The translations under genes and the position numbers were made by a program. The notes under the pieces were generated by a model. The model was not told the DNA's origin. It was given only the letters and a program-made list of their open reading frames with translations, and searched no databases. This document shows positions 1 through 64,000 of a stretch of 64,000 nt of DNA, piece by piece. Source of the DNA: an uncultured Cytophagales bacterium (GTDB lineage: Bacteria > Bacteroidota > Bacteroidia > Cytophagales > JAAEPT01); NCBI GenBank assembly GCA_964511645.1, contig CAZEGV010000003.1, positions 2,591 to 66,590 on the forward strand. The letters run 5' to 3'. Every line of letters starts with the position of its first letter. Positions within the stretch are counted from its first letter, which is position 1.

Positions 1-1066
1 ATTGATTTCTTTTATCGCAAAGATGATTATACCAAGCTAATCGATTTGGTAGATTTGTTTTTGTTCTAGTAGAAGGGAAGTCTTGTAGTATTTTTTTGAT
101 GTCTGAGTGAATAAAGCATTTAGTAGGTACGTTTTTAGAACCTTCACTTTCATCAATATCTACGTGAATGATATGAGCATTAGGAGCAAATGTATTAAGT
201 TTTCCTGTTATTCTGTCATCAAACCGTATTCCTAAGGCAATGATGACATCTGCTTCCTGTACAGCTTCGTTGGTGTATTTCATCCCATGCATTCCTAACC
301 AAGAGAAATACCAGCTATGCTCTCTAGGAACAGCTCCAAGCCCTAGCATTGTAGAGATAACCGGAATTTTTTCCCCTTCTACAAATTCAAGTAACTCATC
401 ATTAGCATCGGATAATAATACCCCATGTCCAGCGATAATAAGTGGATTTTTAGCGTGATACAGCAATCTAATAGCTTTATCTATTTGATCAGGATTAGGC
501 TGAACTGTAATCTCAAAAACAGGAGTTTTAAACTGTTCTTCCCAAGAATCATTAATAATGATTCCTTCATTCTGAATGTCTTTAGGAATATCAATTAATA
601 CAGGACCTTTACGACCATTGATAGAAATTTCATAGGCTTCTCTAAAGATGTCTTCTGCTTTGGATAAGTCAGTTAATATGAATGTCTTTTTAGTAATAGG
701 CATACAGATACCCGTAATATCAATTTCTTGAAATGCATCCGATCCAATCAGCGAAGCAGCAACTTGTCCTGTAAGTGCAATCATTGGGATAGAATCTGCG
801 TAAGCATCGGCAATACCTGTAACTAAGTTAGTAGCACCAGGACCAGAAGTTGCCAAACAAAACCCAGGTGTGTTGACTAAAGTACGGGCATAAGCTTGTG
901 CAGCAATAGCGGCGGCTTGTTCGTGCCGTACTAGCACACTGTGAATGCTAGATTTCGGCAAGGCATCATAAATAGGTAAAACAGCACCGCCAGGATAGGC
1001 AAATAATGTCTTGCAACCCAATCGTTCAATGATTTTTACTATATATTCTGCCCCAGTTAATTTCAC
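1..1066 (-). CDS. ilvB: Acetolactate synthase large subunit (TPP enzyme), N-terminal ~355 aa; C-terminus lies beyond the window start
   Basis: My reverse-strand translation from GTG at 1066 reads VKLTGAEYIVKIIERLGCKTLFAYPGGAVLPIYDAL...ATSGPGATNLVTGIADAYADSIPMIALTGQV...GPVLIDIPKDIQ...LGMHGMKYTNEAVQEADVIIALGIRFDDR. An in-frame stop lies 9 nt upstream of the GTG. The ORF is absent from the track because it runs off the edge. Confidence 0.85.
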   Translation of the reverse strand, partial: MKLTGAEYIVKIIERLGCKTLFAYPGGAVLPIYDALPKSSIHSVLVRHEQAAAIAAQAYARTLVNTPGFCLATSGPGATNLVTGIADAYADSIPMIALTGQVAASLIGSDAFQEIDITGICMPITKKTFILTDLSKAEDIFREAYEISINGRKGPVLIDIPKDIQNEGIIINDSWEEQFKTPVFEITVQPNPDQIDKAIRLLYHAKNPLIIAGHGVLLSDANDELLEFVEGEKIPVISTMLGLGAVPREHSWYFSWLGMHGMKYTNEAVQEADVIIALGIRFDDRITGKLNTFAPNAHIIHVDIDESEGSKNVPTKCFIHSDIKKILQDFPSTRTKTNLPNRLAWYNHLCDKRNQ

Positions 1067-1192
1067 AATATTATTTTATGATAATTTATAATATTACAAA
1101 TATGAAAAAAAAATAGAGTTAAGCATATTTTAGGATACACATTTATTTAATTTACATCGAAAAAATATACCTTTACAAAAAACAAAAAGAGA

Positions 1193-2239
1193 ATGAAGGT
1201 ACTGAACTTACTGAGGGAAAACATAAAACAGTTGTCTCCTTACTCATCCGCAAGGGATGAATATAGTGGGGTAGAGGGAGTCTTTTTGGATGCTAATGAG
1301 AATCCTATAGGCTCTACGACCGCTGGTGCAGAGTTTAATCGCTATCCTGACCCTATACAGTGGAAGCTCAAACAAAAAATAGCAAAATTAAAATCAGTAA
1401 GCCCTGAGCAAATATTTTTGGGTAATGGCAGTGATGAGGCCATAGATTTGCTTGTTAGAATGTTTTGTGAACCAAAAAAAGACAATATAATAATCCTACC
1501 GCCTACTTATGGGATGTATAAGGTCTGTGCAGATATTCAAGATATAGAGATAAGGAAAGTAAACCTAATACCAGAAATCTTTCAGATAGATGTTAATAAA
1601 GTCTTAGGTACAATAGACAGTCATAGCAAAATTATTTGGGTTTGCTCACCCAATAATCCTACAGGTAATGATATTAAAGCCAGCGATATTGAGCTTTTAC
1701 TCAAGCAGTTTGATGGCGTTGTAGTGGTGGACGAAGCGTATATAGACTTTACAGACGTGCCTAGTTTTGTAGAGAAATTAAGCCAGTATGATAATTTAGT
1801 GATCTTGCAGACTTTCTCTAAAGCTTGGGGACTAGCAGCATTGCGTATGGGGATGGCTTTTGCAAACCCTGAATTGATTACGATTTTTAATAAAGTAAAA
1901 TATCCCTATAACATTAATGAAGCTACGCAAACATTTGTGATGAATGCTTTGACTAATGAAGCAGTCAAAAATAAGCATGTAGAAGAGATGTTAGCGACTA
2001 AAGATGTTTTAGAAAAAGCTTTGTTACAACTTTCTTTTGTACAAAAAACATATCCATCATCAGCTAATTTTATTTTAGTAAAAGTAGATGACCCAAGAGG
2101 GATTTATGAATACTTGATAAAAGACTTAATCATCATAAGAGATAGAAGTCAGGTAGTATTGTGCGAAGGCTGTTTACGGATTTCGATAGGTACAGTGGAA
2201 GAAAATAAATTACTGATAAAGAGGTTGTATGATTTTTAA
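1193..2239 (+). CDS. hisC: Histidinol-phosphate aminotransferase
   Basis: 348 aa with class-II aminotransferase hallmarks: LSPYSSARDEY, NPNNPTGN, VVVDEAYIDF, and TFSKAWGLAALRMG (PLP lysine context). Confidence 0.9.
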   Translation: MKVLNLLRENIKQLSPYSSARDEYSGVEGVFLDANENPIGSTTAGAEFNRYPDPIQWKLKQKIAKLKSVSPEQIFLGNGSDEAIDLLVRMFCEPKKDNIIILPPTYGMYKVCADIQDIEIRKVNLIPEIFQIDVNKVLGTIDSHSKIIWVCSPNNPTGNDIKASDIELLLKQFDGVVVVDEAYIDFTDVPSFVEKLSQYDNLVILQTFSKAWGLAALRMGMAFANPELITIFNKVKYPYNINEATQTFVMNALTNEAVKNKHVEEMLATKDVLEKALLQLSFVQKTYPSSANFILVKVDDPRGIYEYLIKDLIIIRDRSQVVLCEGCLRISIGTVEENKLLIKRLYDF

Positions 2240-2241
2240 AC

Positions 2242-5200
2242 TTACAATACCGCATCAGGAAGTGAACGTAAATCTACTGGGATAAGCTTGCTAACACCCA
2301 ATTCTTGCATCGTAACGCCATAAATAACATCAGTAGTGGACATAGTACGTTTGTTGTGTGTAACAATAATAAATTGAGAATCAGTCGAAAATTTACGAAT
2401 GATTTTATTGAACTTGTCAATATTTGCATCATCTAATGGTGCATCTACTTCATCAAAAATACAAAATGGTGCTGGTTTAATAAGGTAAATTGCAAATAAT
2501 AAAGCAACAGCAGTAAGCGTTTTCTCTCCTCCCGATAATTGATTTATAGTAAGAGGTCTCTTTCCTTTGGGTTTAGCAGTAATCTCTATAGCAGAGTCTA
2601 GTGGTTCTTCAGGGTTAACTAAAGTAAGGCTACAAGTATCTTCTTCCGTAAATAATGATCTAAACACCTCCTGAAAATTAGTTTGGATTTGTGTAAAAGC
2701 TTGAGTAAAATTTTCTTTGGCTACTTGATCTATTTCTGATATAGTATTGTGTAATGACTTTTTAGCACTCAATAGGTCATCTCTTTGTTCAGTAATAAAA
2801 ACATGGCGTTCTTTGATCTCTTCATAAGCTTCTACTGCCATCGGGTTAATTGTCCCAAGTCTATCAATGCTCTTTTTTACTTTTTCTACTTCATCTAGTA
2901 AATCTTCTATTGATTTACCACTATCATCATGTTCTTGCTCATCTATTTTGAGCTGATCCACATTTATGTTAAACTCTACACTTAATCGTTCACGCACAGA
3001 GTTTATTTTGAGTTTAACTTCATTAAGCTTTTCTTGACTCTCTAATAAGATATTGTCAATATTCTCTCTGTTTCTATTGATCTCACGGATTTCATTTTCT
3101 AGCTCGGTGATTGTGCCTCTACTAGCATAATAATCTTTTTCTGCCTCAGTTACACCTATTTCTATTTGTTCCTTCTCATCGTATAAAGCCAGTAAATCTT
3201 CATCCGAAAAATCAGTAGAAGCAAGCATCTTTTTTATCCCTTCGGCTACTTGCTCATAAGCTTGGGTATTTTGGAAGATTCGTTCACTTAAGGTTTTATA
3301 TTGAGTAGTTTTATAACTAATGTCTTTTTCTATCGAAAAAACCTTGTTTTTTCCTTGATGAAAAAGAATGTTTTCAGTGTTATACCCTTGGGATTTCTCA
3401 CTTACCTGATCATTAAGTTTTTTGATAGCCTGAACTGTTTTTTCATTAGTTTCTTGTGCTATTTTCAAAGTTAATTCTTTCTCTTTTAATTGAGGAGTAC
3501 TTTTAGCTATCGCCTCACGTAATATTTTAATACTTTGCTCAACTATCTCTGTTTTATCTTGAGTATTAGCTAGCACATTCTCTATCTGTTCTATTTTGGT
3601 AATAACCGATGTATAAGCTGTGTTAAGCTTATTTAGAGCAGTTTGTTTTTTATCAATTTGCTTTCTATAAGCCTTCTCCTTAAGGTCTAGCAATATATTA
3701 GTTTCCTTGTCCAGTTCATGTTGAATCTTCTGTTGATTTTTTTGTAAGCCTTTAATTCTAATATTTAGCTTCTCTAAATTTTTAGCTCTACCAATTCTTT
3801 TTCCTTCAAACAGCCCCACAGCCCCACCCGAAATACTATGCTTTCGTTTTGTTATTTTCCCGTCAAGGCTTAAGAAAGTATAACGATTATCCTCAGGGAT
3901 ATTATAATTAGCCGAAGTTGAAATAAAAGTATTATGTAGTAATAACTCTACAATTTTTGTGTATTTACTATCATACTCTACAATACTGATAGCAGGAATT
4001 GTGTTTTGAGGAGTAGCAATACCATCACCATACTGAGCCTCAATATTGTTAAGTACAAAAAACTGTGCCTTCCCCTTACTACTTTCGCTCAACAATTTGA
4101 TGGCATGATGTGCTTCGCTAATATCATCTACCACATAATGATTCATCAAATGCTCAAGATGATTTTCTATCGCCAAGCGATATTTAGAATCACAAGTAAT
4201 TAAATCTGAAAGTAAAGGAGCATCATTATTCCAATTGGTGTTTTTCTTCAAAAACTTAATAGCATCAGGAAAACCCTCCAAATTATCTACAAGAGATTTT
4301 GTAAGTTTATATTCATTTTCAGTAGCATCAAGCGTTCTATTAGTTTCAAAAAGTGTAGTTTTAACCTTATCAATATTACTTTCACTCTTCTCAATAGCAA
4401 CTTTGTTTTTATCCTCTTTATCACGCAAATTATGCAAGAGATGCTCCAAACTCTGCATATCCTTAGCCAGAACAAGTCTTTCCTCTTTTAGTCTGCCTAC
4501 CCTTATCTCATTATTGCTGTTATCCGTAAATGATTGATGAAGATCTTGGCTAAGCTTTGTTACCTGTACCTCACTTATTTCCAACGACTTTTTAAGCTGA
4601 AAAACTTCGTTTTGAATACCATTAAGCACATTACCCTCTTCAGACAACTGCTCCCTAAAACTATGCAAGACCTTTTTTTCTGCCTCATAAGACTTCTCAA
4701 GTAAACTTACATTTTTCTCTGTATCTTTAAGATTCTTTTCAGCACTTATCAGCTCCTCTTTTAATATTTTTAACTCCGTTTCATTTGTCTCTAAGCTCAG
4801 CTTATCCCCTTTGATTAAACCATTCAACGAATCAGTCTTATCATTAAGATGTTTTAATCGCTCCCCACGAATTTTTTTATCTGCCTCATACTGTCTAATT
4901 TTATTAAACTGCTCATTAAGTGTTTTTTGCCTAGAGCTTAATAAATTTTCCTTCTTGATTAAATCTTTTTTTATTTTTTCTAACTCGGTCTCCTTAGTAA
5001 TTACTATTTTAGATACCTCTGTACGGTTCAAACTATTACTTTCAACCTGTTTTTTGAGCAAAATAAACTTTTCCTGATAATCACTCATATTAAAATGAGC
5101 CATCTGGATACTCAACTCCTTATACTCAGCCTTTAGCACATGATATTTCTCCGCCTGTTTTGCCTGTTTCTCTAGTGATTTTAGATTTTTATCAATCTCA

Positions 5201-5787
5201 TACAGAATATCCTCCACACGATTAAGGTCCTTATCTGTATCTTCAAGCTTTTTTAAAGTCTGTTTTTTTCTCGTCTTAAACTTAGAAATTCCAGAAGCCT
5301 CCTCAAACAGCGTTCTACGAGCATTATTATTATCATTAAGAATATCATCAACCATCTTAAGCTCAATAATAGCATAACTATCCGAACCAATCCCCGTATC
5401 CATAAACAACTCCGTGATATCCTTAAGTCGGCACTGCACACCATTAAGCAAATACTCACTCTCACCAGAGCGATAATACCTACGTGTAATGTGTACCTGC
5501 GAATATTCAGTAGGGATAATATTTTTAGTATTATTAAAAGTAAGTGAAACTTCCGCCATCTGTAACGGCTTCCGTTTCTTAGTCCCATTAAAGATGATAT
5601 TAGTCATCTTATCAGATCTTAATACCCGAGTCTTTTGCTCCCCCAACACCCACCGTATAGCATCCACAATATTAGACTTACCACAACCATTAGGACCAAC
5701 CACACCCGTAATACCTTTATCAAAATTGAGTACAACCTTATCTCCAAAACTCTTAAAACCTTTTATTTCAAGCCTACTTAACTCCAT
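2242..5787 (-). CDS. smc: Chromosome segregation protein SMC
   Basis: 1181 aa. It has an N-terminal Walker A (GPNGCGKSNIVDAIRWVLGEQ), long coiled coils, a hinge, and the C-terminal signature LSGGEKTLTAVALLFA followed by FCIFDEVDAPLD. Confidence 0.95.
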   Translation of the reverse strand: MELSRLEIKGFKSFGDKVVLNFDKGITGVVGPNGCGKSNIVDAIRWVLGEQKTRVLRSDKMTNIIFNGTKKRKPLQMAEVSLTFNNTKNIIPTEYSQVHITRRYYRSGESEYLLNGVQCRLKDITELFMDTGIGSDSYAIIELKMVDDILNDNNNARRTLFEEASGISKFKTRKKQTLKKLEDTDKDLNRVEDILYEIDKNLKSLEKQAKQAEKYHVLKAEYKELSIQMAHFNMSDYQEKFILLKKQVESNSLNRTEVSKIVITKETELEKIKKDLIKKENLLSSRQKTLNEQFNKIRQYEADKKIRGERLKHLNDKTDSLNGLIKGDKLSLETNETELKILKEELISAEKNLKDTEKNVSLLEKSYEAEKKVLHSFREQLSEEGNVLNGIQNEVFQLKKSLEISEVQVTKLSQDLHQSFTDNSNNEIRVGRLKEERLVLAKDMQSLEHLLHNLRDKEDKNKVAIEKSESNIDKVKTTLFETNRTLDATENEYKLTKSLVDNLEGFPDAIKFLKKNTNWNNDAPLLSDLITCDSKYRLAIENHLEHLMNHYVVDDISEAHHAIKLLSESSKGKAQFFVLNNIEAQYGDGIATPQNTIPAISIVEYDSKYTKIVELLLHNTFISTSANYNIPEDNRYTFLSLDGKITKRKHSISGGAVGLFEGKRIGRAKNLEKLNIRIKGLQKNQQKIQHELDKETNILLDLKEKAYRKQIDKKQTALNKLNTAYTSVITKIEQIENVLANTQDKTEIVEQSIKILREAIAKSTPQLKEKELTLKIAQETNEKTVQAIKKLNDQVSEKSQGYNTENILFHQGKNKVFSIEKDISYKTTQYKTLSERIFQNTQAYEQVAEGIKKMLASTDFSDEDLLALYDEKEQIEIGVTEAEKDYYASRGTITELENEIREINRNRENIDNILLESQEKLNEVKLKINSVRERLSVEFNINVDQLKIDEQEHDDSGKSIEDLLDEVEKVKKSIDRLGTINPMAVEAYEEIKERHVFITEQRDDLLSAKKSLHNTISEIDQVAKENFTQAFTQIQTNFQEVFRSLFTEEDTCSLTLVNPEEPLDSAIEITAKPKGKRPLTINQLSGGEKTLTAVALLFAIYLIKPAPFCIFDEVDAPLDDANIDKFNKIIRKFSTDSQFIIVTHNKRTMSTTDVIYGVTMQELGVSKLIPVDLRSLPDAVL

Positions 5788-5813
5788 TTAGCACTATTTC
5801 ATTATTATCTTTT

Positions 5814-5915
5814 GGGGCTTCCCGTTCATTTCTAGCTACGCTTCACTACCATCTTGAAAACGGGTACGTGTTCGTCTACTGACGGATCCCTAAGCCAAAC
5901 ATGCTTCGCATGCCT
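5814..5915 (+). repeat. Modular hairpin repeat, copy A (degenerate; lacks the central GTCGGG..TTCGCT core)
   Basis: It starts GGGGCTT, followed by the stem CCCGTT...AACGGG around a CATTTC..TTCACTAC loop. The block GTGTTCGTCTACTGACGGATCCCT (5868-5891) matches copy F at 22 of 24 positions. It ends in the hairpin CATGCTTCGCATG. Confidence 0.5.
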
Positions 5916-5979
5916 TACAATATTATTATTTAAGCCCGAAGATAGTAAAATTAATCAAAAAAATCTTATTTTTGACACT

Positions 5980-6429
5980 ATGGAAACAATACAATATCAT
6001 GCAGAATCTAATTATGTTTTTATATTTGTAATGGTAGCCGTAGGTTTATTTAGGCTCATAAAGATGTTTTCTAAAAACAAAGAAAACAAAACAGCTAATA
6101 ACCAATACACACCAGTACCTGAATTCAGAACCGAGCACCAAGACGAATTTGATGAAGATTACTCTCAGAACTTTACTGCTCAATTTGAAGAATTATTTAA
6201 TCAAGTTAAACCAAAAGAATCACTCCAACCGATTGTTGAAAAACCAAAACCAGTTTCAGCACCAGTTCAGTCCACTCCCGTAGACTCGATGAGTACTCAA
6301 CGTGGCAGGCATTACAAAATAGAAAAAAAACAAGCATCTCAAGCACAAGAGTTACTCAACAGCCCAGAGCAATTAAGAAAAGCAATTATCACCAAAGAGA
6401 TTTTTGACAAACCCTTGGCATTGAGATGA
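5980..6429 (+). CDS. Hypothetical protein with a single N-terminal TM helix (149 aa from the first ATG)
   Basis: The track ORF begins at TTG 5854 inside repeat A. I prefer the ATG at 5980 (METIQYH..), which is followed by the hydrophobic stretch VFIFVMVAVGLF. No recognisable domain. Confidence 0.45.
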   Translation: METIQYHAESNYVFIFVMVAVGLFRLIKMFSKNKENKTANNQYTPVPEFRTEHQDEFDEDYSQNFTAQFEELFNQVKPKESLQPIVEKPKPVSAPVQSTPVDSMSTQRGRHYKIEKKQASQAQELLNSPEQLRKAIITKEIFDKPLALR

Positions 6430-6505
6430 GACTAGTATTAGTAAATGTGAAAATCTCTCTTTAAATATAAAATGAAGAAACTGGTGTAAGGTAAAACTTA
6501 TCTAG

Positions 6506-9500
6506 TTATAATTTTATGACTTTCTTGTAATTTATAGTACCATCAATTAGAAATACCTTGCAGAGGTATAAGTCTGCGGGTAAAGTAGAAATATCAACTT
6601 CTGTAGAATCAAAACTTCCAATTTCTTGCCCTATTGAGTTATATATTATTACTTTTTCAAAATTCGTATAAGCAAAAATCAATTTAGATACACTGGGATT
6701 AGGATAGATACAGTTACAAGTAGATTGTTTTTTTTCGAACAATACGGAATCAGATAATGCCAAACAACCATTTTCATCTTCTATTGAAATTTGATAATAT
6801 CCCTCCTTTTCAGGTATAAATGATGACTGATTATGCGTCAGTCCAACCCCGTTCCTATACCATGTAATCTTCTTGTAGCTTACATTGGTAAAAAGAGAAT
6901 CCCCAAAAACAAGTAATTCAGGCTGAGGTAATATGTACTTATTGATGAAAATCCGATTACTCACAGCACTTTTACAAGAACCTAATTGTTGACCAACATA
7001 GACATTTCCTTTATACGTATCCAAAACTGTATAGGTGAGTGATACTCCCCAAATAGTATCTGATTGAAATACCCAATAAACAATAGCGTCAAGATCTTTG
7101 TTTTCAGCCTGAAGCTGAATTTCACCACAAGTGATGATTGAATCTGTAGGGTAATTATGAGAAAGATGAAGAGAGTCTAATTTTCTGTATTCTACAAAAA
7201 TAGAATCAAAAGGAGTGCTACAAGAAGTCGTATTTGAATTATAAACAGCGTAAATGGTGTGAGCCTGATTATAGGTGACAAGATTAAATGTATCTCCTGT
7301 GAATTGCAGGATTTTTTTAGCGTCAACATACCAGTCTGTTTCCTTATAATGGCTAACAAAAGAGATTCTATCTCCAATCTGGCACATAATCGTATCAGAT
7401 GTGATTATTGGATGGTTATTAAAGCTTTTAATAGTAAAAGAATCCAAAGTTGCTTCATAACATCCTGTTGTTGGATCAAAAGGAGCATAATATATGATGG
7501 TATCAATAACAACTGTGGGGTCAATCATAGCTATCGGATCGAAAAAATAAAATGAATCAGTAAACCAGTTGTTCTCCATTTTTGAAGAGTTAGAGAACAT
7601 AAGCTTATCACTTGAAGTGATTTTAAAAGTAGTATTTCCACATATTTCATAAATACTATCTAGATCAGGTTGATAGGGTCCATATGGATTATTTACACTT
7701 ATCGTATCTTTGTAAAGGCATCCTGTTTTTTTATTTTCAATAAAAAAATAGTAATCACCATAGTCTGATACCTTTTTTGTAACGGCAGAAGAGTTTGGGA
7801 AGCTATAATCAATACTATCAGAATAATTGCCATTATGTTTCCAATAATACATATAAGATGACTTTGACTCATCCATTATGTAAAGTGAGATTTCTCCAGT
7901 GGAGCCATAAATCCCTTGACAATTTGGAAGTCTAATATCATTAACCTTCACTCTAGGCAGAGAATTGCTTGATCTACCAAAACTTTCTATTCCCTTAGCA
8001 TCTTTAACGACTATACGAGTCGAACTGCTTGTTGCCGCATGAATTACTTTATTAAAATGGAAATAATCAGTATAAGTTAACAACGATTTTTCTGTTTTGT
8101 AAGGGGAATTTTGGGTTATAGTTACTTCAAAAGGAGGAGTTCCTCTTACTACATGAAAGTAAATACGAGTACTATCACAGAAATCTTCAAATTGTATTCC
8201 GTCTTCTGTGACCCCAACTATAAATGTATCTATGTTTCTACATCCCGATTGATCTGTATGGATAAGGATGTACTCTCCTTCCATTCCTCCAATACTATTC
8301 GTCTGATAATTTATGAATTCAAAATCTAATGAGGATTTAGTTGTGTCGGATGGTGTGATATAGGTGGTTTTAACGGGCAACTCTCCATAGGAATATAAAG
8401 AATAAAAATGACCATAATTCTTTACATCCTGATTTACACCTTTTAAAGACTTTATTTCGTAATATGCCGTTTCGATAAAACAACCTTCTTGCGTGGTGAT
8501 TTTCGCTTTGTAAAAACCTATGGTAAGTGAATTGTAGAGCTGTGTTTTATTAACATTAGTGGTGCTTATTTTTGTCCAATTAGTTTTGTTTTGGCTCTTG
8601 TACCATGTTACTTGATAATTTGTTTCTCCTCCAGTTATAATAAGTTCTATTTCCCCTGTTGTTCGAGAATCTTCAGGGAAATCGTTAGCACTACAATCTC
8701 CTATATGAGCAACATCCATAGTGTATGTAATCCCACAATTGTCAAAAAATGGATCTTCTGACTTTACTGGTGACTGACCTGTGGGTCCAAACAATACAAA
8801 ATTATCCGTGACTAAGACTGAGTCGCAGACAACTGTACTACCTGACCCACTACTAACCCACTTGCAATTTTGTGAACTACTTGTACTTCTTTTAAAAAGA
8901 ATCCATTCTCCATCTACTCCCAATATACTTAGTGAGGATATCTCTCTGTCTTGTCCTTCTGTAGAGAAAATATCACCTACTGTCTTGTTATAAGTAAGCT
9001 TATTTAGAGCTTCTGCAGGGAGCGGTGTTGTGAGGAGGTTATTAATAGGAAGGTATTTCCAACCATAAAGATAGGAGTTTAGAAATACATAATTACTGTC
9101 ACTTATCATACTATTGACATTAGGTACTTCGACAATATTCCCGTCGGGGTAAATAATGTTAGCACGGTTATCAGTTATCAAAAATAGATTATCTCCAAAA
9201 AAAGACGATCTTAAATAATTTAGAGGAGTGCCTAAATCAATATTTATTTTTTCGGGAGGGGTATTGATTCCTTTGTATTTAAATAGTCCTTTTTCGGCGT
9301 TGTTTTGAGTTCCGTAAAAGTACATGTTCTCTCCAACCACATACCGTTCCATAATATTATCTAGGTCTGTTGGAGCAGTACCTTTTCTAACTGCAACTTT
9401 CGAGGAATCATTAGTGTCGAGATAGTAGAAATCAGAACCATTAAAACTCCGAGCCCCCTCATAAAATAAAGTATCATGAAATATAGTTGACATATAAATT

Positions 9501-10114
9501 TTGAATCTAGGGTTAGTATCATATTCGTTACCTGATTTATAACAATTACTTTTGCCAAAATATGCTGGAGGTAATGTTTTAGGAGCATTCACCCCGTCCC
9601 AAGTCATCAGAGATGCTTCTCCTGCACAAGGGTTAAGATGACTACTTTGATGTATGAAACCTTGAAAATATAATTTCCCCTCATATACAATCATTGCATC
9701 AGGGTTTACAATTTTGATATAATAACCTAATGGATTATTAGGTGAAAAATAAGGCGATGCATAAACAAGTGAATCTTTCGTGAATTTAAACAGATTACCA
9801 CTCTTACCACTAACATACATTACTTTTACTCCATTTACTTCATGTATAGTCCTCATCGGGAAGTTACTATGCCATGGTGAGTTTTCTAAACCTAAAGCAA
9901 TGGTATTATTTTCAAGATCATATCCGTAAAGATTAGTTTGTCCATTTTCCTGCCCCGTAAATAATAACTTATTTTCTTTGATTATGGTGTTTCCAACTAA
10001 AGAATAATAGTCTATATCGGAGAGTTCTTGTTCTAAAATAATAGCACTATAATCAGTCTGAGCACTTAGTGAAAGACTGACTATAAAAATAAAGGTTGTT
10101 AAAAATAATTTCAT
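6506..10114 (-). CDS. Large secreted protein with a T9SS type-A C-terminal sorting domain
   Basis: 1202 aa. It has a signal peptide (MKLFLTTFIFIVSLSLSAQ), many Cys-containing beta-rich repeat modules, and a C-terminal ~80 aa typical of the Por/T9SS CTD (CIYPNPSVSKLIF...IYNSIGQEI...LPADLYLCKV...KKVIKL). Confidence 0.85.
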   Translation of the reverse strand: MKLFLTTFIFIVSLSLSAQTDYSAIILEQELSDIDYYSLVGNTIIKENKLLFTGQENGQTNLYGYDLENNTIALGLENSPWHSNFPMRTIHEVNGVKVMYVSGKSGNLFKFTKDSLVYASPYFSPNNPLGYYIKIVNPDAMIVYEGKLYFQGFIHQSSHLNPCAGEASLMTWDGVNAPKTLPPAYFGKSNCYKSGNEYDTNPRFKIYMSTIFHDTLFYEGARSFNGSDFYYLDTNDSSKVAVRKGTAPTDLDNIMERYVVGENMYFYGTQNNAEKGLFKYKGINTPPEKINIDLGTPLNYLRSSFFGDNLFLITDNRANIIYPDGNIVEVPNVNSMISDSNYVFLNSYLYGWKYLPINNLLTTPLPAEALNKLTYNKTVGDIFSTEGQDREISSLSILGVDGEWILFKRSTSSSQNCKWVSSGSGSTVVCDSVLVTDNFVLFGPTGQSPVKSEDPFFDNCGITYTMDVAHIGDCSANDFPEDSRTTGEIELIITGGETNYQVTWYKSQNKTNWTKISTTNVNKTQLYNSLTIGFYKAKITTQEGCFIETAYYEIKSLKGVNQDVKNYGHFYSLYSYGELPVKTTYITPSDTTKSSLDFEFINYQTNSIGGMEGEYILIHTDQSGCRNIDTFIVGVTEDGIQFEDFCDSTRIYFHVVRGTPPFEVTITQNSPYKTEKSLLTYTDYFHFNKVIHAATSSSTRIVVKDAKGIESFGRSSNSLPRVKVNDIRLPNCQGIYGSTGEISLYIMDESKSSYMYYWKHNGNYSDSIDYSFPNSSAVTKKVSDYGDYYFFIENKKTGCLYKDTISVNNPYGPYQPDLDSIYEICGNTTFKITSSDKLMFSNSSKMENNWFTDSFYFFDPIAMIDPTVVIDTIIYYAPFDPTTGCYEATLDSFTIKSFNNHPIITSDTIMCQIGDRISFVSHYKETDWYVDAKKILQFTGDTFNLVTYNQAHTIYAVYNSNTTSCSTPFDSIFVEYRKLDSLHLSHNYPTDSIITCGEIQLQAENKDLDAIVYWVFQSDTIWGVSLTYTVLDTYKGNVYVGQQLGSCKSAVSNRIFINKYILPQPELLVFGDSLFTNVSYKKITWYRNGVGLTHNQSSFIPEKEGYYQISIEDENGCLALSDSVLFEKKQSTCNCIYPNPSVSKLIFAYTNFEKVIIYNSIGQEIGSFDSTEVDISTLPADLYLCKVFLIDGTINYKKVIKL

Positions 10115-10217
10115 CTATTTAGGTTAAAGTGATTGCAATTCATACCTTAATATGATGAACTACTAATAAAGTAACCACATTACTGAGTTTTATTGGTTTC
10201 AAGAATAGTTAAAATTA

Positions 10218-10681
10218 TGCAAGACCCTTGTAAATAGTTCTCACTTTGTTTCAAGAAATTCCTTGATTTATCCTCGTACTCTCTTTCGTCTAACTATACC
10301 ATCAGATAAGCCATGTTCATCGCTAAGTTCTGTTGTTTTTCTACCTGATTTTAATAGCTCAACTATCATTCATTACTTTAAAATCATTCTCATACTTCTT
10401 CATCATAATATAAATATATAAATTGCGGATTTTTTTTCAACAATTATAGACATTCCACTTAATACCAGTTTAACTATAATATGAGTCTAATTTAGATTGA
10501 ATTGTTTTTTGCAATATCGAGGAAAAATGATTTAGCATAACTGGTTACGGTAAATTATTTTAACGAAGAGAGTGTAAAAACAAACAGGATAAATGACTTA
10601 TCTTATAGTTAAAATGGTATAACTCACTAGCGGTAAAAATATCGGATATAAAAAGTGGGAAATGTTTACAAGGGTTTTGCA
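10218..10681 (-). mobile_element. Decayed, internally deleted IS element (IS3-like OrfA remnant) bounded by 17-bp imperfect inverted repeats
   Basis: TGCAAGACCCTTGTAAA (10218-10234) matches the reverse complement of 10665-10681 (TGCAAAACCCTTGTAAA) at 16 of 17 positions. Both ends begin with TG. The repeats enclose the transposase HTH remnant. The flanks (TTA versus GCG) show no target-site duplication. Confidence 0.5.
10268..10406 (-). pseudogene. Transposase OrfA (HTH_Tnp_1 / IS3-type) N-terminal remnant, frameshifted and truncated
   Basis: The minus strand reads MMKKYENDFKVMNDS* and then, in another frame, MIVELLKSGRKTTELSDEHGLSDGIVRRKRVRG*. Together these resemble the ..EFK..AVEL..SG.S..ELA.E.G.S...L.RW.. 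pattern of IS3 OrfA proteins. Confidence 0.55.
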
Positions 10682-10698
10682 GCGGTCTTAAACTATAT

Positions 10699-10772
10699 GG
10701 GGCTGTACCTGAAAATGGGATAAACTCTGACCGAAGAAATAGCCCTGAGAGTAAAGCGAAAGGGAAGCCCTC
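10699..10772 (-). repeat. Possible seventh, degenerate copy (G) of the modular hairpin repeat
   Basis: On the minus strand, directly after the nadB stop, the sequence reads TTAGAGGGCTTCCCTTTCGCTTTACTC...AGCCCC. This shares the TTAG(A)GGGCTTCCC start with copies A and B, and shares a TTTCGCT..ACTC core. Confidence 0.35.
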
Positions 10773-10777
10773 TAATT

Positions 10778-12343
10778 TTATTTTTTGATTAAATCTACAT
10801 TGTAGAAAGATCCTTTGTTTTCTGTTTGTAAAGATGATTGTTTTACAATTAGGTAGGCGATTGAGATTAGGTTTCTTAGTTCGCAAAGCTGCGGTGATAT
10901 TCTAGTTGAATTATATAACTCTTCTGTCTCCAAATAATGAATTTCGAGTCTTCTTAAAGCTCGTTTTATTCGTTCGTTTGACCGAACAATTGCCATATAA
11001 TCGCTCATGATGATTTGTAGTTCCTTACGAGAGTGAGTGATTAAAACCAGCTCTTTTGGTTCTGAGGTTCCTTTAACTACCCAACTTGGTACAGCCTTGT
11101 TAAATTCGATTTTATCTAGTTTGGTTTCTAAATCATTGGCACTTCTGTGTGCAAATACAATTCCCTCAAGTAAGGAGTTAGAAGCTAGTCGGTTAGCACC
11201 ATGTAGCCCTGTGCGAGAAGCTTCTCCGCAGGCGTAAAGGTTAGTGATGGAAGTGTTTCCGTTTTCGTCTACATCAATACCGCCACAGGTATAATGAGCT
11301 GCGGGCACTACTGGTATCCAGTTTTTGGCTGTATCAATATTGATTTTTTTACAATAATCGTAGATATTAGGAAAATGGTTGATGAACTCTTCTAAATCTA
11401 AATGTGTGCAATCTAAATAAACATGTTTTTCTCCTGATTTGTTAAGTTCATCATCTATTGCTTTGGATACGATGTCACGAGAAGCTAGTTCGCCTCTTTC
11501 GTCATAGTTAAACACAAATCGCTCACCTTTACTGTTTTTGATATAAGCTCCAAAACCTCTTACTGCTTCAGAAATTAAAAATGAGGGGCTTACATCTGCT
11601 TGGTATAATGAGGTGGGATGGAATTGAACATATTCCATGTCGGCAATAGTTGCTTTGGCCCTATATGCCATTGCTATACCATCTCCAGTTGCAATTACAG
11701 GGTTGGTTGTGTGAGCATACACTTGACCAGCTCCTCCACTAGCTAGCATAGTTATTTTAGCAATAATTCTATCTGTTTTTTTCTTTTTTTCGTCTAGGAT
11801 GTACGCACCATAACAAGTGTTAGGCATGTCTCTAGTGATTTTTTTGCCTAAATGGTGATCAGTAATTAAGTCCACTACATAAACATTTTCTTGGATAATT
11901 ACGTTTTTTAATGTTTTGACTTTAGCAATTAGAGCTCGTTCTATTTCAAACCCTGTAATGTCTTTATGGTGCAAGATTCGGAAAGCAGAATGTCCACCTT
12001 CTTTTGCCATGTCATATTCTCCGTTATCCTTTTTGTCAAAGCTTACGCCAAAATCTATGAGTTCTTGTAGTCTTTTGGGAGCTTCTTTTACCACGATTTC
12101 TACAATTTCTCTTTTGCTTACACCATCTCCTGCTACCATAGTGTCTTCAATATGGCTTTCGAAAGAGTCTAGCTTACTGAAAACAGTTGCAATACCTCCC
12201 TGTGCGTATTTTGTATTGGTTTCCTGTAACCCTGCTTTGGCTACGAGCAATATTTTTTTATTAGGAAATTTAGCAGCTGTTTTTATTACAAAACTCAATC
12301 CTGCTACTCCTGACCCGATTACTAATACGTCTGTTTTAATCAT
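10778..12343 (-). CDS. nadB: L-aspartate oxidase
   Basis: 521 aa. It has an FAD fold (DVLVIGSGVAGLS), then AQGGIA, HPTSL, and CGGIDVDENGNTSITNLYACGEASRTGLHGANRLASNSLLE. Confidence 0.95.
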   Translation of the reverse strand: MIKTDVLVIGSGVAGLSFVIKTAAKFPNKKILLVAKAGLQETNTKYAQGGIATVFSKLDSFESHIEDTMVAGDGVSKREIVEIVVKEAPKRLQELIDFGVSFDKKDNGEYDMAKEGGHSAFRILHHKDITGFEIERALIAKVKTLKNVIIQENVYVVDLITDHHLGKKITRDMPNTCYGAYILDEKKKKTDRIIAKITMLASGGAGQVYAHTTNPVIATGDGIAMAYRAKATIADMEYVQFHPTSLYQADVSPSFLISEAVRGFGAYIKNSKGERFVFNYDERGELASRDIVSKAIDDELNKSGEKHVYLDCTHLDLEEFINHFPNIYDYCKKINIDTAKNWIPVVPAAHYTCGGIDVDENGNTSITNLYACGEASRTGLHGANRLASNSLLEGIVFAHRSANDLETKLDKIEFNKAVPSWVVKGTSEPKELVLITHSRKELQIIMSDYMAIVRSNERIKRALRRLEIHYLETEELYNSTRISPQLCELRNLISIAYLIVKQSSLQTENKGSFYNVDLIKK

Positions 12344-12348
12344 GGTGT

Positions 12349-13347
12349 TTACTTTGATATTTCAAGCATTCTTTCAATTGGAATCAATGCTTTTTTTCTA
12401 ATTTCTTCATCAACTGTTACTTCTGGTAACTCATGTTTCATACAGAGATACAGTTTTTGTAGCGTATTCATTTTCATGTACCCGCATTCTGAGCAAGCAC
12501 AGGTATTGTCTTCTTTAGCAGGTAATGGGATTAATTTTTTGTCAGGAGCTTCTTTTTTCATTTTATGAAGAATTCCTGCTTCCGTTCCTACAATGTATTT
12601 TTTATTGTCATCATTTTTTACAAATTCAATCATGCCAGAAGTAGATCCAATATAATTGGCCACTTTTAGTATATGTGCTTCCGATTCTGGGTGAGCAATA
12701 ATTTTTGCATCAGGATGTTCTGTATGTAATGCCAGTAATTTGTCAATAGCAAAAGCTTCATGAACTATACAAGCACCATTCCAAAGTAACATATCTCTTC
12801 CCGTAATTTTATTAATATATGCTCCTAAGTTTTTGTCTGGGGCAAATATGATGGGTTGATCTTCAGGAATTGAATCTATGATTTTTTTTGCATTAGAAGA
12901 GGTACATACTAAGTCGCTTAAAGCTTTTACACCTGCCGAAGCATTTACGTAGGTTACTACTATGTGATCAGGGTGTTTCTTTTTGAATGTTGCCAAGTCT
13001 TCTGCAGAACAAGATTCAGCTAGTGAACATCCTGCATTAAGGTCAGGTAATAATACTTTTTTTGTAGGACTTAGTATTTTGGCTGTTTCTGCCATAAAAT
13101 GTACGCCAGCAAATACAATAATATCAGCCTTAGTCTCTGCCGCTTTTTGGGATAGTCCCAAGCTATCCCCAACATAATCTGCGATATCCTGAATAGCGGA
13201 TTCTTGGTAGTAATGAGCTAAGATTATTGCATTTTTTTCTTTTTTGAGTTTAGTTATCTCTGCTACTAAATCTATGTCTTTAGATACTTCTACATCTAAG
13301 TATCCTACTTTTTGTAAGTTGATTTTAGCGTCGTTTATATTAGTCAT
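12349..13347 (-). CDS. nadA: Quinolinate synthase
   Basis: 332 aa with [22 protein letters not shown] and Cys ligand contexts ([28 protein letters not shown]). It lies 5 nt upstream of nadB in the same orientation. Confidence 0.95.
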
Positions 13348-13450
13348 TTTAGTAGTATAGTTTGGCTTGGTAATAGGCTATGTCTTTAAAGAAATAACAA
13401 TATACGATTAAAAAATATTTTTACCTTGGCTAGTACGGGTAATTTGCATT

Positions 13451-13526
13451 TGGGGTGTCTATTAGACTTTCGCCGTATTAAGAAATCGGATTGATGAAGT
13501 TTATCTCAAAATTACTAGGTACCCCA
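13451..13526 (-). promoter_or_regulatory. Candidate structured 5' leader of nadA-nadB (unclassified)
   Basis: On the minus strand, UGGGGU (13526-13521) can pair with ACCCCA (13456-13451), closing about 76 nt that contain CCG..CGG and GCGAAAGUC segments. A TACTTTTA near -7 box lies just upstream. The nadA ATG is about 104 nt downstream. Confidence 0.2.
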
Positions 13527-13638
13527 CTATAAAAGTAAAAAACCTAAACCCAATTTCATTGAAAATATTTATGCTATTTATAATAATGTAAGTTTTACAA
13601 GGCTTAAGTTCAAGTAATGAATTACATAAAAAAATAGA

Positions 13639-15402
13639 TCAAAACAAATCGTACCACCATGACAAGCCTATAATAGTAACTAACATATATACCAAGGTAA
13701 TCGGGAGTCCCATTGTAACAAAATCTTTGAATCTATACCCGCCAGAACCATAAACCATCATATTGGTTTGATAACCTATTGGTGTGATGAAATTAGCTGC
13801 ACCAGCAAAGGCTACAACTAATATAAAAGGCATTATGTTTACCCCAAGAGCTAGACCTACGCCTACCGAAATATTAAAAGTGACAGCCACTGCTGCCTTG
13901 GACGTAATGATTGAAGATAAAAAAGAGGTGACAATAAAGATGATAGATAAAAATAAAACAGCACTTCCTTCGCTAGATAAGGACATGATTAATTCTGCTA
14001 TTTTTTGACTTGTACCTGAGTTTTCCATCGCTTTCCCTAATGCTAGACCAAGCCCTATAATCATTATTAGATTATAATCTATTGCTGATTTGATGTCATT
14101 TATTGTGGCAGTTTTTGTTAGTACACTTATTGTGAGTAATAGGAGTAATGACTTAAATAATGATACTAAACCTAAGGCATGTAATACAATAGCTAGAACC
14201 ATCCCTAGTAATACTGCTAATACTTTTTTAAAATCAGTGTTTTTTGGTTTTTGAGAATGTGAAATGACATAAAAATCATTTTTTGACTCAATTCTTTTAC
14301 TGAAATCTTGCCCAACCATAAGTAAAAGTACATCACCAGATTTTAATACTACTTTCCCTAACTGTCCCCATACTCGCTCACCATTCCTGTGAATAGCCAA
14401 TACTGCCGCATCAAAATTAGACCTGAAATTACTATCTCTTATTACTTGACCAGACAATTGGGAACGATGCGAAAGAACAACTTCTACAATGTCTTTTTGT
14501 TGAGCATCTGTCATGCCTGATTCTTGAGGCCATGACAATCCATATTGCTCTAAATCAACTTTATCTATAGCAGCAGATTCTCCTGAAAAAAACAATACGT
14601 CTCCTTCTTCTAAGGTTTCGTTAGAAGATACTGCTCTAATGATTTTTCCATTTCGATTAAGTTCTACCAAAAATAAGTCTTCTAAATTCCTTAATCCCGC
14701 TTCTTGTACTGTATTACCTATGATTGAAGAGTCTTTTATTATTTGTGTTTCCACAAAAAATAAACGAGAATTACTCTCTTCTCCTTTAAAGATGTTTTTG
14801 TTATTAGGTAAAAGTTTAAATGAAAAAAAGAATAAAAATAGAATTCCTATTATAAACATAGTTAAGCCAATGGGAGTTACTGCTAATAAGTCAATAGCAC
14901 CTAATCCACGGGCTTCTGCCATTCCGCTTACAATTAATAAAGTTGATGTTCCTATTATTGTGATACAGCCACCCAAAATGCTGGCATATGATAAAGGGAG
15001 TAAAAATTTAGAAGGTGATATGCCTTTATTACGAGCCCATTCGTACACATAAGGAATCATCATAGCTACTAAAGGAGTGTTGTTGAAAAAAGCAGAACTT
15101 AAGCCTATGCTTGACATCATCTTTAGTAAGAAAATTTTAGGATTGTCATCTTTCTTAAAAAATCGGTTCATTAAATCAGTAAGTGTAGAAGCACGCTTAA
15201 ATACATTACTAAGAATTAGTAAAAATATAATAATGGCAATTTGTTTGTTTGCAAATCCTTCCAATGCTTCTTCTGGAGAAAGGATTCCTGTAATTAAAAA
15301 AGTGACGATAACTACCAAAAAAGTTTTAGCAGGTGCTAACCATTCTTTGTAAAGTGTAATGATTAAAAAAACAATTCCTAATACAACTAAAGCTATCTCC
15401 AT
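13639..15402 (-). CDS. SLC13/DASS-family anion permease with two central TrkA-C domains
   Basis: 587 aa. Multi-TM N- and C-terminal halves flank a soluble region with two TrkA-C-like repeats (..GNTVQEAGLR...EGDVLFFSG.. and ..GQVIRDSNFR...SGDVLLLMVG..). Confidence 0.8.
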   Translation of the reverse strand: MEIALVVLGIVFLIITLYKEWLAPAKTFLVVIVTFLITGILSPEEALEGFANKQIAIIIFLLILSNVFKRASTLTDLMNRFFKKDDNPKIFLLKMMSSIGLSSAFFNNTPLVAMMIPYVYEWARNKGISPSKFLLPLSYASILGGCITIIGTSTLLIVSGMAEARGLGAIDLLAVTPIGLTMFIIGILFLFFFSFKLLPNNKNIFKGEESNSRLFFVETQIIKDSSIIGNTVQEAGLRNLEDLFLVELNRNGKIIRAVSSNETLEEGDVLFFSGESAAIDKVDLEQYGLSWPQESGMTDAQQKDIVEVVLSHRSQLSGQVIRDSNFRSNFDAAVLAIHRNGERVWGQLGKVVLKSGDVLLLMVGQDFSKRIESKNDFYVISHSQKPKNTDFKKVLAVLLGMVLAIVLHALGLVSLFKSLLLLLTISVLTKTATINDIKSAIDYNLIMIIGLGLALGKAMENSGTSQKIAELIMSLSSEGSAVLFLSIIFIVTSFLSSIITSKAAVAVTFNISVGVGLALGVNIMPFILVVAFAGAANFITPIGYQTNMMVYGSGGYRFKDFVTMGLPITLVYMLVTIIGLSWWYDLF

Positions 15403-15444
15403 CTCTAAGTGTTTGGTAGAATAACAAATGTGCTTATTATTCTT

Positions 15445-15467
15445 TACAAAAGAAAATTTCTTTTGTA
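15445..15467 (-). terminator. Palindromic hairpin downstream of thiG
   Basis: TACAAAAGAAAATTTCTTTTGTA is a near-perfect palindrome lying 11 nt after the thiG stop. There is no separate T-tract beyond the stem. Confidence 0.4.
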
Positions 15468-15477
15468 TAAAGCATCT

Positions 15478-16251
15478 TTAATCTAAAAACTCAGTGAGGG
15501 GGCTAGACTGGTTAGCTTTTTTTGATTGGATGCCTAGTTTTGCATGATGAGCCATTCTGCCAGCAATAACGGCTAGTTTAAAAGCTTCTCCCATATCTGT
15601 AGGATTGAGCGATGATGCGATAGCAGTATTAACAAGCACAGCATCAGCCCCAATTTCCATAGCAGCGGCTGCGTGAGAAGGTGCACCTAGTCCTGCATCT
15701 ACAATGACAGGAACGGTGCTTTGGTCAATAATTATTTCTAAAAAATCTTTTGTTTTAAGACCTTGGTTTGAGCCAATCGTTGCTCCTAATGGCATTACTG
15801 CTGCTACCCCAACTTCCTCTAATCGTTTGCAGAGTACTGGGTCTGCATGAATGTATGGTAATACTACAAACCCTAGCTTGACTAATTTTTCTGCGGCTTT
15901 TAGTGTTTCGATAGGGTCAGGCATTAAGTATTTAGGGTCAGGATGGATTTCTAATTTTAGCCAGTTGGTTTTTAATGCTTCTTGGGCTAGCTGTGCTGCA
16001 AAAATAGCTTCTTCTGCTGTGCGAACTCCTGAGGTGTTAGGTAATAAGTGAATGTGTGAGTGATTGAGGTGTTGGATAATGTCATCATCTTTTTGCTCTA
16101 AGTCAATACGCTTGAGTGCTACAGTAACCAATTCGGATTTGGAAGCAAGAATAGCTGATTCCATTTCTTTGGAAGACCCAAATTTCCCTGTTCCTGTAAA
16201 AAGTCTTGATTCAAAAACTTTGTCCGCAATGATTAATTTATCGTTTTTCAC
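15478..16251 (-). CDS. thiG: Thiazole synthase
   Basis: 257 aa with [44 protein letters not shown] and [30 protein letters not shown]. Confidence 0.95.
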
Positions 16252-18146
16252 AATAATTCTTTTATTGTTTTAATAATACCTGTCTTATCATAACCACATT
16301 CAGCATGTAGCTCTATATCTGTTCCATGCTCTATCCATTGGTCAGGAATACCTAGTCTTTTCACTTTATTGGTATAGCCGTTATCTGCCATAAATTCAAG
16401 AATTACACTTCCCATCCCACCGTTTAGACAACCATTCTCTACTGTAACGATGTTTTTATATTTCTTTAATACTTGGTGCAAGAGATTTTTGTCAAGTGGT
16501 TTGATGAATCTCATATCGCAATGACCAATATTGACACTTTCTTGTGCTAGAGATTGAACAGCTTGACTGGCATAATTACCAATATGACCAATACTCAAGA
16601 TAACTATTTTATCTCCGATAGCTAATTCTCTTCCCGTACCAATTTTTATCTCCTCTAACTCTTGTTTCCAGTCAATCATTACACCTTTTCCGCGGGGGTA
16701 TCTAATACTAAAAGGACCTTGGTCTGGAAGCTGTGCTGTGTACATTAAGTTACGTAGCTCTACTTCGTTCATAGGTGCAGAAACAATCAGATTAGGGATA
16801 CAACGCATATAAGCGATGTCAAACGATCCGTGGTGTGTAGGTCCATCTGCACCTGCTATACCAGCTCTGTCAAGACAGAAAACGACATTTAGTTTTTGTA
16901 AACAAACGTCATGAATGACTTGATCATAAGCCCGTTGCATAAAAGAGGAGTAAATATTGCAAAAGGGAACCATCCCTTGCGTGGCTAGCCCAGCGGAAAA
17001 AGTGACGGCATGTTGTTCGGCAATTCCTACATCAAATGCTCTGTCTGGCATTTCTTTCATCATAATATTAAGAGATGATCCAGAAGGCATTGCTGGAGTA
17101 ATTCCCATTATTTTGTTATTCTTTTTGGCTAATTCTACTATTGTGTATCCAAATACGTCTTGGTATTTAGGAGGTTCTGGGTTGTCAGGTTTGACCTTGA
17201 TGATTTCACCTGTTTCTACTACAAATTTCCCTGGGGCATGCCACTCTGTTGCTGAGCCAATTTCAGCAGGTTGGTAACCTTTCCCTTTTTTTGTTATACA
17301 ATGTAATATTTTAGGACCAGGAATTTTTTGTAAATCAGATAGTACGTCTATTAGGTGATCTATATTGTGCCCATCTACAGGTCCAAAATATCTGATTTTA
17401 AAAGATTCAAAAAGGTTACTGTGCTTGAGTAGGTAGTTTTTAATGCTTTTTTCTACTTTGGCTACAATTTCTTGGGCATTAGGTCCAAATTTACTAATTT
17501 TCCCTAAAATACGCCAAGCTTCATTTCTAAATTTATTATAAGTGGTAGAGGTTGTGATATCTGTGAGATAATCACGTAAAGCCCCTACATTAGGATCAAT
17601 AGACATACAGTTATCATTAAGTATGATAATCATATTGGCATTGGCAACTCCAGCATGATTCATGGCTTCAAATACCATACCTGCGGTCATGGCACCATCT
17701 CCAATCACGGCTATATGTTGGCGGTTTTTATCATTTTTGTATGATGAAGCTACTGCCATCCCTAGTGCCGCAGATACAGATGTAGATGAATGTCCGACAC
17801 CAAAAGCATCAAATTCACTTTCTGATCGTTTTGGAAACCCACTTATCCCGTTATAGACTCGGTTTGTGTGAAAGTTGTCTTTTCTTCCCGTTAGTATTTT
17901 GTGTCCGTAGGCTTGGTGTCCTACATCCCAAATGAGTTGATCTTCTGGAGTGTTAAAAACATAATGCAAAGCGATAGTAAGTTCTACAACGCCTAAGCTA
18001 GCACCAAAATGCCCTCCGTGAGTGGCTACAGAGTCTACAATGAAAGCACGAAGCTCTTTGGCAAGTTGCCCGAGTTGTTTCTGATTTAATTTTCTTAAAT
18101 CTTCTACCCCTTGTATTTTCTTGAGAAGTTTACCTTGCTTAATCAA
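16248..18146 (-). CDS. dxs: 1-deoxy-D-xylulose-5-phosphate synthase
   Basis: 632 aa with [36 protein letters not shown], and [18 protein letters not shown] (TPP motif). It overlaps thiG by 4 nt. Confidence 0.95.
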
Positions 18147-18256
18147 AAATTTGATGTTTTAACGTTCAATCGACTAATGTAAGCATCTCAATACTTTATT
18201 TATGAAAATAGCTTAGTTTTTATGAAAAATGTGAAGAAATAGTAAGAGTAGTTCTG

Positions 18257-19207
18257 TTACCCAAAAAATGAGTCTACAAATTCACGCTTATTAAAAACTT
18301 GTAAGTCTTCCATCCCTTCACCTACACCAATAAACTTAACAGGTATTTTGAATTGGTCAGAAATACCGATGACTACACCACCTTTGGCAGTACCATCTAG
18401 TTTTGTGATAGCTAATGAGCTTACATCTGTAGCTTTGGTAAACTCTGTAGCTTGTGCAAAAGCATTTTGTCCAGTACTTCCGTCCAATACAAGCATAATT
18501 TCATGTGGAGCTTCAGGTATGAATTTTTGTATTACACGTTTTATTTTTGTTAGTTCGTTCATCAAACCAACTTTATTGTGAAGTCTTCCTGCTGTATCTA
18601 TGATGACAATGTCAGCCTTTTCTTCTACGGCTTGTTTCACTGCGTCGTAAGCAACGGCACTAGGGTCGGTGTTCATCCCTTTGTCCACTACGGGTACGCC
18701 TACTCGTTCTCCCCAAAGCTTAAGTTGATCTACAGCTGCGGCCCTAAAGGTGTCCGCAGCTCCTAGTATTACTTTTTTTCCACTCGCTTTAAATTGGTGA
18801 GCGAGTTTTCCTATGGTAGTTGTTTTTCCTACACCATTTACACCTACAACTAGAAGTACATAAGGCATGTCGGTTTGGGGTAAGCTAAAATCGTTAAAGT
18901 CAGGTGTGTTGTTTTCTGTAAGTAGGGCCGTGATTTCGTCCTTGAGTAAATTATTTAACTCTTCCATATTACTGTATTTTTCATCAGCAACACGAGTTTC
19001 TATTTTCTTAATAATTTTTAATGTAGTACTTACACCTACATCCGAAGTGATAAGTATCTCTTCAAGATTGTCGAGTACCTCATCATCTACTTTTGATTTA
19101 CCAACAATGGCTTTTGTGAATTTAGAGAGAAAGCTAGTTTTAGATTTTTCTAAGCCCTTATCTAGTGTTTCTTTTTTCTTTTTAGAAAATAGACCAAAAA
19201 CTGCCAT
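18257..19207 (-). CDS. ftsY: Signal recognition particle receptor FtsY
   Basis: 316 aa with SRP-GTPase motifs: VGVNGVGKTTTIGKLA, DTFRAAA, IIDTAGRL and TKLDGTAKGG. Confidence 0.95.
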   Translation of the reverse strand: MAVFGLFSKKKKETLDKGLEKSKTSFLSKFTKAIVGKSKVDDEVLDNLEEILITSDVGVSTTLKIIKKIETRVADEKYSNMEELNNLLKDEITALLTENNTPDFNDFSLPQTDMPYVLLVVGVNGVGKTTTIGKLAHQFKASGKKVILGAADTFRAAAVDQLKLWGERVGVPVVDKGMNTDPSAVAYDAVKQAVEEKADIVIIDTAGRLHNKVGLMNELTKIKRVIQKFIPEAPHEIMLVLDGSTGQNAFAQATEFTKATDVSSLAITKLDGTAKGGVVIGISDQFKIPVKFIGVGEGMEDLQVFNKREFVDSFFG

Positions 19208-19229
19208 AATTGTGTTGTTTTTTTATACG

Positions 19230-19258
19230 AAAAAAGTCCCGTTAAATTAAAGGGACTC
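19230..19258 (-). terminator. Rho-independent terminator after the rpmB-rpmG-DUF4295 unit
   Basis: The minus strand reads AGTCCCtttaatttaacGGGACT followed by TTTTTT. It lies about 30 nt after the DUF4295 stop. Confidence 0.6.
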
Positions 19259-19287
19259 TTTTGTTGTAATGTGTTAAAGACTGAAAA

Positions 19288-19443
19288 TTATTTTTTCGCC
19301 AATACTTCTTTTACCAAATCGTTGTGAACCATTTGTTCTTTGAAAGTATATGCACCAGTTTTTTCTGAACGTGTACTTTTAATTACTTTGGTGTACGTTT
19401 TACCACTCCCTTTCTGTAAACTTGCTACTGTTTTCTTAGCCAT
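19288..19443 (-). CDS. Small conserved protein of the DUF4295 type (51 aa); not in the ORF track
   Basis: My translation reads MAKKTVASLQKGSGKTYTKVIKSTRSEKTGAYTFKEQMVHNDLVKEVLAKK*. Its position immediately after rpmG is the usual Bacteroidota context for this family, as I recall it. Confidence 0.7.
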   Translation of the reverse strand: MAKKTVASLQKGSGKTYTKVIKSTRSEKTGAYTFKEQMVHNDLVKEVLAKK

Positions 19444-19450
19444 AGCTCAA

Positions 19451-19633
19451 TTATTTAATTTCTTTGTGAATTGTATATTTCTTCAAAACTGAGTTATATT
19501 TTTTTAACTCTAATCTCTCAGTAGTATTTTTTCTGTTCTTAGTCGTGATGTACCTAGACGTCCCCGCTACACCAGAGTTTTTGTGCTCTGTGCATTCTAA
19601 GATAACTTGTACTCTATTTCCTTTCTTAGCCAT
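19451..19633 (-). CDS. rpmG: 50S ribosomal protein L33
   Basis: 60 aa, [18 protein letters not shown]...[31 protein letters not shown]. Confidence 0.95.
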
Positions 19634-19648
19634 TATTCCGCTTCTTTA

Positions 19649-19888
19649 TTAATATAGTAGATTACCTTGCTTCTTCGCTTTCTTCAATACAGCAGATATG
19701 CCATGTTTATCTATTGTACGAAGTGCTGTTGATGAAACTTTAAGTGTTATCCACTTCCCTTCCTCAGGGATATAAAATTTCTTCTTATGAAGATTAGGTA
19801 AAAATCTTCTTTTAGATTTAATATTTGAGTGAGAGACGTTGTTTCCTACTCTCGGTCTCTTACCAGTGATTTGACAAATTCTTGACAT
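19649..19888 (-). CDS. rpmB: 50S ribosomal protein L28
   Basis: I chose the internal ATG at 19888 (MSRICQITGKRPRVGNNVSHSNIKSKRRFLPNL..), which is the canonical L28 N-terminus. The 28-aa upstream extension in the track is unlikely to be real. Confidence 0.9.
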   Translation of the reverse strand: MSRICQITGKRPRVGNNVSHSNIKSKRRFLPNLHKKKFYIPEEGKWITLKVSSTALRTIDKHGISAVLKKAKKQGNLLY

Positions 19889-19982
19889 AATTATCCGTTT
19901 TCGTTGTAAACAGGGCAACAAAGGTGCGGATAAAACTTTAGACTTCAAAGCATCGCCTGAATAAATTCGCATCTTTTTATAA

Positions 19983-21809
19983 TTATTTTTTATTCTCTAG
20001 ATATAGTGACTGCAAAATACTTCTTCCTAAGGTGTTTTCTTGATAAATTTCTTTGTCTAAAAATAAATCGTAGAATGATTTTGTAGAATCGGTAACCAAC
20101 CCTACCCCGTGGCTTGTGGCATAATAAGCATACTTTTGAGTCCCTGAATTTAAAATATCTTTCCCATACATAAAGTTATTGGCAGGGATTTTTAATTGAG
20201 CTAGTAAAGTGTTAGGAATGTCCATTTGAGAGCCGACGTTAGCAATGATAGTATCTTGCTTGTTGAGAGCACCACCTAGCCATAACATTGGGATTTGGTT
20301 TTTTTTTGGATCATGACGAGGGATAGTGTTTAGGTAATCCACTCCATGGTCGGCCAAGATAATACATAATGTATTACTCCACCATTCTTGTCTTTTAGCC
20401 TCTGTTATAAAATTGCCTAGGGCTTTGTCGGTATAATAAAGAGAACTTCTAAAACTGTTGTCTTCTGTATCGCTTCCAAAGCCCATTTTGGCGGGAATAT
20501 CGAAAGGAGCGTGGCTACTTAGAGAGAAAATAGAGTAGAAAAAAGGTGATTGCTCTTGATTGATATCTTGTAAAAACCTATTAAATGTGATGTGATCAGG
20601 CACACCCCATTTTTGTAAAATCTCCTCTTTTTTATAATTAGATTTTGAAATTATTTTTTCAAAACCAGAAGAGGAGAGTAGCACGTTAAAATTAAAGAAA
20701 TCAATACTTCCTCCATAATAATACGCCATTTTATATCCTTCTTTTTTTAACTTCAGAGGGAAGAATTTTTGTTTTTCTAATTGATTGGTTTGCATTAATA
20801 CTGACCCCTCTGGAAAAGAAGGGTGACCTGTAAAAATCCCACCATTACCTTTGTCAGATCTGTCTCCGCAGGCATAAAAATTACTAAATAACACGCCCTC
20901 TTTGCACAAGGAATTAAAGTTAGGAGTAATATTCTTCTCTCCCCCTAAGACTTCAATAGCGTTAGCTGTGAAACTTTCCAAAATAATTAAAACAATATTG
21001 GGGCGATTTGTTTTTAATAATGACGTTGTGCTTCCTTGAGTCGATTTTAATAAACTTAAATCATTTGTTATTTTTTGTTTTGTAAAGAATTTTCTACCCT
21101 TGTTACTCTGTAAGTGCTCTAAACTAAACCCCAAATACCAAGGTACGTTGATGGAGATATGATTGGCGAATGCTTGGCTATGAAAATAAACAGAACCTAA
21201 ACCAATTGGCATCCCAAGTTGTATTTTTGGATATAAATCAAGCCCACCTCTAATGGGTAAAAAAAGAGATGATGCAAAAAATAAAGATAAGACAAGTGAT
21301 TTTATAGATTGATGATGATGATAAGTTTTAATGAGTTTTTGATACATAAATATCATTCCTCGAGCATAAGTAAACATAATTAACAGAGCAAATATAATCT
21401 GATACCACCTCATAGAGCTTAGCACAAGCCCTGGATTGCGTAAAAACCTAAAGTGAGAAGCTTCTAGCTTAGTCCCCCAATGCACGTAAATACTAGCGTC
21501 TACAATGATGAGAATGGTTAAAATGATTGTAATTAAGAAAGTGTATTTTTGAATGAAAACATAAGCCAAAAAAAAACGTGAAAAACTATTGATAAGTAAT
21601 ATTAAAGCAGGGATTATCATCAGGTATCCCGTAAAAGAGATGTCTAATTTGAGTCCAACTAATAATGCTTTAAGAAAAGAAGTAATCGGTAGTTCTCCCC
21701 ATTTTTCATAATTAATGAAGATGAAAATAAGTTTTCCGATAAGGAAAAAAAATAACCAGTAAACCCAGTTTTTGATATAGAATATTAGGTGTTTTTTTGT
21801 ATTATCCAT
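19983..21809 (-). CDS. LTA-synthase-like / sulfatase-family membrane phosphotransferase
   Basis: 608 aa. Five or so N-terminal TM helices precede an alkaline-phosphatase-superfamily domain (NIVLIILESF, ..GDRSDKG.., SLSSHAPF, ILADHG). Confidence 0.8.
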   Translation of the reverse strand: MDNTKKHLIFYIKNWVYWLFFFLIGKLIFIFINYEKWGELPITSFLKALLVGLKLDISFTGYLMIIPALILLINSFSRFFLAYVFIQKYTFLITIILTILIIVDASIYVHWGTKLEASHFRFLRNPGLVLSSMRWYQIIFALLIMFTYARGMIFMYQKLIKTYHHHQSIKSLVLSLFFASSLFLPIRGGLDLYPKIQLGMPIGLGSVYFHSQAFANHISINVPWYLGFSLEHLQSNKGRKFFTKQKITNDLSLLKSTQGSTTSLLKTNRPNIVLIILESFTANAIEVLGGEKNITPNFNSLCKEGVLFSNFYACGDRSDKGNGGIFTGHPSFPEGSVLMQTNQLEKQKFFPLKLKKEGYKMAYYYGGSIDFFNFNVLLSSSGFEKIISKSNYKKEEILQKWGVPDHITFNRFLQDINQEQSPFFYSIFSLSSHAPFDIPAKMGFGSDTEDNSFRSSLYYTDKALGNFITEAKRQEWWSNTLCIILADHGVDYLNTIPRHDPKKNQIPMLWLGGALNKQDTIIANVGSQMDIPNTLLAQLKIPANNFMYGKDILNSGTQKYAYYATSHGVGLVTDSTKSFYDLFLDKEIYQENTLGRSILQSLYLENKK

Positions 21810-22365
21810 TATATTGATTCATCATTCTATCAGCACCGATTGTAGTAAATGCCAGTACAGCATCTTTAGCTTTGTTTATTAAGCTTAAGTCAAGGTCTAT
21901 TTGCTCGTTTTGTGTAAATTTTTCTAGAACATAATCTACTTGTTTACCTTTAGAATAATCATCTCCAACTCCAAATCTCATGCGAGTATATGAGGGGGTT
22001 CCGAGTAATTCTTCTATGTTTTTAAGTCCATTGTGCCCTCCTGCTGAGCCTTTTTTCTTTGTTCTTATTTTTCCGAAAGGAATAGCGATGTCATCGGTAA
22101 TGACTAATAAGTTTTCTTGTTTTATTTTTGTTTGATTAAGCCAGTACCGTACAGTCTTACCGCTTAGGTTCATGTATGTGGTAGGCTTTACTAGTATGAT
22201 TGTCCGTCCTTTGTATTTAAATTCTGTAATATAAGCATAACGGTCTTGTGTAAAACTTATTTCAAATTTTTCTGCCAAAGCATCCAAAATCATAAACCCG
22301 ATATTATGTCTCGTTTCGTGATATTCAGCTCCGATGTTTCCTAATCCTATAATCAAATATTTCAT
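21802..22365 (-). CDS. pth: Peptidyl-tRNA hydrolase
   Basis: 187 aa with MKYLIIGLGNIGAEYHETRHNIGF, MNLSG, and GSAGGHNGLKNI. It overlaps the downstream gene by 8 nt. Confidence 0.95.
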   Translation of the reverse strand: MKYLIIGLGNIGAEYHETRHNIGFMILDALAEKFEISFTQDRYAYITEFKYKGRTIILVKPTTYMNLSGKTVRYWLNQTKIKQENLLVITDDIAIPFGKIRTKKKGSAGGHNGLKNIEELLGTPSYTRMRFGVGDDYSKGKQVDYVLEKFTQNEQIDLDLSLINKAKDAVLAFTTIGADRMMNQYNG

Positions 22366-22640
22366 AATCTCAAAGATACAAATTCATATTGCCGAAAAAA
22401 ATGAAGTTCATGTCTAATATGGATTAGGACTCCCCTTTTTGGTGGGATGTTAAGTATTTACTTTAATACTGTCATTACCGTCTTATGGTTAGCTGTTTGC
22501 ATTTACCATCTATCATTTTGTTTTATTACATTCTTTCTAGATGAGACAAATGCTATCATCCCTAAGCCGAAATCTTGTAGATGTAAAACTGATTTATATA
22601 CCATATTTCAAAGCCTAATAAGTGTAAGACTTAGAGATTG

Positions 22641-22731
22641 AAGTGGCATCCTTTTCGATTTTTTTTATCGAAAAGATATAACGTAAAGCTCGACTCCATG
22701 AGCCTGCCTTTTGGCGAGTGGGGGAAGTCCC
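22641..22731 (-). repeat. Modular hairpin repeat, copy B (3' part truncated)
   Basis: The minus strand reads (TTA)GGGACTTCCCCCACTCGCCAAAAGGCAGGCTCATGGAGTCGAGCTTTACGTTATATC-[TTTTCGATaaaaaaaaATCGAAAA]-GGATGCCACT. It lies about 30 nt after the stop of the last gene of the efflux island. Confidence 0.6.
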
Positions 22732-22760
22732 TAAAATAATTTTTCATTTTAATCAGGTAT

Positions 22761-22994
22761 TTAATGACTATGTTCTACTTCTTTTAAATTCATTTTACAT
22801 ACAGGGCATTTGCCTGGTTTGTCGTAGGTTTTTTCAGCCTCACATTTCATTGGGCATTGGTAAGAAGTACTTACTTCTGAATGGCTGTGGTTGTGTTCTG
22901 ACGATGTGGTTTCACCGCCACAACTTGTTAATAATGCTACTCCTGTTATTGCAAGACTTGTTGCAATTGCGATTGATAAGATTGTCTTTTTCAT
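22761..22994 (-). CDS. Small lipoprotein with one heavy-metal-binding (CPM..C / C..C) motif and a His-rich region
   Basis: 77 aa with a lipobox (LLTSC), HNHSHSE, and YQCPMKCEAEKTYDKPGKCPVCKMNL. Confidence 0.7.
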   Translation of the reverse strand: MKKTILSIAIATSLAITGVALLTSCGGETTSSEHNHSHSEVSTSYQCPMKCEAEKTYDKPGKCPVCKMNLKEVEHSH

Positions 22995-23004
22995 TTTTTT
23001 TAAA

Positions 23005-23460
23005 TTAATAAGTTTTAATTATTTGTTTTAGCCATTCTGTTAAATCCTTTTTTTCTAATGCAGAAAGTTTGGCGTTTTTATGCATTATTGTGTACGAAGA
23101 TAAAGGCATCTTGTTTTTTTCTATTTCGGAAAGTATTGACCGTAGTTTGTTTTTCTGTTTTCTTTTAGAATAAGTTCCAAATTCACTAAAATTCAAATCC
23201 TTTTTAGCATCAGAGACATGTTTGTCCATCAGTAACCTGATAGGTTGTATTTTACTATACCAAGGGTAAATCGTGTTATTACTATGGCAATCATAACAAG
23301 AGGTTTGTAGTTTCGAAACTATTTTGGCAGGTGTTTTATGAACATTAGTGATATCAGTTACAACTACCTCGTCACTTTGATTGAGTTTGGAAGGAATAAA
23401 TTGTATGCCTACCAATAAAGCGATGATACCTACACCTATTTTTGTTATTAATTGGGTCAT
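23005..23460 (-). CDS. Heme-binding-domain (Haem_bd-like) protein with a CXXCH motif
   Basis: Start set at ATG 23460 (MTQLITKIGVGIIALLVGIQF, a TM anchor), 4 nt after the upstream gene's stop. It contains CYDCHSNNTIYPWYSKIQP and LNFSEF, as in the DUF/haem-binding family I recall. Confidence 0.65.
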   Translation of the reverse strand: MTQLITKIGVGIIALLVGIQFIPSKLNQSDEVVVTDITNVHKTPAKIVSKLQTSCYDCHSNNTIYPWYSKIQPIRLLMDKHVSDAKKDLNFSEFGTYSKRKQKNKLRSILSEIEKNKMPLSSYTIMHKNAKLSALEKKDLTEWLKQIIKTY

Positions 23461-23464
23461 AGTT

Positions 23465-24094
23465 TTAATTGATTTTATCTTTGATAGTCCCACAAGTAAG
23501 CATTGATGACCCCATATAGGGGTTTTTGATTTTTTCCACTTCACTTAGCCAGAAAGCTCCTTTATTGTTGTTTGCCATAGGGCAAAAATCAAGATATAAA
23601 GTTTTATTTGTACCCAAAAGAGTTATCAAATCGTTAATATCTGTACTCAACGTTTCGAAATGTTCTCTTTGGTGATCAATAACACCTGAGTTTTTGATGA
23701 TATGTTCTGCATTTTCAATAATACTTTCTTCTATTTCAGCATATTTTTTTACCTTATCTTTAACTAAAGATACTTTATCAAAACCATTTAAAGCAATCAA
23801 TAAGTGTTGACTTGTTTTAGATGCCTCTTTACTATTATCACTTACTAAAGCATTTTTCAAACCCAAATAGTCTTCAATAATTACAGTTAAATTTGTCACC
23901 TTTTCGCCTGTAAACTTTGTGTTTATGTCCATTTTCTTTTCAGGCATTGTGCCGTGATCATGGGTATGTCCATCAGTATGGTTGTGTTCGTTTTTAGATT
24001 CTCCAGAACTACAGTTTGTGAAAGCCACTGTTCCCAGAGCAAATAATAGGACTGTTCCGATTGTTGAAATATGTTTTTTCATGTTGTTTTTCAA
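23465..24094 (-). CDS. DUF3347-type periplasmic protein (His-rich N-terminus)
   Basis: 209 aa with a signal/lipobox (FTNC), HNHTDGHTHDHG, and the C-terminal LYLDFCPMANNNKGAFWLSEVEKIKNPYMGSSMLTCG. Confidence 0.7.
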   Translation of the reverse strand: MKNNMKKHISTIGTVLLFALGTVAFTNCSSGESKNEHNHTDGHTHDHGTMPEKKMDINTKFTGEKVTNLTVIIEDYLGLKNALVSDNSKEASKTSQHLLIALNGFDKVSLVKDKVKKYAEIEESIIENAEHIIKNSGVIDHQREHFETLSTDINDLITLLGTNKTLYLDFCPMANNNKGAFWLSEVEKIKNPYMGSSMLTCGTIKDKIN

Positions 24095-24120
24095 TTTATA
24101 GAGGCTATTAAAAATGATAT

Positions 24121-24471
24121 TTAGTGGTGTTTATGTCCACTATGATCTTCTTGTTTGTGAGCGGGTTTTATTTTAGTTAGGTTCATTCCACATTTAGAAC
24201 ATGTACCTGCCTTTTCACTTGTTATTTCGGTGTGCATTGGGCAAGCGTATTTTTTAATCCCCCCCTCTGATTTGATTAATTTCATCCCGCATTTAGTGCA
24301 ATCGCCCTGTTTGTTACTTGTTATTTCTGCGTGCATAGGACACACGTAAGTTGTCTTTTTTGATATTTCAGCATGATTATGCTTGTTGCTATGTTTGTGT
24401 GTTTGGGCATGAATAGAGCCAAAGCTGAATAAACTAACTGCTGTAATGATGATGGTTTTTAACGTTTTCAT
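24121..24471 (-). CDS. Secreted protein with two tandem heavy-metal-binding motifs and His-rich termini
   Basis: 116 aa with YVCPMHAEITSNKQGDCTKCGMKL and YACPMHTEITSEKAGTCSKCGMNL, plus HKHSNKHNH and HSGHKHH. Confidence 0.75.
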   Translation of the reverse strand: MKTLKTIIITAVSLFSFGSIHAQTHKHSNKHNHAEISKKTTYVCPMHAEITSNKQGDCTKCGMKLIKSEGGIKKYACPMHTEITSEKAGTCSKCGMNLTKIKPAHKQEDHSGHKHH

Positions 24472-24526
24472 ATTTGTTTTATTTAAAGTTTAAATGAATG
24501 ATGTGTTTATTATTAATAAGAATTAA

Positions 24527-26269
24527 TCACTTAATTACCGCTTTGACTTCTCCACATCCGAGCATTGATTTGCCGAAATACGGGTTTTTGATTGCTTTTT
24601 GAGTACTTAGCCAATAAGCACCTTTGTTGTCGTTTGCCATTGGACAAAAATCAACATAAAGGGTTTCGTTGAGTTCAACGCCTACTTGTTGAGATAGATT
24701 TAAAAGACTGTTACTTATTGAAATAAAATGTTTGCGTTGTGCGTTAATGTTCTTTTCTTCACCAAGTAATTTCAAATCTTTTTGTAGAGAAACTAAGGTG
24801 CTCATCCAAAAAAAATGAGCATCGTTCATCACTAAATTCATATCAACTTTCTTCAACATTTTTTCGATGTTTTTAACGTCAGATTGAATAGCGGAATTGT
24901 CATTAGCCAATTTATTTTTCAGTACAAAATAGCTTGTTATAACATCACCTAACTGTTTTTTGAACACCACAGAAATAGTTGATTTGTCTATTTTTATTCC
25001 TTTTTTATCACCACCATGTTTATGCCCTGTTGCTACTTTACCGCCCGTTGGGTTCATCATGCTTTTTTTACCAGCCAATTGAGCTGAGGCATCAATTTTG
25101 AAAACTCCATGCGTAGCGACTTCTTCGCCTTCTTCTAAACCATTTTTGATAATGTAAAAACCACCAAGTTCATCACCCAAAATCACTTCTCTATACATAA
25201 AAGAATTGTGTGTTCTGTTCGGTAATTTCACATAAACAACCGCTCGTTTCCCTGTCCACAATACCGCCGATTTGGGTATCAAAATCACTTCTTCTTTCAA
25301 GGTCGATTTTGAGGTAAGTAAGCCATTGGCAAACATATTGGGCTTTAACAATCCTTTTTTGTTAGGTAATTCTACACGTACATAAGCCACACGAGTTTTT
25401 GGGTCGATAAAAGGATCAATAAAAGAAACTTTTCCTTCAAATGTTTTTCCTGCTAGGGCTTTAAAATTTATCTTAATATTATCTTTTAATTTGACCCAAG
25501 CCAAATCGTTTTCATAGGCTTCAAATAAAACCCAAACTTTTCTTAAATCGGTAATTTCAAATAAAACTTGCCCTTCTTTTACGTGATCACCTTCCGAAAT
25601 ATGACGTTTGGTTACATAACCATTATAGTCGGAACGGATAATCACTTGGTTTTGTATCGCGCCTCTTTTTTCTAAATTAGCAATTTGTTTATCGCTGAAT
25701 TTCCATTGTTTGAGTTTGTTTCTTGCTGCTTCTAACAAATAAATATTGGCAGACTTAGAGACTTCAAATAATTCTTTTTGAGCGGAAATAAATTCAGGTG
25801 AATAAATACTTGCCAATTTTTGTCCCTTGTAGATTTTTTCTCCTGTAAAATTGATGTACAGTCGTTCTATCCTTCCTGGTAAATGCACGGTTTGCGAATA
25901 TAACAAACGCTCATCAGCTTTTACTTTTCCCAATAAGCGAAGTTCTTTTTCTGGTTTTTGTTTTTGAACAATAGAGGTCTGTATTTCTGCCAATTTCATT
26001 GCCGAGGCTGACATTTGTATTTCGTTAGGTAGCGTGTTTTCATCACTCAAATTATCCAAAGGAATTAAATCCATTTGGCATAATGGACATTTTCCTGGTT
26101 TGTCTTTTTTGATTTGTGGATGCATTGAACAAGTCCAAATTTGCTGGTTCTCTTCTAGGTGTTGATGTGTCTCCACTTCCTTTTTTCCACTCGTTAATTT
26201 ACCAATGGCAAAACCTACCAAAAGTACTACCACAAGTAAAAACCATTTGTTATTTAGTATCTTTTTCAT
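24527..26269 (-). CDS. cusB: RND efflux periplasmic adaptor (CusB-like) with an N-terminal metal-binding motif and a C-terminal DUF3347 fusion
   Basis: 580 aa. It has WTCSMHPQIKKDKPGKCPLCQMDL, an MFP barrel-sandwich/beta-barrel core, and a C-terminal LYVDFCPMANDNKGAYWLSTQKAIKNPYFGKSMLGCG. Confidence 0.85.
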   Translation of the reverse strand: MKKILNNKWFLLVVVLLVGFAIGKLTSGKKEVETHQHLEENQQIWTCSMHPQIKKDKPGKCPLCQMDLIPLDNLSDENTLPNEIQMSASAMKLAEIQTSIVQKQKPEKELRLLGKVKADERLLYSQTVHLPGRIERLYINFTGEKIYKGQKLASIYSPEFISAQKELFEVSKSANIYLLEAARNKLKQWKFSDKQIANLEKRGAIQNQVIIRSDYNGYVTKRHISEGDHVKEGQVLFEITDLRKVWVLFEAYENDLAWVKLKDNIKINFKALAGKTFEGKVSFIDPFIDPKTRVAYVRVELPNKKGLLKPNMFANGLLTSKSTLKEEVILIPKSAVLWTGKRAVVYVKLPNRTHNSFMYREVILGDELGGFYIIKNGLEEGEEVATHGVFKIDASAQLAGKKSMMNPTGGKVATGHKHGGDKKGIKIDKSTISVVFKKQLGDVITSYFVLKNKLANDNSAIQSDVKNIEKMLKKVDMNLVMNDAHFFWMSTLVSLQKDLKLLGEEKNINAQRKHFISISNSLLNLSQQVGVELNETLYVDFCPMANDNKGAYWLSTQKAIKNPYFGKSMLGCGEVKAVIK

Positions 26270-26276
26270 CGCTATA

Positions 26277-27500
26277 TTATTTTCCAGTTAAGTAATTGAT
26301 AAATGCGACAGAAGTGTTTTTGTCTGTCCTTGCTTTGTCTAATTCTAAGGCATATTTCAAAACATTTCGTTCCATTCTGAGTATTTCTTCAAAGTTTTTT
26401 CCGTCGGTAGAATAAGCTGTGAGTAGAATATTTAAAGATTTTTGAGCCAAAACCAATTGTTTTTGATACAAGATTATTCGTCTTTGTGCATCTTTATAAT
26501 CTTTCAAGTTTTTTTCAAACAAAGAAACTAACTCGTTTTGTTTGTTTTCTTTGGTGTATTGAAATTCCTCTATTCTAAAAGATGCTTCTTTTATCATTGC
26601 GGTATATTTTTTTCTGTACAAAGGAATAGAAACGCCTATTTTGGGTAACAAAAGAGCATCTCGTCCATTTTCATTTCCTAAATTTGGGTTGCTACTTTTT
26701 CCGATAATAGCATAATCTACGCCGATAGAAAATTGAGGATTGCCCATTTTTTTAGCCGTTATTTTTTGTTTTTCCCAAGACAAAACTTTGTGTCCCAGTT
26801 GTTTTATCAAATGATTATTTAACAAATCATCTTTAGAAATTGTCAGGCTGTCATTCCATAAAGTATCGGGAATAAGTACTGTTTTTGGTTCTTTGTTGTT
26901 GAGTAGGTTATTGAATTTTATTTCAACGGTAGCTTTACTATCCATAAGATAAGCCAATTGATTTGTGAGTTCGTTGATTTCCATTTCGACCCTCATTTCA
27001 TCAACCACGGATGCTTTGCCTGTTTCTATTTTTATAATAGCGAGTTGCTGAAAAGTAGCCAAAATACGTAAATTTTCTTTGCTTATATTTATACCTTTTT
27101 GAAGGAAATATATCGTGTAATAAGTTGATTTGACATCAAAAAACAATTTTGATTTGGCTTCTTCAAATGCTTCGTACTTTGCTTTAGCATTTTGAGTTGC
27201 TACATCTTTTTTAGCATTTAGCGTACCAAACCAAGGAAACATTTGGCTAAAACCAAGTTTTGCTTTTTGTGGACCTACACGAGTTTCTATTGGCGAAATG
27301 AAATAACCAAAACTCACTTTTGGGTCAGGTAAAGTGCCTACTTGAGGGATTTTTTGTAACGAAGCATGATAACTCGCAAACGTAGCCTTTAAGTAAGGGT
27401 TGTTTTGGGCTGCTATTTTCAGGTAATTGTTTAGTTCCGTTTGTGCATTTACCACAACGGTAAACAAGCCTATAATCAGATAAATAAGTATGTTTTTCAT
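26277..27500 (-). CDS. cusC: TolC-family outer membrane efflux protein
   Basis: I prefer the start at ATG 27500 (MKNILIYLIIGLFTVVVNAQ, a signal peptide), which forms an ATGA overlap with the cusA stop. The track start at 27527 would add 9 aa. The body consists of OEP repeats. Confidence 0.8.
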   Translation of the reverse strand: MKNILIYLIIGLFTVVVNAQTELNNYLKIAAQNNPYLKATFASYHASLQKIPQVGTLPDPKVSFGYFISPIETRVGPQKAKLGFSQMFPWFGTLNAKKDVATQNAKAKYEAFEEAKSKLFFDVKSTYYTIYFLQKGINISKENLRILATFQQLAIIKIETGKASVVDEMRVEMEINELTNQLAYLMDSKATVEIKFNNLLNNKEPKTVLIPDTLWNDSLTISKDDLLNNHLIKQLGHKVLSWEKQKITAKKMGNPQFSIGVDYAIIGKSSNPNLGNENGRDALLLPKIGVSIPLYRKKYTAMIKEASFRIEEFQYTKENKQNELVSLFEKNLKDYKDAQRRIILYQKQLVLAQKSLNILLTAYSTDGKNFEEILRMERNVLKYALELDKARTDKNTSVAFINYLTGK

Positions 27501-30500
27501 AATTTTTTTAGTTGTTTTTCTTTCCACATACTGTAAAGTACAGGGACAATAAACATGGTCATTACTTGGATAAGCATCCCGCCAAATAATGGAATAGACA
27601 TAGGTCCCATAATGTCTGAACCTTTTCCTTGCGAGGTCAAAACGGGGATTAAAGCAATGATAGTTGTTGCAGCAGTAAGCATAGCAGGACGTACCCTTTT
27701 GGAAGCAGCGATGACAACTGCTTTTTTAATTTCATCGATTGTTTTTGGGTGATCTTTTTCAAATTTTTGTTGTAGATAAGTTCCCATAATCACCCCATCA
27801 TCGGTGGCAACACCAAATAAGGCAATAAAACCAACCCAAACAGCAACACTCAAATTAACGGTGTGTACTTGAAATAGATTTCTCAAATCAATTCCTGCGA
27901 TAGAAAAATCGAGAAAATCGGGTGAACTGTATAACCAAAGCATAATAAACCCACCAGAAAGTGCAACAAATAATCCACTGAAAATCATGGCGGTCATGGT
28001 TACGGATTTGAATTGGAAATACAAAATCAAGAAAATAATCAGTAAGGAAATAGGGACAACCAAGAGCAATCTTTTGGTGGCACGTACTTGATTTTCATAA
28101 TTTCCTGTAAAACGATAACTCACCCCAGCAGGAAGAACAAGTTCGCCATTTTCTATTTTTTGGCTCAATAATGCTTGTGCATCTTCCACAACATCAACTT
28201 CTGCTTGACCTTCTTTTTTATCAAAAATCACATAACTCACCAAGAATGTATCCTCACTTTTAATAACCTGAGGACCTCTTTTGTAATGAAAAATTGCTAA
28301 TTCATTTAAAGGGATTTGCACCCCAGAAGGTGTAGGGATAAGTACGTTTTTCAAATCTTCAGGATTGTCTCTGTATTCCCTGGCATAGCGTACACGGATA
28401 GCAAAACGTTTACGCCCTTCTACGGAATTGGTCAAAGGCATACCACCAATAGCTACTGAAATTTGATTTTGAATATCTTCAATAGTCAATCCGTAACGGG
28501 CAATAGCTTCTCTGTTGATTTCTATTTCCAAATAAGGTTTTCCCACCACTCGGTCAGCAAATACAGCGGAAGCTTCTACTGTTGGTACTTCTTTTAAGAC
28601 TTTTTCAATTGCGTAGCCGACTTTTTCGATTGTTGCTAAGTCAGGACCAAATACTTTGATACCCATAGGTGCACGCATTCCTGTTGCCAACATAACCAAA
28701 CGTGTTTCGATAGGTTGTAGTTTTGGTGCAGATGTTAGCCCTGGCATTTTAGAATGTTTCAAAATTTCTTTCCAAATATCATCGGGTGATTGGATGTGCT
28801 TTCGCCATTGTCGGAAATATTCCCCATTTTTATCTTCAATCAGGTTTTCTGTAGCAATGGTACGGAATACATCTTCACCGTATTTGTAGGTTGTACTGTC
28901 TTTTAAAATAAAGGCATTGTTATTATTGATTTTGAAACGTGTTTTATGACCATTTTCATTTACTTTAAATTCGGGTAAATAATTAATGATATTTTCATAC
29001 ATAGAAATAGGGGCAGGGTCAAGAGCAGTGTTGGCTCGTCCCCATTTTCCTACCGAAACATCAACTTCTGGAATGGCGTTAAGTTGTCTGTCCAGTTTTC
29101 TAATCACATTTACATTTTCCTCTACACCAGAATGAGGCATTGTGGTCGGCATCAATAAAAATGAGCCTTCATTGAGCGAAGGCATAAACTCTTTTCCTAA
29201 ACCAGGAAAGGTCATTTCCATTTTTTTCCATACAGCATTGTCTTTTATAATAGTAGGAAAAAAGCTAAAGACACGACCAAAGCCCAACCAAGCATTTGCA
29301 CCAAACAAAACGACAACTAGTGGAATACTCAAAAATAAAGTTTTATGAGCCAAACACCAAGTGAGTATAGGTTGATAAAAATGAACGATAGTGAGTAAGA
29401 ACCCTAAAATCAATCCGATAGTAAGGGTAACAAACAACACATTTGCAAAGAAAGAATTTTGAGCACCCAAAGGCATCCAAACTAAGGCGATAAAATAAGT
29501 AACAATAAAAGCCGTAATGGCAATGTTTATCCAATTGACAAAATGTTTTTTGCTTGGAGACCATTTGTATTCTAATAAATTATTGATGCCAAAAAGCACC
29601 AAAGCGAGAGCTACCCAACTTCCAAAACCAATAAAAAAACCTAGCCCCAAAATGATAAGTAAAGCATTCCAAAATTTACTCATTTTACCTTTATCTAATC
29701 GAATAGAAAAAATAATATGAGCAAAAGTTGGGATAAATAACAAGCCAATAATCAATGCAGAAAGCATGGCAAAAGTTTTGGTGAAAGCCAAAGGGGTAAA
29801 TAATTTTCCTTCAGCTGCCTGCATCGCAAAAACAGGTAAAAAACTTACAATTGTAGTAAACAAAGCTGTAATGACAGCTGTGGCAACTTCCGAAGCACCA
29901 TCATAAATGACATTGAGCAATTCCTTGCCTTTTTTGCCTATATTTTCAGGTAACTCGATGTGTTGAATAATATTTTCTGTAAACACAATACCAACATCTA
30001 CCATCACACCAATGGCTATCGCAATACCAGATAGAGCGACAATATTGGCATCTACACCAAACTGACGCATCATAATAAAAGTAATCAACACGCCAATAGG
30101 TAATAAACTGGCAATTAAAATAGATGCTCTGAGGTTTAAAACCATGATAACCACAACGATAAGAGCGATAAGCATTTCGAGAGATAAAGCCTCTTCTAGC
30201 GTACCTAAAGTTTCTTTAATTAAGCCTGTTCGGTCATAAAAAGGAACAACGGTTACTTTTGAAACCGTACCGTCAGCTAAAATTTTTGATGGTAAACCAG
30301 CTTCAATTTCTTTGATTTTTTCTTTCACTCGGTTAATGACTTTTAATGGGTTGGCACCATATCTTGCCACCACACTAGCACCAACAGCTTCTGCACCACC
30401 TTTGTCTAGTCCGCCACGCCGAGGAGCAGGACCAAAGCTTACTTTTGCTACATCTTTGATACGAATAGGTACATTATTGTTTGAAAAAATAACACTTTCT

Positions 30501-31285
30501 TTTAAATCATTAAGGTTTTTGATGTAGCCCAAACCACGTATAAGGTATTCTACTTTGTTGTATTCGATGGTTCTTGCCCCAATGTCTAAGTTACTTTTTT
30601 TGACAGCCATCATGATTTGAGCAACACTTACATTGTTTGCTTTCATTGCGTTAGGGTCTATGTCTACTTGGTATTCTTTCACAAAACCACCAATTGTAGC
30701 GACTTCTGCAACCCCTTTTACAGCAGTAAGGGCATAACCAACCTGAAAATCTTGGATAGTTCTCAACTCGTGAGGATCCCAACCACCAGCAGGTTTTCCG
30801 TTTTTGTCTCTGCCTTCTAATGTGTACCAAAAAACTTGCCCCAAAGCCGTAGCATCTGGACCTAAGGCAGGTGAAACCTCTTGAGGAAGTAGGTTGTTGG
30901 GTAACGAGTTGAGTTTTTCAAGAATACGAGTTCTTGACCAATAAAATTCTACATCATCTTCAAATATCAAATAGATACTTGATAAACCAAAAATAGAATT
31001 ACTTCGGATTGTTTTGACACCAGGAATGCCTAATAACGCAGTTGTTAAAGGATAGCTGATTTGGTCTTCGATGTCTTGTGGTGAGCGACCTGACCATTTG
31101 GTATATACGATTTGTTGGTTTTCACCAATGTCTGGTATCGCATCAACAGGTACAGGGTTTCTAGGGATAAGGTCGTTGTCCCAAGCAAATGGGGCAGTCG
31201 AAATTCCCCAAACAATCATAGAGCCAAGCAATAAGAGTGTTACTAGTTTGTTTTCAAGAAAATACTTGATGAGTTTATTTAACAT
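27497..31285 (-). CDS. cusA: CusA/CzcA-family heavy-metal RND efflux pump (long form, 1262 aa)
   Basis: It has RND/ACR_tran architecture (GENQQIVYTKWSGRSPQDIEDQISYPL, GIAIGVMVDVGIV..). Extra TM segments and a roughly 200-aa periplasmic insertion account for the length. Confidence 0.9.
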   Translation of the reverse strand: MLNKLIKYFLENKLVTLLLLGSMIVWGISTAPFAWDNDLIPRNPVPVDAIPDIGENQQIVYTKWSGRSPQDIEDQISYPLTTALLGIPGVKTIRSNSIFGLSSIYLIFEDDVEFYWSRTRILEKLNSLPNNLLPQEVSPALGPDATALGQVFWYTLEGRDKNGKPAGGWDPHELRTIQDFQVGYALTAVKGVAEVATIGGFVKEYQVDIDPNAMKANNVSVAQIMMAVKKSNLDIGARTIEYNKVEYLIRGLGYIKNLNDLKESVIFSNNNVPIRIKDVAKVSFGPAPRRGGLDKGGAEAVGASVVARYGANPLKVINRVKEKIKEIEAGLPSKILADGTVSKVTVVPFYDRTGLIKETLGTLEEALSLEMLIALIVVVIMVLNLRASILIASLLPIGVLITFIMMRQFGVDANIVALSGIAIAIGVMVDVGIVFTENIIQHIELPENIGKKGKELLNVIYDGASEVATAVITALFTTIVSFLPVFAMQAAEGKLFTPLAFTKTFAMLSALIIGLLFIPTFAHIIFSIRLDKGKMSKFWNALLIILGLGFFIGFGSWVALALVLFGINNLLEYKWSPSKKHFVNWINIAITAFIVTYFIALVWMPLGAQNSFFANVLFVTLTIGLILGFLLTIVHFYQPILTWCLAHKTLFLSIPLVVVLFGANAWLGFGRVFSFFPTIIKDNAVWKKMEMTFPGLGKEFMPSLNEGSFLLMPTTMPHSGVEENVNVIRKLDRQLNAIPEVDVSVGKWGRANTALDPAPISMYENIINYLPEFKVNENGHKTRFKINNNNAFILKDSTTYKYGEDVFRTIATENLIEDKNGEYFRQWRKHIQSPDDIWKEILKHSKMPGLTSAPKLQPIETRLVMLATGMRAPMGIKVFGPDLATIEKVGYAIEKVLKEVPTVEASAVFADRVVGKPYLEIEINREAIARYGLTIEDIQNQISVAIGGMPLTNSVEGRKRFAIRVRYAREYRDNPEDLKNVLIPTPSGVQIPLNELAIFHYKRGPQVIKSEDTFLVSYVIFDKKEGQAEVDVVEDAQALLSQKIENGELVLPAGVSYRFTGNYENQVRATKRLLLVVPISLLIIFLILYFQFKSVTMTAMIFSGLFVALSGGFIMLWLYSSPDFLDFSIAGIDLRNLFQVHTVNLSVAVWVGFIALFGVATDDGVIMGTYLQQKFEKDHPKTIDEIKKAVVIAASKRVRPAMLTAATTIIALIPVLTSQGKGSDIMGPMSIPLFGGMLIQVMTMFIVPVLYSMWKEKQLKKL

Positions 31286-31428
31286 TTCATTTATTATCTA
31301 ATGTGAGAAAGCTACTCGTATGATGAAAAAAACATCAATAAAGTAGAGTTTTTGCTAAACAGACGTATAAATGCATCTGTACTTTTGAATTATCAAAAGC
31401 CGTAAAGCAATGGTGTTACATTAAATAA

Positions 31429-31851
31429 TTATGAATAAAGAAGAAAGGACTGAAACAAGATTTGCCGATTGAGTTTCAGTAGGGGTGGGGTGTAGGTTAA
31501 ATATGTCTCCTCATCAACCTGAGTAATAGGTGATTTGAAATAAGTAATTAAGAAGCTAGTGAAAAAGTATAAGTTAATTTCTGATTCTTCTAAATTAGAA
31601 ACCTTAAACTCGTTATCAAGGGTTAGTTGCACGTATTGATTTTTACAACAGTTTTTTTGTTTAATTGTGTTTTGATAATCTTCTTGTGAGCAATTATCTT
31701 CTTTTTTTTCCATTCCGCAACCCAGTGTCTCCTCACCGAAGGCAAAAGAACTTTCTGCTAACTCACCACCGCAATAGTGGTGATTAATAGTTAATCCTAG
31801 GTTTGTTACTAGGATTAATAGGGCTAACGATATGGGGAATATTTTTTTCAA
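31429..31851 (-). CDS. Small secreted Cys-motif protein (HYC..CC..PP pattern), first gene of the efflux island
   Basis: 140 aa with a signal peptide, then NHHYCGGE, GCGMEKK, NCCKNQ and TYTPPLL. I recall a Bacteroidota family named after the HYC/CC/PP motifs but cannot verify that here. Confidence 0.5.
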   Translation of the reverse strand: MKKIFPISLALLILVTNLGLTINHHYCGGELAESSFAFGEETLGCGMEKKEDNCSQEDYQNTIKQKNCCKNQYVQLTLDNEFKVSNLEESEINLYFFTSFLITYFKSPITQVDEETYLTYTPPLLKLNRQILFQSFLLYS

Positions 31852-31889
31852 ATTCTATTTGATTATACGTAAAGGTATGAAAAATATTG

Positions 31890-33494
31890 TTATATATTAT
31901 GTAATTCTTTAATTGTTTGTATTACAGTCTTATCTCTTTGGTTAATGATTTGGTAATATTCATTATCATCCCAGTATAAGCGAGCAAGTAAGGCTTTAAG
32001 TTCTAGTTTTATTCGAGGGAGTGAGGTGTTGAAGTCAGTTTCGCTATAAGTTTCACTTAGTCTGTTTTTAGTGTGTTTCTTTAATGCAAATAAATCACTT
32101 TGGTTGATTTGGAAGTTTTGATTAAAGTCTGAGAAAGAAAGTAAACTCAGTGAATCTTTGTACTTGAGGTACAGGCTAGGAATAAAATCGTTAAATATTT
32201 GCTCCGTATAAATTTTACCAAGTAAGATTGTATAATGATTGGTGTCTTGCGGGATAAAAATATCGGGATATATTCCCCCACCTCCGTACACAATTCTTCC
32301 TTTTTTGGTACGATAAACTAAAGTGTCATTATAGCTGACGCTATCTTCTATTTGAAACTCTCCATTTATGAAACGGTTATAGTAGTCCATGAAGTAAGCC
32401 GAGTCTTTGTATGGTTTTTGGATACATCTTCCTGAAGGGGTGTAATACCTAGATATTGTGATTTTTATTTCAGAACCATCACTAAATTTTTTGGTTTCTT
32501 GCACTAATCCTTTTCCAAAACTTCTTCGTCCTACTATGATACCTCTGTCATTGTCTTGGATTGCTCCTGCCAATACTTCGGATGCAGAAGCGGAACTTTC
32601 GTCAATCAAAATGGCTAATTTACCAGTACTAAATACTCCTTTTTCTTTTTCTACATTATATAGATTGTTGAATTGTTTTCTTTTGCCTTTGGTGTATAAT
32701 ATTAAAGACTTGTGGGGTAGTAAGTCTTCGGAAATAGCTATTACTTCATGTAAAAACCCACCACCGTTTCCTCTTAAATCAAGCAATAGAGATTTCATAC
32801 CTTGTTTTTTGAGTTTTATAATACTGCTTCTTACTTCGTCTGCGGCGCCTTGGGCAAAACGCCTAAGCTTGATATACGCAGTGGTGCTATCTAGCATATG
32901 ACTAGCTATTATGGCATAAGTTGAGATTTTGTCTCGGATGATTTTTTTGATAAAAAATTCATTTCCTCGTTTTATTTTAACCTCAACAGAATTTCCTTTG
33001 GCTCCTCGTAAAAGATTATATATGATGGGTAAATCGATGCCTATGATAGGTGAGTCATCTACAGAGATTATTTTATCTCCGGATAACAGCCCTGCTTTTT
33101 GGCTAGGTCCATTTTTTAATACTTTGATTACCATTAATGTATCTTGTATAATTCTAAATTCTACTCCAATACCTTCAAATCCTTTTTGTAATGAAGCGTT
33201 ATGCATTACACTTTCTGTAGCAGGGATGTATACAGTGTGTGGGTCGAGCATTGCAAGCATTGCAGTGATTCCTTTATCCGTTAAGCTATCCAAACCAAGA
33301 GAGTCTACATAGTCTTGGTTAATAGAGTAGAGTACTTGGCTGATTTTTTCTATTTTTCTTTGGGTGTCGTTAGTTGGAATCTTGTGGTTAGATACAAACA
33401 TTCCAAATAGCATTCCTATTACTACTGCTAGTCCTACATATAAGGGGATTTTATATGCCGAGACTACTTCTTTGTTATTTTTTTTATCGCTCAT
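31890..33494 (-). CDS. S41-family C-terminal processing peptidase
   Basis: 534 aa with an N-terminal TM helix, a PDZ domain (GPSQKAGLLSGDKIISVD), and the catalytic region LLLDLRGNGGG...SASASEVLAGAIQD..RGIIVGRRSFGKG. Confidence 0.9.
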   Translation of the reverse strand: MSDKKNNKEVVSAYKIPLYVGLAVVIGMLFGMFVSNHKIPTNDTQRKIEKISQVLYSINQDYVDSLGLDSLTDKGITAMLAMLDPHTVYIPATESVMHNASLQKGFEGIGVEFRIIQDTLMVIKVLKNGPSQKAGLLSGDKIISVDDSPIIGIDLPIIYNLLRGAKGNSVEVKIKRGNEFFIKKIIRDKISTYAIIASHMLDSTTAYIKLRRFAQGAADEVRSSIIKLKKQGMKSLLLDLRGNGGGFLHEVIAISEDLLPHKSLILYTKGKRKQFNNLYNVEKEKGVFSTGKLAILIDESSASASEVLAGAIQDNDRGIIVGRRSFGKGLVQETKKFSDGSEIKITISRYYTPSGRCIQKPYKDSAYFMDYYNRFINGEFQIEDSVSYNDTLVYRTKKGRIVYGGGGIYPDIFIPQDTNHYTILLGKIYTEQIFNDFIPSLYLKYKDSLSLLSFSDFNQNFQINQSDLFALKKHTKNRLSETYSETDFNTSLPRIKLELKALLARLYWDDNEYYQIINQRDKTVIQTIKELHNI

Positions 33495-34764
33495 TGGCTA
33501 TTTTTTCGGCAATTATTTTACCTTCTCTAAAGTGATCATGAATATGTTGATAGCTAAAAGTCGCCACTCGTCCCGTCAAAAACAAATTATTGATAGAAGA
33601 AAGTTCTTTTTTGATTTTGAATAAATCTTTTTCGTATTCTTTTGTAAGAATTGGGTAGGCGTAGTCTAATTTTCTAGTGCTGATTTTATTTACATCTTTC
33701 TTGTTAATTAATCCTGTGCTTAGCAATTGGGAGAGTACTTTTTCTTGTAATTCTTCTTCATTATAGATTTCTCCTGTTCGGATAGGAACTTCGGCTACAA
33801 GCATTGTTTTACCTTGAGGTGCTAAATCGGTAGATCGGTTACGAGGTTCTACTATTCTTGTGAATACAAATTGATTGTCGGGGAAGTATATTGAGGCATT
33901 GTTTGTAATGCTTGTTTTGTTTAAGAAAACTTTTACTAAATATAAGTCAATAAACGAGAGTTGTTGAATAGTTTGTTTTAGACCAAGCATGTTTGCCAGT
34001 ATAGAGAGAGGTAAAGTGTTTATAATAATATCTGCATGATGTTGTATGCCATTTATTTGTACTTTTGTAATGTAGTTTTTGTTTAATGTAATTTCGTCTA
34101 CTTTGCTATTATAAGCTACTGTAATGTTTTTTGATAGTATGTCAAAAAGTTGTCCTATTCCTTTGAGAGGATAATAAAATTTACCGTCAAGGTGTTTTGT
34201 TTTTATTTCTTTTTTTTGAAAAATTTCGTTTAAAAAAGTGTAAATGTCAAGATTTTTGAGTCGTTTTCCAGCGACTTGGGTAGAGAGTTGGTGGCAAGGT
34301 GTTTGCCATAATTTTTGGGTGTAAGGGAGTAAAAATCGATTGGCAATATAGTTTCCGTATTTTGATAGGGCTAAGTCTTGAAAATCTTCTGTTTTGGAAG
34401 GTCTTCTTATAAAGTCTATACTGGCTTTGGTTATTTGTTTAATAGAAAGCCCTTTTATGATGTTAAAGGGAGAAAGGGGAAAGTCAAAGAATGTGTTTCC
34501 AGAGTATATTTGGCTAGGTGTAGAGATTTCTTGGATTTGATTACCAAGTATTTTTTTGAATTCATCAGTGATTTCAGGAAAAATATCGTGTAGGCGATGT
34601 GCTCCAGAGTCGTAGCCTAGACCGTCTTCCCAATATGTAGAGGCATTGCCTCCTAGGTGGTCTTTGGCTTCAATGAGTTTGTATGGGATGTTTTGCTGAC
34701 CCAAATAATAAGCAACAGCGACACCAGCGGGACCTCCTCCTAGTATTAATATTTGTTTACTCAT
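33484..34764 (-). CDS. FAD/NAD(P)-dependent oxidoreductase (amine-oxidase / protoporphyrinogen-oxidase-like fold)
   Basis: 426 aa with the dinucleotide fold ILILGGGPAGVAVAYYL..EAKDHLGGN. It overlaps both neighbours (8 nt and 11 nt). Confidence 0.7.
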   Translation of the reverse strand: MSKQILILGGGPAGVAVAYYLGQQNIPYKLIEAKDHLGGNASTYWEDGLGYDSGAHRLHDIFPEITDEFKKILGNQIQEISTPSQIYSGNTFFDFPLSPFNIIKGLSIKQITKASIDFIRRPSKTEDFQDLALSKYGNYIANRFLLPYTQKLWQTPCHQLSTQVAGKRLKNLDIYTFLNEIFQKKEIKTKHLDGKFYYPLKGIGQLFDILSKNITVAYNSKVDEITLNKNYITKVQINGIQHHADIIINTLPLSILANMLGLKQTIQQLSFIDLYLVKVFLNKTSITNNASIYFPDNQFVFTRIVEPRNRSTDLAPQGKTMLVAEVPIRTGEIYNEEELQEKVLSQLLSTGLINKKDVNKISTRKLDYAYPILTKEYEKDLFKIKKELSSINNLFLTGRVATFSYQHIHDHFREGKIIAEKIANER

Positions 34765-36088
34765 AGTAGTAGAGTTTTACTTTGTCCCACATCCTGTTTA
34801 TGTAAGGGTTGTGATAAAAAGTGATAGAGTCGGATATTGGTGCGTTGGTGATTTTGCTACCTAAGGAGTAATAAGGTCTTTCTAATTTGGGATTGACTTT
34901 AATAAAAGGATATTGTTTTTGGAGGTAGTAAGTAACTAAAGGATTACAAATAACTTTGGCTTCTTTTCTGGATAAGAAATCGCCTGCTTGAGCGACCGCA
35001 GATTTGTGTTTGTGTTGGTAAGCGATGATTGTATTAGGAATGTTTATCGCAAATAGTGCAATGATAATTAACTCTTTCTTGACTGATAGGTGAGAAAGAG
35101 TTTTTGCGACAAGCAATAAAAAAAAAGGAACAAAAGGCATGAGGTGTCTCGGCTTGTAGAGTACGTTTTGGAACAGAAAAACCCAAACAAAATAGGTGAT
35201 AAGTGATACAGTGAGCCAAGTAGGGAAAGGCTTTGTTGTTTTAAAGCCTTTGATTCCTAAGGTTAATAATAGGATTGACCAAGGAATGAGTAAAAAAGAA
35301 CGTCCGATGAACCATCCACCAAGTCCATCAGACCATAAGTATTGAAAGATTCTGACTAAACGTAATAAGAGGTTATTATCAGTAATTACGGTTCCGCCCC
35401 ATTCGTTAAAATGACCTTGGCTGTGGTTGATAAGCAGTTGCGTAAATTCTTGCCAGCCAGTAATGATGATTAAAGGGATTAACCAAAGCAGGGAAGATCC
35501 GATATATGTGCCAATCTGCATGAAGCAAGTTTTTTTTTGTTTGATTAATAATAAAATAGATAATGGCAGTAAAAAAGGTAGGTAAGAAATGCGTACTCCT
35601 GCCAGTAAAGATACTGAAGCACAATAGATGATAAGTGAGTATTTTTGATGTTTTAATGCATTCCAACCGTGATTTGTAGCAAGTAGTAATAAGCCTAACC
35701 CCATGATGTCGGGCATAAAACGATTGCTCATGAGCCATAAGAGAGGAGAGAGGCTGAGTAATATAATGTAGTAAATACTGTGTTGCTGAGGGAAGAGATT
35801 TTTCCATAAACCAATACCTGTATAAATAACTAAGCTCATCCCGATACTCCCTGATATATAATGACTAATGGCTACGTTTCCTGTAAGCCAATAAAATATT
35901 TTGGTGATGAAACAGTAAATAGGGTAAGCAGGGAAATGTGGTTGAAATAGTGTTAAATCATAATTAATTGTACTTAAAGCAAATCGCATACTGTCAATGT
36001 CTTCTATATAGACAATATGTGTGACATATCGAGAGATGAAGATAAAGATTATAAACCACCATAGGTATTGGTTTTTGTCATTGTCCAT
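34757..36088 (-). CDS. Polytopic membrane protein, GT-C-type (GT39/ArnT-like) glycosyltransferase candidate
   Basis: 443 aa with at least 10 predicted TM helices. The first loop carries an acidic motif (YIEDIDSMRF), as in PMT/ArnT-like enzymes. Confidence 0.55.
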   Translation of the reverse strand: MDNDKNQYLWWFIIFIFISRYVTHIVYIEDIDSMRFALSTINYDLTLFQPHFPAYPIYCFITKIFYWLTGNVAISHYISGSIGMSLVIYTGIGLWKNLFPQQHSIYYIILLSLSPLLWLMSNRFMPDIMGLGLLLLATNHGWNALKHQKYSLIIYCASVSLLAGVRISYLPFLLPLSILLLIKQKKTCFMQIGTYIGSSLLWLIPLIIITGWQEFTQLLINHSQGHFNEWGGTVITDNNLLLRLVRIFQYLWSDGLGGWFIGRSFLLIPWSILLLTLGIKGFKTTKPFPTWLTVSLITYFVWVFLFQNVLYKPRHLMPFVPFFLLLVAKTLSHLSVKKELIIIALFAINIPNTIIAYQHKHKSAVAQAGDFLSRKEAKVICNPLVTYYLQKQYPFIKVNPKLERPYYSLGSKITNAPISDSITFYHNPYINRMWDKVKLYYYE

Positions 36089-36189
36089 ACGGTAAAACTA
36101 CATTATTTAAATTTATTCTAAATAAAAATTGGATAATTAATTTTTATGGTTTTAATTTGTGTCATCATTCAAATATAACAAACTCAGTA

Positions 36190-36384
36190 GTGAAAAAAAC
36201 ATTATCTATATTCTGTTCAATTATTTTAATAGCTGTATTAGCAAGTTCTTGCGAAGATGATGTTTTGGTTGAAATGGAAGAAGAGCAAAACGAACCTTGC
36301 ACAGGTAGTTATTGTAAATTAGATAATGCTTCTTCAAATAATACTATTGCCTTTGTAGATTTTTCTAACCCACTCACTTTCTAA
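36190..36384 (+). CDS. Small acidic lipoprotein (64 aa from GTG 36190)
   Basis: It reads VKKTLSIFCSIILIAVLASSCEDD, a lipoprotein signal plus lipobox. The TTG start at 36157 in the track adds an implausible extension. It lies 11 nt upstream of the TonB-dependent receptor. Confidence 0.45.
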   Translation: MKKTLSIFCSIILIAVLASSCEDDVLVEMEEEQNEPCTGSYCKLDNASSNNTIAFVDFSNPLTF

Positions 36385-36395
36385 TAATATCTTAT

Positions 36396-38954
36396 ATGAA
36401 ATATCAAGCTAAACGATTGGTGAGGTTAATATTGTTGTTTGTAATTAGTCTAATTAAACTTAATGGGTTTGGTCAAGACTTATCACATACTATAAACGGG
36501 CAAATTATTGATGAAGAGTCAAAGTTGCCCTTGCCTTATACTACGGTTTGCATTCGTAAAGTTGATAGTACGCATAAAACTATTGTTTGTACTCAAACAG
36601 ATGATAAAGGGTATTTTTATATTATAATTAATGAGTATGGTCGGCTAGAATTATATGTAGCGGATTATTCACATTTACCGTATAAACAAAATATTACATT
36701 TGAGAAGGATTATAGCTTTAAAAATGCAATAGCCCTTAAAACTAATGCTATTACAATAGAAGGTGTAGAACTTACCGCTAAAAGAAAAGGAGTGTTAGAG
36801 AAAGAAACAGGAACTGCTTCTCTGATTAGTAAAGAAGAAATAGAGTTGAAAAATCCTACGGGAACTGGAGACGCTCTTCAATCTCTTCCAGGGATTTTTT
36901 TGGCTGGGGATGATGGTTTTGGAAATAGTAGATTAAGCATTAGCATAAGAGGATTAGACCCTCGTAGAAGTGCTAGAACACTGATATTGGAAGATGGTAT
37001 ACCTATTCAACCAGCACCATATATTTATCCAAATTCGTATTATAATCCCCCAATAGAGCGGATTGATAAGATAGAAGTAATTAAGGGAAGTGCATCTATT
37101 AAGTATGGACCTCAAACAATGGGAGGAGTAATCAATTATATTACGACAAGACCAAAACAAAAATCTGGAGGGATAATGAAATTGACTGGAGGAACATATG
37201 ATTATGGAAGTCTATTAGTCGATTTTAGTGGGATTGGCAAAAAGGATAATTTTAAGACGGGGCTTCAATTATTAGTAAAAAGAGGAGATGGCTTTAGAGA
37301 AAATAATGATTTTAGACAATATAATATCACTGTTAAAAACCTTTGGCAGATATCATCCGACAAGACATTATATACAAAGCTGAATTATAATAATGAGTTC
37401 GCAAATGCTACTTATACAGGTCTGACTGATTATAGTTTTAAAAAAAATCCATTATTTAATCCTAAAAAGAATGATGAGTTTAAGATACAACGTATTGCTT
37501 TGGATGTGATTTATTCTCAAAAACATTCTGATAAGTTAAGTTCTAGGATAAGTTTTTATGCCAATCACTTTAAAAGAGATTGGTGGAGAGAAAATGATGT
37601 TTTTATAAAATCATCTAGCCTGAAAGCTTATGATTTGGGGACTAAGGTAGGGTTTGGTTTAGGAGAAATTACTCCTCAGCAATACTTTTCTAATACTGAT
37701 TTGGTGCGGGTAGGAAATTCGTCGTCCAATTTTGGGATTTTACGTTCTTTTTATGTGATAGGGGTAGAAAAACAATATAATTATAAACATAAATTAGGGA
37801 AGAAAAAAGCTCAGTTGGTAGCAGGTTTTAGGCTTCATAATGAGATATTTAAAGACAATTATAAAATAGGAGATAGCCCAACAGATAGAGTAGGGAAGTG
37901 GTACACGACAGATGCTAGTGGAAAGAAAACGGTGTTAAATGGTGCGAAATCTTTTAGTTTAGAAACAAGAGCGCTATCTGCTTATGCTGAAGAAGAGGTT
38001 AACTTGACCGATAAGCTTCTTGTTAATATAGGTTTACGTACTGAACTATTTGAACAGTCTCAAATTAATCGACTTAATGGCAATCAATTTAATGATAAAA
38101 CATCATTTGTGTTATTACCAGGAATAGGGTTTAATTATGCCTTGGATACAGCATCTCGATGGAATGTTTTTGGTGGGCTTCACCGAGGTTATACGGCACC
38201 ATCTAGTGCAGCGTTTAGTTTGCCTTTTATTAATACAGGTAACAATGGCGGAACGATAAAATTAACACCAGAAAAAAGTTGGAATACAGAATTTGGTTTG
38301 CGTAGTAATACAAAATATCTTCAAACAGAAATGGCGATATTTTATAATATAATATCAGATATAGTGACAGCAGCTAGAGGTACAATATTTTTTGAACCAG
38401 GGAGTGTCAATACGGCAGGATTAGAATTTTCATCTCATATTTTATTTAATAAAAGGTATAAAAATCTCCCAACACTTCATTTTAATTACACCTATCTGTA
38501 TACCCGTATTACAAAAGCAGAGGTAAAAGACTTCTTAACTGGAGATACCGTAAGTGTAGTCGGAAAACAAATGCCTTATGCACCTACGCACAGTTTTGTG
38601 ATAGGCTTGCAAAAGAAGTTGATGAAAAATAAATTAACTTTGTTTGTGGACTACGTTTACTCCGCTAGAGTATTTGCCGATATGCAAAACTTGACCAAAA
38701 AGCAGGTAGATAACAGTAATATAAAAGGCTTAGGAATAGCTGGGGAAATACCAAACTGGGGGATTTGGAACACTGGGGCTAGGTATAAAGTTAAAAAAAC
38801 AACATTTAGTCTTACGGCAAAAAATTTTTTAGACAAAATCTATATATCATCAAGACTACACTCTCAACCAGGACGACCTACGGCAGGGCAGAGTAGCGGT
38901 ATTTTAATTGGAAGTCGACGCCAAGTTAATTTAAGTGTAACCTTTAAATTTTAA
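36396..38954 (+). CDS. TonB-dependent receptor with an N-terminal carboxypeptidase-regulatory-like domain
   Basis: 852 aa with a CarbopepD_reg-like N-terminus (INGQIIDEESKLPLPYTTVCI), a plug domain (GDALQSLPGIF..IRGLDPRRS..LEDGIPI), and a beta-barrel with a terminal aromatic residue (..LSVTFKF). Confidence 0.9.
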   Translation: MKYQAKRLVRLILLFVISLIKLNGFGQDLSHTINGQIIDEESKLPLPYTTVCIRKVDSTHKTIVCTQTDDKGYFYIIINEYGRLELYVADYSHLPYKQNITFEKDYSFKNAIALKTNAITIEGVELTAKRKGVLEKETGTASLISKEEIELKNPTGTGDALQSLPGIFLAGDDGFGNSRLSISIRGLDPRRSARTLILEDGIPIQPAPYIYPNSYYNPPIERIDKIEVIKGSASIKYGPQTMGGVINYITTRPKQKSGGIMKLTGGTYDYGSLLVDFSGIGKKDNFKTGLQLLVKRGDGFRENNDFRQYNITVKNLWQISSDKTLYTKLNYNNEFANATYTGLTDYSFKKNPLFNPKKNDEFKIQRIALDVIYSQKHSDKLSSRISFYANHFKRDWWRENDVFIKSSSLKAYDLGTKVGFGLGEITPQQYFSNTDLVRVGNSSSNFGILRSFYVIGVEKQYNYKHKLGKKKAQLVAGFRLHNEIFKDNYKIGDSPTDRVGKWYTTDASGKKTVLNGAKSFSLETRALSAYAEEEVNLTDKLLVNIGLRTELFEQSQINRLNGNQFNDKTSFVLLPGIGFNYALDTASRWNVFGGLHRGYTAPSSAAFSLPFINTGNNGGTIKLTPEKSWNTEFGLRSNTKYLQTEMAIFYNIISDIVTAARGTIFFEPGSVNTAGLEFSSHILFNKRYKNLPTLHFNYTYLYTRITKAEVKDFLTGDTVSVVGKQMPYAPTHSFVIGLQKKLMKNKLTLFVDYVYSARVFADMQNLTKKQVDNSNIKGLGIAGEIPNWGIWNTGARYKVKKTTFSLTAKNFLDKIYISSRLHSQPGRPTAGQSSGILIGSRRQVNLSVTFKF

Positions 38955-38959
38955 TAAAA

Positions 38960-40246
38960 ATGAAAAATATATTTCAATATGCAACAGCATTAAGTTTAGT
39001 AATTGGCTCATTTTCTTCTTGTAAACCAAAAGAAGTAGAAATAGAAGTAATTAAAGAAGTGAAGTCAGAAAAAGATGCACCAACTCAGTATGAATTTGAA
39101 AGTAGGTTTTCGGATGGTGTAAGCTCGGTAGATTATGGTGGGCAAACAGTAAGGCAATTACTTGTGCAAGACATCAAAACAATTATTAGCGATGCAACTA
39201 ATGTAGTGGGTAAAAAAGTAAAAGTAGACGTAATAGCATTACTAAATAGAACAGATGCTGACGGAAAATCCACATTCACGTCTGCGGGATCTTTTACTTT
39301 GCTAAAAAATAAATATTCTTCTATAGCTACAGGTAAAAATTTATATGGAAAAATGTCAACAGCAAGTGTTATTTCATATAATACAACAGCACAAGACCTA
39401 ATAGAAGGATGGCTAGAGGCAATCGACGCTAGGGTAGATGCAGGCAAAATAGGTAAAGCAATTTATATCAGTGATGATTTTTTAGATTATAATCAATTAA
39501 TTAATAAAACCTTAACAGGGTCTGTGATTTATTCTCAAGGGACTAGTAATTATCTTAATAAGGTGTTGACCCAAGACAATAAAGTAGCTAAAGGAGACAA
39601 ACCATATACAGCTATGGAACGTACTTGGGACGAAGCTTTTGGGTATTTTGGTGCATCACGTAACTATGCTGATTATACTGATGCAGAGCTAAAAAGCTTA
39701 AGATATAAAGATGCTAATAATGATGGTAAAATAGATTTTAGAAGCGAGTATAACTTCTCACTATCTACCAATGCAGGCAAGAGAGACCTTGGTGCTGCCG
39801 TTGATCCTAACTTTAGCAAAGAAGCATTTGATTTGTTTTTGTCAGGAAGAACCGCCATTACAAATCAAAAAAGTATTGCCCAAATAACACCTTATGTAAA
39901 AAATACAGCAATTGTATGGGAAAAAATTATCGCAGCCACGGTAGTACATTACCTCAGAGAAATTACTGATGACCTTAATGAGTCAAGCATTGATACAGAT
40001 AATTTGGCAAAACATTTTTCAGAAGGAAAAGGTTTTTTGATTGCTTTGCAATATGGAGGCAATTATAAATTAATCAATGACTCAGACCTTCAAAGTCTTC
40101 ATAATCTGATGGGACAAAATCCAAGTGCCGGTATTGTAGACGCTACCGCAATTAGCCAGTACAAATCTGATTTAGCAGAGGCAAAAAATATTTTACGCCG
40201 TATTTATAACTTTAAGCAAGATAATATTGACGTGTGGAGGCATTAA
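38960..40246 (+). CDS. Lipoprotein partner of the TonB-dependent receptor, DUF4856 / imelysin-like (tentative)
   Basis: 428 aa with the lipobox SFSSC. Size, context (5 nt after the receptor) and overall composition fit the DUF4856-type proteins I recall. No diagnostic motif was verified. Confidence 0.45.
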   Translation: MKNIFQYATALSLVIGSFSSCKPKEVEIEVIKEVKSEKDAPTQYEFESRFSDGVSSVDYGGQTVRQLLVQDIKTIISDATNVVGKKVKVDVIALLNRTDADGKSTFTSAGSFTLLKNKYSSIATGKNLYGKMSTASVISYNTTAQDLIEGWLEAIDARVDAGKIGKAIYISDDFLDYNQLINKTLTGSVIYSQGTSNYLNKVLTQDNKVAKGDKPYTAMERTWDEAFGYFGASRNYADYTDAELKSLRYKDANNDGKIDFRSEYNFSLSTNAGKRDLGAAVDPNFSKEAFDLFLSGRTAITNQKSIAQITPYVKNTAIVWEKIIAATVVHYLREITDDLNESSIDTDNLAKHFSEGKGFLIALQYGGNYKLINDSDLQSLHNLMGQNPSAGIVDATAISQYKSDLAEAKNILRRIYNFKQDNIDVWRH

Positions 40247-40270
40247 GCATTAGATGAGTTATAACTTTAT

Positions 40271-40303
40271 CCCTCAATAATTTGTATTTTGAGGGATTTT
40301 TTT
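40271..40303 (+). terminator. Rho-independent terminator
   Basis: CCCTCAataatttgtatttTGAGGG followed by ATTTTTTT, starting 25 nt after the stop at 40246. Confidence 0.7.
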
Positions 40304-40304
40304 A

Positions 40305-40442
40305 GGGCAAACCCCTAGCCCACATTTCGCTATCGCTTCACTTGGCTACGGGTCGGGTTATTCGCTGTATCTTTTTTGATTTATTATTATTAAAGTAAAA
40401 AAAGGATGACGCTGCTACCCCTTTTGCACAAGCTTCGCTTGT
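40305..40442 (+). repeat. Modular hairpin repeat, copy C
   Basis: (TTA)GGGCAAA-[CCCCTAGCC..loop CACATTTCGCTATCGCTTCACTT..GGCTACGGG]-TCGGGTTATTCGCTGTATC-[TTTTTTG...AAAAAAA]-GGATGACGCTGCTACCCCTTTTGC-[ACAAGCttcGCTTGT]. Confidence 0.65.
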
Positions 40443-40502
40443 TTAATGAATCATAATTTCACCCTTTATAACGAGAATAAAAACATAAAATCACTTTAAT
40501 AA

Positions 40503-40533
40503 TTGCGTTTTTCTCATAGATGTTCTAAATTTG
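40503..40533 (+). promoter_or_regulatory. Bacteroidota-type promoter candidate (-33 TTG / -7 TAAATTTG)
   Basis: TTG at 40503-40505 and TAAATTTG at 40526-40533 (a TAnnTTTG match), with a 20-nt spacer. It lies about 55 nt upstream of the ATG at 40587. Confidence 0.35.
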
Positions 40534-40586
40534 GTATGATTTCTGTTTATACAGAGACAAGAAGAAATTAAAACTATATTATAATT

Positions 40587-41072
40587 ATGAAAAAATCATA
40601 TATCTTAGGAGCAGTAGCATTGATGTTTACATTTGTAAACTGTAACGGAAACGATGGTGTAGAATCATCAGAAAATCCAGTAGTAACTACGGAAGTGTCA
40701 GAAGTATCTCAAGAAGAACCAATGCAAGAAGATAAAAAAGGAATGGTGTTTGATAAAAACTTCCATGACTTTGGTAGATTACCTAAAGGAGAAACTTTTG
40801 AGTATATCTTTACATTTGTAAACGAATCGGATGAGCCATTAATTATCAATGATCATCATGTAACTTGTGGATGTACAGTACCTACTTACAAAAAAGGTGA
40901 GCCAATTGCACCAGGAGCAACAGGTAGTGTGAAAGTTGGATTTAGATCAGGTGTAAAACCACCACATGTGTACAACAAGACTGTAATTCTTAAAACTAAC
41001 CAAGGAGATTATTCTGTAAGGTTCAAAATTGATACTTTCTTACCAGAAGCAGTAGATGCCGCAGGTGAGTAA
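40587..41072 (+). CDS. DUF1573 domain lipoprotein
   Basis: 161 aa with the lipobox FVNC. The core HDFGRLPKGETFEYIFTFVNESDEPLIINDHHVTCGCTVPTYKKGEPIAPGATGSVKVGF is typical of DUF1573. Confidence 0.85.
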   Translation: MKKSYILGAVALMFTFVNCNGNDGVESSENPVVTTEVSEVSQEEPMQEDKKGMVFDKNFHDFGRLPKGETFEYIFTFVNESDEPLIINDHHVTCGCTVPTYKKGEPIAPGATGSVKVGFRSGVKPPHVYNKTVILKTNQGDYSVRFKIDTFLPEAVDAAGE

Positions 41073-41094
41073 TTATTTTAATTTAATAATTAAA

Positions 41095-41137
41095 GCTAGC
41101 CGACTTTCTTTTTACAAGAAAGTCGGCTAGCTTTGTA
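41095..41137 (+). terminator. Strong rho-independent terminator
   Basis: GCTAGCCGACTTTCTTtttacAAGAAAGTCGGCTAGC (16-bp stem) followed by TTTGTAT. Confidence 0.75.
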
Positions 41138-41157
41138 TAAACTAAAAAGAAAGAAAA

Positions 41158-41433
41158 ATGCCACAAAGTTCAGGAACGTTATTGATGTTTGGGTTAATCT
41201 TTGTCGTGATGTACTTCATGATGATAAGACCCCAACAAAAGAGAGAGAAAGCATTAAAAGCTTATAGAAATAGCCTTAAAAAAGGTGACGAAGTAATCAC
41301 TAGAGGTGGGATTTTTGGTAAAGTACTAGATGTCAAAGATGACGTAGTTTTATTAGAAATAGGTTCTGTAAAAGTAAAAGTAGAATTAGCTGCCGTATCG
41401 GCTGCTAACCCAACAAAAAAAGACAAAGCTTAA
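41158..41433 (+). CDS. yajC: Preprotein translocase subunit YajC
   Basis: 91 aa with LIFVVMYFMMIRPQQKREK....LKKGDEVITRGGIFGKV. Confidence 0.9.
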   Translation: MPQSSGTLLMFGLIFVVMYFMMIRPQQKREKALKAYRNSLKKGDEVITRGGIFGKVLDVKDDVVLLEIGSVKVKVELAAVSAANPTKKDKA

Positions 41434-41458
41434 ACCTGATATCAGGATATAATAAACA

Positions 41459-41490
41459 GCGGAATTGTTAAGCAATCTCGCTTTTTTTTT
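41459..41490 (+). terminator. Rho-independent terminator after yajC
   Basis: GCGGAATTGttaagCAATCTCGC followed by T9. Confidence 0.6.
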
Positions 41491-41505
41491 GACTAAATTA
41501 CAGAA

Positions 41506-42087
41506 ATGAAAAAAACAGGTGTTACAGGAGGTATAGCAAGTGGCAAATCGTATGTAGCAAATATTTTTGTTCATTTAGGGATTCCTGTGTACAATACAGA
41601 TAGAGAAGCTAAACGATTAATGGTTGAATCTTCAGACTTAATCCGGGATATAAAATTATTTTTAGGAGAAGAAGCTTACCAAGGTTCAGTGTTAAACCGT
41701 CAATATATTGCAGATAAGGTTTTTGCAGATAAAGGGTTACTTACAAAACTTAACGATATAGTTCACCCAGTGGTACATCGTGACTTTGATATTTGGGCAG
41801 AGCAGCAAGAAGCTCCTTTTGTACTTAAAGAGTCAGCGTTATTGTTGCAGTCTCTTGACCATGGCTTGGACGCTATTATTTTGGTAGATGCAAGTGCGGT
41901 AGTTCGTAAACAAAGGGTTTTGTCTCGTGATAAATTTCGCTCAGAAGAGCAAGTCGATAATATAATTGCTCAGCAAGGTGATTGGGATGAGTTAAAAAAC
42001 AAAGCTGATTATATTATTGATAATAATGGTAGTGAAATGTTATTGCCTCAAGTTGTAGCGGTTTATGATTTGCTACTAAAACTTTAA
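41506..42087 (+). CDS. coaE: Dephospho-CoA kinase
   Basis: 193 aa with a P-loop (GVTGGIASGKS), then DTDREA and IVHPVV motifs. Confidence 0.9.
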   Translation: MKKTGVTGGIASGKSYVANIFVHLGIPVYNTDREAKRLMVESSDLIRDIKLFLGEEAYQGSVLNRQYIADKVFADKGLLTKLNDIVHPVVHRDFDIWAEQQEAPFVLKESALLLQSLDHGLDAIILVDASAVVRKQRVLSRDKFRSEEQVDNIIAQQGDWDELKNKADYIIDNNGSEMLLPQVVAVYDLLLKL

Positions 42088-42099
42088 GTAACTACTAGA

Positions 42100-42243
42100 G
42101 CCTGCGTGAGGGGTAGTAGCGGTATCCTTTTTGTTTTTTTTTTGAATATATTGAGCTTGTCGAAATAAAAAATAAAAAAACAAAAAGATATAGCGAATGA
42201 CCCGACACTATCTCGCCTTTTTCAGGCGTGTAGTGGCACGCCC
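42100..42243 (-). repeat. Modular hairpin repeat, copy D
   Basis: The minus strand reads GGGCGTGC-[CACTAcaCGCCtgaaaaaGGCGagaTAGTG]-TCGGGTCATTCGCTATATC-[TTTTTGTTTTTTT...AAAAAAAAAACAAAAA]-GGATACCGCTACTACCCCTCACGCAGGC. It starts 7 nt after the stop of the minus-strand gene at 42251. Confidence 0.65.
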
Positions 42244-42250
42244 AACATTT

Positions 42251-42982
42251 TTATTTTACCCTACGGATTAGGCTTAATTGATGAGAATATCCTGATAAAT
42301 CATCTGATAAGATTCCTTTATTGTCTAGCTTGTTGATTTTTATTTCTCCGTGTGCGTGGATGATTTCTTGATTTTTTAAGATGATTCCAACGTGAATTAT
42401 TCTCCCGTCTTTATTTTCAAAAAAAGCCAAGTCACCAGCTTGACTGTTTTGTGTTTGAATAGGTTCGCCTAATTGAGCTTGTTGGTATGCGTCACGAGGG
42501 AGTTTAATACCGCAAACTTTAAATACTTGCTGGGTAAATCCTGAGCAATCAATGCCGTAGTCTGATTTCCCACCCCATAAATATGGAGTGCCTAAATAGC
42601 GTTTGGCTACATCTATTAATACAGGAGAGGTGATTGTGGGTGATTGAATAGAAATTTTGTACAAATCAGTGATTTGCTTAATTGGTAGTATGGAAGCGTA
42701 TGAGAGTTTTTTTGTAATACCGTTAATTGTAGTAGTCCCTTCGTTTAGGTATTGTTGGTTTTGAATATTTAGTAGGGCTAGTTTTTTGTCAATTTCTTTT
42801 ATTTGTTTGGGGTCTATCCAGCCAGTGTAATTATCATAACTTAGTTGTATTTTTATCCAGTTTTTCTTTTCGCTAATGATTGTTAGAATTTCTCCAAATA
42901 GAATTTGGGTGATGATTTCAGATTTGTCTGAATTTTCTGCTCTTACAGGGATAACTGATAATAAACAAATGCCATATTTCAT
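42251..42982 (-). CDS. NlpC/P60 (C40) peptidase with N-terminal SH3-like domains
   Basis: 243 aa with the catalytic context YLWGGKSDYGIDCSGFTQQVF...HVGIIL...IIHAHG. Confidence 0.85.
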   Translation of the reverse strand: MKYGICLLSVIPVRAENSDKSEIITQILFGEILTIISEKKNWIKIQLSYDNYTGWIDPKQIKEIDKKLALLNIQNQQYLNEGTTTINGITKKLSYASILPIKQITDLYKISIQSPTITSPVLIDVAKRYLGTPYLWGGKSDYGIDCSGFTQQVFKVCGIKLPRDAYQQAQLGEPIQTQNSQAGDLAFFENKDGRIIHVGIILKNQEIIHAHGEIKINKLDNKGILSDDLSGYSHQLSLIRRVK

Positions 42983-43449
42983 TATAGTAATTGTTGGCGT
43001 TTAAGTTCTCTTTTGTTGTCTTTTTCTTTAATGCTATTTCGTTTGTCGTGTAATTTTTTTCCTTTTGCTAAAGCAATATTCAGTTTTACAAAACCTCTAT
43101 CAGTAATAAATAGTTTAGCGGGGATAAGCGTCAACCCCTTTTCATTTAAACCATCAGAAAATTTTCTAATTTCTTTTTTGTGAGCCAATAATTTTCGTTC
43201 TCTGTAAGGCTCGTGGTTATAGTGTGTGGCTTGCTCATAAGGAGCAATGTGCATTTTTTTGATGAACAGTTCCATTTTTTCGGTAATGTAGCAATAAGCT
43301 TCTTGTAGAGATGCCTTGCCTTGTCTGATAGATTTTATTTCGCTACCAAGCAAAGAAATCCCGACTACTAGCGTATCTACAAACTCATATTCATAAGATG
43401 CCTTACGGTTTTTGATTACTATTGATTTTTGTATTTTATCTTTTGCCAT
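42982..43449 (-). CDS. smpB: SsrA-binding protein
   Basis: 155 aa with NRKASYEYEF, GSEIKSIRQGKASLQEAYC and RERKLLAHKKEI. Confidence 0.95.
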   Translation of the reverse strand: MAKDKIQKSIVIKNRKASYEYEFVDTLVVGISLLGSEIKSIRQGKASLQEAYCYITEKMELFIKKMHIAPYEQATHYNHEPYRERKLLAHKKEIRKFSDGLNEKGLTLIPAKLFITDRGFVKLNIALAKGKKLHDKRNSIKEKDNKRELKRQQLL

Positions 43450-43452
43450 TTT

Positions 43453-44460
43453 TTATCCGTTTATTTTCATTCGAGGGTTAGGACTGATGTCATAACTTAC
43501 GGTATAACCTGCTTTATATTTGTGATATCCCGCTATTGCAATCATAGCGGCGTTGTCGGTACAGTACTCAAAGTCGGGGATATATACTTCCCAGTTTCTT
43601 TTTTTTGCTTCCTCTTGAATGGTTTTTCTTAATTCAGAATTGGCAGAAACCCCCCCAGCTATTGCTACTTGAGTTAAGTCGTACTCTTGCATTGCTTTTC
43701 GTACTTTTACCATTAATGTTTCTATTAAGGTATATTGTACACTTGCACAGATGTCGTTAAGGTTGTTTTTTATGAAATTTTCATCTTCTTTGATCTCTGC
43801 CCGAAGGAAATATAAAAAGGCGGTTTTGATTCCGCTAAAAGAGAATTTAAAATCTTCCATTTTGGATATTTTAAATTTAAACTTAAGAGGATTACCTTGT
43901 TGGGCATACTTATCAATCATAGGACCCCCAGGATAGGGTAGTCCCATTATTTTAGCAGTCTTGTCAAAAGCCTCTCCTACGGCATCATCTATCGTTTCTC
44001 CAATAACGTCCATGTCAAGATAGTCTTTGACAATGACTAATTGAGTATGACCTCCGCTTACAGTTAAGCACAAAAAAGGAAAGTTAGGTTTAGGGTTTTC
44101 TATAAAATGAGCTAAAATATGAGCCTCCATGTGATTGACTTCAACCAAAGGAATATCTAAGCCCATGGCAAAGGACTTGGCAAAAGAAGTGCCCACGAGC
44201 AAAGCTCCCAATAAGCCTGGTCCACGAGTGAAGGCAATTGCATCAAGTGTTTTTTTATCTATATTCGCTTCCTTTAATGCCTGACTAATCACAGGGACAA
44301 TGTTTTGCTGATGAGCTCTAGAAGCAAGTTCGGGAACTACTCCTCCGTATTTGGCGTGTACTTCTTGTGTAGCAATAATGTTAGACATTATATTACCATT
44401 ATGTAGTATTGCCGCACTGGTTTCGTCACAAGAAGATTCTATTGCTAGTATTGTACTCAT
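43453..44460 (-). CDS. tsaD: tRNA N6-adenosine threonylcarbamoyltransferase
   Basis: Start set at ATG 44460 (MSTILAIESSCDETSAAI..). It contains GVVPELASRAH, GPGLLGALLVG and HMEAH. The 27-aa track extension is unlikely to be real. Confidence 0.9.
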   Translation of the reverse strand: MSTILAIESSCDETSAAILHNGNIMSNIIATQEVHAKYGGVVPELASRAHQQNIVPVISQALKEANIDKKTLDAIAFTRGPGLLGALLVGTSFAKSFAMGLDIPLVEVNHMEAHILAHFIENPKPNFPFLCLTVSGGHTQLVIVKDYLDMDVIGETIDDAVGEAFDKTAKIMGLPYPGGPMIDKYAQQGNPLKFKFKISKMEDFKFSFSGIKTAFLYFLRAEIKEDENFIKNNLNDICASVQYTLIETLMVKVRKAMQEYDLTQVAIAGGVSANSELRKTIQEEAKKRNWEVYIPDFEYCTDNAAMIAIAGYHKYKAGYTVSYDISPNPRMKING

Positions 44461-44556
44461 ATCTTTAGCAAGAAAAGAATAAAACAGAAAATTCAAAAAC
44501 AATTCGAGTTTAATAAGGTTTTTTATTCCCGTTAAAATCACTACTATTACTTTTGT

Positions 44557-45462
44557 ATGGATTGGGCTAACGACATAAAGTATTTTAAAAATTATCTAAA
44601 ACTAGAAAGAGGATTGTCAGCTAACTCTATAGATGCTTATATCCGTGATATTCAGAAGCTAGAGCAGTATTTAGAGTTAAACGGCATTGATAAAAATCCC
44701 AAAGAGGTTATCTCTGATGATATACAAGGATTGCTCGGTTTGATTTATGAGATGGGAATGTCTCCATACAGTCAAGCAAGAATACTCTCAGGAATCAAAA
44801 CTTTTTTTAATTACCTCGTCCTCGAAGATATAATTGAGCTTAGTCCCGCTGTACTTATCCAGTCACCCAAGTTGGGACGTAAACTACCCGATACACTTAG
44901 TTATATAGAAATAGAAGAGATACTAGATGAATTCGATATGTCATCTCCAGAAGGGTTTAGGAACAGGGCAATGGTGGAATTGCTTTATAGTTCTGGCTTG
45001 CGAGTAAGCGAATTGGTGAACCTAAGCATAGGAGATGTATTGTTTGATATTTCTTTTTTGAGAATAATGGGGAAAGGTGGTAAAGAACGCCTTGTGCCAG
45101 TAGGGAAAGACGCTCTTAAATATCTCAAAATGTATTTGAATGAAATAAGAGTGCATGTGCCAACTCAAATAGGTGAAGAAAATATTGTGTTTTTGAATAG
45201 GAGAGGAAAACGCCTTACTAGAGTAATGATTTTTACAATAGTTAAGAATATAGCTAAAACAGTAGGGATTAGTAAAAAAGTCAGTCCTCATACCTTTAGG
45301 CATTCATTTGCTACCCATATGGTAGAAGGTGGAGCTGACCTTAGAGTCGTACAAGAGATTTTGGGGCACGAGTCAATTGTGACTACCGAAATCTATACCC
45401 ACATAGATAGAGACTATCTCAGACAAGTGATGCAGGACTTTCACCCTAGGAGTAAGGTCTGA
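44557..45462 (+). CDS. xerD: Tyrosine recombinase XerD
   Basis: 301 aa with the SAM-like N-terminus YLKLERGLSANSIDAYIRD. The catalytic residues sit in ..GLRVSELVNL.., HTFRHSFATHMVEGGADLRVVQEILGHESIVTTEIYTH. Confidence 0.9.
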   Translation: MDWANDIKYFKNYLKLERGLSANSIDAYIRDIQKLEQYLELNGIDKNPKEVISDDIQGLLGLIYEMGMSPYSQARILSGIKTFFNYLVLEDIIELSPAVLIQSPKLGRKLPDTLSYIEIEEILDEFDMSSPEGFRNRAMVELLYSSGLRVSELVNLSIGDVLFDISFLRIMGKGGKERLVPVGKDALKYLKMYLNEIRVHVPTQIGEENIVFLNRRGKRLTRVMIFTIVKNIAKTVGISKKVSPHTFRHSFATHMVEGGADLRVVQEILGHESIVTTEIYTHIDRDYLRQVMQDFHPRSKV

Positions 45463-45504
45463 TTTTTTTCTTATCTTGCGACTCTGAATTAATTTATTTA
45501 TAAG

Positions 45505-46611
45505 ATGAAAAAAACATTGTTAGTTTTAGCCTGTTTTACAATATTTTTTAATATTAAAGCACAGAAGCACAAGTCTTATTATGAGAATGGGCAATTAAAA
45601 GAAAAAGGTAAACTTGTAGACTCAGTTCAAGACGGAAAATGGAAATCTTATCATGATAACGGGCAACTGTCATCTTTAGGTAGGTATGATTCGGGGTTAA
45701 AAGCTGAACAATGGATAATTTATTGGGACAATGGACAAGTGTCAGGCATCGGTAGATATTATGCAGGAGGAAAAGAAGGAGAATGGAAGGAATATCATAA
45801 AAACGGTAAATTAAGTACACTTGGAGGGTATGAAGATGGCTTGAGAGAAGGGTATTGGGAGTATTACCATGAAAATGGTGAAGCATGGACATATTGTTTG
45901 TTTACTTTGGGTCAACTAGATGGAGAAGTTGAGTCTTACGATACTACTGGAGCTCTAGAGTGGAAAAGAAACTATCGAGATGGTAAGGGAGAAGGAGAAT
46001 GGACTAGTTATTACAAGACTGGGATTTTGGCATCTATTGGGTTTTATGAAGAAGGAAAAAAACAAGGTAGATGGGATGAGTATTATGAAGGTGGGGAGTT
46101 GAGTAATGGAGATGGGCACCATTACGGCAATGGCGAGTATTATGGTGCTAGAGAAGATTTGATAACGAAGCAATTAAAATCAACCAAAAGATATTTAGCA
46201 GGTAAAAAGACTGGAGAGTGGCGAGAGTATTATATGAATGGAGAATTAAAACAACAATACGCTTATATAAACGGAAAACGAAATGGGAAATGGGAGATGT
46301 ATCGTAAAAATGGTCAGATAGCCGAAATACAACACTATGACAAAGGAATAAAAGTTGGTGAATGGGATTATTATAACGAAAAAGGACTTTTAGAGATAGA
46401 AACAATATTCTTGTTAGGGAAAATACATCGAGAAAACAGAAACGCTTATGAAGACGAGAGACTTAAACATATAAGTATCCTAAACGGAAGTGGCGAATTA
46501 ATAGAGGAATTTATTGCGTCTGATAAATTTTTCATAGAGACACCTAGAGGTGTTTGGAAGTATTACGAACAGGGGGAACTTGTCAAAGAACTTCAAGTTA
46601 AAGAATATTAA
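45505..46611 (+). CDS. MORN-variant repeat protein (YwqK-like), secreted
   Basis: 368 aa with a signal peptide and at least 10 repeats of the G.W..Y..NG form (GKWKSYHDNGQL, GEWKEYHKNGKL, GYWEYYHENGE, and others). Confidence 0.75.
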   Translation: MKKTLLVLACFTIFFNIKAQKHKSYYENGQLKEKGKLVDSVQDGKWKSYHDNGQLSSLGRYDSGLKAEQWIIYWDNGQVSGIGRYYAGGKEGEWKEYHKNGKLSTLGGYEDGLREGYWEYYHENGEAWTYCLFTLGQLDGEVESYDTTGALEWKRNYRDGKGEGEWTSYYKTGILASIGFYEEGKKQGRWDEYYEGGELSNGDGHHYGNGEYYGAREDLITKQLKSTKRYLAGKKTGEWREYYMNGELKQQYAYINGKRNGKWEMYRKNGQIAEIQHYDKGIKVGEWDYYNEKGLLEIETIFLLGKIHRENRNAYEDERLKHISILNGSGELIEEFIASDKFFIETPRGVWKYYEQGELVKELQVKEY

Positions 46612-46615
46612 ATTA

Positions 46616-46725
46616 GGGCGTAACCTCATTTTGCTGAAAAAGCTCATGAGGTCGGGCTTTCGCTACTCAATCTTCCTGATGAAAAATCAGGAAGGATTTC
46701 AAACAAACCGCTCAATCCCTTACGC
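46616..46725 (+). repeat. Modular hairpin repeat, copy E
   Basis: (TTA)GGGCGTA-[ACCTCATttGCTgaaaaAGCtcATGAGGT]-CGGGCTTTCGCTACTCAATC-[TTCCTGAtgaaaaaTCAGGAA]-GGATTTCAAACAAACCGCTCAATCCCTTACGC. It starts 5 nt after the stop at 46611. Confidence 0.65.
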
Positions 46726-46837
46726 ATGAAGTAGTTTTATGCCATAGATACATTATAAGTTTTGTTAAATGATAACAAATGTCATTTTTTATTAAACATT
46801 CAATTACTTTATTGCTCTGAGGTAAATAAAAGTAATT

Positions 46838-47536
46838 ATGTTTAGTCAAGGTCAATCACTTCGAGAGCTTTATAATCTTGATTCTTCTGTTGAAGAACTA
46901 GTAAAACGGTACGGCTTAGAAAAAGAAGGAGATAAATTAATAGAACAACTGTGTAAAGAAAAATTAATAGATGTTCCTTTTTTTATGGAGTTGATTAAAA
47001 TATTTCACAATACAGATTATTTCCCCCAAAAGCAGTTATTATCTTTTGATATTACAATTGTTTTAGACTATTTACAGCGTACTCACCGTTATTACATTGG
47101 TCGTAGATTACCAGAAATTGAGCAAATGGTACAAAATATTGTGTCAAATGATGAGAATGAATTTGCTTCTTTTTTACTACCATTTTTCAGGACGTTAAAA
47201 ACAAACTTAACAGAGCATATAAAAGAAGAGGAAAAGCAACTATTCCCATATATCATTGCTTTAAATCAAAGGTTAGATAGTTTAACAACAAAATTCAAAA
47301 ACACTTTTATTGCTTCTTTTGCAGATAGTCATAATCACTTAATAGAGGATCAACTAGTACTTGCTAGAAGTGTGCTTATCGAAAATGAGAAAAAGACATT
47401 AGATACAATGCCTTTACGAGTGCTAATTTATCAATTAGACTTACTCGAAAAAGACTTGCGTTTACACGCTAAAATAGAAGATCATGTATTGATGCCTAAA
47501 GCAAGATTACTTGAGAAGGAATTAAATATTAGTTAG
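46838..47536 (+). CDS. Hemerythrin-like / RIC (YtfE-type di-iron) family protein
   Basis: 232 aa. The segments LDYLQRTHRYYIGRRLPEIE, EHIKEEEKQLFPYI and LHAKIEDHVLMPKA resemble the H..E/H-containing helices of RIC/ScdA proteins as I recall them. Confidence 0.55.
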   Translation: MFSQGQSLRELYNLDSSVEELVKRYGLEKEGDKLIEQLCKEKLIDVPFFMELIKIFHNTDYFPQKQLLSFDITIVLDYLQRTHRYYIGRRLPEIEQMVQNIVSNDENEFASFLLPFFRTLKTNLTEHIKEEEKQLFPYIIALNQRLDSLTTKFKNTFIASFADSHNHLIEDQLVLARSVLIENEKKTLDTMPLRVLIYQLDLLEKDLRLHAKIEDHVLMPKARLLEKELNIS

Positions 47537-47539
47537 GTA

Positions 47540-48892
47540 TTAAATTGTTTTGCTAAATTGTTTTTCTTTAATATTGTCACTGTTGTTGAGGTATTGGTCA
47601 AAACTCATGCATATATTACGTACAAAATTTTCTCCAGATTCGGTTACACTTAGTCTGTTATCCGAAAATACAAGTAGGTTATCTTTTTCCATTTCGGCGA
47701 GATCTTGTTTTGCTTGTTTGTATAGGTTTTGCTCAAACTCAGAATCATTGAAGGTAGTTTTATATTGACACATTAATGCTTTAATATGTCTCTGTACTAT
47801 TTTATCAGTATCAGTAAGTTTTGTACCATTAGTAAAGGTGAAATTTCCTTGAGCTATTTTTTTTTGATAAGTGTAAGCATTTTTTTCGTTCTGAACATAT
47901 AAGTCTCTCGTTTCACTAATGCTAGAAGCACCCAGCCCAATTAGCCATTTAGAGTCAGTAGTGGTGTAACCCATAAAGTTTCTGTGCAAATTACCAGATT
48001 GATGAGCCTTAGCTAGAGAGTCATCAGGCAAGGCAAAATGATCCATTCCAATACTTTCGTACCCAATTTGTTCTAAATGTTTTTTTCCTGCGTTAAACAA
48101 GTCCCATTTGCCACTTCCAGTAGGAAGGTCATTTTCTGTAAAAAGGCGTTGAGCATTTTTTTTCCATGGCACATGAGCATAACTGTAAAAGGCAATTCGG
48201 CTAGGTTGTAGCTTTTCTACTAATTTTATCGTGTCTATAATTGAGCTAGTAGTCTGAAACGGCAATCCGTAGATAAGGTCAAAGTTAGTTTCTTTAAAAC
48301 CTAAATCACTGATCCAATTCATCACTTCGACTACAGTTTTATTGGGTTGTAAGCGATTAATCGCTTCTTGTACTTTTTTGTTACTGTCTTGTATTCCTAG
48401 GCTAATTCGGTTTACACCCTTATTACGAAGAGCTTTGAGTTGCTCATAAGAAACCTTCATTGGGTTTACTTCTACACTGATAGTAGCACTATTCAGTATG
48501 TCTGCATTTTTTCCTAAAAACTCAAAAAGTTGTGTTAAATGTTCAGGACTAAAAAAAGTAGGAGTTCCTCCACCAAGATAAATTTCTTGGATTTTAGGAC
48601 GGTCAGGAAAAATGCTTAGGTACATTTCCCATTCTTGTGCTAAAGCATCCAGATAAGGTTTTTCTACATTGTGATTTTTTGTAATGACTTTATTACAAGC
48701 ACAAAATGTACAATATTCTTCACAGAAAGGCAGGTGAAGATAAAGGCTTATGCCTTTTTTGTTGGCACTTAAAAAATTACTTTCTAAATTTGATTTCCAT
48801 TCGTCAATTGATGGTTTTCCATTCCAGTAAGGAACTGTTGGGTAGCTTGTATATCTAGGGCCAGGTACATCGTATTTCTCTAGTAAACTCAT
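47540..48892 (-). CDS. hemN: Oxygen-independent coproporphyrinogen III oxidase (radical SAM)
   Basis: 450 aa with PRYTSYPT, the radical SAM site LHLPFCEEYCTFCACN, and GGGTPTF. Confidence 0.9.
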   Translation of the reverse strand: MSLLEKYDVPGPRYTSYPTVPYWNGKPSIDEWKSNLESNFLSANKKGISLYLHLPFCEEYCTFCACNKVITKNHNVEKPYLDALAQEWEMYLSIFPDRPKIQEIYLGGGTPTFFSPEHLTQLFEFLGKNADILNSATISVEVNPMKVSYEQLKALRNKGVNRISLGIQDSNKKVQEAINRLQPNKTVVEVMNWISDLGFKETNFDLIYGLPFQTTSSIIDTIKLVEKLQPSRIAFYSYAHVPWKKNAQRLFTENDLPTGSGKWDLFNAGKKHLEQIGYESIGMDHFALPDDSLAKAHQSGNLHRNFMGYTTTDSKWLIGLGASSISETRDLYVQNEKNAYTYQKKIAQGNFTFTNGTKLTDTDKIVQRHIKALMCQYKTTFNDSEFEQNLYKQAKQDLAEMEKDNLLVFSDNRLSVTESGENFVRNICMSFDQYLNNSDNIKEKQFSKTI

Positions 48893-48950
48893 ATTACCAA
48901 ACTTGCTTAAACTTGCGGGAATTAAAAAAAGTATAAGTCAATATTAATGA

Positions 48951-48962
48951 TGACTTATATCA
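48951..48962. promoter_or_regulatory. FNR/FixK-type half-palindrome TGAC-N4-ATCA inside nested TGAT/ATCA palindromes, in the hemN/ccoI divergent promoter
   Basis: The box is TGACTTATATCA. It is embedded in TTAATGAT-N7-ATCATTAA (48944-48966) and overlaps ATAAGTCA-N10-TGACTTAT (48933-48958). It lies about 61-64 nt from both ATGs. Confidence 0.3.
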
Positions 48963-49017
48963 TTAAATGATAAATTTTAAAATATCATAATTGTAAAAAA
49001 TAAGAGAAGAATAACTT

Positions 49018-51393
49018 ATGCCGAGTAAATGCTTTCATTGTGGGGATAATTGTGATGTTGAAGAAATTAAATTTGACGAAAAACTTTTTTGTTGTAACGG
49101 TTGTAAGGTTGTGTATGATATTCTAAAATCAAATGATCTTTGTACTTATTATGATTTGGATGCTCAGCCTGGGTTTAAGTATAAGGTAAATGAAGATGTA
49201 AGTAAATTTGACTACTTAGATAATTCAGAGGTTGTTACTGCTTTATGTGACTTTGAAAGTGAAAACCGTGTGCATATTACTTTTTATGCTCCTCAAATGC
49301 ATTGCCATTCTTGTGTCTGGTTATTAGAGAAATTACCTGTTTTGGAACCATCTATTATAAGGTCTTCCGTTCATTTTATAAAAAAAACAATCCATATAGA
49401 ATATAACCCTCAAGAAGTTAAATTGAGCAAAATCGTGACTTTATTAACTCAGTTAGGCTATGAACCAGTGATTCGCTTAGAAAAAAACCTCAGCCAATCA
49501 CAACCTTGGATAGATAAGAAAACAATTGTACAATTAGGAATATCAGGCTTTTGTTTTGGTAATATTATGTTTTTTAGTTTTCCTGAGTATGTGTCAGGAT
49601 TTACCCCTATACCAGAGAAGTTTAGTTATTTTTTTGGTATTGTTAGTTTGTTTCTAGCAACAGTATTATTGTTTGTAGGTGCAAAATATTATTTACGATC
49701 TAGCTTTGATGCTATCAAACATCACAAAATGAATATTAATATCCCTATCTCTTTAGGGATTATTGCTTTATACGGAGTAAGTGCTGTAGAGATTGTCGCT
49801 AAGTTAGGGACTGGTTATTTAGACTCTCTTGCAGGATTTATCTTTTTTCTTTTGTTAGGAAGAGTTTTTCAACAAAAAACGTTTGATCACCTTTCATTTG
49901 AGCGAGACTATAAGTCGTATTTCCCAATGGCTGTCACAAAGGTAAAAGGGGATAAGAATATTTCAACTCCCATAACCCAATTAAAAGTAAAAGATCGCAT
50001 CCAATTAAAAAATGAAGAAATTATCCCTGCTGATGGGGTTTTGTTAAGTGAAAAAGTAGCGATAGATTATAGCTTTGTAACAGGAGAAAGTGATGCTGTA
50101 AAGAGGAAAGTAGGAGAGTTGCTTTATGCAGGAGGTAGAGTGAAAGGAGCTGGAGCACTTGTCGAAATCACAAAAACTCCCGATAAAAGTTATTTAACTA
50201 AATTATGGAATCGGCAGTCTCAAACAGATTCAGTAGCCTCTTTAAGTATATTAAGTGATCGTGTAGCTAGTTATTTTACTTGGATAGTCTTATTAGTTGC
50301 TTTTTTGACGGGAGGGTACTGGCTTTTTATTGATTTAGGAGTAGCGTTAAGAGTATTTACTTCTGTATTGATTGTAGCTTGCCCCTGTGCTTTGGCATTA
50401 GCAATTCCTTTTGCCTATGGTAACATGGTACGCCATTTTGGTAGTATGCATTTTTTTCTGAAAGACATCGCTTATGTAGAAAAACTCACTGAAGTAAATC
50501 TTGTGGTTTTTGATAAAACGGGTACACTAACCACTGCCGAGGAAGGAGGAGTAGAATTTATTGGGGAACCTTTAAGTAAGAAACAGTCTACTTTAATTCA
50601 ATCTCTTGTGAGTTTGAGTAATCACCCGATGAGTGTAAGGATTTCTGATTTTTTACCTCCTAATACTTTACAAGTAAATAGATTTAAAGAGTTAATAGGA
50701 AAAGGATTGACAGGTTTTGTAGAGAAGGATTTCATAAAGGTTGGGTCAGCAGATTTTATAGATGCAGAGATAAAGAATAAAACAGCAGTATATGTCCAAA
50801 TTAATGATTTGGTGTTGGGTTATTTTGACACGAAGTCTATTTTAAGGGAAGGGTTGAAAGAGTTGTTTGAAGAAGTCTCTCAAACTTCTGAAATCGCAAT
50901 CGTATCGGGAGATAGCGAAAAAGATGAAGTATTATTAAAATCTATATCATCTATAAAAATACCTACATATTTTAATCAATCCCCTTTTGATAAGCAAACT
51001 CTTATAGAGTCATGGAGTACTAAAGGCACTCAAGTAATGATGCTTGGAGATGGGTTAAACGATGCGGGAGCTCTTCATGTCAGTGGAATAGGCGTTGCTA
51101 TTACTGATAATTTAGCTCATTTTACACCAGCTTCCGATGCTATTTTACATGGTTCTAAATTAGTATTTTTACCTGCTTTTATAAAAGCTTCCGCCAAAAC
51201 AAAAAGTATAGTAAAACTTTGTTTTGGAATATCTTTTTCATACAATTTAGTAGGATTGTATTATGCCGCCCAAGGACTTCTTTCCCCAGTTTTTTCTGCC
51301 TTATTGATGCCTATATCATCTATTACGGTTGTCTTGGTAGCCATTCTTTTCACCAATCAAATAGCTAAAAACACAAAAAAAGAGATTGATTAA
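49018..51393 (+). CDS. ccoI: Copper-translocating P1B-type ATPase of the CcoI/FixI type
   Basis: 791 aa with an N-terminal Cys-rich domain (CFHCGDNC..CCNGCK), an HMA-like MHCHSCV motif, CPC in the TM region, DKTGTLT and GDGLNDAGAL. Confidence 0.85.
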   Translation: MPSKCFHCGDNCDVEEIKFDEKLFCCNGCKVVYDILKSNDLCTYYDLDAQPGFKYKVNEDVSKFDYLDNSEVVTALCDFESENRVHITFYAPQMHCHSCVWLLEKLPVLEPSIIRSSVHFIKKTIHIEYNPQEVKLSKIVTLLTQLGYEPVIRLEKNLSQSQPWIDKKTIVQLGISGFCFGNIMFFSFPEYVSGFTPIPEKFSYFFGIVSLFLATVLLFVGAKYYLRSSFDAIKHHKMNINIPISLGIIALYGVSAVEIVAKLGTGYLDSLAGFIFFLLLGRVFQQKTFDHLSFERDYKSYFPMAVTKVKGDKNISTPITQLKVKDRIQLKNEEIIPADGVLLSEKVAIDYSFVTGESDAVKRKVGELLYAGGRVKGAGALVEITKTPDKSYLTKLWNRQSQTDSVASLSILSDRVASYFTWIVLLVAFLTGGYWLFIDLGVALRVFTSVLIVACPCALALAIPFAYGNMVRHFGSMHFFLKDIAYVEKLTEVNLVVFDKTGTLTTAEEGGVEFIGEPLSKKQSTLIQSLVSLSNHPMSVRISDFLPPNTLQVNRFKELIGKGLTGFVEKDFIKVGSADFIDAEIKNKTAVYVQINDLVLGYFDTKSILREGLKELFEEVSQTSEIAIVSGDSEKDEVLLKSISSIKIPTYFNQSPFDKQTLIESWSTKGTQVMMLGDGLNDAGALHVSGIGVAITDNLAHFTPASDAILHGSKLVFLPAFIKASAKTKSIVKLCFGISFSYNLVGLYYAAQGLLSPVFSALLMPISSITVVLVAILFTNQIAKNTKKEID

Positions 51394-51426
51394 ATGATAT
51401 GTTTATAGCGAATGTTTTTTTTAAAC

Positions 51427-51438
51427 TGATTTTTATCA
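51427..51438. promoter_or_regulatory. FNR/FixK-type palindrome TGAT-N4-ATCA upstream of ccoS-ccoNO
   Basis: The box is TGATTTTTATCA (14-mer cTGATttttATCAt versus consensus TTGAT-N4-ATCAA). A TATATTTG (TAnnTTTG) -7 box sits at 51484-51491, and the ccoS ATG is at 51510. Confidence 0.4.
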
Positions 51439-51509
51439 TTAATTGTATTGAGTCATATTGTTTTTTTAAACAAGAGATACTTTTATATTTGCTTCAAATT
51501 ACAAAGGTA

Positions 51510-51671
51510 ATGAACATCATATTTGTATTGATAGGAATGAGTATTGGGGTGGCTACGCTATTTTTGGTCGGATTTATTTGGGCAGTAAAAACAGGTCAAT
51601 TTGATGATACACATACACCATCAATTAGAATGTTGTTTGATGACAAACCAATCAAAAATAAAAAAAAGTAA
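51510..51671 (+). CDS. ccoS: cbb3 oxidase maturation protein CcoS
   Basis: From ATG 51510 it reads MNIIFVLIGMSIGVATLFLVGFIWAVKTGQFDD...RMLFDD, a typical CcoS/FixS. The track start at 51399 is probably spurious. Confidence 0.8.
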   Translation: MNIIFVLIGMSIGVATLFLVGFIWAVKTGQFDDTHTPSIRMLFDDKPIKNKKK

Positions 51672-51677
51672 TAACAA

Positions 51678-53813
51678 ATGGCTTTAGAACAATTTGAATA
51701 CGACAATAAGATAGTAAGAAATTTTTCTTACGCTACTATGGTTTGGGGACTTGTAGGAATGCTCGTTGGAGTTATTGCTGCTTTTCAGATATTCATTCCA
51801 GATATGAACTTTGATTTGCCATACACCACATTTGGTAGAGTTAGACCATTACATACAAATGCAGTGATTTTTGCTTTTGTAGGGAATGGTATCTTTACAG
51901 GAGTTTACTATTCATTACAACGTTTGTGTAAAGCAAGGATGTTCAGTGATACCTTAAGTAAGATCCATTTTTGGGGTTGGCAATTAATCATTGTAGCTGC
52001 CGCCGTAACCTTACTGTTAGGTTTTACAACAAGTAAGGAGTACGCAGAGTTAGAATGGCCGATAGATATTGCTATTACTGTTATTTGGGTAGTCTTTGGT
52101 TGGAACATGATGGGGACAATCATTAAACGTAGAGAAAGGCATTTATATGTCGGTATATGGTTTTACATAGCAACGTTTGTCACAGTCGCTATTTTACACC
52201 TTGTCAACTCATTTGAGATTCCTGTTACAATGTTCAAAAGTTACTCATGGTACGCAGGTGTTCAAGATGCACTTGTACAATGGTGGTATGGGCATAATGC
52301 GGTGGCCTTTTTCTTAACAACTCCTTATTTAGGTTTAATGTATTATTTCATTCCTAAAGTAGCCAATAGACCTGTTTATTCTTACAGACTATCAATTGTT
52401 CATTTTTGGGCTTTAATCTTTATTTATATTTGGGCAGGTCCTCATCATTTACTTTATTCGGCATTACCTGACTGGGCTCAGTCATTGAGTGTCGCCTTTT
52501 CTATTATGTTGATTGCACCATCTTGGGGCGGTATGATTAACGGTCTTTTGACATTGAGAGGTGGTTGGGATGATGTGAAAGAAAACCCAGTACTGAAGTT
52601 TATGGTAGTAGCAATAACCGCTTATGGGATGGCTACTTTTGAAGGTCCTGTATTATCTCTTAAGAATGTAAATGCAATTGCTCATTATACTGATTGGATT
52701 GTTGCTCACGTTCACTTAGGTGCTCTTGGGTGGAATGGGTTCTTGACATTTGGTATGTTATACTGGTTAATCCCTAGGATTTTTCAAACAAAACTACATA
52801 GTATCAAAATGGCTAACACCCACTTTTGGATTGGTACATTAGGTATTTTGATGTACGCTTTACCAATGTATTGGGCAGGATTTGCTCAAGGATTTATGTG
52901 GAAACAATTTACAGCAGAAGGGCAATTAGAATATGGTTTCTTAGAAACTGTAACCAACCTGATTCCAATGTATGCAATGAGAGGTGTTGGTGGACTTCTT
53001 TTCTTAACTGGGGCTATCATGATGGTGGTTAATCTATATAAAACGATTAAATCAGGAACTTTATTAGCTAATGAAGCCGCGGAAGCACCTAAACTAGAAA
53101 AAGTAAAAGGAAGGTTTGCAGGTGAGCATTGGCATGCTAGAATTGAGCGTAAACCAGTATTGTTATTGATATTAGCTACCGTAGCTATTTTGGTAGGAAC
53201 AATTATTGAATTTGTACCAACATTCTTAGTAGAGTCTAATGTGCCTACAATCGCTAGTGTAAAACCATACACACCGTTAGAACTACAAGGAAGAGACTTG
53301 TACATAAGAGAAGGGTGTAATAATTGCCACTCTCAAATGATTCGTCCTTTCCGTTCTGAAACTGAAAGATACGGTGAGTACAGTAAAGCTGGAGAATTTG
53401 TTTATGATCATCCATTCTTGTGGGGATCTAAGCGAACTGGACCAGATTTACACAGAGAAGGAGGTAAGAAATCAAACTCATGGCATTATCAACACATGAT
53501 GGACCCTACCAATACTTCACCAGGTTCTATTATGCCACGTTACCCATGGTTTATCGAAGATAAATTGGATAACTCAAGTCTTAAAGCTAAGATTTCTGCA
53601 ATGCGCACAATTGGAGTTCCTTACGCAGAAGGATTTGAAGATATCTGCTTAGATGATTTAAAAACTCAAGCAACTGAAATTGCAGCAGCAACATCTAAAG
53701 AATTGCAAGATATGGCAAAAGATAAAAGCATAGTTGTGTCGGCAGATAGAGAAATAATAGCATTAATTGCTTACTTGCAACGTCTAGGAACAGATATATC
53801 AGCATCTAAATAA
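51678..53813 (+). CDS. ccoN: cbb3-type cytochrome c oxidase, fused subunits I and II (CcoN-CcoO)
   Basis: 711 aa. The heme-copper oxidase subunit I core carries His ligands (..HFWALIF.., AHVHLGALGW). The C-terminal CcoO part has the CNNCHS heme-c site. Confidence 0.95.
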   Translation: MALEQFEYDNKIVRNFSYATMVWGLVGMLVGVIAAFQIFIPDMNFDLPYTTFGRVRPLHTNAVIFAFVGNGIFTGVYYSLQRLCKARMFSDTLSKIHFWGWQLIIVAAAVTLLLGFTTSKEYAELEWPIDIAITVIWVVFGWNMMGTIIKRRERHLYVGIWFYIATFVTVAILHLVNSFEIPVTMFKSYSWYAGVQDALVQWWYGHNAVAFFLTTPYLGLMYYFIPKVANRPVYSYRLSIVHFWALIFIYIWAGPHHLLYSALPDWAQSLSVAFSIMLIAPSWGGMINGLLTLRGGWDDVKENPVLKFMVVAITAYGMATFEGPVLSLKNVNAIAHYTDWIVAHVHLGALGWNGFLTFGMLYWLIPRIFQTKLHSIKMANTHFWIGTLGILMYALPMYWAGFAQGFMWKQFTAEGQLEYGFLETVTNLIPMYAMRGVGGLLFLTGAIMMVVNLYKTIKSGTLLANEAAEAPKLEKVKGRFAGEHWHARIERKPVLLLILATVAILVGTIIEFVPTFLVESNVPTIASVKPYTPLELQGRDLYIREGCNNCHSQMIRPFRSETERYGEYSKAGEFVYDHPFLWGSKRTGPDLHREGGKKSNSWHYQHMMDPTNTSPGSIMPRYPWFIEDKLDNSSLKAKISAMRTIGVPYAEGFEDICLDDLKTQATEIAAATSKELQDMAKDKSIVVSADREIIALIAYLQRLGTDISASK

Positions 53814-53819
53814 TTTGTT

Positions 53820-54014
53820 ATGTATAAAGATATTTTACAATCGGTAGAAGGAATTGATATTTATCCTATTATCTCTTTGGTGATATTTGTGATATTCTTC
53901 GTCGCTATATTTCTGTATGTATTTATAATAAAAGAAGAAACAGTAGAACAGTTAAAAAATATCCCTTTAGAATTATCTAAAAATGAAATTAATAAAGAAG
54001 TACATCATGGATAA
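53820..54014 (+). CDS. ccoQ: CcoQ/FixQ-like small membrane subunit
   Basis: 64 aa with a single TM helix (IYPIISLVIFVIFFVAIFLYVFII). It sits between ccoNO and ccoP. Confidence 0.6.
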   Translation: MYKDILQSVEGIDIYPIISLVIFVIFFVAIFLYVFIIKEETVEQLKNIPLELSKNEINKEVHHG

Positions 54015-54825
54015 ACTATTAAAAAAATATTCGGTTTTAGTACTGATGTTATTAGCAACATCAAGCACTACTTTTGCAACAGAAGGTACAAAAGAAAGTT
54101 ATTCCTTTACGAGTAATGATGCTCTGCTAAGCTTTGGGGTCTTTGTATTCTTTATTGTGTTCTTAGGTCTTTTATTTTTAGTGATAGGTTTTGGAAGGTA
54201 TGTACGCAAAACATTAATAGAAGCCGGTCAGAAACCTTCTTGGTTAGTAAACCTATTTGGAATATTTGACGGAGACTTACAATTATTCACTGGAGAGGAT
54301 AGCGATGTTTTACTTGAGGCACATGATTATGATGGTATTCAAGAATATGATAATGACTTACCACCTTGGTGGAAACAAATGTTTTACCTAACTATTGTTT
54401 TTGGAATAGCATATATGGCTTATTATCATGTGTTTGACGGACCTTCTTCGGCAGATGAATACGATGCAGAAGTTGCCGCAGCACAATTACTATATGCAGA
54501 TGTTGACATGACTTACGATAAAATAACTGAAGATAACGCAGCCTTAGAAACAGCAAAAGTTTCGTTTTCTCAAACTTGTGTAGCTTGTCATGGTAAAGAA
54601 TTAGGCGGTGGGTTGGGACCTAACTTGACTGATAAATACTGGATATACGGAGGTGATGTAAATGATGTTTATAAAACTATTAAGTATGGTGCTAAAAAAG
54701 GAATGGCCGCATGGAAAAGTAAATTTAGTAACAAAGAGATTTACGAATTAGCTTCTTATGTTTTAACCTTACAAGGGACTAAACCAGTTAACGCAAAAGA
54801 CCCAGAAGGAGAACTTCAAAAATAA
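54007..54825 (+). CDS. ccoP: cbb3-type oxidase subunit III (CcoP), apparently mono-heme
   Basis: Start set at ATG 54007 (MDKLLKKYSVL.., a signal/TM segment). It has the CcoP N-terminal motif HDYDGIQEYDNDLPPWW and a single CVACHG site. It overlaps ccoQ by 8 nt. Confidence 0.85.
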   Translation: MDKLLKKYSVLVLMLLATSSTTFATEGTKESYSFTSNDALLSFGVFVFFIVFLGLLFLVIGFGRYVRKTLIEAGQKPSWLVNLFGIFDGDLQLFTGEDSDVLLEAHDYDGIQEYDNDLPPWWKQMFYLTIVFGIAYMAYYHVFDGPSSADEYDAEVAAAQLLYADVDMTYDKITEDNAALETAKVSFSQTCVACHGKELGGGLGPNLTDKYWIYGGDVNDVYKTIKYGAKKGMAAWKSKFSNKEIYELASYVLTLQGTKPVNAKDPEGELQK

Positions 54826-54841
54826 TAACAGAGAAGACTAA

Positions 54842-56269
54842 ATGGCAGAAGAAAAAAAGGATAGTTTACTCTTACCAGATATAACTAAAGAAGAAGGATT
54901 TAGGCAAAGAATATCTACGGTAGGTGAAGACGGAGACCGCAAATGGATTTTTCCAAAAAAACCATTTGGTAAGTTCCATAATGCGAGAGTGTTTGTTACT
55001 ATCTTTCAGTTGGCAGTGCTTTTTGGAATGCCGTTTGTGAGAGTAAATGGAGAGCCTTTAATTTTGCTAAATGTAATTGAACGTAAGTTTATTTTATTCG
55101 GTATTACTTTTTGGCCCCAAGACTTTTTTATTCTCGCCCTCTTATTTATTGTGAGTATAGTCTTTATTGTGCTGTTCACAGTGCTGTTTGGACGTATATT
55201 TTGTGGTTGGGTTTGCCCTCAGACTGTTTTTATGGAAATGGTGTTTCGTAAAATTGAGTACTGGATAGAAGGAGATTTTAATAAACAAAAAGCACTAGCC
55301 AAAGCACCTTGGACAAAAGAGAAGATGTTCAAAAAAGGATTGAAGCACATTGTTTTCTTTGCGATAGCAGTCTTGATTGCTAATGTCACTTTAGCCTATA
55401 TTATTGGTACAGACGAACTCTTTACACTAATCTTGTCACCTATCTCAGAGCATGCTTTAGGATTTGTTTTAATGATTGTTTTTAGTGCTGTTTTTTATTG
55501 GATATTTGGTTGGTTTAGGGAGCAGGTTTGTTTGATTGCCTGCCCTTACGGTAGACTTCAGGGAGTAATGCTCAATAATGATAGTGTAGTAGTGGCTTAT
55601 GACTATGTAAGAGGAGAGCCTAGAGGGAAATTAAAGAAAAATCAAGAGACAAACAATGGAGATTGTGTAACATGTAATCTTTGTGTACACGTATGCCCTA
55701 CGGGGATTGACATCAGAAACGGTACTCAGCTAGAGTGCGTCAATTGCACAGCCTGTATAGATGTTTGTGACCATGTGATGGATAAAGTTGATAAACCAAA
55801 AGGTTTAATTAGGTACGCATCCGAAAATAATATAAAAAACGGTACTAAATTCAAGTTTGACGGAAGAGTCAAAATATACTCAGCGATATTATTGTTATTA
55901 GTAGCAGGAATAGTAGTCTTGCTATCAACAAGAGAAGATGTTCAAGCTACCATTTTGAGAAGTGGAGGCTCTATGTTTAAAAAAGAAGACAACGGTAACT
56001 ATTCCAATGTATACGAAGCCAGTTTGATTAATAAGACTGCTGACACAATACACCTATCTATCAAAATAGAAAACAAACAAGGAATTATAAACCTATTGAA
56101 TCATGAATGGACAGCACCACCACAATCAATCATCAAGCGAGTAATAATCCTTGAGTTACCTAAAGTAGAGTTAGAAGGAATGTCTACAAAACTGAAACTA
56201 GGTATTTATGATGACAAAGGAGAACTACTAACAACAACCAAGACCAAGTTTTTAGGACCAATTCATTAA
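54842..56269 (+). CDS. ccoG: Cytochrome c oxidase accessory protein CcoG (4Fe-4S ferredoxin-type)
   Basis: 475 aa with FCGWVCPQT, CPYGRLQ, CVTCNLCVHVCPTGIDIR and CVNCTACIDVC. Confidence 0.9.
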   Translation: MAEEKKDSLLLPDITKEEGFRQRISTVGEDGDRKWIFPKKPFGKFHNARVFVTIFQLAVLFGMPFVRVNGEPLILLNVIERKFILFGITFWPQDFFILALLFIVSIVFIVLFTVLFGRIFCGWVCPQTVFMEMVFRKIEYWIEGDFNKQKALAKAPWTKEKMFKKGLKHIVFFAIAVLIANVTLAYIIGTDELFTLILSPISEHALGFVLMIVFSAVFYWIFGWFREQVCLIACPYGRLQGVMLNNDSVVVAYDYVRGEPRGKLKKNQETNNGDCVTCNLCVHVCPTGIDIRNGTQLECVNCTACIDVCDHVMDKVDKPKGLIRYASENNIKNGTKFKFDGRVKIYSAILLLLVAGIVVLLSTREDVQATILRSGGSMFKKEDNGNYSNVYEASLINKTADTIHLSIKIENKQGIINLLNHEWTAPPQSIIKRVIILELPKVELEGMSTKLKLGIYDDKGELLTTTKTKFLGPIH

Positions 56270-56275
56270 TAAGAC

Positions 56276-56731
56276 ATGACAAACGAAAAGAAAAGCTTAA
56301 TTCCATACTTTATAATTACCGCCTTTGTATTATTTATGATGTTTATTGGGCAATTTATTTACCGCAGTATTAACTTACCTGTTAACCTAGTCAGTGACGA
56401 TTATTATGAGAAAGAGCTAAAATACCAAGACCATATTGATATGGTGAAAAGATCTACCGAGTTAAATAAAAAAATAAAAATATCATACCTTCAACAGCAA
56501 GTAATTGTTCAAATTAAATTCCCTGAAAACATAAAAATAGAAAAAGGAATAGTTCATTTTTACCGTGCAGACGACAGTAGATTGGATCAAAAAATCGCAT
56601 TAAAAAACGATAAGAAAAACACAACATCAATTTCTAGTGAAAATTTAAAAAAAGGACCTTGGATAGTAAAACTATTTTACCAAATACAATCCGTCAACTA
56701 CTTTTTAGAACAGAAAATTTGGATAAAATGA
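56276..56731 (+). CDS. FixH/CcoH-family protein
   Basis: 151 aa with an N-terminal TM helix followed by a small beta-rich domain. Its position after ccoG is the canonical one. Confidence 0.7.
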   Translation: MTNEKKSLIPYFIITAFVLFMMFIGQFIYRSINLPVNLVSDDYYEKELKYQDHIDMVKRSTELNKKIKISYLQQQVIVQIKFPENIKIEKGIVHFYRADDSRLDQKIALKNDKKNTTSISSENLKKGPWIVKLFYQIQSVNYFLEQKIWIK

Positions 56732-57414
56732 TTCTAGGGTTGATACTTGGGTTCACCACTAGTTTACATTGTGTAGGCATGTGTGGACCTCTTCATTTGG
56801 CACTTCCTCTCAAAAAAGGAGTCAACACAAACATCATAGCTTTGCACCTTGGTAGGATTTTTACGTATATGATTCTTGGTGTTTTTGCAGGTATTATTGG
56901 AGAAGTTTTTCGTGCCACAGGAATCCATAATTGGGTAGCTATTATATCAGGAGTAATTATTATTGCAGCAGTTTTGATAGAAGGGATTCCATACTTCAAA
57001 AGTGATTTAATTTCATCATGGTTAAAGAAAAGCTTAAGTCAATTATTTAAAAAAAGTACCACCTGGCGTTTTTTTGTTTTTGGTCTAGCCAATGGTCTTT
57101 TACCATGCGGAATGGTTTATTTTGCTCTATTAACAGCTACCAGTTATGGAGATACGGGAGCTATTGTATTTATGGGGCTTTTTGGTTTGGGTACGGTGTC
57201 ACTACTCGTAATCACTTCTACTTTAGGTAGTTTTTTTAAAGAACATTTCTTGATTAAACAAAAATATGTACTCATAGCATTGGGCTGTTTGCTGATTGTC
57301 AGAGGCTCTTCGTTGGGCATCCCTTACCTAAGTCCTAGCGAAGAAAAATCATGTTGTCACAAAGCTCAAACAGAAGAAACCTCTAGCTGTTGCGAAAAGA
57401 AATATAAAGATTAG
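56728..57414 (+). CDS. TauE/SafE- or DsbD_2-like membrane protein with a Cys-rich C-terminal tail
   Basis: Start at ATG 56728, forming an ATGA overlap with the fixH stop. It has the HCVGMCGP motif and six TM helices. The tail reads EEKSCCHKAQTEETSSCCEKKYKD. Confidence 0.7.
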   Translation: MILGLILGFTTSLHCVGMCGPLHLALPLKKGVNTNIIALHLGRIFTYMILGVFAGIIGEVFRATGIHNWVAIISGVIIIAAVLIEGIPYFKSDLISSWLKKSLSQLFKKSTTWRFFVFGLANGLLPCGMVYFALLTATSYGDTGAIVFMGLFGLGTVSLLVITSTLGSFFKEHFLIKQKYVLIALGCLLIVRGSSLGIPYLSPSEEKSCCHKAQTEETSSCCEKKYKD

Positions 57415-57552
57415 GGCGTGCCCCCACTCGCCAAAAAGGCGAGCTCGTGGGGTCAGGATATCCGCACTCACCAACATTCATTTCGTTTCACTACATTCAT
57501 GTTGGTTCAAACAATCGCTTACTGTGTTCGTCTACCGACGAATCCCTCACGC
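57414..57552 (+). repeat. Modular hairpin repeat, copy F
   Basis: GGGCGTGC-[CCCCACTCGCCaaaaaGGCGAgctcGTGGGG]-TCAGGATATCCGCACTCA-[CCAACATtcatttcgtttcactacattcATGTTGG]-TTCAAACAATCGCTTACT-GTGTTCGTCTACCGACGAATCCCTCACGC. Its first G is the last base of the preceding TAG stop. Confidence 0.65.
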
Positions 57553-57612
57553 ATTTTATTCTACCCTTTTGATGTTTTTTATGTTAAAAACTGATTTTTG
57601 TTAGCTCATTAG

Positions 57613-58887
57613 TTGGTTTATTTTTCTATTATTGAGTTTAAATACAGAAAATTGAAAGAACAGCAGAAAAACAAACTATTTGATGCCAGTGAAATTTGTG
57701 AAGCAATTTACAATTTCAGTGTAGAAGCTATTATTATCACAGACCAAAAAGGCGTGATAGCACATGCTAACCCCACAGCATTGAGCTTATTTGACTATAA
57801 ACTTTTAGATTTAGTAGGTCAATCAGTATCTGTTTTAGTACCACTAGACGTACGACATAAGCATGATGCCTATGTCGAAGAGTTTTCTCATTCGACCTCT
57901 TCAAGAACGATGGATGGTATGGCAGGTTTAAGAGCCGTCAAAAAATGTGGAGAAGAATTTCCCGTTTCTATCAGTTTAAGCCCAGCAGTTATTGATGGTC
58001 AGCACTTCACAGTAGCGTTGGTAATTGATATTACAGAATCCAAAAAGATAAAAGAAAAATTGCAACAACATAACAAAGAGTTGGAGCAACGAGTAGCCAA
58101 AAGAACAGAAGAACTAGCAGACACAGTAAGAAACTTAGAAAAAGTAAACGCTGAATTAAAAAAAGCAGAAGGAGAAGTAAGAAAATCTTTAGAAAAAGAA
58201 CGGAAATTAAATGAACTAAAATCTCGATTTGTATCTATGGCTTCACATGAATTTAGGACACCATTAGGTACTATTCTCTCATCACTAACCCTGATAGCGA
58301 AGCACAGTAAAGATGCTCATACTGACAAACAGCAAAAACACTTTTTGAGAATTAGATCTAATGTAAAACACCTTACAAATGTATTGAATGATTTTTTGTC
58401 AATAGATATCCTGAAAAGTGATAAACTTGTAATAAACCTTGAACAAGTTGATTTGAATGATTTGTTTGAAGAATTACAAGAAGAATTTAACCAGATGAAA
58501 AAAGCTGGGCAAATCATAAAAATTGATATTCCTGTTGAAACCTTTTTGTTTTCGGATAAACACATTCTTAAAAACATTTTCCTAAATTTAGTAAGCAACG
58601 CCATAAAATACTCTAGTACAGGAAAAGAGATATTAATTTCTGTAAGAGAAGGATTTAATAAAATGAGTGTAGCAATAAAAGACCAAGGAATAGGAGTTCC
58701 ATTAGAAGATCAGGTTCATCTATTCGAAAGATTTTATAGAGCGACTAATGCAGCCAATATTCAAGGCACAGGTTTAGGTTTAAATATCGTGAAACATTAT
58801 GTAGAGTTGTTACACGGTACAATACAGTTCAAAAGTAAATATGAAGTAGGTTCTACGTTTTATATTGAGTTTCCCACAGAAAAATAA
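57613..58887 (+). CDS. Soluble PAS-domain sensor histidine kinase (FixL-like PAS)
   Basis: 424 aa (TTG start as in the track; the exact start is uncertain). The PAS region runs EAIIITDQKGVIAHANP...LVPLDVRHKHDAYVEEF...GEEFPVSISLSP...VIDITE. It is followed by a coiled coil, the H-box SMASHEFRTPL, the N-box NLVSNAIKYS and the G-boxes DQGIGV and GTGLGL. Confidence 0.85.
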   Translation: MVYFSIIEFKYRKLKEQQKNKLFDASEICEAIYNFSVEAIIITDQKGVIAHANPTALSLFDYKLLDLVGQSVSVLVPLDVRHKHDAYVEEFSHSTSSRTMDGMAGLRAVKKCGEEFPVSISLSPAVIDGQHFTVALVIDITESKKIKEKLQQHNKELEQRVAKRTEELADTVRNLEKVNAELKKAEGEVRKSLEKERKLNELKSRFVSMASHEFRTPLGTILSSLTLIAKHSKDAHTDKQQKHFLRIRSNVKHLTNVLNDFLSIDILKSDKLVINLEQVDLNDLFEELQEEFNQMKKAGQIIKIDIPVETFLFSDKHILKNIFLNLVSNAIKYSSTGKEILISVREGFNKMSVAIKDQGIGVPLEDQVHLFERFYRATNAANIQGTGLGLNIVKHYVELLHGTIQFKSKYEVGSTFYIEFPTEK

Positions 58888-58893
58888 AAAACC

Positions 58894-59958
58894 ATGAAAA
58901 GTAAAATTTTATTGATTGAAGATAATTTTGAGGTAAGAGACAATACCGCAGAAATTTTAGAGTTGGCAAATTTTGAAGTGATTACTGCTGAGAATGGAAA
59001 GATTGGAGTGGAAAAAGCTAGAGAAGAACTTCCTGACCTTATTATATGCGACATAATGATGCCTGTATTGGATGGTTATGGGGTGTTACATATCCTGTCT
59101 AAGAAAAAAGAAACAGCAAAAATCCCTTTTATTTTTTTAACAGCCAAAGCAGATAAAGCTGACTTCCGTAAAGGAATGAATCTTGGAGCTGATGATTACC
59201 TTACAAAACCATTTGAAGAAACAGAACTGATGGACGCAATTGAAGTCCGTATAAAGAAAAGTGCAAAAATCAATGAAAAAATAGGGAATAGTGTAGAAGA
59301 TTTACAATCATTTATGGATGGTGCCAGAGATTTGGCTCAGCTTGAATTCATCAAAGAATCTAGGATTACAAAATCATATAAAAAGAAAGAAGCTATTTAT
59401 AGAGAGTCTGACTTTGCAAACTCTGTCTATTTCATTAAGTCAGGGAGGGTCAAAACATACAGAATCAATGATGATGGCAAAGAATTTATCACAGGTCTAC
59501 ATAAAGCAGGAGATTTTATAGGTTATCTAGCAGTACTAGAGGATAAAAACCGATCGGAATGTGCGATAGTCTTAGAAGATACTTCCCTCGCTTTAATTAG
59601 TAAAAAAGAATTATTAGAGTTGTTATATTCTAACAATGAGGTAGCATATAAGTTTATAGAATTATTATCAGGAAAGTTAGAATCTAAAGAACAAGAATTA
59701 ATAGATTTAGCCTTTAATACCGTCAGAAAAAGAGTGGCTGACGCTTTGCTTCGGCTAAAAAAGACTTACCAAGAAACAGAAGAAGATGGACAATTTTCTA
59801 TTTCTATCTCCAGAGGAGACTTAGCGGCGATAGTAGGTACAGCCAAAGAAAGCGTCATTAGAATTCTATCAGAGTTTAAAGAAGATGGTGTTATCTCGGT
59901 AAAAGGAAGTGAGATAAAAGTCAAAAAGACAAAAGTACTGCAAGAATTAAAGTATTAA
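58894..59958 (+). CDS. Hybrid response regulator: receiver domain fused to a CRP/FNR-family cNMP-binding-fold + HTH module
   Basis: 354 aa. The REC part has ILLIEDN, DLIICDIMMPVLDG, FIFLTAK and LTKPF. The CRP-like beta-roll follows (IYRESDFANSVYFIKSGRVKTYRINDDGKEFITG), then the HTH ISRGDLAAIVGTAKESVIRILSEFKEDG. Confidence 0.85.
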   Translation: MKSKILLIEDNFEVRDNTAEILELANFEVITAENGKIGVEKAREELPDLIICDIMMPVLDGYGVLHILSKKKETAKIPFIFLTAKADKADFRKGMNLGADDYLTKPFEETELMDAIEVRIKKSAKINEKIGNSVEDLQSFMDGARDLAQLEFIKESRITKSYKKKEAIYRESDFANSVYFIKSGRVKTYRINDDGKEFITGLHKAGDFIGYLAVLEDKNRSECAIVLEDTSLALISKKELLELLYSNNEVAYKFIELLSGKLESKEQELIDLAFNTVRKRVADALLRLKKTYQETEEDGQFSISISRGDLAAIVGTAKESVIRILSEFKEDGVISVKGSEIKVKKTKVLQELKY

Positions 59959-60053
59959 GTAACACAATACCAGTAGTATTTGTCGAGGATATGATAGTAA
60001 GCAACTATATATAGTAAATTATATCTCAAAATACTTTTAATTCATGCTAAATG

Positions 60054-60071
60054 CCCCTACTTTAGGGGTTT
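60054..60071 (+). terminator. Weak hairpin/terminator candidate after the regulator gene
   Basis: CCCCTActtTAGGGG followed by TTT, about 95 nt after the stop at 59958. Confidence 0.35.
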
Positions 60072-60107
60072 CAAAAACGCATTTATATTAACTAAATAAT
60101 ACACGTA

Positions 60108-61109
60108 ATGACAAAAGTTGCAATTAATGGATTCGGACGTATCGGTCGTTTGACTTTCAAAACTTTATTAAAAAAAGGATTAGACGTAGTAGCTATCAAT
60201 GATTTAACTGATAACGCTACATTAGCACACCTTCTTAAGTATGACTCTATTCATGGTAGATTTGATGGTACTGTAGATTTTACTGATGAAGCATTAATCG
60301 TAAACGGAAAAACGATTAAATGTACAGCCATTGCTGATCCAGCTAAATTGCCATGGGGAGAGTTAGGCGTAGATGTAGTATTGGAATCTACAGGTAGATT
60401 TGTAGACAAAGCAGGTTCTTCTAAACACTTAGAAGCAGGAGCTAAAAAAGTAGTAATCTCAGCACCAGCCAAAGACGGTATCAGAACTATCGTTTTAGGT
60501 GTAAATGACGAAGAACTTCAAGCAAGCGATAAAATCATTTCTAACGCATCTTGTACAACTAACTGTTTAGCTCCTGTAGCTAAAGTGTTAAACGATAAGT
60601 TTGGCTTAGTTAACGGATTCATTACTACTGTTCATGCTTATACTGCTGATCAAGGATTGCATGATGCTCCTCACTCTGACTTAAGAAGAGCAAGAGCTGG
60701 TGCTTTATCTATCGTTCCTACTACAACTGGTGCCGCTAAAGCTGTTGGTTTAGTACTACCTGAATTAGCTGGTAAATTAGACGGATTTGCATTAAGAGTA
60801 CCTACTCCTACCGGATCAGTTACTGATTTAGTCGCAACTCTAAAAGTTCCTGCAAGTAAAGCAGAAATCAATGCTGCGATCAAAGAAGCTTCTGAAGGTT
60901 CTATGAAAGGTATTCTTGAGTACACTGAAGATAAAATTGTTTCCGCTGACATCATTGGAAGTGCTTACTCTTCAATCTTTGACGGTGATATGACTTCAGT
61001 TATGGGCGGAGAAAAAAGTACTACTGTAAAAGTACTTTCTTGGTATGACAATGAAGCGGGTTACTCAAACAGAGCAGCAGACTTAATCGCAATAGTAGGT
61101 AAAATGTAA
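60108..61109 (+). CDS. gap: Type I glyceraldehyde-3-phosphate dehydrogenase
   Basis: 333 aa with INGFGRIGR, the active site [12 protein letters not shown], and [11 protein letters not shown]. Confidence 0.95.
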
Positions 61110-61132
61110 TTTTACATTACCTCAATCACAAA

Positions 61133-61164
61133 AGCCTAGTAATTTATTACTAGGCTTTTTTTTT
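61133..61164 (+). terminator. Rho-independent terminator after gap
   Basis: AGCCTAGTAAtttaTTACTAGGCT followed by T8. Confidence 0.8.
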
Positions 61165-61326
61165 GACTTTTTTTAATCCGTTATAGTTAAAATGGTATTA
61201 GTGTTCTATGGAAGCCATAGCTAAAAATAGACGCTTGTTTTTTGAGTAAAAAATGTTTTGTAATTCAATAAGATTTAAATCGTGTTATTGTTTATCTTTG
61301 TGAGATACAAAAAGACAATAGCAAAG

Positions 61327-62790
61327 ATGAATTTACCATCACATATAGCACCTTTAGCAAAAGACATAAAACAAGTTATTCAAACTCATATTTCTTATGT
61401 GTTGATTAGTGATGACGAAGTGTTGAAGTTTAAGAAGCCTGTGAATTTTGGTTTTTTAGATTTTGAAAATTTAGCTGATAGAAAGAAATATTGTAAAGCT
61501 GAGGTTAAATTGAACTCTCGTTATTCGGAGGGAATATATAAAGGAGTTGTGGCGGTAAATGTGGAAGGAAATAGAGTAGAAGATTTGGATAGTGAAAAAG
61601 TTGTAGATTATGCAGTACAGATGAATGCTTTTGAGCAAGAGGATGTATTGGTTTATATAATAAAAAGGGATGGTGAAATCGAGAAAGATTTATTAAGGGA
61701 GTTGGCAAGTAATGTGGCTTATGCTCACTTAAATAACGCACCTACTTCGACTTATATTCAGTCGTTTGGTACTTCGGGTAAGATAAACGAGGGGTTTAAT
61801 AATAACTTGGGTTTGGCATCTACTTTTATTGGTAAGACAATTTCTCAAAAACAATTTGACATTTTACACACCTATTTTAATAAATTTATTGAAAAGAATA
61901 AAGGCTTACTTGATGACAGAAGCGAAAAAGGTTTTGTGAAAGAATGTCACGGTGATTTGCACTTGGCTAATATTTGTATTTATCAAAATCGTGTGCAACC
62001 ATTCGACTGTATTGAATTTAATGAAGAGTTTAGGTTTATAGATACTTTTTATGATATTGCTTTTTTACTGATGGATTTGGATTATCGTAAAGCTAAGGAT
62101 GGAAGTAATGTAGTACTCAATCAGTATTTGGAAATTACGAATGATTTTGAAGGAATTCGTTTATTGAATTTTTACAAGTCGATGAGGGCTGTAATTAGAG
62201 GGAGTGTAACCTCGTTGGAGCTTAATGATCAAAATATTAGCGATAAGCAGAAAGAAAAAGCAATTGCTACTGCAAAAGAATTTTATGACTTGGCTTTGTC
62301 GTATTTAGAACCTCAAACAGGAAAATTGTATTGTACTACAGGAGTTTCGGGAAGCGGGAAAAGCTATTTGGCTAGGCAGTTGGCACAGGTGAATGATGCC
62401 GTTATAGTACGAGCAGATGCTGTTAGGAAACACTTATGTAAAGTGTCTTTAGATGAGAAAAGTACTTCTATTTATACGGATGAGATTAGTTTACAGACCT
62501 ATGCTAAAATGAAGGACTTGGCTAAGATGATGCTTAGTAGTGGGTTTGATGTAATCTTGGATGCTACGTTTTCTAAAAAAGAGTATCGAGAAATGCTAAA
62601 AGATTTAATACCTAAATATTTGGAATGTACTGCACCTAAAGACGTGTTGGTGGAGAGATTGAATAATCGGGTAGATATTGCAGATGCAGATGTGACGGTG
62701 ATGGAAAATCAGTTGCTGAACTATGAAGGGGTTACTGGTGCTACGTTTGTTGACACCACAAAAAATATTGATTTAAAAAAATTGTTATGA
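61327..62790 (+). CDS. Fusion of an aminoglycoside-phosphotransferase-like kinase domain and a P-loop (AAA_33-like) kinase domain
   Basis: Start set at ATG 61327 (MNLPSHI..). The APH/choline-kinase-like motif is CHGDLHLANICI..D. The C-terminal Walker A is TTGVSGSGKSYLA. Confidence 0.65.
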   Translation: MNLPSHIAPLAKDIKQVIQTHISYVLISDDEVLKFKKPVNFGFLDFENLADRKKYCKAEVKLNSRYSEGIYKGVVAVNVEGNRVEDLDSEKVVDYAVQMNAFEQEDVLVYIIKRDGEIEKDLLRELASNVAYAHLNNAPTSTYIQSFGTSGKINEGFNNNLGLASTFIGKTISQKQFDILHTYFNKFIEKNKGLLDDRSEKGFVKECHGDLHLANICIYQNRVQPFDCIEFNEEFRFIDTFYDIAFLLMDLDYRKAKDGSNVVLNQYLEITNDFEGIRLLNFYKSMRAVIRGSVTSLELNDQNISDKQKEKAIATAKEFYDLALSYLEPQTGKLYCTTGVSGSGKSYLARQLAQVNDAVIVRADAVRKHLCKVSLDEKSTSIYTDEISLQTYAKMKDLAKMMLSSGFDVILDATFSKKEYREMLKDLIPKYLECTAPKDVLVERLNNRVDIADADVTVMENQLLNYEGVTGATFVDTTKNIDLKKLL

Positions 62791-64000
62791 TAGCTATATT
62801 AGGAGGTGGTATTTCAGGTTTGAGTTGTGCTTATTATCTTAAAAAAGCTAAAATTCCTTTTGTATTATTAGAAGCTTCTGATAGAGTAGGAGGCGTTATC
62901 CAAACGAAAAAAGTTGATGCTTATCGATTGGAGTTAGGTCCTAATTCTACTTTTCTGGATGAAGGTTTGGAGGAAATGCTAGGCAGTTTGAATTTGAAAC
63001 CTTTGGTAGCATCACCGAGTAGTAAACAACGGTTTATTTATAAACATGGTAAGGTAAAAGCTTTACCGAGCTCTCCTCCGGGTTTGTTGTTCTCTGATTT
63101 TTTTTCTTGGAAAACAAAACTTAAAATTTTAAAAGAGCTTAAGGCTAAACCTCAAAAATGTGAAGATAGCGAGACAGTATCTAGTTTTTTTTTGAGGCAT
63201 TTTAATCAAGAGGTGTTAGATTATGCAGTCTCTCCATTTGTGGCGGGTATATATGCTGCTCATCCAGAGAGACTGACGATACAAGCTTGTTTTCCTAAAC
63301 TAGCAAAGATAGAGGAGGAGTATGGTTCACTGCTTAAGGGAATGAGCAAGAATAAAACAGAGAGACGAAAGATTATTTCTTTTGAAGAAGGAATGGAGGA
63401 TTTACCAAAAGCTTTGGCTGATTTCTCAAAAGAAAATATAAAGTTGAATCAAGCAGTTATAAGCTTGATCAAAAAAGATGGAGAGTGGTTATTAGAAACA
63501 AGTAGTGACGCTTATGAGGTCAGTACAGTTATAAATTGTTTACCACCCAGCGTAAGTGCTAAACTGTTGAAAAGTATTGACAGTGATTTTTCAGACTTAT
63601 GCAAAAGTATAGAAATGCCTAGTTTAGCGGTTGTACATACTATTTTTAATAAAAAAGATGTACCATCTATAGTTAATGGTTTTGGTTTGTTGATTCCTGA
63701 AAAAGAAAATAAAGATATATCTGGGGTAATATGGAATAGTTCTTTATTTAGTAATAGATGTGATGAAGATGAGTTTTTGTTTACGTCTTTTGTTGGAGGG
63801 CAGGGTAGAGAAGCTAAGCTTGATTTTAACGATGACCAATTATTACAAAATGTAAATAATGGTTTAAAAGACATGTTAGGGATATCTTTAGAGGTAAGTC
63901 CAACGTTTGAACATTTACATAGGTATCAGCAGTCAATTCCTCAATATAACGAAACAATTACAAAGATAAAGAATAAAATACCTAGCTTAGAAAGTAAAGG
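62787..64000 (+). CDS. hemY: Protoporphyrinogen oxidase (HemY-type), N-terminal ~404 aa; continues beyond the window
   Basis: My translation from ATG 62787 (an ATGA overlap with the preceding stop) reads MIAILGGGISGLSCAYYLKKAKIPFVLLEASDRVGGVIQT...LELGPNS...VSPFVAGIYAAHPERL...FGLLIP. There is no stop before 64000. Confidence 0.85.
   Translation, partial: MIAILGGGISGLSCAYYLKKAKIPFVLLEASDRVGGVIQTKKVDAYRLELGPNSTFLDEGLEEMLGSLNLKPLVASPSSKQRFIYKHGKVKALPSSPPGLLFSDFFSWKTKLKILKELKAKPQKCEDSETVSSFFLRHFNQEVLDYAVSPFVAGIYAAHPERLTIQACFPKLAKIEEEYGSLLKGMSKNKTERRKIISFEEGMEDLPKALADFSKENIKLNQAVISLIKKDGEWLLETSSDAYEVSTVINCLPPSVSAKLLKSIDSDFSDLCKSIEMPSLAVVHTIFNKKDVPSIVNGFGLLIPEKENKDISGVIWNSSLFSNRCDEDEFLFTSFVGGQGREAKLDFNDDQLLQNVNNGLKDMLGISLEVSPTFEHLHRYQQSIPQYNETITKIKNKIPSLESK

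Follow-up and report, generated by a model that had tools for sequence, protein, structure and literature searches.

A heme-PAS-type sensor kinase and a receiver-CRP/FNR hybrid regulator beside the cbb3 oxidase genes of a Cytophagales bacterium: a candidate low-oxygen two-component switch

The FixL-FixJ-FixK cascade of rhizobia and Caulobacter runs from a heme-PAS kinase (FixL) through a regulator that joins a receiver (REC) to a LuxR-type output (FixJ) to the CRP/FNR-type regulator FixK, which acts on fixNOQP, fixGHIS and hemN. FNR, ANR and FnrL, one-component O2 sensors of the CRP/FNR family, have the cbb3 oxidase and hemN under their control in many bacteria. The TGA/GTGA core of the binding site is read by a Glu and an Arg of the recognition helix (E181/R185 in CRP, E209/R213 in FNR), while Ser212 of FNR reads the T of TTGAT. 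In mycobacteria, the heme kinases DosS and DosT and the response regulator DosR serve the hypoxia/dormancy regulon with two proteins. To our knowledge, how oxygen is sensed by the aerobic Bacteroidota (flavobacteria, Cytophagales and Chitinophagales) has not been established. Oxygen limitation induces the cbb3 operon and hemN of Flavobacterium psychrophilum, with UspA also upregulated, and no regulator was named (PMC9723704).

Here we describe a stretch of 64 kb (the window) in which a gene for a soluble histidine kinase is followed, with a gap of 6 nt between stop and start, by a gene for a REC-CRP/FNR hybrid regulator. On balance, we consider it probable that the two form a single operon and that together they make up an entire two-component switch for low oxygen (or for heme ligand/redox state). 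The genes that precede them are listed below; ccoS and those after it were assigned by Pfam/small-ORF listing.

46838-47536: hemerythrin/RIC-like gene, with the RIC-like assignment under the NCBIfam cut-off
47540-57414: predicted target region, hemN (minus strand) followed by ccoI to the DsbD_2-family gene (plus strand) (Pfam, NCBIfam, small-ORF listing)
47540-48892, minus strand: hemN (passes NCBIfam TIGR00538, 456 bits against a cut-off of 325)
49018-51393, plus strand: ccoI (Pfam)
51511-51671, plus strand: ccoS
51678-53813, plus strand: ccoNO fusion
53820-54014, plus strand: ccoQ-like gene
53983-54825, plus strand: ccoP
54842-56269, plus strand: ccoG
56276-56731, plus strand: fixH
56659-57414, plus strand: DsbD_2-family gene

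All eight genes that the initial annotation had placed upstream of the pair (hemN, ccoI, ccoS, ccoNO, ccoQ, ccoP, ccoG and fixH) were found. Within the 64-kb window there was no other CRP-family or receiver gene, and Rfam and terminator scans around the kinase-regulator operon gave nothing above threshold.

The sensor kinase and its PAS domain

The kinase has the following features:

57613-58887, plus strand: sensor histidine kinase, soluble, 424 aa if read from TTG 57613 (ORF list, Pfam)
57724-58038, plus strand: PAS domain, residues 38-142, FixL/DosP-type heme-PAS homologue as judged from PDB sequence search, AF2 and Foldseek
57862-57864, plus strand: codon of His84, candidate proximal heme ligand (alignment and conservation)
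58246-58248, plus strand: codon of the phospho-accepting His212, in the H box SHEFRTPL (box location, HisKA match, alignment to HK853)

An independent gene call starts the kinase at TTG 57652, which gives 411 aa and agrees with the lengths of homologues (412-414 aa); this start is more likely than TTG 57613 with its 424 aa. The protein consists of a heme-PAS-like domain, a coiled coil, HisKA and HATPase_c, in this order (Pfam: PAS_9 at residues 38-142, HisKA at 203-263 and HATPase_c at 315-423), and its N-terminus has no hydrophobic stretch. Its catalytic boxes are complete (H box SH212EFRTPL together with N, G1, F and G2). The kinase core is similar to HK853, PhoR and WalK and is not FixL-like, and no curated NCBIfam family matched the kinase at its cut-off.

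When the PAS region was compared with the PDB by phmmer, the 14 distinct sequences found at E < 0.01 were heme-PAS domains exclusively, namely FixL (BjFixL and RmFixL, 8e-12), DosP (5e-9) and FG214. The AF2 model of the domain (pLDDT 89.8) gave the same picture: in a Foldseek search of the PDB, ranks 1 to 28 were all heme domains of FixL, DosP and FG214, with a best E of 9e-12 and TM of about 0.8 among these top 28 matches. Sequence and predicted fold therefore support the sensor domain as a homologue specifically of the FixL/DosP heme-PAS domains. A LOV/flavin PAS was considered and rejected, as LOV structures ranked below all heme-PAS matches in Foldseek and the sequence search found no LOV protein. 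His84 aligns on the proximal His200 of the BjFixL heme domain and is kept in 119 of 120 homologues and at all 17 loci (17/17), and the distance from this His to the Phe-Pro pair is +32, equal to that in FixL. The PAS domain most likely binds heme b through His84.

These results bear out the initial annotation, which had described i) a kinase without TM segment made of PAS, coiled coil and HisKA/HATPase (ORF, Pfam matches and N-terminus agree), ii) an alignment of the PAS to FixL that retains the proximal His and the 32-residue His-Phe-Pro spacing, and iii) Ala at the position of Arg220. It had also proposed an AlphaFold comparison of the PAS domain, to which the 28 heme-PAS matches are the answer.

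The distal Arg220 of FixL, which forms a hydrogen bond to bound O2, is missing in the window kinase, where the BjFixL R220 position is Ala in the ungapped alignment and Gly in the HMMER alignment, and Arg in neither. The position of BjFixL H214 is basic in nearly all of the 120 homologues, and the FG loop of the window kinase, RTMDGMAGLRAV, differs from the family consensus RxMGxGRDLxGxKK. Since the window kinase does not have the O2-binding Arg of FixL, O2 as the ligand is uncertain, and the same wiring may serve another signal: the PAS heme could report NO, CO or redox state, six-coordinate as in DosS or DosP, or the domain of this particular protein may bind no heme and respond to something else. 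Such a reading would fit the residues found at the R220 position, both in the closest relatives of the window kinase (Leu in L004 and Met in L001) and across the 120 homologues (Arg in 71, Met in 24 and Leu in 12), which suggest sub-types with different ligand chemistry. Met residues of the FG loop (DGM) also lie near the place of the distal Met95 of EcDOS/DosP, as aligned to what we take to be the EcDOS sequence. EcDOS shares the homologous heme-PAS fold and a Met in the FG loop, but its Met95 and Arg97 have no one-to-one counterparts in the window kinase, and its output is a c-di-GMP phosphodiesterase instead of a histidine kinase. On the other hand, the kinase keeps the proximal His and the heme-PAS signature as a whole, and the predicted targets (cbb3 oxidase, hemN and Usp) are classic low-oxygen genes that are induced by hypoxia in a flavobacterium (PMC9723704). 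We therefore regard a signal other than oxygen as unlikely, though it is the most serious of the alternatives considered here.

The hybrid response regulator

The regulator comprises a receiver, a linker helix, a CRP/FNR beta-roll, a dimerisation helix and a winged HTH, with the following features:

58894-59958, plus strand: hybrid response regulator, 354 aa (Pfam, family alignment, AF2)
58906-59244, plus strand: receiver domain, residues 5-117 (Response_reg; aligns to RR468 over its whole length)
59050-59052, plus strand: codon of the phospho-acceptor Asp53 of the receiver (family alignment)
59371-59625, plus strand: cNMP-binding-like beta-roll, residues 160-244 (Pfam; alignment to Thermus CRP 4ev0 and to FNR)
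59728-59949, plus strand: CRP-type HTH, residues 279-352 (HTH_Crp_2)
59848-59862, plus strand: recognition helix E319-S-V-I-R323 (family alignment)

Pfam matched Response_reg at residues 5-117 (2e-27), cNMP_binding at 160-244 (6e-21) and HTH_Crp_2 at 279-352 (4e-16), a combination that differs from FixJ in lacking the LuxR/GerE HTH. In the receiver, none of E9, D10, D53, T83 and K105 varies among 32 homologues. The domain is similar to RR468, PhoB and RpaA, and no FixJ entry was present among its 60 best PDB matches. Neither the kinase core (HK853/PhoR/WalK-like) nor the receiver (RR468/PhoB-like) is thus of FixL/FixJ type.

The remainder of the protein shares with FNR, ANR and FnrL the body of beta-roll, dimerisation helix and HTH as well as the recognition-helix residues E and R. 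Its PDB matches included 4ev0 (6e-22), FNR 5cvr (1e-19), CRP (1e-18) and FixK2 4i2o (2e-16), and the AF2 model of the regulator (pLDDT 80.7), in which the expected secondary-structure elements are present, matched CRP and GlxR in Foldseek with TM(target) of 0.75-0.83. No PDB chain spanning both halves of the regulator was found, and no curated NCBIfam family matched it at its cut-off. Neither of the usual inputs of the superfamily is apparent. The nucleotide pocket is degenerate and, in contrast to CRP, lacks the Glu72-type phosphate-binding cassette: CRP Glu72 is replaced by Tyr211, while CRP Arg82 corresponds to Arg220 in the window regulator and mostly to Tyr or His across the family. Since C52 and C223 are the only cysteines, there is no FNR-type cluster; unlike FNR, the regulator has neither an N-terminal Cys cluster nor a [4Fe-4S] site, and its proposed input is a separate kinase acting via Asp53. 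The 32 homologues all keep E319, I322 and R323 of the recognition helix, Ile322 standing where the E--SR motif of FNR has Ser.

For this protein, too, the description in the initial annotation was accurate, as ORF and Pfam domains agree with a REC-CRP/FNR fusion 6 nt downstream of the kinase, the receiver is complete with acidic pocket, D53, T83 and K105, the Glu and Arg of the recognition helix are retained, and the FNR-style N-terminal Cys cluster is missing. The HMM searches it had suggested (PAS_9, Response_reg, cNMP_binding and HTH_Crp_2) all gave matches.

Occurrence and gene neighbourhood in Bacteroidota

The REC-CRP/FNR architecture is common, with 1,776 clusters at 50% identity, and forms a large family in Bacteroidota. 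When genomes were scanned with the full-length alignment, generic receiver patterns swamped the result, only 13 of 80 loci being full-length relatives, and the search for relatives was repeated on metagenomes using the C-terminal half only. All 72 non-truncated regulators have a receiver. The kinase-regulator arrangement is not special to the window genome: the kinase gene lies directly upstream of the regulator gene in 53 of 55 non-redundant Bacteroidota loci. In the full-text literature, we found neither a characterised REC-CRP/FNR regulator nor a FixL-type kinase described in Bacteroidota; the architecture may already stand in Galperin's response-regulator censuses. RgzAB of F. johnsoniae was discarded as a precedent, being a different system with a GAF hybrid kinase.

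Flanks of at least 10 kb were available for 41 loci, and there the neighbours included Usp genes (19 loci, the commonest), cco genes (14), hemN (4) and nosZ (2). At 34% of these loci, linkage to cco greatly exceeds chance, which we estimate at < 1% from one cluster of about 8 kb in a 4-Mb genome. The survey of co-localisation with cco suggested in the initial annotation thus gave a mixed answer: the association recurs, but it is not universal, as about two-thirds of the long-flank loci have no cco genes within 10 kb, and Usp genes are commoner.

Predicted binding boxes and the proposed circuit

An unbiased search for 832 gapped palindromes in the 150 bp that precede the kinase genes put TGA-N6-TCA at the top: 9 of 17 loci have it, where 1.17 would be expected (p = 3.9e-6). 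Exact palindromes with 4-nt half-sites gave none common to at least 5 loci; only 3-nt cores yielded a motif. The classic FNR/FixK box TTGAT-N4-ATCAA (<=1 mismatch) was tried as well and had 10 matches against 6.8 expected, none of them at cco promoters; since it was not enriched, the family-derived motif was preferred. A PWM was built only from other genomes, with the window left out, and gave the following predicted regulator boxes in the window:

46769-46788: weak box ATGATAACAAATGTCATTTT, 8.0 bits, 59 bp upstream of the hemerythrin/RIC-like gene
48947-48966: box ATGATGACTTATATCATTAA, 12.3 bits, fourth-best match in the window
51423-51442: box AAACTGATTTTTATCATTAA (TGA-N6-TCA), 14.4 bits
57588-57607: weak, imperfect box AAACTGATTTTTGTTAGCTC (TGA-N6-TTA), 7.9 bits, upstream of the kinase gene

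The box at 51423-51442 is the best match in the whole 64-kb window and falls after the ccoI stop (51393) and before the ccoS start (51511), ahead of ccoS-ccoNO-ccoQ-ccoP-ccoG-fixH; its score was reached in 1 of 5000 dinucleotide shuffles of the region (p 2e-4). The second and third matches fall in coding sequence. The fourth lies within the 125-bp intergenic region between the divergent hemN and ccoI genes, at a distance of 65 bp to the start of hemN and 61 bp to that of ccoI, with a score reached in 10 of 5000 shuffles (p 2e-3); it can also be read in an alternative register with a 7-nt spacer. The weak box near the hemerythrin/RIC-like gene has a strong counterpart (16.7 bits) at the L004 orthologue.

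PWM matches of at least 13 bits numbered 91 in intergenic and 24 in coding sequence, with intergenic DNA making up 13% of the total, and their median distance to a start codon was 79 bp. With a spacer of N4, N5, N7 or N8, or with the core reversed, 2-5 intergenic matches were left. In relatives, boxes precede the kinase-regulator operon, Usp genes, HSP20, the RIC-like gene and nos clusters.

As TGA-N6-TCA is a generic CRP/FNR core, shared by proteins bearing the E...R pair, a member encoded elsewhere could be the binder, in which case the boxes would belong to a stand-alone FNR/FixK-like regulator and the pair would be a member of the regulon with different DNA targets of its own. The window covers only 64 kb of its genome, and Bacteroidota genomes do hold other Crp-family proteins, one of them 9 kb from the pair in L001. 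In that Crp, however, the cNMP pocket is canonical (GELFGELAL...RT) and the recognition helix differs (SRQTVT), and the window itself contains no further CRP-family or receiver gene. The box is the top motif precisely ahead of the kinase-regulator operon, around which boxes are clustered within 10 kb. Moreover, the base 5' of TGA is T in only 11% of the PWM, which accords with an invariant Ile322 at the equivalent of FNR Ser212. A stand-alone binder is for these reasons rather improbable, and we infer that the hybrid regulator, not another protein, binds the boxes. Against this preferred reading stands the imperfect box ahead of the window's own kinase gene; its left half equals that of the ccoS box across 12 nt, and strong boxes occupy this position in 21 other loci.

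Usp genes, the commonest neighbours, are also the commonest predicted target of the boxes (22 genes in 18 loci). Together with the many loci that have no cco genes within 10 kb, this could point to a general stress/stationary-phase system centred on Usp, next to which the cco genes of the window would lie incidentally. Within the 64 kb, however, the two highest-scoring matches that are truly intergenic fall on the cco and hemN/ccoI promoters, ccoI, ccoS/FixS and ccoNO are preceded by boxes in several other genomes, and the linkage to cco exceeds chance as noted above, so that a Usp-centred system is very improbable.

Predicted boxes ahead of oxidase and heme genes make the pair a good candidate for the low-oxygen switch of the phylum. 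In the mechanism we propose, the state of the heme (ligand-free versus liganded, or oxidised) would be relayed via the coiled coil to the PhoR/HK853-type core, which would autophosphorylate on His212 and pass the phosphoryl group to Asp53 of the regulator. The latter would be a dimeric CRP/FNR-type DNA binder in which the receiver replaces the usual cNMP or Fe-S input, and phosphorylation may drive or re-orient dimerisation, enabling both HTH motifs to bind TGA-N6-TCA, in the window upstream of ccoS-ccoNO-ccoQ-ccoP-ccoG-fixH and at the divergent hemN/ccoI promoter. The heme-ligand signal, the phosphotransfer from kinase to Asp53 and activation rather than repression are all presumed.

Such a circuit would resemble FixL-FixJ-FixK in its homologous heme-PAS domain with proximal His, its CRP/FNR-type final effector, its predicted targets (ccoNOQP, ccoGHIS and hemN) and a related palindrome, TGA-N6-TCA instead of TTGA-N6-TCAA, without the outer T/A of the FixK/FNR box. 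Two proteins would suffice instead of three, as receiver and CRP/FNR body are directly fused into one. The suggestion of a collapsed FixL-FixJ-FixK circuit in the initial annotation is therefore partly supported: the functional logic, one pair doing the work of the cascade, is backed by the heme-PAS homology, the conserved operon, the recurrent neighbours and a box derived independently of the window, but 'collapsed' would hold only as a functional analogy, given an HK853/PhoR/WalK-like kinase core and an RR468/PhoB/RpaA-like receiver. The two-protein design of heme kinase and response regulator recalls DosS/DosT-DosR, as does a predicted regulon rich in Usp that includes an HSP20/alpha-crystallin gene. 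However, the heme of DosS/T is held in a GAF domain instead of a PAS domain, the output of DosR is of LuxR type, and the DosR regulon is not known to have a cbb3 oxidase link.

The locus offers a concrete candidate switch, with a sensor residue (His84), a phosphorylation site (Asp53) and two predicted operators. If the reading is correct, phosphorylation of a receiver would be a new input mode for the CRP/FNR superfamily, and FixLJ-FixK logic could be built from two proteins. More tentatively, and with somewhat less confidence than we place in the switch at this locus, REC-CRP/FNR hybrids and their heme-PAS kinases might be the master switch for hypoxia so far missing in aerobic Bacteroidota, the hybrids being a phylum-wide class of CRP/FNR proteins gated by Asp phosphorylation instead of a bound ligand or cluster. 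They would directly control cbb3 biogenesis, hemN, Usp/HSP20 and, in some lineages, N2O reductase, with variation at the distal position (Arg, Met, Leu or Ala) tuning which gas or redox signal is read. As nos clusters are preceded by boxes in some genomes, the switch may also matter for N2O reduction and for the colonisation of hosts by fish pathogens.

The kinase and its sensor domain

Both ORFs proposed by the initial annotation at the end of the cbb3 (cco) oxidase locus are present, and the kinase is devoid of a membrane segment, as had been claimed. Their Pfam domains are as follows.

57613–58887 (+): kinase, with PAS_9 (residues 38–142), HisKA (residues 203–263) and HATPase_c (residues 315–423)
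58894–59958 (+): regulator, starting 6 nt past the kinase stop, with Response_reg (residues 5–117), cNMP_binding (residues 160–244) and HTH_Crp_2 (residues 279–352)

The H box of the kinase (SH212EFRTPL) and its N, G1, F and G2 boxes are intact. An independent gene call on the same sequence in another assembly places the kinase start at TTG 57652 and gives a product of 411 aa; since kinase homologues are 412–414 aa long, this start is better than TTG 57613.

A search of the whole PDB sequence set with the PAS region alone gave, at E < 0.01, heme-binding PAS domains only, namely those of Bradyrhizobium japonicum and Rhizobium meliloti FixL (8e-12 to 5e-9), E. coli DosP (5e-9) and FG214. The same FixL, DosP and FG214 heme domains made up the 28 best PDB structural matches of an AlphaFold model of the domain (built from 116 sequences; mean pLDDT 89.8), with LOV and other PAS types ranking below them. 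The position of the proximal heme His had been described as kept, and this was borne out: His84 aligned with FixL His200, its equivalent being conserved in 119 of 120 database homologues and in 17/17 kinases adjoining a regulator homologue. FixL His214 contacts a heme propionate, and the corresponding position is Arg, Lys or His nearly everywhere among the 120 homologues. The reservation about the O2-discriminating Arg also proved real, as FixL Arg220 corresponds to Ala104 (or to a Gly) in the window kinase, whose FG loop deviates from the family consensus. Of the 120 homologues, 71 carry Arg at this position, 24 carry Met and 12 Leu, and the closest relatives of the window kinase have Leu or Met. 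The sensor is a heme-PAS homologue, with the caveat of Arg220; the heme-PAS matches and the retained His84 make heme binding likely, but the loss of Arg220 makes O2-specific chemistry uncertain. A kinase homologue from a Mucilaginibacter MAG (locus L015, 8811–10001) has a nearly canonical FixL heme pocket (…DREQHDEYINRYQRTHEPHIIGIGREVVGLRKDGTRFP…), Arg220 equivalent included, and the family therefore spans FixL-like and divergent distal pockets. Outside the PAS domain the kinase is, by its sequence, not FixL-like: residues 190–423 best matched HK853, WalK and PhoR-type cores.

The receiver-CRP/FNR regulator

In an alignment of 32 regulator homologues (55–68% identity), E9, D10, D53, T83 and K105 were invariant, in line with the complete receiver previously described, and so were E319, I322 and R323 of the recognition helix (TAKESVIR), where Glu and Arg had been said to be retained. 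The receiver resembles those of RR468, PhoB and RpaA, and FixJ had no entry among its 60 best PDB matches. The effector half matched Thermus CRP (6e-22), FNR (1e-19), CRP (1e-18) and FixK2 (2e-16). Its nucleotide pocket is degenerate, with CRP Glu72 replaced by Tyr211 and the position of CRP Arg82 being Tyr or His in most family members, and the sequence has no FNR-style Cys cluster, as noted earlier. The usual CRP/FNR inputs are therefore missing, leaving the receiver as the obvious input. The AlphaFold model of the full-length protein (pLDDT 80.7) consists of the receiver, a linker helix (134–148), a beta-roll, long helices and the HTH; no solved structure in PDB spans both halves. The regulator thus joins an apparently competent receiver to a CRP/FNR-type body.

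Genomes and metagenomes together yielded 98 related loci, or 78 once near-duplicates had been removed. The receiver was present in all 72 regulators not cut by a contig end, and a PAS kinase lay directly upstream of the regulator in 53 of the 55 loci with enough sequence. The hosts belong to Cytophagales, Chitinophagales, Sphingobacteriales and Flavobacteriales. An exhaustive HMMER search at E ≤ 1e-30 gave 1,776 cluster representatives (clustering at 50% identity), so the REC-CRP/FNR architecture is common; almost all of the best 150 of these were collinear (~350 residues). Database names for it are generic only (e.g. 'response regulator'), and no NCBIfam model claims it. We found no paper on this architecture, which may already be listed in response-regulator censuses, nor a description of a FixL-type sensor in Bacteroidota.

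The synteny with cco genes expected in relatives held in part. Of the 41 loci flanked by 10 kb or more, 14 had cco genes within 10 kb of the pair and the others had none; CcoI was counted only where the match extended over the CcoI-specific N-terminus, at ~40% identity. Other neighbours were Usp genes (19/41), 2-hydroxyacid dehydrogenase (5/41), hemN (4/41) and nosZ clusters (2/41). At L003 (11060–20865) and L119 (11828–12304), two of the relative loci, predicted boxes and the pair adjoin a clade II-type nos cluster (cytochrome c, nosZ, nosL, nosD and ABC transporter genes) followed by ccoI-ccoS, which hints that N2O reduction is part of the same regulon in some genomes.

Predicted binding sites and a possible circuit

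For 17 other loci, all 832 palindromes with a 3-nt core and a 0–12 nt spacer were enumerated in the 150 bp preceding the kinase gene. TGA-N6-TCA ranked first, occurring in 9 loci versus an expectation of 1.17 taken from the remaining sequence of those 17 loci (p = 3.9e-6). From these sites, and with no window sequence, a symmetrised 20-bp matrix was built (consensus AATATGAT-N4-ATCATATT). Scanning the 78 loci at ≥13 bits gave 91 intergenic versus 24 coding hits, intergenic DNA amounting to 13%, with a median distance of 79 bp to the start codon. Control matrices (spacer of 4, 5, 7 or 8 nt, or reversed core) left 2–5 intergenic hits, and the real matrix had 69 within loci outside its training set.

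Predicted targets behind the matrix hits
Kinase-regulator operon itself: 22 loci
Usp genes: 22 genes in 18 loci
ccoI: 5
ccoS/FixS and ccoNO: 4
HSP20: 3
Cytochrome c heading nos clusters: 2
RIC/hemerythrin-like genes: 2

The predicted box lacks the outer T of the FNR box (T frequency 0.11 in the matrix). In FNR this T is read by the recognition-helix Ser, and its loss would fit the replacement of that Ser by the invariant Ile322. Upstream of the kinase genes of L002 (8317 and 8339) and L004 (8681 and 8703), two TGA-N6-TCA boxes are separated by exactly 22 bp; this spacing, equal to two helical turns, suggests cooperative binding of two dimers.

The site derived from other loci lands on the cco and hemN promoters of the window.

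51423–51442: predicted box AAACTGATTTTTATCATTAA, between ccoI and ccoS-ccoNO, the best matrix hit in the 64 kb
48947–48966: predicted box ATGATGACTTATATCATTAA, centrally placed between the divergent hemN and ccoI genes, the fourth-best hit

Hits 2 and 3 are inside genes, one of them yajC, and there are weaker matches upstream of the kinase gene and of the RIC-like gene. Dinucleotide shuffles of the promoter regions reached the score in 1/5000 (ccoS-ccoNO) and 10/5000 (hemN/ccoI) cases. The hemN/ccoI box is within a longer perfect inverted repeat, TTAATGAT-N7-ATCATTAA (48944–48966), which allows an alternative register whose spacer is odd in length. Apart from the regulator, the 64-kb window contains no CRP-family or receiver genes.

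We propose that i) the heme-PAS kinase would respond to low oxygen or to a related signal (heme ligand or redox), ii) it would phosphorylate Asp53 of the regulator, iii) the phosphorylated regulator, rather than another CRP/FNR member, would bind the TGA-N6-TCA boxes, and iv) binding would switch on the genes for cbb3 structure and assembly, together with hemN and stress genes, heme binding, signal identity, phosphotransfer and the sign of regulation all being inferred. In a flavobacterium, oxygen limitation induces the cbb3 operon with hemN, and UspA as well, in a study that names no regulator (PMC9723704); these data agree with the proposed mechanism.

The locus had been regarded as a possible collapsed FixL-FixJ-FixK circuit. 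The likeness holds insofar as the pair would work like that cascade with its middle protein removed, but not as strict FixLJ family membership: the kinase is paired with a protein other than FixJ, its core belongs to a different class, and the Arg220 of FixL is absent. By sensing criteria the regulator is neither an FNR nor a CRP, and the predicted regulon overlaps the DosR type (Usp, HSP20). The pair is widespread, uncharacterised and readily testable.

Neighbouring genes in the window

The genes upstream of the pair are those originally named (hemN, above the TIGR00538 cut-off, ccoI, ccoS, a ccoNO fusion, a ccoQ-like ORF, ccoP, ccoG and fixH), and the run also includes a DsbD_2-family gene. 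Four further features were observed.

44557–45462: tyrosine recombinase (XerC/XerD-like, Phage_integrase), ~2 kb upstream of the hemN-cco region
46646–46730 (-): weak Flavo-1 sRNA match (23.4 bits versus a gathering score of 42; E = 0.39)
46838–47536: 232-aa protein with a C-terminal hemerythrin domain, adjoining hemN
57414–57560: unique GC-rich stretch of ~150 nt (47% versus ~33% around), separating the kinase from the DsbD_2-family gene

No mobile element boundary was apparent near the recombinase. The GC-rich stretch has a predicted fold of -41 kcal/mol (z = -3.1; 0/200 shuffles as stable), has no match in Rfam and occurs only once in the window; it may represent a terminator/insulator or a small RNA. 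The hemerythrin protein is distantly related to the RIC/YtfE/ScdA iron-sulfur repair proteins, below the NCBIfam cut-off, and the weak Flavo-1 match lies just upstream of its gene, which has a weak regulator box. A relative of this gene adjoins the kinase-regulator pair in L004, with a strong box there.
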